A DNA stretch of 29,042 nt, from the IMG/VR virus record IMGVR_UViG_3300010398_000030, positions 1-29,042 of that record; one strand, given 5' to 3'. The notes below the pieces were generated by a model. It was not told where the DNA came from and searched no databases. It was given only the letters and a program-made list of their open reading frames with translations. Both the position numbers and the translations under genes were made by a program. The stretch is from a virus. Lineage: Duplodnaviria > Caudoviricetes. Shown here one piece after another: positions 1-29,042 of the stretch. The stretch's first letter is position 1. Every line of letters starts with the position of its first letter.

Positions 1-189
1 CATCAGCCATCTAGGGTTTTGTGTGTGCCAAGTGACCGAGACGGCAGTGCATTTATTGCCGGTGAACTGATGCGACCCCTCCAAAATGCCGGCAGCGGTG
101 TGCTGGTTGCCGATCACGTTCTGGGCGCGAGCGACCATCGCGAGGCCGAGCACGCACAACAGGATTGTCACGATCCAGAGTATTTTCAT
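1..189 (-). CDS. Partial ORF (runs off the left edge), protein with an N-terminal signal peptide: MKILWIVTILLCVLGLAMVARA|QNVIGNQH...
   Basis: Hand-translated and not in the ORF track. The ATG at 187-189 overlaps the stop of the upstream gene (ATGA), and the frame is open to position 1. It has a basic-hydrophobic-AxA signal peptide pattern. Confidence 0.7.
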   Translation of the reverse strand, partial: MKILWIVTILLCVLGLAMVARAQNVIGNQHTAAGILEGSHQFTGNKCTAVSVTWHTQNPRWLM

Positions 190-683
190 TCGGTCACCAC
201 GGTGCGATTGCCAACCCGCAGAGTCGTAAGACTGTTCTGCAGGCGACAGGAGTCGGTGTACCAGACGTTTTTGGACGGGAGCCACGTCAGGTTGATGTGG
301 GCATTCGGTTTGAGAAAGTTCGGTGCCGTAATCAGTTGAATGTTGCCACCCGCATCGAGCATGAATCCGTCCTGAGCGACGAGCATCAGATGCCCCACAT
401 GGTTGCGCGGGTGAACAATCGTTGTGACTGTCCCGCCCCCCGTAACGACGTGCATGAAGTGGGTCGGCACGAGCGGATCCTGTGCCACGAGGTCAGCGCC
501 TTGGGTCGTCGAGGCCTGGTTCATGTTCTCGCGGAGGTGCTGAAAATATTGGACGTGCGACGATTGGAGGTGCGCGAGGTACTGCATGATCCGGTTCACC
601 GCATCACGCACTTCCTCGAAACTCCTGATCTGGCGGATCTCAGGCAGTGAGGGCGGGTTGTAATCTTCAGTCTGGTACGGCAT
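186..683 (-). CDS. Putative tail/virion structural protein (165 aa, MPYQTEDYNPP...)
   Basis: Track ORF 186-734. The start is more likely the ATG at 681-683, which overlaps the nozzle stop (TGATG). It sits right after the nozzle gene and has an N-terminal helix followed by a beta-rich domain. Confidence 0.6.
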   Translation of the reverse strand: MPYQTEDYNPPSLPEIRQIRSFEEVRDAVNRIMQYLAHLQSSHVQYFQHLRENMNQASTTQGADLVAQDPLVPTHFMHVVTGGGTVTTIVHPRNHVGHLMLVAQDGFMLDAGGNIQLITAPNFLKPNAHINLTWLPSKNVWYTDSCRLQNSLTTLRVGNRTVVTE

Positions 684-2098
684 CAGCGCACTCCCGCGAT
701 GCGGCCTTCGTAGGCCATCGCCATGATCTCGCAACTCCCGTTGGTGCTGAGTTGGACTTGGTGGTAGCGGTCGGTCGCCCTTAGGTTGAACCAGCCGTCC
801 GCAGCCAGCAGCGCGGCCGACTCCACGGTCGGGTAGTCGCCCATCCGGTAGCAGTGCATCGGGATCAGGATCTGGCTCTGGGGAATCTGCGCTTGGTTGT
901 AGGCTACGCGGACCTTCTGCAATTGCGTCAAATTGTCCGCATCACCCTGATAGCCGGTGAGGATAAACATGGTCGTGGGTAGACCCGACCACGACTGCAG
1001 CGCACCGTTGCTGTCGAAGAACAAGCCAGCCTGCTGGCCTGGTTGCGTGTTCCACACCACGAGCGGCGAGTTGAGATACCCCGGCACCCATCTGCCCGAA
1101 CGGCTGTTCCATCCGACGTAGCGATCGGGCATTCCAGCGAACGGCGGCTGGCCGGAAACGAAATGCCAGTAGACAGTCGCGGTGTTCGGGTCGTACCAGC
1201 TCGAGGTGAGTTGGAGTTGGTCAGGGTTCCCGTTCGCGTCCTTGTGGACCTGATTGAAGAACCACTCCTTCATGGAGTTCGGGATGCGCGACGGCGCGTA
1301 ACCCTGACACAAGTAAAAATCGTCGGTTCCTAAAAAGGCTACTGCGGTAGGCATCGGGCAGACGCAGCCCTGCCCCCAAGTTCCGGTGTTAGTCGAGAGG
1401 ATCTGGCTCGACCAGACCTGCGTGCCGCCGACGTAGGTAAGCAGGTACATCGAGCCGCGCTTCCACACGATCTGGTTTCTGAACAGCGCGGAGGCCGCGA
1501 TGATGTTGCCCGGGTAATCGTAGAGAAAACCACTCGCCGCTTGGGTCGTGGTGTTGGGTGTCCAGTTGTTATCGGTGCCGGCGGCTGAGTTGAACCACTC
1601 GTTCTTCTGATACGCAGCTTCGAACCCCGCCACCGAGATCGCGGTCGGCGCGTTGGTCGGAGGCCCACCGGCCAAATTGGAGAACGTGCCGGTAGGACCT
1701 GGAGCAACCTGCATATTGAGATTGCCCGCACTGGTCGCGATGACGTCGTCAGCGAATTGGCTGAAGACCCAAGGGAAGGTGGCCGTGTAGCCCGAACCTA
1801 TCTGGGTCCATGTGCCGCTAGTCAACCGGAACAGTCGCGTGGCAGTGCCGGCGAGGATCGATGTTGAACCGTCCGAGTACAGAGCGACATACGCGCCCAG
1901 TGGAGGCTCCTGCACACCGGTTCCGGTGAGCGGTAGCGCGGGCGCTACCTGCACGGGACTCTGGCGTGCGCGGTAACCCTTGATGGTGGGGATCGCGTTG
2001 GAAGCGTCGAGGATGATGCCGGGGGTCGAGAGATTGAGGTCGGGGCCGAAGTCGAAGAACGGCACCTCCATCCCCTGGCCGAGCTTGCGTATAGGCAT
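683..2098 (-). CDS. Tail nozzle / DNA stabilization protein (P22 gp10- / T7 gp12-like), 471 aa
   Basis: Beta-propeller-like, aromatic/Gly-rich sequence (VAFLGTDDFY, YDPNTATVYW). Size and position immediately after the adaptor are typical of podoviruses. Confidence 0.7.
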   Translation of the reverse strand: MPIRKLGQGMEVPFFDFGPDLNLSTPGIILDASNAIPTIKGYRARQSPVQVAPALPLTGTGVQEPPLGAYVALYSDGSTSILAGTATRLFRLTSGTWTQIGSGYTATFPWVFSQFADDVIATSAGNLNMQVAPGPTGTFSNLAGGPPTNAPTAISVAGFEAAYQKNEWFNSAAGTDNNWTPNTTTQAASGFLYDYPGNIIAASALFRNQIVWKRGSMYLLTYVGGTQVWSSQILSTNTGTWGQGCVCPMPTAVAFLGTDDFYLCQGYAPSRIPNSMKEWFFNQVHKDANGNPDQLQLTSSWYDPNTATVYWHFVSGQPPFAGMPDRYVGWNSRSGRWVPGYLNSPLVVWNTQPGQQAGLFFDSNGALQSWSGLPTTMFILTGYQGDADNLTQLQKVRVAYNQAQIPQSQILIPMHCYRMGDYPTVESAALLAADGWFNLRATDRYHQVQLSTNGSCEIMAMAYEGRIAGVR

Positions 2099-2101
2099 GG
2101 C

Positions 2102-3067
2102 TTACCAGTCGGAGGGCGGGATCCCGGCCCTGACGTCGCGTTGCGAGGTCTGCTGCTGGAGTTGGAGGAATTCCTGGTTGGCGAGGTCGTAGCACATCTG
2201 TGCCATCTGCTGGTCGCCGACCACTGCCTCGTTGATGCGGCCTTCGGCGTAGTGCCTCACCATCGCTTCGGCGACGGTGGTCCAGATGTTCGAATCAGCC
2301 GCGTTTTGCGCGATGACCGGAGCCGAGCGGTAACTGAAAGTGATCGGATACATCCCGACCGGATAGGGCCAGACGTAGAGTTGCCCGTGGTAATAGGCGT
2401 AGTCAGTCGGATAGGTCGTGGGCGGCGTGGGCCGGATGACATCCAGATTGCGGAGTCCCGCGTAGGAGTTGGGAGTGAGCTCCAGACGGAGTGTCCGCGC
2501 CCAAGTGCATTCCACCCGGGTGAACGCGATGAGGTCGATGGGAAGCTGGTACTGGTTGACGTTGTAGACCGTGCTCAGTTGGGGGTTAGCGTTGAACCCG
2601 CCGATGATGTGGCCGTTGTTGATCCAGCGCACGCCATTCGGTGGACCGCCGTTGTCATCGATGGTGCCCGCAGTTCCCGCTGGCGGTGGAGGTAGCGGCA
2701 CCGTCCCGCCGGCAACGCTGGGCGGCACGACGAATTGCTGGTTGATGACGGACTGGAAGTTCGGTGCGGTCGCTGGGTCGGTGGTCCCGGCGTTGGCCGC
2801 AACAAAGGCCCACACCACCCCAGTCGGATCGGTGTACTGGATGGTACAACCTTGCGTAGCAAAGACGCCCGCCGTCCAAACCAGGGGATCGCTGTTGTCA
2901 GCCGAGGTGAAAAAGAAAGGCTTGCGCTGCCAGAAGCGCATCGCGTCCTGCAGATAAGACGTGACGACGCCCTGAAGATTGGGACGATTTAAGTCGTCAA
3001 TCGTGCGCTGTTGTTGAGCGCCGAAGGTTCGCTGGTCTACCTGCGTCTGCGGCCATTGCTGTGCCAT
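2102..3067 (-). CDS. Head-tail adaptor protein with an inserted beta-module, 321 aa
   Basis: The N-terminus (IDDLNRPNL...YLQDAMRFW) and C-terminus (YQLPID...PTDYAYY...LYVWPYP...SNIWT) match the podoviral adaptor pattern. Located between the capsid genes and the nozzle. Confidence 0.7.
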   Translation of the reverse strand: MAQQWPQTQVDQRTFGAQQQRTIDDLNRPNLQGVVTSYLQDAMRFWQRKPFFFTSADNSDPLVWTAGVFATQGCTIQYTDPTGVVWAFVAANAGTTDPATAPNFQSVINQQFVVPPSVAGGTVPLPPPPAGTAGTIDDNGGPPNGVRWINNGHIIGGFNANPQLSTVYNVNQYQLPIDLIAFTRVECTWARTLRLELTPNSYAGLRNLDVIRPTPPTTYPTDYAYYHGQLYVWPYPVGMYPITFSYRSAPVIAQNAADSNIWTTVAEAMVRHYAEGRINEAVVGDQQMAQMCYDLANQEFLQLQQQTSQRDVRAGIPPSDW

Positions 3068-3080
3068 GTACCATCACAGG

Positions 3081-3120
3081 AAAATGAGCGGGTGCCGTCA
3101 GGCCGACTGCACACCCGCCC
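3081..3120 (-). terminator. Possible intrinsic terminator after the capsid cluster
   Basis: Minus-strand hairpin GGGCGGGTG...CACCCGCTC followed by ATTTTCC in the 3068-3127 intergenic gap. The U-tract is short. Confidence 0.45.
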
Positions 3121-3127
3121 GCCGCGA

Positions 3128-3394
3128 CTATTTCTTACCGCTACCCTCGCAGGTGCCGCTGTAGCCCGCCGGATTCGGTTCGCCCGGTGCTGGCCCGCCA
3201 AAAATGCCGTGACCACTGGAGACGTTCGGCGACTCCAGCAGCGAGGCTGAATTCTGCGAGAGATGCACGGCCATCACCTCGTTGATGCTGCCGTACACCC
3301 CCTCTCCGCTCTCGTCGTAGTCTTCGGGGCCGGAGCCGCCAGTGGTTTCGTTGTAGACATTCGGATGGATGAGCCCGCCTTTCTTGTCGGCCAT
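3128..3394 (-). CDS. Hypothetical phage protein, 88 aa
   Basis: Translationally coupled to the upstream ORF (TAATG) with an AGGA-type RBS. Confidence 0.6.
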   Translation of the reverse strand: MADKKGGLIHPNVYNETTGGSGPEDYDESGEGVYGSINEVMAVHLSQNSASLLESPNVSSGHGIFGGPAPGEPNPAGYSGTCEGSGKK

Positions 3395-3696
3395 TACTTT
3401 TTCCTCACGTTGATGGTTTCGAAATGATGACGCTCTTCCTGCGCCTGCGTGCGTGCCTGCTCGTTCCAGCCCTGCACCGCATAGTCGATGTCATCGTCGG
3501 CGCTCTGCAGATGACCGCTTCCCGGCTGGCCCAAACGCGGATAGAAGGCGTCAACCACGCCCTCGATTTGCGGAACGTCGGGGTCTTCATCTGCCCAGTC
3601 GGTCGATGGCAACACCTCGTCGTTGACTCGCTGGCGCACCCCGTCATCGGCGGGCTTGGGCTTGTGCATCGCACGACCGATGTTGGGAATCTTCAT
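3394..3696 (-). CDS. Hypothetical phage protein, 100 aa
   Basis: Tightly packed in the capsid operon with a GAGGG RBS upstream. Confidence 0.6.
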   Translation of the reverse strand: MKIPNIGRAMHKPKPADDGVRQRVNDEVLPSTDWADEDPDVPQIEGVVDAFYPRLGQPGSGHLQSADDDIDYAVQGWNEQARTQAQEERHHFETINVRKK

Positions 3697-3699
3697 CGG

Positions 3700-4161
3700 C
3701 TAATCCCTCGTGATGTCGAATTCGAAGTAGACGACTACCGGCGAAGCTCCGACGTTCGCGCCCGCCCCCGCTGCGGCTCTCAGGAAGATGAGATTGGGCG
3801 CGACGTAGTTCACCGCGCTGCCCATCGAGGCACGCGCCGCCGTCCCTGAGGTCAGAACGGCACCAGCCCGAAAGCCGGTGACCGCCGAGAAGAACGTCGT
3901 AGGCGTCGGCGTGGTCGAGTCCAGCATCGACATGGTTAGCGTTGCACCGCTGTCCAGTGCGGGACTGTCGAGCCAGTAGCTGGTGATGTGCGCCGCGCTG
4001 CCCGCACCTATGTAGAAAAGCGGGAAGGTATCGTTCAACGCGATCGTCACGCCCGCCGCTATCGTCACCGAGCCGAGGACGGGCCTGCCCGAACCTGGCA
4101 CAACGCTGGGGTTCGCCTGCCCGCCGCCCGCGATGATCAGATTGCTGTTATACGTTGCCAC
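3700..4161 (-). CDS. Probable capsid decoration/cement protein, 153 aa
   Basis: GTG start with AGGAGG RBS directly after the major capsid gene. Ala/Gly/Thr/Ser-rich beta-type sequence. Confidence 0.6.
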   Translation of the reverse strand: MATYNSNLIIAGGGQANPSVVPGSGRPVLGSVTIAAGVTIALNDTFPLFYIGAGSAAHITSYWLDSPALDSGATLTMSMLDSTTPTPTTFFSAVTGFRAGAVLTSGTAARASMGSAVNYVAPNLIFLRAAAGAGANVGASPVVVYFEFDITRD

Positions 4162-4176
4162 TGTCGCCTCCTGCCC

Positions 4177-5265
4177 TTACTGCGCGTTGGTCGCCGCACT
4201 GCCGAGCGGGTCAATGTCAATTCCGTAAGTGTCAATTGCCGCAGTCGCGAAGTCCGCCGCGTTGAACTGGACCTTGACCAATCCCCAGATGGCCGAGCAG
4301 CCGATCCCGATCTGTCGGCCAAAGTCTCTCAACTCCTCGAGCCAGCGGAATTTCTGCGACTCACCCTGGCCGCGACCAAAAGCCAAGACTGCCGCCTGGG
4401 CACCAAGAAAAACCGCACGCTTAGTATTAGCTACTGCGGCTCCTGCATTACTCACTGAGTTAGTTACTCGTGAGTTTTCATGCATGAGTACCCCATGGTA
4501 CATGCCTAGAGAGTTCCACCATATCGGATTATCTCCGATGTCACCGCCAGTTAGCGCTGCTTTCTCCAAGTCAAGCCACTGGCCGGTGCTGGTGTTCTGT
4601 CGCATATCGGTGGTCTGCGATGGATGCATCACACCGATGTAGAGATCGCGGCCGTTCACCTTGATGGGACGAATGCCGGTGGTGAGGGCTTTCGCCATGC
4701 GGACGGCGGTGTCCCAGAAGGTGAGCACGAAGGTGTTGGTGCTGGCTAAAGTTGCTGCGTCAGTAACGCCGGTCGGCAAGATCTGCCGGGTGGTTCCCAC
4801 GCAGGCCTGCAGCCCGGTGTAACGCGGGTCGGTCTGCGGGGTGTACGATCCTAATTGATTAGCGCCTGCATGGTCGCAGCGGGCAGCATACCAATCGGCC
4901 AGCCTCGAGCGTCCGGTCTTGCGCCGGTCGAACAGTACGCGCTGGTTGGAGATTGGCCCCGCCAGCAAGACTGCGTGGCACAACTCGTTGATGACCAGCG
5001 CATCGGCGAATGTGGCGGGCGCTTCCTCGTTGCCGGTCAACGAGTTCAGCCCCATGACGCCTGCCCCAGTCAGCAGCGTCGATTCTCCGATGGTCACCTG
5101 ATCGCCCGCGTGCTTCTCAAGCTCGTCGCGGACCATCACGGCGCTGGTGTCTTCCTTACTGGAGATCCGTAGATAGAAAGACCACTGGGCGAATTGCACC
5201 ATCATCTGTTTCGCCCAGATCTTTACGGTCAGGGGATCTGTACTTTGGTACGTCCATTCCGCCAC
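4177..5265 (-). CDS. Major capsid protein, N4-gp56/DUF4043-like family (~362 aa)
   Basis: Motifs DPLTVKIWAK, ELEKHAGDQVTI, GAGVMG...LTGNEE, NPIWWNSLGMYHGV and RAVFLGAQA. The start is re-called to the GTG at 5263-5265 (RBS AGGAG) instead of the track start at 5343. Confidence 0.85.
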   Translation of the reverse strand: MAEWTYQSTDPLTVKIWAKQMMVQFAQWSFYLRISSKEDTSAVMVRDELEKHAGDQVTIGESTLLTGAGVMGLNSLTGNEEAPATFADALVINELCHAVLLAGPISNQRVLFDRRKTGRSRLADWYAARCDHAGANQLGSYTPQTDPRYTGLQACVGTTRQILPTGVTDAATLASTNTFVLTFWDTAVRMAKALTTGIRPIKVNGRDLYIGVMHPSQTTDMRQNTSTGQWLDLEKAALTGGDIGDNPIWWNSLGMYHGVLMHENSRVTNSVSNAGAAVANTKRAVFLGAQAAVLAFGRGQGESQKFRWLEELRDFGRQIGIGCSAIWGLVKVQFNAADFATAAIDTYGIDIDPLGSAATNAQ

Positions 5266-5527
5266 GGGCGTAACTCCTGAACGATGAGGCCCGGAGTAGT
5301 CGCGGCGGTAACTGCTCCGGTCGTTAAACCCACGCGAAGGCACCTGCCCTCGCGAACGAACACCAGCGATGTCCCGTGATTTAACGCCCGGGGGAGTAAC
5401 CCATCCCGCAACCAGAAACGGCGACTAGCCGGTTGCGGTATCCGCCTTAACGTCGAGTGCGGAAGTCGGACGTGACGAGGTTCCGACTATCGAGAGCAAT
5501 TACTCTTTTGCTAGCCGATGGTCAATC
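5266..5527 (-). promoter_or_regulatory. Structured non-coding leader upstream of the capsid gene
   Basis: A ~260 nt gap in an otherwise densely packed operon, with four visible stems: 5291-5300/5311-5320, 5333-5341/5346-5354, 5406-5413/5431-5438 and 5464-5470/5482-5488. Confidence 0.5.
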
Positions 5528-5743
5528 CTAGTAACCGCCACGCGGCTTGGCGCTACGCCCTGAGCCATGGTGGGCAGGCTTCTTGTGTTTCGGCTTGGCT
5601 CGTTCCGGCAATCCCTTCTCTGGGGTTGCCGCGAAATCCGTAAGCTGGCTCTCTGACATCCCAGTGTCGGTCGGCTCGCCCGCCCGCAGGCGAGCCAGTT
5701 CCGCACCCATGAAACCTTTCTGCTTCTTCGATGACGCCGGCAT
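5528..5743 (-). CDS. Small basic protein, DUF3008-like, 71 aa
   Basis: MPASSKKQKGFMGA...MSESQLTDFAATPEKGLPE resembles the DUF3008 pattern as recalled. AGGAGG RBS. Confidence 0.65.
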   Translation of the reverse strand: MPASSKKQKGFMGAELARLRAGEPTDTGMSESQLTDFAATPEKGLPERAKPKHKKPAHHGSGRSAKPRGGY

Positions 5744-5752
5744 TGTTTCCTC

Positions 5753-6859
5753 CTACGCTGCAGTGAGATCGGTGAGGTCGATATCGCCCACCCGTCTTTC
5801 GAAAGCTTTCCCGTGGTTCGGGTCCTGGACCATCGCGATGTACTGGTCTTCCGGCATATTGCCGACGAACGCCTTGAACTCCGCGTTCGACATGGTCTGC
5901 CACGCCAGCGCCTGGTTGGTTTCACCGCTCTGGACGCGGCCCAGTCCCGTTACTGCCTGCCCGCGCTGGATCTGCTCCAACCTCTGGTTACCCGAGGGCA
6001 GCACTTGCGGTGCCGCGGCACGGCGCACACCATTCCCGTTCTGCTGTGCTTGCTGTTGCTGCTGGGCGACCCACTGTGGATAACCCCAGATGTCGGAGAG
6101 CCGCACTACCGCATCCGCCACTGGGATCCCAAGTTCCTTCGCACGCTGGAGCAATACCAGTTCCTCTCGTGCGGTGATGTCGCGGGCCTGCTCAGGCGAG
6201 AACAGTTGCACCTGTCGCCCGTCGGGCAACTGGAAGGTGCTCGCCCACCACGAAGCACGCGCCCAGCGGGCATAGTCCACCCGGGTGTCGTAGTCCTGAA
6301 AGCGGGTCCGCGCCTGCGGGACCTGGAATGCCAACCAGTTCTGCATATCGTTGTTGGCGTTGACCATTGCCGCCTGCTGCTGGCCCTGCTGGACGAACGC
6401 AGCCAGTTGCTCGATCCGCTGCTCTGCGCGAATCGCACGCTGCTCTGCATCCCAAGCGCGAGCTCCAACTGGGTCTATCGCCGGGTCGGGTCGTTCAGCG
6501 GCTTGCTTGGCGGCAGCTTCCGCCTGCCGTGCCATCTCCGCAGCTTCCTGCGCTTGCCGCTGTCTCTCCTCAAGCCGCGCCCAGCGTTCTCGATACTCGT
6601 TGGCCTGTGCGAGTTGCGATTCGGTGGCTCGCAACCGCTCGTTGACCTGTTCGAACCGGTCGTACGGGACCGACTCTTCGGTCTTCTTGGGCTTCGGCTT
6701 CCCGCCCTCGATGGACTGGAGTTGTGGTTCCTGCGGCTCCGGTTGTTCTGGCGGCTGTTGTTCGCCAGTTTCTTGCGCCTGAAGATTTGCTTGCTCTTCC
6801 GGCGTCAGTTCGACGTCCTCTTCCATGGAAGGACTAATCGCGGCTTTCTTCGGTGGCAT
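5753..6859 (-). CDS. Putative capsid scaffolding protein, 368 aa
   Basis: Acidic disordered N-terminus, SVPYDRFEQVNE motif typical of phage scaffolds, long coiled coil, and a position upstream of the major capsid gene. Confidence 0.75.
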   Translation of the reverse strand: MPPKKAAISPSMEEDVELTPEEQANLQAQETGEQQPPEQPEPQEPQLQSIEGGKPKPKKTEESVPYDRFEQVNERLRATESQLAQANEYRERWARLEERQRQAQEAAEMARQAEAAAKQAAERPDPAIDPVGARAWDAEQRAIRAEQRIEQLAAFVQQGQQQAAMVNANNDMQNWLAFQVPQARTRFQDYDTRVDYARWARASWWASTFQLPDGRQVQLFSPEQARDITAREELVLLQRAKELGIPVADAVVRLSDIWGYPQWVAQQQQQAQQNGNGVRRAAAPQVLPSGNQRLEQIQRGQAVTGLGRVQSGETNQALAWQTMSNAEFKAFVGNMPEDQYIAMVQDPNHGKAFERRVGDIDLTDLTAA

Positions 6860-8123
6860 CTCTTACTTCCTTGAATGATCCCCAAGTCAGGCCGAGGTCG
6901 CGTCCGTCCTGAACGATATCGAGCAAACGCCGCAACGATGCGGCATCGAATTCCACTTCGTCACCTTTCACCGATTCCGCCGCCTCGACCGCCTGCCCCA
7001 TCGCGTCTTCAAGGCTGTGGGACCAACCACAAGCCGCGCCGAATTCGCGGAGTTCGGAGGGCGAGACTGCGTAATCCACACCGTTGATTCGGGTGTGACC
7101 GTGTAAGCGGACACGATCTGGTTCTCCCACGGTGACTGCCAAAGGGTGATCGGCACCAGCTTCGGAACGCAAAACGAGTTCGACTGCGTAGTTCGATTCA
7201 TAATCCGGCTCCACGGGATCCCCCGTCGCGGCACCGAACATCATCTCGCCCCAGTTACTGGCGAGAAACGAATGCACCGAGCTTGGAGGTTCGGGGAAGC
7301 GGCACGACAGGTCGATGATGTAGGAGCTACCGTCGTCGCACTCCCGCGTCTCAGTGGAAAACGGGCCGCGGTAGTTGACGAGGACGCCGGATAGCTTGTC
7401 GAGCACCAAACGCATCCGTACTGGAACTGCCAAGGTGTTCCCCACATACCCGGCATCCTTGTCCTCGTACCCCCACAGGTGTCTGGCCGGAAACCGTCCA
7501 TCGCAAACCCACGGCGGGTCCGCGCCGGCCTCGACGCACAGCCCGCTCACGATGGGCGGCTCCACGATGAAGTCGGCCACTTCGGCGTACGGACCCAGTG
7601 ACAGTTGCCATTCGGCGAGCTTCTTCTGCGACTGCGGGTAGGTGCGATGATGATAGGTTTCGACGTCGCCCCTGAAGTAGGAAAACTTTATCCACAGGTC
7701 TTCCTGCCGCTGCAGCAGTCGGCGCAGCGTATCGAGGCCGTGAATCAGGAACCCGTCGCTGTAGTCGAGGTCGTTCTGGCGCAGGGTGTTCTTGAGCATC
7801 CAGCGGTCGCGCTCCAGCGCGGCGGTCCTGCCGCACCCGAACACCGGCATTCCCTGGCCTCTCAGGTATTCCTGCAAACCCGGTTGACCAACATCCGTAA
7901 AGACCACCAGATCAGTTCGATCGAGAGCATCAAAAAAGTCAGGTACACGATCAATGCCATCAAGGCCCATCCCAGGAATAAAATCTCGCGCCACACTGAA
8001 ACCCTTCTCCCACGGGACGAAGTACAGCACTCTAGCGAATTCACCGACTACTGATTCGGCGACGTGCGTATAGCTCGCCGAGGCGTCCCAGAAGAGAACG
8101 GTTTTGCGCGAGACATCCATCAC
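6834..8123 (-). CDS. ATP-grasp ligase, PurD (phosphoribosylamine-glycine ligase)-like, 429 aa
   Basis: DLVVFTDVG...LRGQGMPVFG...AALERDRWMLK resembles the GARS N/B-domain. FIVEPPI and YIIDLSCRFPEP resemble ATP-grasp motifs (E/D-x-x-x-R-F-G/P-x-P). It is divergent, so purD is not assigned. Confidence 0.7.
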   Translation of the reverse strand: MMDVSRKTVLFWDASASYTHVAESVVGEFARVLYFVPWEKGFSVARDFIPGMGLDGIDRVPDFFDALDRTDLVVFTDVGQPGLQEYLRGQGMPVFGCGRTAALERDRWMLKNTLRQNDLDYSDGFLIHGLDTLRRLLQRQEDLWIKFSYFRGDVETYHHRTYPQSQKKLAEWQLSLGPYAEVADFIVEPPIVSGLCVEAGADPPWVCDGRFPARHLWGYEDKDAGYVGNTLAVPVRMRLVLDKLSGVLVNYRGPFSTETRECDDGSSYIIDLSCRFPEPPSSVHSFLASNWGEMMFGAATGDPVEPDYESNYAVELVLRSEAGADHPLAVTVGEPDRVRLHGHTRINGVDYAVSPSELREFGAACGWSHSLEDAMGQAVEAAESVKGDEVEFDAASLRRLLDIVQDGRDLGLTWGSFKEVRDATEESRD

Positions 8124-8581
8124 AGTAAGGGATGTGGGTTACCGCTTGCGGCGGTCCACTCGCACTTGGGACAGGTGGCTTGATACGCCACTGGCGGGCA
8201 GGCCTTGGGATCCGGCTCCGGTTTCGGCGGCGGGGCTGGAGGGGCGACTGTTCCTTCCACCGGTACGGCCACGTTCTGCGGCATGATCTCAACCGGATGG
8301 GGTTCGATACCGCCGTACTCCCAATCGCAATTTGAGCACGTTCCCTCAGGTGCGACTGTCTCGCAGAGACTCCTGTTCACCGCTGGTGGTGGCGGTTCCG
8401 CTGCGCGGGGAGGTTCTTCGGCTGGCGGTTCTTCAACTGGCGGCGACTCAGGATGCTCCTCTTCTGCTGGAGGTGAGGGCGGCACTTCCTGAGGCGGCGG
8501 CTTCGGCTCTTCAGTCTCCATCGTCATCTTTGTGCTCCTCTTCTTCGGTGTCGGTGGTTTGCGTGACGTAACCTTGACCAT
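8120..8581 (-). CDS. Pro/Glu-rich protein with two copies of a Cys/His (Zn-finger-like) motif
   Basis: Track ORF 8120-8617. RBS-supported ATG starts lie at 8581 or 8527. Repeats are CETVAPEGTCSNCDW...PHP and CPPVAYQATCPKCEW...PHP. Confidence 0.65.
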   Translation of the reverse strand: MVKVTSRKPPTPKKRSTKMTMETEEPKPPPQEVPPSPPAEEEHPESPPVEEPPAEEPPRAAEPPPPAVNRSLCETVAPEGTCSNCDWEYGGIEPHPVEIMPQNVAVPVEGTVAPPAPPPKPEPDPKACPPVAYQATCPKCEWTAASGNPHPLL

Positions 8582-8774
8582 CCTCGTACTCCTGCCTAAG
8601 TACCGACGCAGCCACAACCAGAGAGTCGTCGATCGAACGTCCCAGCAGCCTGCCGTGGTCGAGTTCCAGACCCACGCGCCACATGACGTTCTCGCTCTTG
8701 AGCTTCATCAGCCATGGCGCGTTGCGGACTAGCCACGCCTCGAGCTTGCGGTTGTACTCAGTTTCGTCGGGCAA
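8511..8774 (-). CDS. Hypothetical protein, 87 aa
   Basis: Fills the gap between neighbours. TTG start preceded by GAGGT. Confidence 0.5.
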   Translation of the reverse strand: MPDETEYNRKLEAWLVRNAPWLMKLKSENVMWRVGLELDHGRLLGRSIDDSLVVAASVLRQEYEDGQGYVTQTTDTEEEEHKDDDGD

Positions 8775-9219
8775 GTCGTTTGTTTACCTCTTCAGCGTCA
8801 GTCATCCAGTGCAACGCAAAGAATCCCTTGCGCTCGATCATCTTCTGGTCCTTGGCGGCGATGAGCGGCCCCATCAGGTCGCCGAGCAGCGATCGGGCGA
8901 CGTCGAGTTCCTCGTGGTTCCAGTCCTTCACGCACAGGAGCGCATCCTGCGGCACCTCGAAAACCGGCAACCCAGTGCATCTGTCATAGACCGTCTCGTC
9001 ACCGATACGCTTGAAGTAACTGATATTCGCGTGCCAGATCGGCGGCACCGTGAACGTCTCCAGCACGAGGCGCAGGTTCCACGGGCCGCAGTGGACTTCG
9101 TACTCCAGACAGGTGACCATGCCCTCGTCGTAACAAGGGTTCCTGGCCGCGATGTAGCGCTGCTTGGTACAGCGCCGTTTCCACATTGCGTATTCATCAC
9201 GGTCAAGAAAATTCTGCAT
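8758..9219 (-). CDS. Hypothetical protein, 153 aa
   Basis: Start abuts the upstream stop (TAGATG), and the sequence is globular-looking. Confidence 0.65.
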   Translation of the reverse strand: MQNFLDRDEYAMWKRRCTKQRYIAARNPCYDEGMVTCLEYEVHCGPWNLRLVLETFTVPPIWHANISYFKRIGDETVYDRCTGLPVFEVPQDALLCVKDWNHEELDVARSLLGDLMGPLIAAKDQKMIERKGFFALHWMTDAEEVNKRLARRN

Positions 9220-9414
9220 CTAGCTCTGGACCGGCTTGGCTTCGAAGTACCCACAGACTGCACATCTGAGGTGGATGTGCTCCTCGCTGGGACAGGTGCT
9301 CAGGCAGTAGGTATCTGGAGGTTTGGTTTCCGAGGAGGCCACCACATAGCGGGCTTCCGTCATCAAACCGATGTGACACTTGGGACATTGTTCGTTGTAG
9401 CTGCTCATGGTCAC
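9220..9414 (-). CDS. Small zinc-ribbon protein, ~64 aa
   Basis: CPKC ... CLSTC ... HIHLRCAVCGY. Start is GTG 9414 or ATG 9408. Confidence 0.65.
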   Translation of the reverse strand: MTMSSYNEQCPKCHIGLMTEARYVVASSETKPPDTYCLSTCPSEEHIHLRCAVCGYFEAKPVQS

Positions 9415-9851
9415 CCCTTCGGCCAGAAGTTCGGGACCGGCCTGTCATTCTCACCCCACGGGTTCACCGGCTTCATGTTGTTGCGCTTGGCGCGTTCGGC
9501 CCTGAGTTCCCAGATCTTGGTCCTGAGCAGGTAGTCATCTTCCTCGCAGAGGTTTTCCAGCTCTGGGTTGCAGGCCCACATCTCGCGCCCGCACTGCACG
9601 CATTCGATCTTCTTGGTGATGATGGACGGCCCGCCGTTACGAGCGGCCTTGACGACGTTGAACGGGAGTTGACGCCAGTCCCACCCAGTGAAGTCCGCAG
9701 TGCGGAGTTCGGCCTGGGTAAAGGAGTCCTTGGGTCTAGGCGATGGTGGTAATGGTTCCGGGTCCGGCGGATCGATCGTTTCCAACTGCTCGACTTCGCC
9801 CTGCGCCGTCTTCACCAGCCGCCTGCGCGGAGGTGCCGCTACTATCTTCAT
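9411..9851 (-). CDS. Hypothetical protein with CxxC motif, 146 aa
   Basis: IECVQCGREMW...LCEED. The stop overlaps the next start (GTGA). Confidence 0.6.
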   Translation of the reverse strand: MKIVAAPPRRRLVKTAQGEVEQLETIDPPDPEPLPPSPRPKDSFTQAELRTADFTGWDWRQLPFNVVKAARNGGPSIITKKIECVQCGREMWACNPELENLCEEDDYLLRTKIWELRAERAKRNNMKPVNPWGENDRPVPNFWPKG

Positions 9852-10098
9852 TGAAGTTCCCTGCGAACACTTCAGCCTCCGTCGGGGTCAGGATCCCCTT
9901 ACTCAGAAGCTGTTTCGCGTAGCTCGCCTCGTATGCGCTCTCATCGAGGTCGAAGCGTGCGACGATCTCCCCGACAACAATCAGCGCCTTCCGGCGTGCC
10001 AGGTTGTTCAGCCACCCGCGCAACAGGCCGTGCAGAAGAAGTGCTTCTTCCTGCGAGATGCCCAGCTTGTTAGCGATGGTGGCCCAGAGCCTGATCAC
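9736..10098 (-). CDS. Hypothetical protein, 120 aa
   Basis: GTGA-coupled to the upstream ORF. The C-terminal ~38 codons overlap the next gene. Confidence 0.5.
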   Translation of the reverse strand: MIRLWATIANKLGISQEEALLLHGLLRGWLNNLARRKALIVVGEIVARFDLDESAYEASYAKQLLSKGILTPTEAEVFAGNFNEDSSGTSAQAAGEDGAGRSRAVGNDRSAGPGTITTIA

Positions 10099-10310
10099 GT
10101 CCAGAATTCGGCTGCTTCTTTCGGGGTCATGACCCGCACTATCCTGACTTCCAAGTGGTCGCCAAGTTTGCGGATCGCAACCATCCGTTCGGGGTGATCG
10201 CCTAGGGTCGCAATGAATTCGGGCGAAAGTTCGATACCTTCTATCTCCAAGCGTCTGACGTCAGATACGTGGAGATCTTCGATGCCGTGTTGTAGCCTGA
10301 CGTCCGCCAT
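10095..10310 (-). CDS. Hypothetical protein, 71 aa
   Basis: TAATG coupling upstream and GTGA coupling downstream. Confidence 0.6.
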   Translation of the reverse strand: MADVRLQHGIEDLHVSDVRRLEIEGIELSPEFIATLGDHPERMVAIRKLGDHLEVRIVRVMTPKEAAEFWT

Positions 10311-10864
10311 TACTCATCCAGCACGTGGTTGGGTGGAGGTGCTCCACCGTTGGGGAACGGTCCCTTGAGGGGATCGGCGGCGTCTGCCTGAATAACTATC
10401 TTCTGCGCGGGCGGCTGGTTGGGATTCTTAGGTCGGGCGAACATGGTGCCTTCGTTTCCCATGAGCGCCTTGGTTGCTTCCTCTTCCTGCTTCTCGCGCA
10501 TCCGGTGCTGGCCGTGCGGGCGGCAGTAAAACTTCTTGGTGCCGTCCGGCATATTCTCATCGAAGGCTGCTTCCTGGCCGCACATCGAGCAGGGATTCTT
10601 CACCGGCACCGCGGTTCCGGCCTGCAACTGGCTGGCCTGCATGATCACTGTACCCGGCGGCGAGGTTGATGCGGATGCTGGCGGCGCTGCGACAGTCGTT
10701 TTCACAACCTTGAATCCAGCGGTGTGGAGCAACTCAAGGATTATGTCGAGCCGTTCCAGCACCATCTCGCCAACCGCAAGCTTCTGCGCCTCGATCTCGA
10801 TCAGTTTCGAGGTATCACGGGTACGCCGCTCGATCTCACTCTTGAGCTTCTTGCCTGCTTCCAT
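10310..10864 (-). CDS. Hypothetical protein with CxxC...CxxH zinc finger, 184 aa
   Basis: PCSMCGQEA...FYCRPHG. TGATG coupling. Confidence 0.65.
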   Translation of the reverse strand: MEAGKKLKSEIERRTRDTSKLIEIEAQKLAVGEMVLERLDIILELLHTAGFKVVKTTVAAPPASASTSPPGTVIMQASQLQAGTAVPVKNPCSMCGQEAAFDENMPDGTKKFYCRPHGQHRMREKQEEEATKALMGNEGTMFARPKNPNQPPAQKIVIQADAADPLKGPFPNGGAPPPNHVLDE

Positions 10865-11064
10865 CAGCGTAACCTTGGGAAAGTCAGCGGCACTTCAACC
10901 ACGCCCAACGCCTGCAGGAGAATGAGCACCAGAACCAGTGCCATCACGACTCTGATGACAACTCGTACCGGTTGAGGCAACGGGATCTGTCCCAATAGCC
11001 AGTCGATCAGGTAAAAAACCAGCCCGACGATGACCAGATAAATCAGCAGTGATATCAATGGCAT
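10864..11064 (-). CDS. Small two-helix membrane protein (Thivi_2564-like; possible holin), 66 aa
   Basis: Two hydrophobic segments separated by IPLPQPVR, with a basic C-terminus. Confidence 0.65.
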   Translation of the reverse strand: MPLISLLIYLVIVGLVFYLIDWLLGQIPLPQPVRVVIRVVMALVLVLILLQALGVVEVPLTFPRLR

Positions 11065-11067
11065 GGG

Positions 11068-11337
11068 TCACACCTTGTTCGGAACGACCAATCCGCTCAT
11101 CTTCTGGATAGCCATGTTCGCTGCGAGTTGACCCGCCGGCACGGCGAGGAAGCGGAGCGCCTCCACGCCACCCTCCCACGATCGCAAAGTGAATTCACCG
11201 ATCTCACGCACGCCGTCGGGGAATTGCCCGATTGCGATTACGCGTACTTCCCATTGCGTGCCATCGGGAGTCACCTGATACAGCCGCCCGACCCACTGGA
11301 TAGGCACGCCCACCTTGAGTTGTCCGTTCTCGCTCAT
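11068..11337 (-). CDS. Hypothetical protein, 89 aa
   Basis: ATGA overlap with the portal stop. Confidence 0.6.
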   Translation of the reverse strand: MSENGQLKVGVPIQWVGRLYQVTPDGTQWEVRVIAIGQFPDGVREIGEFTLRSWEGGVEALRFLAVPAGQLAANMAIQKMSGLVVPNKV

Positions 11338-13514
11338 CCTTGGCTAAAACTTCCTGGTCCGCCCATTTCCGGCGGCATCGCCATCTGCTGCATTCCCTGT
11401 TGCATTGCCAACTGGTGAGCTTGCATCTCACGAGCGGCTTTCACGCGGTTATGGAGGATCTGGTGGCGTTGCATCTCCCCTTTCTGGCGATGTTGCGCTC
11501 CCCTAGTTATGGCGTCAACCGCGAGGTCGGCCATGTGGAGGCCTGCCTCCTGATCGAGCTTGCGGGCTTCGGCCATGGTGCGCTGGGTTTCTGCGGCGAT
11601 GCGCTGGGATTCGGCGGTCATCTTCTGGACCTTGGCCTGAATTAGCTGCGGGTCATCCTGCTTACCCGGCGAAGGCTGTCTCCCCTTAGGAGGCGGCGGT
11701 GGTTGCTGCGAAACCGCCTGCTGGATCTCCTGCACCAGTTGGGTCGGGAACTCCGAGAACTTCAGCCCCTTCAACAGGATCTGCTGGCCGACCGGGATCT
11801 TGAGTAACGGTCCCGCTATCTGCAGGAGGTCGGCCCAGATGCGGGCTTTCAAATTCGGGTTATATCTGACCGACTGATCGAGCACCATGCTGTACGCGAT
11901 CGGCAGATCACTCTTGAGCAGCGGAATCGACTGGCTGTTGAAGTCGCCACCTATGTTGATGAACTGCCCGTGCGACCAGTACTCGCGGATGAACTCGAGG
12001 ATGGTGTGCGCGACGTCTTTTTTAAACCTCGCGATGTTGTCCCATAACCAACCGAGAATTGTTAAGCCACTTTGCAGGCGCTTGTCGATAGTGGGTCCGG
12101 TCTGCTCGCCGGTCGCAACCCCAGCCATCTCGTCCGACACGCCGCTGATGCGGGTCATCGACTCCTTGCTCTCCTGGAAGAGCATGGTCGGAAACGGACT
12201 CACTTGGTTGGGCTGGCGCGGCTTGATGTCGCGGTCGAGGTCCGCATCGCGGTTGGCCTCGATCCACGCATCAGGCTGCGCCCACTGGTTCTTCGCCATG
12301 GTGGGGTCGGCGAAGGTTCCGGTCTTGTAGATCACGCCCCCCTTGGCGTTGGTGATGTATTCGACCACCAGGCTTGAGATCGACTTGTTGAGAGTGCTCT
12401 GCGGGTCTTTCAAGCTGCGGACGCTTCCGTACCAGAGTTTGCGATCGCTGTCCCACTGGCCGGTGATCGGCTTCAAGGTGAAGTCACCCGGCAGCACGAT
12501 CGGATCTTCAAGGATGACTCCCATCGCGACATAGACCTGCTTGTAAATGCCGCGCAACATCCGCACCGCCTTGGGCGGGGGATTCCCGCCCAAAGCGGCC
12601 TTCTTCTTCATCCCCGCCCACTGCTCTTCAGAGAGCGAGATTAGACCGTCGGGATTATTCGGGTCCGCGATCCGCCACACCGGCACATGGTCGATCCACT
12701 GGTACTGGATGACCGGTATGTTGGCGATCCCCGTGGTCGGTTGCGTATCGAGTGCAGGATTGGCGCGTTCGTTCTGCAGCGAATAGTACGGGGTAACGAG
12801 TTCGTACTGACTGACGGAGTCTTCCTGATAGTAAGTCGCCGAGATATCGATGAGCTCCAGTTTCCCGGGCCAGCGCTTCTTGAAGTCGCGGCGCGAGTAG
12901 TCCTTGATGCGGGCGCACCACTGGCGATCGGCGAGGTTCTCCTTGCGGGCCTTCTGGTCCCACACGAACTCCATGTTGGAGAACTTGCGCTTCTCGACCT
13001 GGCCGTCCTCGTCGGTGTCGTAGTTCATAAAGATCTCGACGGTGCCGAGGCCTGCGATCAGGGCATCCTTGATTGCGCCGCTGTCCTCCATCTCGCCGTC
13101 GCAATTGTCCTCGACGGTGGCTACGGCCTCCGTTGCGAGGTCGCCGGCCGCGTCGTGCATCACGTCGCTGTCGAGTGGTCGTGAGACGAACCGGACGTCC
13201 GAGCGGTTGAGGCGCTCCATCCCTGAGATGGCATCTACCTTGTTGCCGATCTCGTTGAACGTCAGTGCCGGTCGCCTCAACTGCTCCATTCGCATCTTGT
13301 CGAGGTCGGGCCACTGGTGGCCGTAGTAGTAGCGGTAGTCTTCCCGTGCCGCGGCACGCCAGCGGTTGACCCCGCCCATGGCACCTTGGATATCGCGCAT
13401 CACCTTGCGCGAGAGTTCCTGCTTTTCGGGATCGTCGTTGGCAACGAACGCGAGCGCGGACGTGGGCGTGTCGCGGCCGACATCGGTCAATTCGCGGAGC
13501 AGATCATCTGCCAT
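11334..13514 (-). CDS. Portal protein, P22-like, 726 aa
   Basis: EDYRYYYGHQW, RPALTFNEIGNKVDAISG, WYGSVRSLKDPQSTLNK and ISGVSDEMAG are typical of P22-like portals. C-terminal coiled coil. Confidence 0.9.
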   Translation of the reverse strand: MADDLLRELTDVGRDTPTSALAFVANDDPEKQELSRKVMRDIQGAMGGVNRWRAAAREDYRYYYGHQWPDLDKMRMEQLRRPALTFNEIGNKVDAISGMERLNRSDVRFVSRPLDSDVMHDAAGDLATEAVATVEDNCDGEMEDSGAIKDALIAGLGTVEIFMNYDTDEDGQVEKRKFSNMEFVWDQKARKENLADRQWCARIKDYSRRDFKKRWPGKLELIDISATYYQEDSVSQYELVTPYYSLQNERANPALDTQPTTGIANIPVIQYQWIDHVPVWRIADPNNPDGLISLSEEQWAGMKKKAALGGNPPPKAVRMLRGIYKQVYVAMGVILEDPIVLPGDFTLKPITGQWDSDRKLWYGSVRSLKDPQSTLNKSISSLVVEYITNAKGGVIYKTGTFADPTMAKNQWAQPDAWIEANRDADLDRDIKPRQPNQVSPFPTMLFQESKESMTRISGVSDEMAGVATGEQTGPTIDKRLQSGLTILGWLWDNIARFKKDVAHTILEFIREYWSHGQFINIGGDFNSQSIPLLKSDLPIAYSMVLDQSVRYNPNLKARIWADLLQIAGPLLKIPVGQQILLKGLKFSEFPTQLVQEIQQAVSQQPPPPPKGRQPSPGKQDDPQLIQAKVQKMTAESQRIAAETQRTMAEARKLDQEAGLHMADLAVDAITRGAQHRQKGEMQRHQILHNRVKAAREMQAHQLAMQQGMQQMAMPPEMGGPGSFSQG

Positions 13515-13517
13515 GGT

Positions 13518-14213
13518 CTAGCGCCCCGTTGTCAGTAACTGCCGCATACGCTCGATCACGGCAGCTTGTTTGGGTGCAGTGCGCGGCAGATTGCGTGCGC
13601 GTTGCACCCATTCCTCTTCATTACTCAGCGGGAACATTGTGCCGCCGATATACTGGTCTAGGTAACTGGTCTGCAAGAATTCATCGAAGGATCGCCTTTC
13701 ATTTTGGGGCTGCGCCTGTTCCTCCTTCCAACGATCTCGTGCGTTCTCCAGATCGTGCGGCGGCATGGTCGCGAGGACTTGCTGCTTGAGGTCGTACCAC
13801 GGCTTATTCACCGGTTGGTCGGTGCGAGGATCTACTTTCCCCAGATAATGAAAGGTTTCTCCCGTCGCCAGCTTTCGTATGTCTTCCTGTGATCGCGGCT
13901 GGTCGAGATAGTGGCGTAACTGAATGTGGAACTGCCCCGGCGTCGGACTGTCCTTGACCCATGGCTCGTAGACTTCCGATTGGTACGGGCCTGTTCCCTT
14001 GCCAACCGTGAACGGGATGTTCGCGAGCAGCGGGTAGTCCCGCTTCATCGACTGCACTATCGGTGCGAACTGGTCTGCCGATTTATCAGACGGCAGTTGG
14101 GGAGGACCACCTGTGCCGCCCAACATATTTCCCATCTGCAACGCTTGTCCTGCCATGCCAGGGGACAGAAATCTGCTCTCGACGGGGCCGGTGCTGTTCT
14201 GTCCACCCATCAC
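13518..14213 (-). CDS. Hypothetical protein at the end of the ejection-protein block, 231 aa
   Basis: GTGA overlap with the 981-aa gene. MGG-type N-terminus followed by a globular domain. Confidence 0.65.
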   Translation of the reverse strand: MMGGQNSTGPVESRFLSPGMAGQALQMGNMLGGTGGPPQLPSDKSADQFAPIVQSMKRDYPLLANIPFTVGKGTGPYQSEVYEPWVKDSPTPGQFHIQLRHYLDQPRSQEDIRKLATGETFHYLGKVDPRTDQPVNKPWYDLKQQVLATMPPHDLENARDRWKEEQAQPQNERRSFDEFLQTSYLDQYIGGTMFPLSNEEEWVQRARNLPRTAPKQAAVIERMRQLLTTGR

Positions 14214-17155
14214 GCCACCGCATTCGCTTGTTGTGGTGGAGGCGCACCTTGTGGTGGAGGCATCGGAGGCGGTGTTGGAGGTGGTGCCGGTTCCGGCACC
14301 TGCGCGGTCTGGCCCATCGCACGCCGCAATTGCACCATGAGCGCCCGTCTCTCTGCGGGTTGCAGGTTCTGTCCCTCGTTCTGGATCTTCTGGGCCAGCG
14401 CCGGCAAGCCCAGCGCCTGCTCATCCGGCGTTCCCTTCGCGAAGGCCTCGATCGCGTCGGGGATGCTCATGCCCTTGAACATATCCGCCGGGGTCGATGG
14501 ACCGGTGGACTCGACCAGCTTGCGAACTTCGGCGCTTGCGAGCCTGCCGCTCTGCAGGTCCTGGTGAATGTTGGGTGTCGAACCCTTGGATACCTGCTTG
14601 TTGAGATCCTCGATCTGATCGACGTGGGTGGAATCTTCCTTGCCGCGTTCGGTTGACATCGCGGTCGCCTGCTTGCGCTCAAGGTCGTCCGCCATGGGAC
14701 CAAATTTCATTTCAGGCGCTGGCTTCCACTTGGGAGGAGGACTGTCTGGTCCCAGCGACGGTGCTGGATTCGCCGGTCCCTCGAGCGGATTGCCGAAGCC
14801 CCTGCGAGTCGCGCCCGCCGCCAGGTTCGCTGCTACGGCCTTGGTGATGTCGCGCTCCCCGGCTTTCGCGAGGATGGCTCCGAGCCTGTCATACGATCGA
14901 TTCGCTAGCGCCGACATCACGGGTGCCGCGTACTCGCTGGTCAGGCTCTTGAGGATCGCCTTCTGGTACATCCGGTAGGCGTTCACGCCAGCTGCGCCGG
15001 CAAACATCATTCCCCAGAACGGGCTGATGTGGCCGGTCATTAGTCCGCCCAGTGCAGCCGCCCCGCCATACGCGAGTGTCGCCCCGGGTCGGGTCATCAT
15101 GTGCAGGATCCATGGCTGACCACCTAGTTCTCCCGCCTTGGGCTGCGCGAACTGCGTCATCATCGGGCCTCTCAAGCCTTGCATCTTGCCGATCTCGCCC
15201 TTGAAGAAATTCGGGTCCGTCATGTTCCCGAAGAACTTGTCGATGAGTTCCTTCTGCGCTTTCGGATCTCCCCGCAGCCCGTTCACTTCCTGCATCACGC
15301 GCTGCCCGACCGGCCCGAGTTCACGGAGTTTGGTCATGCCGTAATCACGCGCCGCGACATAGCTCTTGGTGAAGTCTTCGGCCTTGCCCTTTTCGAATGC
15401 TGCCGTCACCCGGTTGAACGCGTCCGGTGCGACCCTGAGATTCTCCAGTTCACCGGAGACGGCCATCAAGCTCTTGGGATCGGCAAACACCGAACGTGGC
15501 GGCGCGAACCCAGCCACCATCGAGGCGTTCACCTTCGCCTCCGCCTCATTGGTGGTCAGGAAGCGTTCTGGATTGTTCGCCATCCACTCGCCGAAATGCC
15601 TGAAGAGGACTCCCTTCTGGCCGGCGTCGGCATTCGCTCCAAGCCGCTGCATGAGTTGCGGGTCGCTAAACAGCGCATCACCCGCCTCGATCGAGTTGCG
15701 TGCGTTCGCGACCGCCCTGCCAGTCGGTTGACTGTAGTCGAGCTTGAACGAACGATACTGCTGATCCACCGCAGAGAGCCTGGGGAGTGTCTCCTTCGGG
15801 ACCGCACCTTTCAGTGCCTCGTAGGCCTGATCCTCGATGGCACTCGCGGCCTTGGCGCTGACTTCGTCCTTCGAATGCGCGGCCACATCACCCGCCCAAC
15901 GTGCGTATTGGAGGAGATCCTTGACGGGTGCTTCGGTGCGACTCTTTCGTGCGAGTTCAAGGATTTCCTTGACAGGTAGGCCTTTGGCTTCGCCCAGTAC
16001 TTCCTCATATGGGTCGAGGGTGGAACCCGCAACATAGGTCGCCCCTCTCACAGCACGGCCTTTCTGAGCCAAAGTCACTCGCGCAATGTCATCCATCTGC
16101 TTCTCAGTCAAATTTGTCGGGTTGAATACCTTCTTGCCCCAATTGACGAGGTTGTTGACGTCCGCGTTGTAGATCTTGGGGTTGATGCCCTGTGTTGCGT
16201 ATTTTTCTTGATTGCCAATCTCCTTGAGAATTCCGATCGTACTTCCAGGCTTAGCTAGGTGATCCTTGAGCACCGCGTCGTACTTGCCTTTGAATGCATC
16301 CACCTCACCCTTGCGGATGTCGTAGAAAGCTGACGGCAGTTCGTGCGAGTGCGCGAGCCACCGCTGGGTCGGGGTGGCTTCTTCGGCGGCAACCGGTAGA
16401 CCGGGAATGGCAGCAGGCTTCGTCATTTCCGGTACTTGCGCCCAAGCTGCACTTTCCGGCGTGGCGCCCGTCTCGCGCTTGATCACCTCAAGACGTCCCG
16501 CCCGTTCCTCTGGCTTGGTCAGGTAGTCTTTCACCTTGGGTTCCGCTGCTGACGGTACGCCCTCTTGATACGCGTACCGTGTGGCCTCTCCCACCTCGCC
16601 CGCTTTCTCAAGTTGCTTGCTGACTCCACCCGCACCCGGCAATCTTTCACCGATCCATCCCGCCGCCTTGCTCGCTCTATCCGTAATGGGTCCGAGGTAC
16701 GGTTCTAGGTGCGGAGCGACCGCCTTGATGATCCCCGGCAGTTTGCCCGCCAACCACTCACCACCGTAGGCACCGCCTAGATTCAGTGCGTAGTCCTTGA
16801 CGAGTTGTCGCGTGGAGAGATCGATCGGCGTGCCATAGAGAGAGTGATCGATCCACTGGTTAACCCCATCCGCGAAGGTCATGCCTGCGGCGCCGCCCGC
16901 GAGTTGTCCCGCGAAGGCTCCACCTGGAACTGGCGAGAGCAGGCCTGCGGCACCACCTAAAGCTTTGCCGCCTGCGTAACCGGCCAGACCGATACCCTGC
17001 TCCCCTAGCCACACGCCCCAACCTTTCTTCTGCTTGGGTTCTTCGGGCGCTGCTGGTGCGGCAGGCGCAGTCCCAGGCTTGTCAGGAACCCACCCGCCAC
17101 CGGTCGCTGGCGCGGTAGTGGGTGCTGGTGAGGGGCTATCTGGAACCCAAGGCAT
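14210..17155 (-). CDS. Large internal virion / DNA ejection protein, 981 aa
   Basis: Ala/Gly-rich helical protein with N-terminal WVPD repeats and Gly-zipper hydrophobic segments. Largest gene of a GNAT-plus-ejection-type block. Confidence 0.65.
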   Translation of the reverse strand: MPWVPDSPSPAPTTAPATGGGWVPDKPGTAPAAPAAPEEPKQKKGWGVWLGEQGIGLAGYAGGKALGGAAGLLSPVPGGAFAGQLAGGAAGMTFADGVNQWIDHSLYGTPIDLSTRQLVKDYALNLGGAYGGEWLAGKLPGIIKAVAPHLEPYLGPITDRASKAAGWIGERLPGAGGVSKQLEKAGEVGEATRYAYQEGVPSAAEPKVKDYLTKPEERAGRLEVIKRETGATPESAAWAQVPEMTKPAAIPGLPVAAEEATPTQRWLAHSHELPSAFYDIRKGEVDAFKGKYDAVLKDHLAKPGSTIGILKEIGNQEKYATQGINPKIYNADVNNLVNWGKKVFNPTNLTEKQMDDIARVTLAQKGRAVRGATYVAGSTLDPYEEVLGEAKGLPVKEILELARKSRTEAPVKDLLQYARWAGDVAAHSKDEVSAKAASAIEDQAYEALKGAVPKETLPRLSAVDQQYRSFKLDYSQPTGRAVANARNSIEAGDALFSDPQLMQRLGANADAGQKGVLFRHFGEWMANNPERFLTTNEAEAKVNASMVAGFAPPRSVFADPKSLMAVSGELENLRVAPDAFNRVTAAFEKGKAEDFTKSYVAARDYGMTKLRELGPVGQRVMQEVNGLRGDPKAQKELIDKFFGNMTDPNFFKGEIGKMQGLRGPMMTQFAQPKAGELGGQPWILHMMTRPGATLAYGGAAALGGLMTGHISPFWGMMFAGAAGVNAYRMYQKAILKSLTSEYAAPVMSALANRSYDRLGAILAKAGERDITKAVAANLAAGATRRGFGNPLEGPANPAPSLGPDSPPPKWKPAPEMKFGPMADDLERKQATAMSTERGKEDSTHVDQIEDLNKQVSKGSTPNIHQDLQSGRLASAEVRKLVESTGPSTPADMFKGMSIPDAIEAFAKGTPDEQALGLPALAQKIQNEGQNLQPAERRALMVQLRRAMGQTAQVPEPAPPPTPPPMPPPQGAPPPQQANAVA

Positions 17156-17171
17156 ACGCTATAGTTACTCC

Positions 17172-17333
17172 ATGAGAGTATTGGTCGCTGTCTTAGTAAT
17201 TGCGCTTGGCGTTACTTGCGCCTTTGTCACTTGGCCGCATGATCACTGGGTCACCATTCGCGGTATGACTTGCCTGCAACATTCCGATGGTTCGATGGGT
17301 GGTTGTTGGGTTCCCGATCAACCCTCCCAATGA
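17172..17333 (+). CDS. Small membrane-anchored/exported peptide, 53 aa (moron-like; candidate superinfection exclusion)
   Basis: MRVLVAVLVIALGVTCAFVTW...GGCWVPDQPSQ fills the 17156-17317 gap on the opposite strand. TATAGT at 17160-17165 lies 6 nt before the ATG, which suggests a leaderless transcript. Confidence 0.55.
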   Translation: MRVLVAVLVIALGVTCAFVTWPHDHWVTIRGMTCLQHSDGSMGGCWVPDQPSQ

Positions 17334-18523
17334 TGTGAAGCACCGCTGGGATCGACTGCTGTCGGTCGCCCTGACGCATCCGGCGGTCCCGCTTTCCAGC
17401 CCGCCGGTAAGGCAGGTGCTGCTCCACCACCTGGTGCGCCAGTCGTGCCAAGCCGCTGCCCAGTGGTCGGATCAATCCCTTGGTCCCTGAGCCAACCTTC
17501 TTTTTGAGGCCGAGTTAAGCGGTCCCACATACCGGTGCCGTAGCGCTTGTCGAAAGTCTCAGAATAAAGTTTCAGGTTCTTAATACCCTGTGGCTGCGGT
17601 GCCGTGGTCCCAAGATACGAACCTGGCGGCACCTTGTAACCCGGACCAACGAGAACCTCTTCCTGCTGCCCAGTTGGTCCAGTTTGAGTTTCAAGCTTTG
17701 GCTTCACGCCGCCGTACTGGTATTGCTGCTGGAGGTTTGCGGCTTGCTGGTTGAGTTCGTTGACGTGCGCCTGCAGTTCGGCTCTCCGATCATCCGTTAG
17801 CGATGCACTCTGCAGAGCCTCGACAGTCGAGGCGCGGTCCCTCTCTATTTGGGCCTGCTGTATGCCGAGTTCGCCGGGGAGCTTCGCCACTATCTCGCCT
17901 GTCCTTGCCTGTGCTTCCTGCGTCTGGGCAACTTTCTGGCCGATGTCGAATGGCTTGCTGAATACTTCGCTTGGATTCCACGCCTGGGAAGTGTCGCCCT
18001 CGATGGAATCTGCAATCGACAGATATTGATCCCTGACTTGGGGGTCCATGTTGGGGTTGTTCTTTACCGACAGACGCAAGCTCGCAGCGAGATTGTTGTT
18101 GTGCTGGAGGTTGCCGCCGATCTGCCCCGCTCTGACGTCTGCCAGTTTCCCTTCTGCCGTGGCCTTTCCAGTCTCCGCTTGCTCCTTCGCGATCTGTGCT
18201 CCTATCAGGTACGGCTGGTACTGCTCCTTGCGGGCCGACTCGTAGGCCTGCAGTCCACCCAGGCCACCACGCCCGATTGCTCCACCAAGACCCAAGTAGC
18301 GCGGCGAACTGATCGCGCCGAAGTACGCGCCGAGCGCTCCCTGCAAGTAAGGATTGTCGAGAAACGAGGACTGGATCGGAATGTTGCCTAAGTCAGGCCC
18401 AGTGGTCGGCTGCGCTGCTGAACCCGCAGCACCTCCCGCAGCTGGCGCGGCGGCGGCTTGCGGAGTTCCACCGCCGAAGATGCTTTTGATTCCCTGAAAT
18501 ATGTTAGGCAGTCCGCCACCCAT
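17318..18523 (-). CDS. Putative DNA ejection/transfer protein, 401 aa
   Basis: Gly/Ala-rich N-terminus, LGGAIGRGGLGGLQAY segment and Gln-rich coiled coil. AGAGGT RBS. Confidence 0.65.
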   Translation of the reverse strand: MGGGLPNIFQGIKSIFGGGTPQAAAAPAAGGAAGSAAQPTTGPDLGNIPIQSSFLDNPYLQGALGAYFGAISSPRYLGLGGAIGRGGLGGLQAYESARKEQYQPYLIGAQIAKEQAETGKATAEGKLADVRAGQIGGNLQHNNNLAASLRLSVKNNPNMDPQVRDQYLSIADSIEGDTSQAWNPSEVFSKPFDIGQKVAQTQEAQARTGEIVAKLPGELGIQQAQIERDRASTVEALQSASLTDDRRAELQAHVNELNQQAANLQQQYQYGGVKPKLETQTGPTGQQEEVLVGPGYKVPPGSYLGTTAPQPQGIKNLKLYSETFDKRYGTGMWDRLTRPQKEGWLRDQGIDPTTGQRLGTTGAPGGGAAPALPAGWKAGPPDASGRPTAVDPSGASHHWEG

Positions 18524-18536
18524 GGTTCACCTCTAC

Positions 18537-19439
18537 CTATCCTGCTAACGCTGCCGCTGGGCCGAGTTGACCACCTACCAACGACAACAACTTCATCAAC
18601 TGCTGCGTGGGCATATCGTAGAGGCCTCCCGATGCTCCTTGCGGAGCTTGGGGGCCAAGTCCGAACAATCCACCACCTGGGGGTGTGGGTGGTCCCATCG
18701 GTCCCGCTCCTGCCGGTCCTAGCGGTGTTCTGGCCGGTCTTCCACGCGGAACCCGCTGCACGGTAGGTGCGGCGGTTCCACCTTGCGCGGGAGTAACCGG
18801 TCGTCTTGCTGGCGGCGCGGGCGCTTGCGGTTGCTGCTGTCCTCCACCTCCACCACCCAAAGCGTTGACCGCGCCGAGCGCGTTGCTCGCAAGCCCGCCT
18901 ACGTCTGGACCACCGCCGGGTGTGGTCGCACCACTGGGTGTGGTAGCGGAAGCAGCACCTGGAAGCGGACCTTGCCCCGTCAACTGGTCGGCGTAGCCTT
19001 TGGCGAATTGGCTCGCTTGTTGGTCCCATTGACCAGGCAGGGGCATCGCGCCTTGACCACCGGCACCGAAGTTACTTGATGCCGTGTTGAATTGGTTCGC
19101 CATGCCCGAAGTGACGTCCTTCGCCTGCTGCTGCAATGCATCGGACCCAGAAGCGGCTGGAGCCATAGCAGCTGCGGCTGCGGGAAGTCCCATGCCTACG
19201 AGTTGCTGCGGACTAAAGGTGGGCATTGTTCCAGCGGCACCACCAGCAGCGGCAGGCGCGACTGCACCCGCAGCTTGCTGCACCGTGGGAGTTGCTGCGG
19301 CATCTCCTGTGGCAGCAGCCGTCGTTCCTGGTCCGAGTAACGAAGCGAGCGGACCTTTGCCCGCTAATCCATATCCACCTAGTGCGCCGAGGCCTCCTGC
19401 CGCTATCGGAAGGAGTACCTGTCCTGCTCTTCCGCCCAT
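18537..19439 (-). CDS. Gly/Ala/Pro-rich putative internal virion protein, 300 aa
   Basis: TAATG coupling, low-complexity sequence, located within the ejection block. Confidence 0.6.
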   Translation of the reverse strand: MGGRAGQVLLPIAAGGLGALGGYGLAGKGPLASLLGPGTTAAATGDAAATPTVQQAAGAVAPAAAGGAAGTMPTFSPQQLVGMGLPAAAAAMAPAASGSDALQQQAKDVTSGMANQFNTASSNFGAGGQGAMPLPGQWDQQASQFAKGYADQLTGQGPLPGAASATTPSGATTPGGGPDVGGLASNALGAVNALGGGGGGQQQPQAPAPPARRPVTPAQGGTAAPTVQRVPRGRPARTPLGPAGAGPMGPPTPPGGGLFGLGPQAPQGASGGLYDMPTQQLMKLLSLVGGQLGPAAALAG

Positions 19440-19777
19440 TACTGTGTTCCTCCCATCATCCGCAGCAACTGCATCTGTTGCGGATTCATTGCTGTTGGCC
19501 CGCCCGCTGGCATTCCCTGCGACGGTCGTTGTGGAACTTGCGGCACGCTTGCTTGGCCGAGCGCCGGAGCTCCAGAAGGTGTTGGCGGTGAGGGTGGCTT
19601 CGGCATTGCCGGTGTTGGAGGCGGGGGTGCCGGTCCTTTTTGTCCACCACCACCAATTTGCCCCATACCCGAGGTCATCATCGGAATGCCGATCTCAGGA
19701 CTACCACCGATGGTTGACAGGCCCAGACCCGCCCCCATCTGAAGTCCTCCCATTATGTTTCCCGATTGTCCGCCCAT
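19439..19777 (-). CDS. Gly/Pro-rich putative internal virion protein, 112 aa
   Basis: Tightly packed with its neighbours. MGG start. Confidence 0.55.
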   Translation of the reverse strand: MGGQSGNIMGGLQMGAGLGLSTIGGSPEIGIPMMTSGMGQIGGGGQKGPAPPPPTPAMPKPPSPPTPSGAPALGQASVPQVPQRPSQGMPAGGPTAMNPQQMQLLRMMGGTQ

Positions 19778-19779
19778 AG

Positions 19780-20655
19780 TTATTTCATCGTGTTCTTGTA
19801 ACCAGTGGTGCCACCCATCTGCTGGCCGTAGTTCGGTGGCGAAGCGAGCGGCGTGTAGCCCGCCGCTTGCGAACTCAACGCTGGGTTATTCGGAGTAACT
19901 CCACTCTGCGTGGACGGCTGGATCGGATTGTTCACCTGTTGCGTGGTCGTGGTCGGCGCACCGTATCCTTGCTGTGGCGGCAGGAACCCAGCGGGACTTG
20001 AGAACGACGGGTAAGAGGGACCGGCGACCGATGCGTACTGCGGCCCCATCGAGAGGTACTGCGGACCCATCGTGCTGAACGGCGTGAACCCTCCTGGTCC
20101 TCCCCAACTGCCGCCGCCTCCCCAACTGCCGCCTCCCGGCGTGCCGTTGCCCCACGGCCCTGCCTGCTGCGTGACGGTCGGCGCCTGTCCAGGTCCTTGC
20201 GTCGAGGTCGAGGTCACACCTCCGCTCGCCGTACCGAACGGCATCGATGCGCGATCGAACGCAGTCGGCAAACTTACGTTCGGAGGCGGTGCGCTGATGG
20301 TCGGCGGAGGCGGTGGTGGAGGTGGCGGGGGCGCGGGAGGAGGAGGCGGTGGGGGTGGAGGTGTTGGAGGTGGAGGAGGAGGTGGTGGTGGTGCAGGGGG
20401 TGGTGGCGGCGGCGCGGCCGCAGGCGGTGGTGCTGAGACTGTCGGCGCGGGACCGGCATAGAATGGTGCCACGCCGGGATTCATCGGGTTCATCGACTGC
20501 GCGATTTTCTGCTGAATCGTGCCCGAGTTGAGTTGGTTGGTAAGATTGTTGAGGTACTTCTGGATGCCGGGATCGAGTCCTACATTCGACCCGAGGTTGA
20601 TGTACGGACTATCCAGTGCCGACAGAACCGGCGCGGTGGTTTTGGCTTTCGCCAT
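19780..20655 (-). CDS. Polyproline-containing low-complexity protein, 291 aa
   Basis: Start lies 1 nt after the upstream stop. Long Pro tract, with short repeats MGPQY x2 and GGGSWG x2. Confidence 0.65.
   Translation of the reverse strand: MAKAKTTAPVLSALDSPYINLGSNVGLDPGIQKYLNNLTNQLNSGTIQQKIAQSMNPMNPGVAPFYAGPAPTVSAPPPAAAPPPPPPAPPPPPPPPPTPPPPPPPPPAPPPPPPPPPPTISAPPPNVSLPTAFDRASMPFGTASGGVTSTSTQGPGQAPTVTQQAGPWGNGTPGGGSWGGGGSWGGPGGFTPFSTMGPQYLSMGPQYASVAGPSYPSFSSPAGFLPPQQGYGAPTTTTQQVNNPIQPSTQSGVTPNNPALSSQAAGYTPLASPPNYGQQMGGTTGYKNTMK
20282..20430. repeat. Imperfect (GGN)n trinucleotide tract encoding polyproline on the minus strand
   Basis: Runs of ggt/gga/ggc/ggg are directly visible. Confidence 0.85.
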
Positions 20656-20656
20656 G

Positions 20657-21778
20657 TCACTTCATCGATCCACCGGGCATCGAGGAAACCTGGAATGATT
20701 GTCCACCGCCACCCGACAGCGGACTCACGAGGTTCGCAGCCTGCGTCAGCATCTGGTACGGCATCATCTGGTTGCCGAAGATCGTGTTGAGGATGTTCTG
20801 CTGCTGCTGTTGTTGCTGCTGGCCGATGTCGAGCAACTGTCCGGCGGGACCATACTGCGCTTGCGAAAGTCCCGGCGCCTGTCCGATCGCGGCCTGCTGC
20901 GGGTTGTACATCCCAGGGATCTCACCCGCCGCACCGAGTTGCGGCTGCAACATTCCCGGCAGTCCCTGCGCCGCGCCCGCCTGTTGGCCCAAGAGCGATC
21001 CGATCTGGCCGATGCCGGTTTCGGCGGGTTGCAGAAGGCCAGGTGCTGCCTGAATCGCCCCCTGTTGGAGTTGGCGTTCCTGTTGGTACGCCGGTTCGAT
21101 GACACCCGCCGCGTAATTCCCGAGTTGCTGCGCGAGTTGGTTTTGCGCGTTGGCGAACGCCTGCTCAGTGCCGGATGAGCCGAGGCCCCCAGACGCGATC
21201 GCGTTACTCAGGATGTTGGGTGCGACCGCCTGCTGGTAGTTCCTGACGATCGGATCCATCCCCGCGTTGAGGTACGCCTGCAACGCGGTGTTCTTGGACG
21301 GGTCGAGGTACTGGCCCGACATGGTCGCCTGGTTCGCGGCCTGCGCGGCCTGAATGGTTGGATCGTTGAGCAGCCCGCCCGCTGCTCCCATCGCCTGCTG
21401 CATCCACGGGTTCTGTCCCGTGGCGAGATTTTGCAGCGCTTGCGTACCCGCGTTGAGGGCTGGGTTCTGCCCGGTCGCGATCCCGGTGAGCGAGCCGAGC
21501 GCCGCGTTGATGTCGGGAGTTCCGCCGGCCAGTGCCGCATTCGCGGCCTGCGCTTGGCCGAGGTAGCCCTGCTGCTGGCCGGTCAGATTCTCAGTGAGGC
21601 CCATCGCGGCGAGTTGGTCGGGCGAGAAGCCCGCCACGCTCTGCTGGGGATACTGCGACCCTGGCGCATACAGTTGCTGGGCGACGCCAGTCTCCTGCTT
21701 CGCGTAGGGCAACTCCCACTTGGGAGGACCGCTTCGTTGGCTTGTCGTGCTGGATTGACCGCCGCCGGAACCGCCCAC
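20657..21778 (-). CDS. Putative DNA pilot/ejection protein, 373 aa
   Basis: MGGSGGGQSSTTSQ...PPKWELPY...VAGFSPDQLAA and GGLGSSG are typical of podoviral DNA transfer proteins. GTG start with GAGG RBS. Confidence 0.7.
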   Translation of the reverse strand: MGGSGGGQSSTTSQRSGPPKWELPYAKQETGVAQQLYAPGSQYPQQSVAGFSPDQLAAMGLTENLTGQQQGYLGQAQAANAALAGGTPDINAALGSLTGIATGQNPALNAGTQALQNLATGQNPWMQQAMGAAGGLLNDPTIQAAQAANQATMSGQYLDPSKNTALQAYLNAGMDPIVRNYQQAVAPNILSNAIASGGLGSSGTEQAFANAQNQLAQQLGNYAAGVIEPAYQQERQLQQGAIQAAPGLLQPAETGIGQIGSLLGQQAGAAQGLPGMLQPQLGAAGEIPGMYNPQQAAIGQAPGLSQAQYGPAGQLLDIGQQQQQQQQNILNTIFGNQMMPYQMLTQAANLVSPLSGGGGQSFQVSSMPGGSMK

Positions 21779-21851
21779 TGGCGATACCTCGCTGGCGCGG
21801 CGGCGGACGCGCTAAAGCGCAGCAAACACTACTGGTGGGGTACTGTCAATC

Positions 21852-22472
21852 TCAAACGGGCTGATAGTAGTTGGTATGGCCTTTTATCCAGCCTAGGCGC
21901 TCAAGGGGGCGCGGACTCAGGCAGGCGATCCGGTAACAGCCCTGCGACTTCGCCCACATCTTTATATAGTCGTGCAGTTGCTGCTTTCCTCCCTCGACGT
22001 CGTCTTCGGCTGTCCTCTCCCTGAGGGGAATATCCCAGCCATTCCAGACAAAGCACTCCAGTTTCCCGTAGCGATCGCGCTGGAGTTCACAACACATCCA
22101 GCCAAGTGCCTTAGCATTGCGAGTAACGAGGAAGAGCACGGCGTGGGAGGCTTCGGGGTAACGAAGAGCGGCATACAGATCCTCCGGTATCCAGTCGGTG
22201 TGCTCACCGACTTTCTTAAGGATGTCCTCCGCGCCGCGCTTGATGAACGCCCAGTTGCCGTGGAGTTGTTCGGGCGTCAGTTGTTGGATGAACAGGTTGC
22301 GGATGACCACGCGCTGGGGCGCTGCTTCACTTAACGCGTTTAACGGGCCGTCGAGGTGCAGGTCTACGAATGCTTGAGGATTCGCTCGCGGAATTCCTTG
22401 CTCTGCTTCTCGTACTCCTCCGACGCCGTCGGAAGTTTCACTGGTCCCTTCGCCGGGTTCTTTGGATCCCAT
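21852..22472 (-). CDS. GNAT-like (acetyltransferase-fold) phage protein; start uncertain
   Basis: LFLVTRNAKALGW...WAKSQGCYRI...RPLERLGW resembles the GNAT-fold genes that precede ejection genes in podoviruses (T7 gp13-like position). Confidence 0.55.
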   Translation of the reverse strand: MGSKEPGEGTSETSDGVGGVREAEQGIPRANPQAFVDLHLDGPLNALSEAAPQRVVIRNLFIQQLTPEQLHGNWAFIKRGAEDILKKVGEHTDWIPEDLYAALRYPEASHAVLFLVTRNAKALGWMCCELQRDRYGKLECFVWNGWDIPLRERTAEDDVEGGKQQLHDYIKMWAKSQGCYRIACLSPRPLERLGWIKGHTNYYQPV

Positions 22473-23050
22473 GCTGACCCCACGTTGCCGTCATACGGTT
22501 CTTCTGTCGGTTCCGCCACTGGAGAATTAATCGCAGCAGCCGCAGTTTCCGCAAGAAACTCTGCCTCTTCGTCTCCACCATGTAGCACCTCGTGTTTAAC
22601 CTCAAGCTTGCCGCCCTCCGCCATCGCCTGCAGCAGCGCGTCGATCTTCCCCTCCGCACGGTTCAACTGGTCGGAGAGTGAGTCAATCATTTCTTCCTGG
22701 CGGCGCAGGCGTTCCTTTAGCGGGTTCACGTTCTGCAGCGTCTTCACGATCGTTTCGGTGCCGGCGACGAGGTGCGCGAACTTGGACTCGTCCTTGGTCA
22801 TCGCGGCGCGGATGTCCATCATCTGCGAGAGCACCAGCGTCATCAGCGGGTCGAGCTTCGTGATGCTGCCCAGCTTCATCACCGCCACGCGAAACTCGAT
22901 GGGTGTCTGCGCGGACAGAAAGGAGGTTTCCCGCCAGACGCGATCCACCTGAGCCTGCGTGATGCGACCTTGCTTGAGCGCTTCGGGCAATTGCTCCTGC
23001 GTGATGGTCGCGTCAATTCTTACTGGCTCAGTCTTTTTCAGGTCGCTCAT
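22364..23050 (-). CDS. Hypothetical coiled-coil protein, 228 aa
   Basis: Long ORF with an AAGGGA RBS and a heptad-rich centre. Confidence 0.65.
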   Translation of the reverse strand: MSDLKKTEPVRIDATITQEQLPEALKQGRITQAQVDRVWRETSFLSAQTPIEFRVAVMKLGSITKLDPLMTLVLSQMMDIRAAMTKDESKFAHLVAGTETIVKTLQNVNPLKERLRRQEEMIDSLSDQLNRAEGKIDALLQAMAEGGKLEVKHEVLHGGDEEAEFLAETAAAAINSPVAEPTEEPYDGNVGSAWDPKNPAKGPVKLPTASEEYEKQSKEFRERILKHS

Positions 23051-23279
23051 CCAATTGTCCCTTGTCGATGCGCCATTCGCCGCCGATGCGGAGTCCCTTT
23101 AGGTTACCCTTCTTGATGAGCCGGTAGATAGTTCCTGGAGTTACGCGCAGGAACGCGGCCACTTCGCTCACGCGCCAATAGGGGCTGCTTGGCAGGGGCG
23201 GCTTGGATTTTGGTTCCTTGGCAGGCTGCGGTCCCTTCCATTGCCCCCAATGCGGTCCTCTTTCAACGGTATAGGCCAC
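23028..23279 (-). CDS. Excisionase-like (MerR/HTH_17-type) DNA-binding protein, 83 aa
   Basis: YWRVSEVAAFLRVTPGTIYRLIKKGNLKGLRIGGEWRI is the classic Xis-like winged HTH pattern. Confidence 0.85.
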   Translation of the reverse strand: MAYTVERGPHWGQWKGPQPAKEPKSKPPLPSSPYWRVSEVAAFLRVTPGTIYRLIKKGNLKGLRIGGEWRIDKGQLDERPEKD

Positions 23280-23283
23280 TGCC

Positions 23284-23487
23284 TTACTGGTTCAGCCACA
23301 TCAGATCCTCAGGCTTGAGTTCCGCGTGGTCCGGCACATTCACCGGATTCTGGATGCGTGCCGACGGTGACGGCTTCGGGGTCGGATGCCCCTTCTTCTT
23401 GTGGTGACGCGCCAGCGCCGGATACGGCAGCAGTAGATCCAATCCTATCACGAGCACCCAGAACCCGATTGCTATCACCCAGTTCAT
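23284..23487 (-). CDS. Small exported/membrane protein, 67 aa
   Basis: ATGA overlap with the terL stop. Hydrophobic N-terminus ending in ALA|RHH. Confidence 0.55.
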   Translation of the reverse strand: MNWVIAIGFWVLVIGLDLLLPYPALARHHKKKGHPTPKPSPSARIQNPVNVPDHAELKPEDLMWLNQ

Positions 23488-25160
23488 TGACTTAGCCACG
23501 AGCCTCCTCCGTTCATGCTGTTCTGGTTCCAGTGATCACCGGTCGAGTTACCCGAGCCGTACGCCCGGGGGAACACATAGTTTACTTCCGCCTCGTCGCA
23601 CAATCGCGACAGTGCGTCGAGCTGGTCACGGCACTTCGGGTTGAACGGCCATTTGTCCCACTCCACATCCTTGAAGCGCTTGACGATGTCCAACTCGTTG
23701 CCGTCGAGCTTTTTATACATCAGTTTCTCTGGCGCGATGATGTCGCCGCTGCGGTACTTGGGGATGAGCCGCTCTATGCGTGCGTCTTTGGCGGTGATGC
23801 CGCCGACCTCCTGGATGACAAAACGGAAGTTCTCGCGGTCCTGCCGGTCGCGAAGATGCTCGATGTCGGCCTGGAACGCGTTCTGCTCGTAGACGACTTT
23901 AAGCGGATCCCACTTTCGAACCATGTCAAAGAGCGTATCCGCCCGTTGGGTGAGACTGAGGTTATCCAGAACCCCGTCGAGGATACGCCACTTGCGATCG
24001 GCTCCAGCGCCAACCACCCATAAGGCAAATTGACTATTTGAGTCAGAACGCCGGCCTGCCGGATCAACGAGGATATATCGGTTGAGGGAGCGGATGCTGA
24101 GTTCGCCGCGGTAGACTTGCCACCAGGATGATTCGAATCCAATTTCGTGCGCCTCCTGCGCTTTCTTGGGGTCGAGCAGGAACTGGAGCGCGAATACCTT
24201 GGGCGACATCTTGGCCTTGAAGTCGGCCAGCTTGGCCTCCGAGAAGAACACCGACTGGCTCTTGCCGTCCACCGCTGGGTGACGGCGCACCTTGAACTTG
24301 CCGTTGTCGAGGTATTCGCAGATGGTGTCGCCAATCTCCTGCGGAGTTCCAATCAGCCGCATGATCGGCGGGTCCGAGGCAGTGAGCGCAAAACTGTTCT
24401 CCAGCTCCTGCGTGGTCTTATCGACCATCATCTCCGAAATCTGATCGCGGGCCACGATGTCGTCGTAGTGCAGGATGCTGAACCGTTTGCTGGTCGGTTG
24501 ACCATCGATCAAGCCCCAGGCTTCGACCGTCGATTCCTTGATGTTGGAGGAACGCTTTACGGTGATGCCGTCATCGATCGCCCATTTCGGACTCTCGCGC
24601 TTGGGGTCCGAGTACAGAATTTCCGGGAACAACGCCTTGAGTTCATCGTTGATTTCGAATTCGACCTTGATGAGGCGCAGGAACTGCTTCGCCAGCGGAC
24701 GGTTGTGGGAGAAGATTCCAATCGTCTCGTTGGGATCCTTCAGGATGTCCTGGATGATCAGCGCATAAGTCAGTATTTCCGACTTGGCGTGCTCCCGCGC
24801 CCACACGTCCAGCCGGTTGTTGGGATGGTCCTGCACCTCCATGCAGCGCTCGTGATACCACAGCGCGATGCGTTCCTTGTGCTCCGGTGAGAGGCCCGCC
24901 TGCTTGGGATTCTCGCCGGTCCAGTGGGTGCGGTGGAGCACATAGCGGCCGAGAAAGAACAGGTCGTTCAGGCACATCCAGCGATAGTGCTCGACCCTGC
25001 GGCCTTCCGAGCAATGCTGGAACGACTCGTAGAACAGCGCCGCTTCCTCCACCGACCGCGAACGGTGCAGCGGTGGATGGGTGTCACAGGACTTCTGCCG
25101 ACGCAGTGCCTGAGCTAGATCACGAAGGCCTCCCGCCATCGTCGTTGCCCTTCCCTTCAA
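23484..25160 (-). CDS. terL: Terminase large subunit, 558 aa
   Basis: Walker A-like WAREHAKS, Walker B ILHYDD, IGTP coupling motif, and RNase H-like nuclease motifs ILVDPAG and DQLDAL. Confidence 0.92.
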   Translation of the reverse strand: MKGRATTMAGGLRDLAQALRRQKSCDTHPPLHRSRSVEEAALFYESFQHCSEGRRVEHYRWMCLNDLFFLGRYVLHRTHWTGENPKQAGLSPEHKERIALWYHERCMEVQDHPNNRLDVWAREHAKSEILTYALIIQDILKDPNETIGIFSHNRPLAKQFLRLIKVEFEINDELKALFPEILYSDPKRESPKWAIDDGITVKRSSNIKESTVEAWGLIDGQPTSKRFSILHYDDIVARDQISEMMVDKTTQELENSFALTASDPPIMRLIGTPQEIGDTICEYLDNGKFKVRRHPAVDGKSQSVFFSEAKLADFKAKMSPKVFALQFLLDPKKAQEAHEIGFESSWWQVYRGELSIRSLNRYILVDPAGRRSDSNSQFALWVVGAGADRKWRILDGVLDNLSLTQRADTLFDMVRKWDPLKVVYEQNAFQADIEHLRDRQDRENFRFVIQEVGGITAKDARIERLIPKYRSGDIIAPEKLMYKKLDGNELDIVKRFKDVEWDKWPFNPKCRDQLDALSRLCDEAEVNYVFPRAYGSGNSTGDHWNQNSMNGGGSWLSQ

Positions 25161-25641
25161 CCTCGTCTATCGCGGCCAGGACCTTCTGCTTGGCTTCGGG
25201 AAAACTCTCCAGCGCCCTCGAGACGACCTCGATGACGCGGGCCGCGAACGCCCGCTGCAGGCGCGGGTCCACCTGATCGTAGAGTCCCAGCATCTTGTTT
25301 TTCTGGTCGAGGCACCCGCGCCACTCTCTGGTTCCCAACGCCCAGCCCTTGGTGTCGGCGGGTTCCCGGGTCTTGCAGTAGGTAATCAGTTCCCTGGCTT
25401 CCGCAATGCACTCGTCGTGCTCTTCGAACAGGACCGTGGGGTCCATCTTGGTGTGGATGACCTGCGGTTCGGACAGCGCCGGCAAGTTGCCCATGTGCTG
25501 GTCGCGGTGACGCAGCAGCGTGTCTTGCGTCATCGTGTAGCGTTCGGCGAGAAACTTCATCGACTTGGCCTTGGGGATGGCCTTCTCGATCGCCGAGCGG
25601 GCCGGATGATTGCAGACGTCGCAGCGCTGCCAGCGGCTCAT
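25120..25641 (-). CDS. terS: Probable terminase small subunit, 173 aa
   Basis: Immediately upstream of and overlapping terL. N-terminal CxxC-H / HTH / HxxxH region followed by helices. Confidence 0.65.
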   Translation of the reverse strand: MSRWQRCDVCNHPARSAIEKAIPKAKSMKFLAERYTMTQDTLLRHRDQHMGNLPALSEPQVIHTKMDPTVLFEEHDECIAEARELITYCKTREPADTKGWALGTREWRGCLDQKNKMLGLYDQVDPRLQRAFAARVIEVVSRALESFPEAKQKVLAAIDEVEGKGNDDGGRPS

Positions 25642-25769
25642 TCTTTCATCTTCGGCGGGCTAGGCACCTTGGTCGTCTTCGTGGTCGGAACCTTGAACGA
25701 CTTGCGGCCCGTTCCCCGCATCTTGGTTCCGCGGCCTCGCGGTGGATTGAGTGACGGTAGTCGAGCCAT
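25638..25769 (-). CDS. Small basic peptide, 43 aa (MARLPSLNPPRGRGTKMRG...KMKE)
   Basis: Hand-translated. GAGGAG RBS, and the stop overlaps the terS start (ATGA). Confidence 0.55.
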   Translation of the reverse strand: MARLPSLNPPRGRGTKMRGTGRKSFKVPTTKTTKVPSPPKMKE

Positions 25770-25932
25770 ATTTACTCCTCATCCGGTCCCACCGGAGTTT
25801 GCAATATGCTGCCTGCTGCTGATTCTTGTTGCGCTCCCTGCGGATCGCTTCGAAGGCTTTCTGAAGTCGGGTCTGGATATCACCAAGGTGTGCAGGGTGG
25901 TTCTGGAAATCACTGCCCCCGGGTCTTCTCAT
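25660..25932 (-). CDS. Hypothetical protein, ~90 aa
   Basis: ATGA coupling to the upstream gene, but its 3' part overlaps the 43-aa ORF. Confidence 0.35.
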   Translation of the reverse strand: MRRPGGSDFQNHPAHLGDIQTRLQKAFEAIRRERNKNQQQAAYCKLRWDRMRSKYGSTTVTQSTARPRNQDAGNGPQVVQGSDHEDDQGA

Positions 25933-26348
25933 AGACTTTCCACTGCCTTGTTGTACTCGTCCCATTTAACCCCGAGCGCCTCTGCGATCAATCTCTCGCA
26001 GTTGGTCGCGGTAACGTGCTGTTGATGGTAGGGCGCGTGGGGGTCGTCGCCAGGTTCCTCGTACAGTTCGCATCCGCACGGACCAATCCCCTTCTCTCCA
26101 CCATGGTCCACGGGTGCCGCCCGCCATCTCTCGTACTCCATGTCGAAGCGGTTGATGTCCTTCATCTTGATCCCCGCCACCCGGCACAGCATGAACTCGA
26201 TGATCTCGTGCAGGAACACACACACCTCGTAGCGGTAGTCACCCAGCCGCGAGACGCGGAAGTGCCAGACTCCGTGCTTGCCAAAGTAGTCACCTACCGT
26301 GTCGTAGCGCTGGGAGCGATGGCCGATGACCCTGAACTCGATGTTCAT
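25929..26348 (-). CDS. Putative metal-binding protein (HExxE motif), 139 aa
   Basis: QRYDTVGDY, FLHEIIE and EPGDDPHAPYHQQH...E motifs. ATGA coupling. Confidence 0.65.
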   Translation of the reverse strand: MNIEFRVIGHRSQRYDTVGDYFGKHGVWHFRVSRLGDYRYEVCVFLHEIIEFMLCRVAGIKMKDINRFDMEYERWRAAPVDHGGEKGIGPCGCELYEEPGDDPHAPYHQQHVTATNCERLIAEALGVKWDEYNKAVESL

Positions 26349-26578
26349 CGGTTCAGGTCGAACGGGTCGGCCTTGTTGCCGTCCGCCTCCTCACCGCTCA
26401 TCTCGCGGACGGAGAGACTCAGGAAGTTCTTGCCGTCCCTGCTCTGCTTCTTCCACGCCGACAACCGGTAGGTGGTGCCAGCGACCATTATCTTGCCGGT
26501 GAAGTCGGGATGGTTGGGTTGTTGCTTGCGCTGGTTCACGAACAACGACCCGCTCATGTCTCTCTGTTCGAACGCCAT
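26345..26578 (-). CDS. DUF736-like small beta protein (probable ssDNA-binding), 77 aa
   Basis: SGSLFVN.RK...HPDFTG....G..YRLSAWKK.S..G..FLSLSV pattern and an acidic/Phe C-terminal tail (DPFD). AAGGGG RBS. Confidence 0.7.
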   Translation of the reverse strand: MAFEQRDMSGSLFVNQRKQQPNHPDFTGKIMVAGTTYRLSAWKKQSRDGKNFLSLSVREMSGEEADGNKADPFDLNR

Positions 26579-26622
26579 GATTGAATTCCCCTTTTAAGCT
26601 TGGCGCTCACTTCCGCGAGGAG

Positions 26623-26663
26623 GAGTCTCCGCCCTTAGTGTCCGCCGTGAAGGGCGGAGACTC
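26623..26663. other. Perfect 14-bp inverted repeat (hairpin); possible terminator or processing/stability element
   Basis: GAGTCTCCGCCCTT (26623-26636) and AAGGGCGGAGACTC (26650-26663) with a 13-nt loop. No clear U-tract on either strand. Confidence 0.7.
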
Positions 26664-26687
26664 TGCGGTTATTGGTGAAGCTTGGTC

Positions 26688-26783
26688 TTACCGGAGATGC
26701 GGTGTGTGCTGCTCATGCCGTTCCCCGAAATCAGCCGTGGGAACGTGCAATAGCCCTGCTTTCAGTCCAGTCTTTACCTTCAT
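26688..26783 (-). CDS. 31-aa peptide MKVKTGLKAGLLHVPTADFGERHEQHTPHLR
   Basis: Hand-translated. Strong AAGGAG RBS, promoter-like sequence upstream and a hairpin downstream. Confidence 0.6.
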   Translation of the reverse strand: MKVKTGLKAGLLHVPTADFGERHEQHTPHLR

Positions 26784-26815
26784 GCTCTTTCTCCTTTGGC
26801 GAACACCGGCCCGGG

Positions 26816-26844
26816 ATAATAGCGTGATTTTGGCGCTTTGACAC
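26816..26844 (-). promoter_or_regulatory. Sigma70-like promoter candidate
   Basis: Minus strand GTGTCA-N17-TATTAT in an AT-richer patch between the array and the peptide ORF. Confidence 0.5.
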
Positions 26845-26886
26845 GTTAACAGCGCATTTCAGCTTATATCGTTGTTTTACGCGCAC

Positions 26887-27668
26887 CCTCTTCACTCCAT
26901 TTCAAGTCACGTCATTTCTGTTCGCTTCTCGCCGTCAGCACACGGCAGCACCCAGCACGCCAGAGCACGGCACTCCGTTTCTCGTCGGCACCACACCACA
27001 GTTCATCGCAGACCGCTTCTCGTCGGCACCACACATCATCAGCACGCCATGGCAATTCGGTACTCGACGCCAGACCACCACGCAGCAATTCAGTTCTCAT
27101 CGGCCACTTCACGCCTAGGCAACACGGCACAGTCCTCGTCGGCAAGCCATCGCACACCAGATCACTGCGCCACTCGACTCCATCGCAAATCATTCCACGC
27201 CATCTCCAAGCCATAACAATACTCGCCGCCACGACAATCCAGACCCGGTCACTTCGTTCCTCGACTCCAGTTCAAACCACCAGATCAAGGCAGTCCGACT
27301 CACACCTCGACTCCACATCAATTCAGATCACCGCCATACACCACGCATCTAGACGACAGACCACTGCGTTGCACAACAATCCACTTCTCGCCGCCAGAGC
27401 AGACCACCGCACGGCAGAGCGCCTCTCGCCGCCATAACAAACCACTCCCTTCCAGGCCATGCCGACTCTCGCCTGCATTTCACGTCAAGCCATTGCGCTC
27501 CAATACTCGTCACCAAGCCAGAGCAAATCGGCCCAAATCATTGCGCTTCACGCCTCGCCTCCACTGCACGTCAGATCGAACCGGCACACGTCTCGCCGCC
27601 ACTTCAGACCGATGCATGGCAATTCTCGCTCCAGACCAGACCGCCACACAGCTATTCAGTTCTCATCG
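26887..27668 (-). repeat. Non-CRISPR array of ~19 units with 5-nt internal periodicity; putative guide-RNA array for the adjacent RAMP protein
   Basis: Plus-strand unit = NCTC-GNCNNCA-(NNNC[A/G])4-8-NN, e.g. tctc gccgcca gagca gacca ccgca cggca gagcg cc. Units are mostly 33-53 nt (13+5n), with about 100 pentamers by hand count. No credible ORF. Confidence 0.9.
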
Positions 27669-28333
27669 ACCTTCTTGAGCGTGTAGTCGTACCGCCCCTC
27701 CCCGTCACTCCTTTCGCCCCCGTACCCGTGCGTCCCGCCATAATCCATGATGGTCCGCAAATCATCTTCACTGATGACCATGCGCCCGCTGGGCTGGGTG
27801 AGAATGTCCAGCGTAAACCTCATCATCGCCCCCTCCACGTACTGGTAGGTCTTGATCGCGCTCTGCACCCCCAGCCGCCCGGTCGGATGAATCGGCTTGT
27901 CTACCTGCCCGGTCGGTGCCTTCACCCGCTCCCCATCCGCCTGGTTCAGCACCGGCACCCAGTACACCTCCTTCGGGTAATACACCGAGTTGAGCACCTT
28001 CACCGCAAAGCTCCGCTCCTTCTCGATCTTCCCCACGTACAAAGACGACAGCACCCGCCCGCAGTCCTTGATGTGCGCCCGCACCGTCGCCATCCGCATC
28101 ACCAGCCCACCCTCCATCTTCTGGAACACGTACAGCCCGCCCTTCTCCTCCTCGCTCGCCTCCACCGTGCTCGCCGCTACTTCCGCCGCAATCTCGTCAA
28201 TTGAACGAGAGTCCGGCGGCCGCACCTTCGGCTTCCGGCTGTCCAGCCACTTGCGCTGGAGCTCCGGGTCCGCCGGCAAGCTCCCGCACAGCTTGGTCAC
28301 AAACTTCCACTCGACGTCATATTTGGTCCACAT
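27656..28333 (-). CDS. Stand-alone RAMP-superfamily (Cas7/Csm3/Csf2-like) RNA-binding protein, 225 aa
   Basis: RAMP-like N-terminal strand (YDVEWKFVTKLCGSLP), strand-helix motif (LVMRMATVRAHIKD) and the C-terminal glycine-rich loop GGTHGYGGERSDGEGRY. GAGGGGG RBS. Confidence 0.75.
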   Translation of the reverse strand: MWTKYDVEWKFVTKLCGSLPADPELQRKWLDSRKPKVRPPDSRSIDEIAAEVAASTVEASEEEKGGLYVFQKMEGGLVMRMATVRAHIKDCGRVLSSLYVGKIEKERSFAVKVLNSVYYPKEVYWVPVLNQADGERVKAPTGQVDKPIHPTGRLGVQSAIKTYQYVEGAMMRFTLDILTQPSGRMVISEDDLRTIMDYGGTHGYGGERSDGEGRYDYTLKKVDEN

Positions 28334-28342
28334 GATTCCCCC

Positions 28343-28699
28343 TCATTGCGGTGTCTCTGTTGGCACCGCTGGCTTGAGCCGCAATCCGCACTGCGGGCAA
28401 TGATCGTGCAGCAGGTAGTATTCCGCCTGCATACTCTTGGCGAGTTCCAACATCGACTCGTTCTGGCTCTTGAACAGCCGCCAGTAGAAGCGGTTGACGA
28501 ACGCGTAGCTGATGTTCCACGTCCACATCGCCGTCGCCGGAATCCACAGCCAGAACTGCCACTGCCACCCCGAGTTCCAGATGCTTAATGCCATGAACGG
28601 CGCGAACGCGATGAGCCAGTTGATGCTGGTGCGCGGGGAATCCTCTGGACTCGAGGGTATGTACGCCCGCTTGAACCAGCCAATTATTTTCTTCGCCAT
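28343..28699 (-). CDS. Trp-rich two-TM membrane protein with C-terminal CPQCG, 118 aa
   Basis: Start re-called to the ATG at 28697-28699 (GAGGA RBS) within track ORF 28343-28801. Confidence 0.6.
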   Translation of the reverse strand: MAKKIIGWFKRAYIPSSPEDSPRTSINWLIAFAPFMALSIWNSGWQWQFWLWIPATAMWTWNISYAFVNRFYWRLFKSQNESMLELAKSMQAEYYLLHDHCPQCGLRLKPAVPTETPQ

Positions 28700-28839
28700 T
28701 GGATGTCCTCTATATCTGCCTTGCGCTCCAGCTTCTTCACCCGCCTCCGCAACCCCGCGCAGTATCCGATCACTATCCCGATCAGGAGATACGGCCCGCA
28801 TATCAGCCCCAGCACCACCTCGTCACTCAGGTTAGTCAT
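28684..28839 (-). CDS. Small single-TM protein, 51 aa (MTNLSDEVVLGLICGPYLLIGIVIGYCAGLRRR...)
   Basis: Hand-translated. Overlaps both neighbours by a few bases. Hydrophobic helix followed by a basic stretch. Confidence 0.55.
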   Translation of the reverse strand: MTNLSDEVVLGLICGPYLLIGIVIGYCAGLRRRVKKLERKADIEDIQWRRK

Positions 28840-29041
28840 CGAAAATCTGGTCTTCCGGCTCGTCGCACAACCGCAACAACAGGATGTCGAGCACCCGGTC
28901 CATCCGCTCGAACCACGGCTCGAACAGCCACCACTCCCGCCCTTCGTCCGCCAGCCCGCGCTCGAAATTAATCCACGGGAGCAACACCTCGCTCATGTCC
29001 CAGAAGTTTACGGGTGTCGATGGTAGATGGTCCCAGTCGCC
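28832..29041 (-). CDS. 3' end of a hypothetical ORF entering from the right edge (...WLFEPWFERMDRVLDILLLRLCDEPEDQIFDD)
   Basis: Hand-translated frame, open from the window edge to the TAA at 28832-28834. Confidence 0.5.
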   Translation of the reverse strand, partial: GDWDHLPSTPVNFWDMSEVLLPWINFERGLADEGREWWLFEPWFERMDRVLDILLLRLCDEPEDQIFDD

Positions 29042-29042
29042 C

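Follow-up and report, generated by a model that had tools for sequence, protein, structure and literature searches.

RESULTS

A solo Cas7-fold gene and an adjoining pentamer array

The window, a 29,042-nucleotide stretch of DNA from a virus of the Caudoviricetes, is a phage fragment carrying portal, capsid, terminase and SSB genes. Close to one end, a solo Cas7-fold gene is followed on the minus strand by an array of short units with 8-nucleotide boundaries between them. The features are listed below.

27656..28333, minus strand: vipr, encoding the solo RAMP (Cas7/Csm3-fold) protein P0001 of 225 aa with the G-loop GYGGERSDGEG (open reading frame, model and profile)
26893..27669, minus strand: predicted guide array of 19 units, each of about 5-9 NNN-YG pentamers plus an 8-nt boundary of consensus NMGNCGAG (parse)
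27639..27668, minus strand: copy 1 of the matching pair, a boundary and the first unit, overlapping the vipr stop codon (open reading frame and array parse)
27632-27661, minus strand: body of the copy 1 unit, triplets AAC AAT CTG TGG GTC GTC
27514..27553, minus strand: unit of eight pentamers reading AKQIGILA, which resembles VKQIGILG in a PF19821 capsid gene (a lead at chance level only)
27314..27348, minus strand: unit with seven triplets identical in the window, L048, L049 and L051; its boundary to the preceding unit is degenerate
27260..27305, minus strand: unit whose register is broken by a 3-base insertion; the intact form occurs in L051 and one run X1 contig
27073..27102, minus strand: copy 2 of the matching pair, a boundary and an internal unit, with orthologues in L047, L048/L049, L050/L052 and L051 (parse)
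27071-27095, minus strand: body of the copy 2 unit, triplets AAC AAT CTG TGG GTC
26893..26927, minus strand: last unit, kept in L049, L051 and L052; N1N2 are the same throughout, whereas N3 varies

The predicted model of P0001 has a pLDDT of 93.6, and its best PDB folds in Foldseek were Csm3/Cas7 (E 1e-6). Pfam, PHROGs and PDB sequence searches returned nothing for this protein, and a profile search gathered 1186 protein clusters at E<=0.001. A broad profile built from 89 relatives matched the profile of the Vipr family of Escherichia phage SUSP1 (98 relatives) with a probability of 91.6% and an E value of 8e-7. Narrower profile comparisons were weak (only 1.9% for the narrow profile A1), and the two proteins are only remotely alike, with 16% identity over 128 columns. 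We identified the SUSP1 vipr gene itself by residue numbers, which agreed with the structure preprint at nine of the ten cited positions. The residues that fix GGY in SUSP1, whose roles come from the available part of that preprint (10.64898/2026.04.26.720927), are replaced in our alignments: D177 by G, W178 by E, and E71/M72 by A/T.

No cas family match was found among the 28 (Pfam) and 24 (PHROGs; 22 of them from the window) proteins scanned. Within the window no accessory gene lies between vipr and the array, and the upstream open reading frame at 28343-28801 had no family match in Pfam or PHROGs. Between 26500 and 29042 no Rfam family reached its gathering score; there were no promoter or terminator signals worth citing, and no RNA holder is listed. 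In many relatives (L003-L013 and others) an open reading frame of about 90-105 codons separates vipr from the array and is a candidate accessory (vap) gene; its version in L002 had no Pfam match.

Array units and their composition

The minus-strand parse gave 18 segments and 19 units, in which runs of pentamers are closed by an 8-nt boundary ending in CGAG; the five-base periodicity spans about 26700 to 27750. Gene and array overlap. The vipr stop codon consists of the linker TG of the first pentamer plus the next base, and the array begins inside vipr (…DEK/N-stop) in the window (27654-27669) and in several close relatives, including L046, L050 and L051. Position 4 of the pentamer is T in 77 and C in 18 of the 100 pentamers of the window.

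Of 124 fetched loci (duplicates counted), 111 gave a parse of this array type close to the gene. Family-wide, 466 of 591 units hold 5-8 pentamers, with one 8-nt boundary each. Position 3 is G in 48% of pentamers, position 4 is T in 82%, and position 5 is G in 98.5%. Entropies at positions 1 to 5 were 1.99, 2.0, 1.81, 0.88 and 0.14 bits (4021 pentamers), the last being partly fixed by the parser. An association between position 4 and the next pentamer was discarded as a probable parser artefact, and an apparent depletion of antisense stop codons (70 vs 105) disappeared under a better permutation (56 vs 57). In L002, L058, L024 and L027, units also lie upstream of vipr or in several blocks, besides those directly downstream.

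VIPR is a CRISPR-related gene silencer described in 2026 (10.64898/2026.04.26.720920). As a solo Cas7-fold gene homologous to SUSP1 Vipr is followed here by an NNN-YG array, the locus reads as a VIPR variant, and we regard the feature in the window as very probably a VIPR-type guide array.

Two units of the array match except at one pentamer position

Positions 27073-27102 and 27639-27668 differ only at offsets 5, 10 and 15, so that 27 of 30 bases agree. The preliminary description, which had reported identical triplets with differences at a single pentamer position, was thus accurate on this point. In the orientation of the array, which is the minus strand and reads N1N2N3-Y-G, its position 5 corresponds to Y, its position 4 to the invariant G and its position 1 to N3. 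The final seven of the 30 matched bases (ctcatcg) form the constant unit boundary, so the informative part of the match comprises five triplets and four linkers. Thirteen bases of the copy at 27639-27668 (27656-27668) double as the end of the vipr reading frame (V-D-E-N-stop).

The longest shared run in 5000 shuffles of the window's 100 triplets was at most three, compared with the five observed. With changes assumed to spread evenly over non-G sites, the probability that all three fall on this position is 0.004-0.009. Both copies carry a TGAG boundary, which is rare (7 of 609 units); they therefore most likely arose by duplication, not by two independent acquisitions, and the three changes since then most likely all spared the triplets. 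Judged from these sequence features, a single predicted guide RNA of a phage VIPR-type system has likely been duplicated to give the two stretches. The guide is kept in five other loci (L047-L052) representing three or four lineages, and a contig joint with a loose end in run X2 implies a further orthologue. Because it is kept in several lineages, its target is probably long-lived. The idea that one important target had been specified twice gains a little from this retention, and the rare shared boundary speaks for duplication instead.

Changes in homologous units are unevenly distributed over the pentamer

We counted changes by pentamer position in 24 non-redundant pairs of homologous units (142 pentamers), drawn from the window and seven close loci by an automatic search that weighted N1 to N3 equally. 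This search gave 34 pairs, compared with 0-2 in five shuffles. Changes at positions 1 to 5 numbered 3, 3, 15, 32 and 0, and the distribution over positions 1-4 was uneven (chi-square P=3e-9), as the preliminary description had anticipated for orthologous units. N3 changed at about five times the rate of N1 or N2 (P=4e-4) and less often than position 4 (15 vs 32, P=0.009). The family of the duplicated guide required at least 1, 0, 3, 7 and 0 changes by position, and 15 hand-picked families gave 4, 2, 21, 31 and 1. In the set from all loci, which contains weaker pairs (24 observed vs 2 null), the profile was flatter: 14, 17, 22, 24 and 3.

The most changeable position is thus 4; N1 and N2 hardly change, and N3 is intermediate. 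The proposal that the fifth base of the preliminary register drifts while the triplet is constrained was correct in its first half, since that base is the most variable one; its second half needs amending, since the triplet is not uniform. The proposal that the drifting base resembles a synonymous code site did not hold: position 4 (Y) is a scaffold base preferring U, and it is N3 that faces the wobble position of the target codon.

Guides of relatives match capsid and vipr genes in codon register

We searched the fetched loci, together with about 1.2 Mb of their contigs, for matches to the decoded units. One L002 unit matched, at 20 of 20 N1N2 bases, the codons of the HGYAGERSDG G-loop in 12 distinct vipr sequences; the vipr of L002 itself mismatches that guide, having AGA TCC codons where the guide reads CGN AGN. 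In the L002 contig, the PF19821 capsid gene was matched by two L058 units and vipr by a third (E<=2e-4 for each of the three), and PF05065 capsid genes were matched by two L006 units. A clade set of 20 loci and 230 kb, fetched after the first matches had been seen, gave 11 matches (8 foreign and 3 self) against 0-1 in six shuffles, and ten of the 11 fell on a capsid or vipr gene.

We compared nine pairing rules on 23 guides. Pairing at N1N2 with one skipped base found five matches, contiguous pairing of N1N2N3 found three, and each of the other seven rules found 0-1. When all 311 long guides were taken, matches exceeded the null only modestly (17 vs 4-12). The validated guides number seven, from only three loci (L002, L058 and L006), two of which are close relatives; in all three relatives the one-base-skip rule of VIPR holds, wobble-aligned and on either strand. 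Among ten guide-target pairs, eight guides were antisense and two sense to the gene, and the skipped base lay at the wobble position in every case. Matching to either strand fits double-stranded DNA targets. Single matches of the guides at L006:4048, L004:3685 and L020:4272 were all antisense and wobble-aligned; judging by sequence motifs, we take the genes they hit to be methyltransferase-like (DPPY motif), prohead-protease-like and capsid-like.

The third base of the triplet follows the target

Next, we considered whether N3, which faces the skipped base, carries information on the target. When the triplets of relatives' guides are read contiguously, they spell the target peptide (RLEPIPFMD for RLEPITFMD; KAVHAMT for KAVHAMT). 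Of 25 constrained codons in seven guides from three loci, 23 had an N3 that fits the amino acid of the target (12.3 expected, P=3e-6); the count was 19 of 21 after one homologous guide had been dropped and 28 of 31 with the three single matches added. A target-independent test on 593 de-duplicated units gave the same indication. N3 and the N1 that follows the TG linker were not independent (z=9.7, 0 of 500 permutations); their pattern fits that of neighbouring bases in genomes (adjacent dinucleotides, r=0.73), and not that of xTGy (r=0.11). N2 showed no association with the next N1. A wobble-context model gave z=4.6 antisense and 1.4 sense. Compared with a close foreign homologue, N3 agreed at 22 of 37 positions; compared with the copy in the phage itself, at 9 of 38 (P=0.002, a post hoc comparison).

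Other measures were less marked. Over all threshold matches of the 311 long guides, identity at non-G N3 was 32% vs 25%, not clearly above the null, and N3 is G in 48% of pentamers family-wide, a higher share than wobble positions would yield. A hand count ruled against G at N3 acting as a universal wildcard: none of 13 codons that require a pyrimidine had G there, but all 9 of those that require a purine did. Two related guides on the same capsid site, L002:2519 and L058:283, have different N3 bases at three matched codons; each of these changes is silent with respect to the target protein (E, P, I). Taken together, we are confident that N3 follows the third base of the target in this clade. 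As the skipped target base is retained in the guide, guides can be read as peptides and their targets found more precisely.

Pairing or copying at the third base

The reading that we consider probable, from comparison of sequences, is an NNN-YG variant of VIPR in which N1N2 likely pair strictly and N3 likely pairs weakly with the wobble base opposite it. Weak pairing is favoured because N3 changes less than position 4, which has only two states.

The main competitor is a strict two-base VIPR code in which N3 stays unpaired and is a record of how guides were made: the target would have been copied triplet-wise, TG inserted, and N3 left to drift. We give it a minor though real chance. Every signal of N3 following its target fits copying as well as pairing, and changes at N3 outnumber those at N1 or N2 fivefold. 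In the type II structure the protein holds the base that comes after NN, while the target base that is skipped flips out (10.64898/2026.04.26.720927, available part). In the register of that structure N3-Y-G equals G1-G2-Y3; the residues fixing those bases are the ones replaced here, a point in favour of the reading with weak pairing. What weighs against copying is that N3, despite four allowed states, changes less than position 4, that the C of GTC is kept at 15 of 15 aligned positions in the family of the duplicated guide (near-duplicate loci included), and that no enzyme for such copying appeared among the 28 and 24 open reading frames scanned.

A fully contiguous code, implied by the preliminary description, would have all three bases pairing equally and only YG flipped out. 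The spelling of target peptides and the 3 of 23 guides found by the contiguous rule agree with it; nevertheless we consider it improbable, since at the matches of this very rule identity by position was 25, 22 and 15 of 25, many N3 changes are tolerated in orthologous guides, and one guide has AGA facing a conserved Ser AGC.

The guides might also serve mainly the phage's own genes, through vipr feedback or the timing of structural genes, and not those of rivals. Eleven of 560 units match their own genome, compared with 3-10 in shuffles, and one L058 guide agrees with the vipr of its own locus in all 14 N1N2 bases. Own copies mostly carry two or three N1N2 mismatches, however, the AGA TCC codons of the L002 vipr are an instance of such mismatch, and no window unit has a convincing self site; a mainly self-directed role is thus very improbable. 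That the array is a decayed microsatellite or non-coding repeat, the match being a recent duplication, has a negligible chance: the rare boundary common to both copies and the joints between units in contigs are in its favour, and duplication still accounts for the presence of two copies, but as a full explanation it is refuted by the clade-set matches to conserved genes in codon register and by the per-position counts, in which positions 1-2, for all their full entropy, hardly change between orthologues, so that the preliminary description was right to see a coded guide.

Returning to an NNN-YG code with weak third-base pairing, a working scheme would run as follows: 1) the array adjoining the solo Cas7-fold gene would be co-transcribed with it and cut at the 8-nt boundaries into guides of about 35-50 nt; 2) by analogy with the SUSP1 structure, one Vipr subunit would sit on each pentamer and hold YG; 3) N1N2, which in relatives match target DNA every three bases on either strand in codon register, would pair with the target; 4) N3, which tracks the third base of the target statistically, may form an optional third base pair favouring the rival's allele over the phage's own copy; and 5) binding, by analogy, may repress transcription of capsid, vipr and other genes in competing phages.

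If N3 pairs, the variant would be a step from gapped towards contiguous pairing, and a DNA binder made of one protein and a short guide (about 40 nt) with discrimination at the wobble level. If it does not, N3 would be evidence for guides copied from targets. In either case the counterpart of the first fixed G is a free position here and carries the skipped base of the target. A more far-reaching proposal, which we rate as less likely than not, is a widespread phage VIPR clade of 1186 protein clusters (E<=0.001) with a three-base code, in which each subunit reads a whole codon of the rival and the third pair sets self against non-self. Were such a code true, it would stand between gapped recognition by VIPR and the contiguous pairing of CRISPR, and the wobble base kept in the guides would be a trace of their writing from target DNA.

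Search for targets of the window's own guides

The duplicated guide had no self site in the window, no match within one mismatch in about 1.7 Mb of related phage DNA and no exact three-base match in viral contigs. A looser pattern gave at least 120 matching loci, out of about 330 matches (24 of 64 parts scanned), mostly AT-rich chance matches. By the code seen in relatives, the target of this guide would be expected to read N/K-N/K-L-W-V-V-D/E (sense) or S-T-T-H-R/S/K-L/F (antisense). One match was in frame, in a nuclease-like open reading frame of L300 reading KKLWVVDYK, and is a lead only; we presume this frame to be DUF2800. Three other window guides gave 5, 5 and 0 matches, none convincing, and a peptide-level search with window guides stayed at shuffle level. 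Across these searches, no window unit had a target match beyond chance.

Relation to known VIPR and CRISPR systems

Type II VIPR is known from SUSP1 and a Pseudomonas fulva prophage (10.64898/2026.04.26.720920; structure 10.64898/2026.04.26.720927). As far as the available parts of these preprints describe it, the locus resembles this type in having a solo phage RAMP adjoining pentamer arrays, two bases per repeat matching the target every three bases with the skipped base at the wobble position, and both strands targeted, with rivals' genes and vipr genes among the targets (here in relatives). The RRM core and G-loop of a solo RAMP and a minimal phage locus with no other cas genes among the proteins scanned are further VIPR features found here. 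By contrast, the repeat is NNN-YG and not GGY/NN; units mostly have 5-9 pentamers and an 8-nt boundary in place of 9-16 repeats and a structured 3' tail; the window has no accessory gene between vipr and array; and the third base follows the target, whereas in the SUSP1 structure the position equivalent to N3 is flipped into the protein (10.64898/2026.04.26.720927).

Alternative vrRNAs with NNNGG, YNNNG and NNNNG repeats, and staggered arrays, are named in 10.64898/2026.04.26.720920 (supplement PMC13142463); according to the accessible text these repeats were named from language-model scores only, the code being left untested there. The NNN-YG repeat fits the NNNNG label and the head-to-tail units resemble staggered arrays, and this clade may already be one of the seven VIPR types, or be shown in figs S16-S18, of that preprint. 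Non-canonical VIPR-like clusters such as CAC/NN and TGH/NN have also been described (10.64898/2026.10.21.760802). The commonest pentamer class here, NN/GTG, is CAC/NN in reverse complement, so our clade may belong to those clusters; in the available part of that preprint every repeat is modelled as three fixed plus two free bases, under which a third informative base could not show. The accessible portions of 10.64898/2026.04.26.720920, 10.64898/2026.04.26.720927, 10.64898/2026.10.21.760802 and 10.64898/2026.10.15.759431 contain no report of a third informative base, code tests on GGY/NN guides only, and no account of the origin of new guides.

The backbones of class 1 CRISPR systems (Cas7/Csm3) share the fold and, as proposed here, form a RAMP filament along a guide released from an array. 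Here, unlike in class 1 CRISPR-Cas, there is no repeat-spacer array with contiguous spacers, the array being pentamer-coded, and no other cas gene was found among the open reading frames scanned.

Variation in the array and other observations

Contigs of runs X1 and X2 contain seven joints inside the array (window 26925-27656), several at or near unit boundaries, and have lost the 3-base insertion at 27276. These contigs suggest that within the population array units change order or are lost, misassembly being a possible source as well. In G037 and G038, the vipr match contains one in-frame TAG, possibly reflecting a broken gene or an alternative genetic code. Elsewhere in the window, positions 20303-20414 hold a low-complexity tandem repeat of the Gly/Pro type within a coding region.
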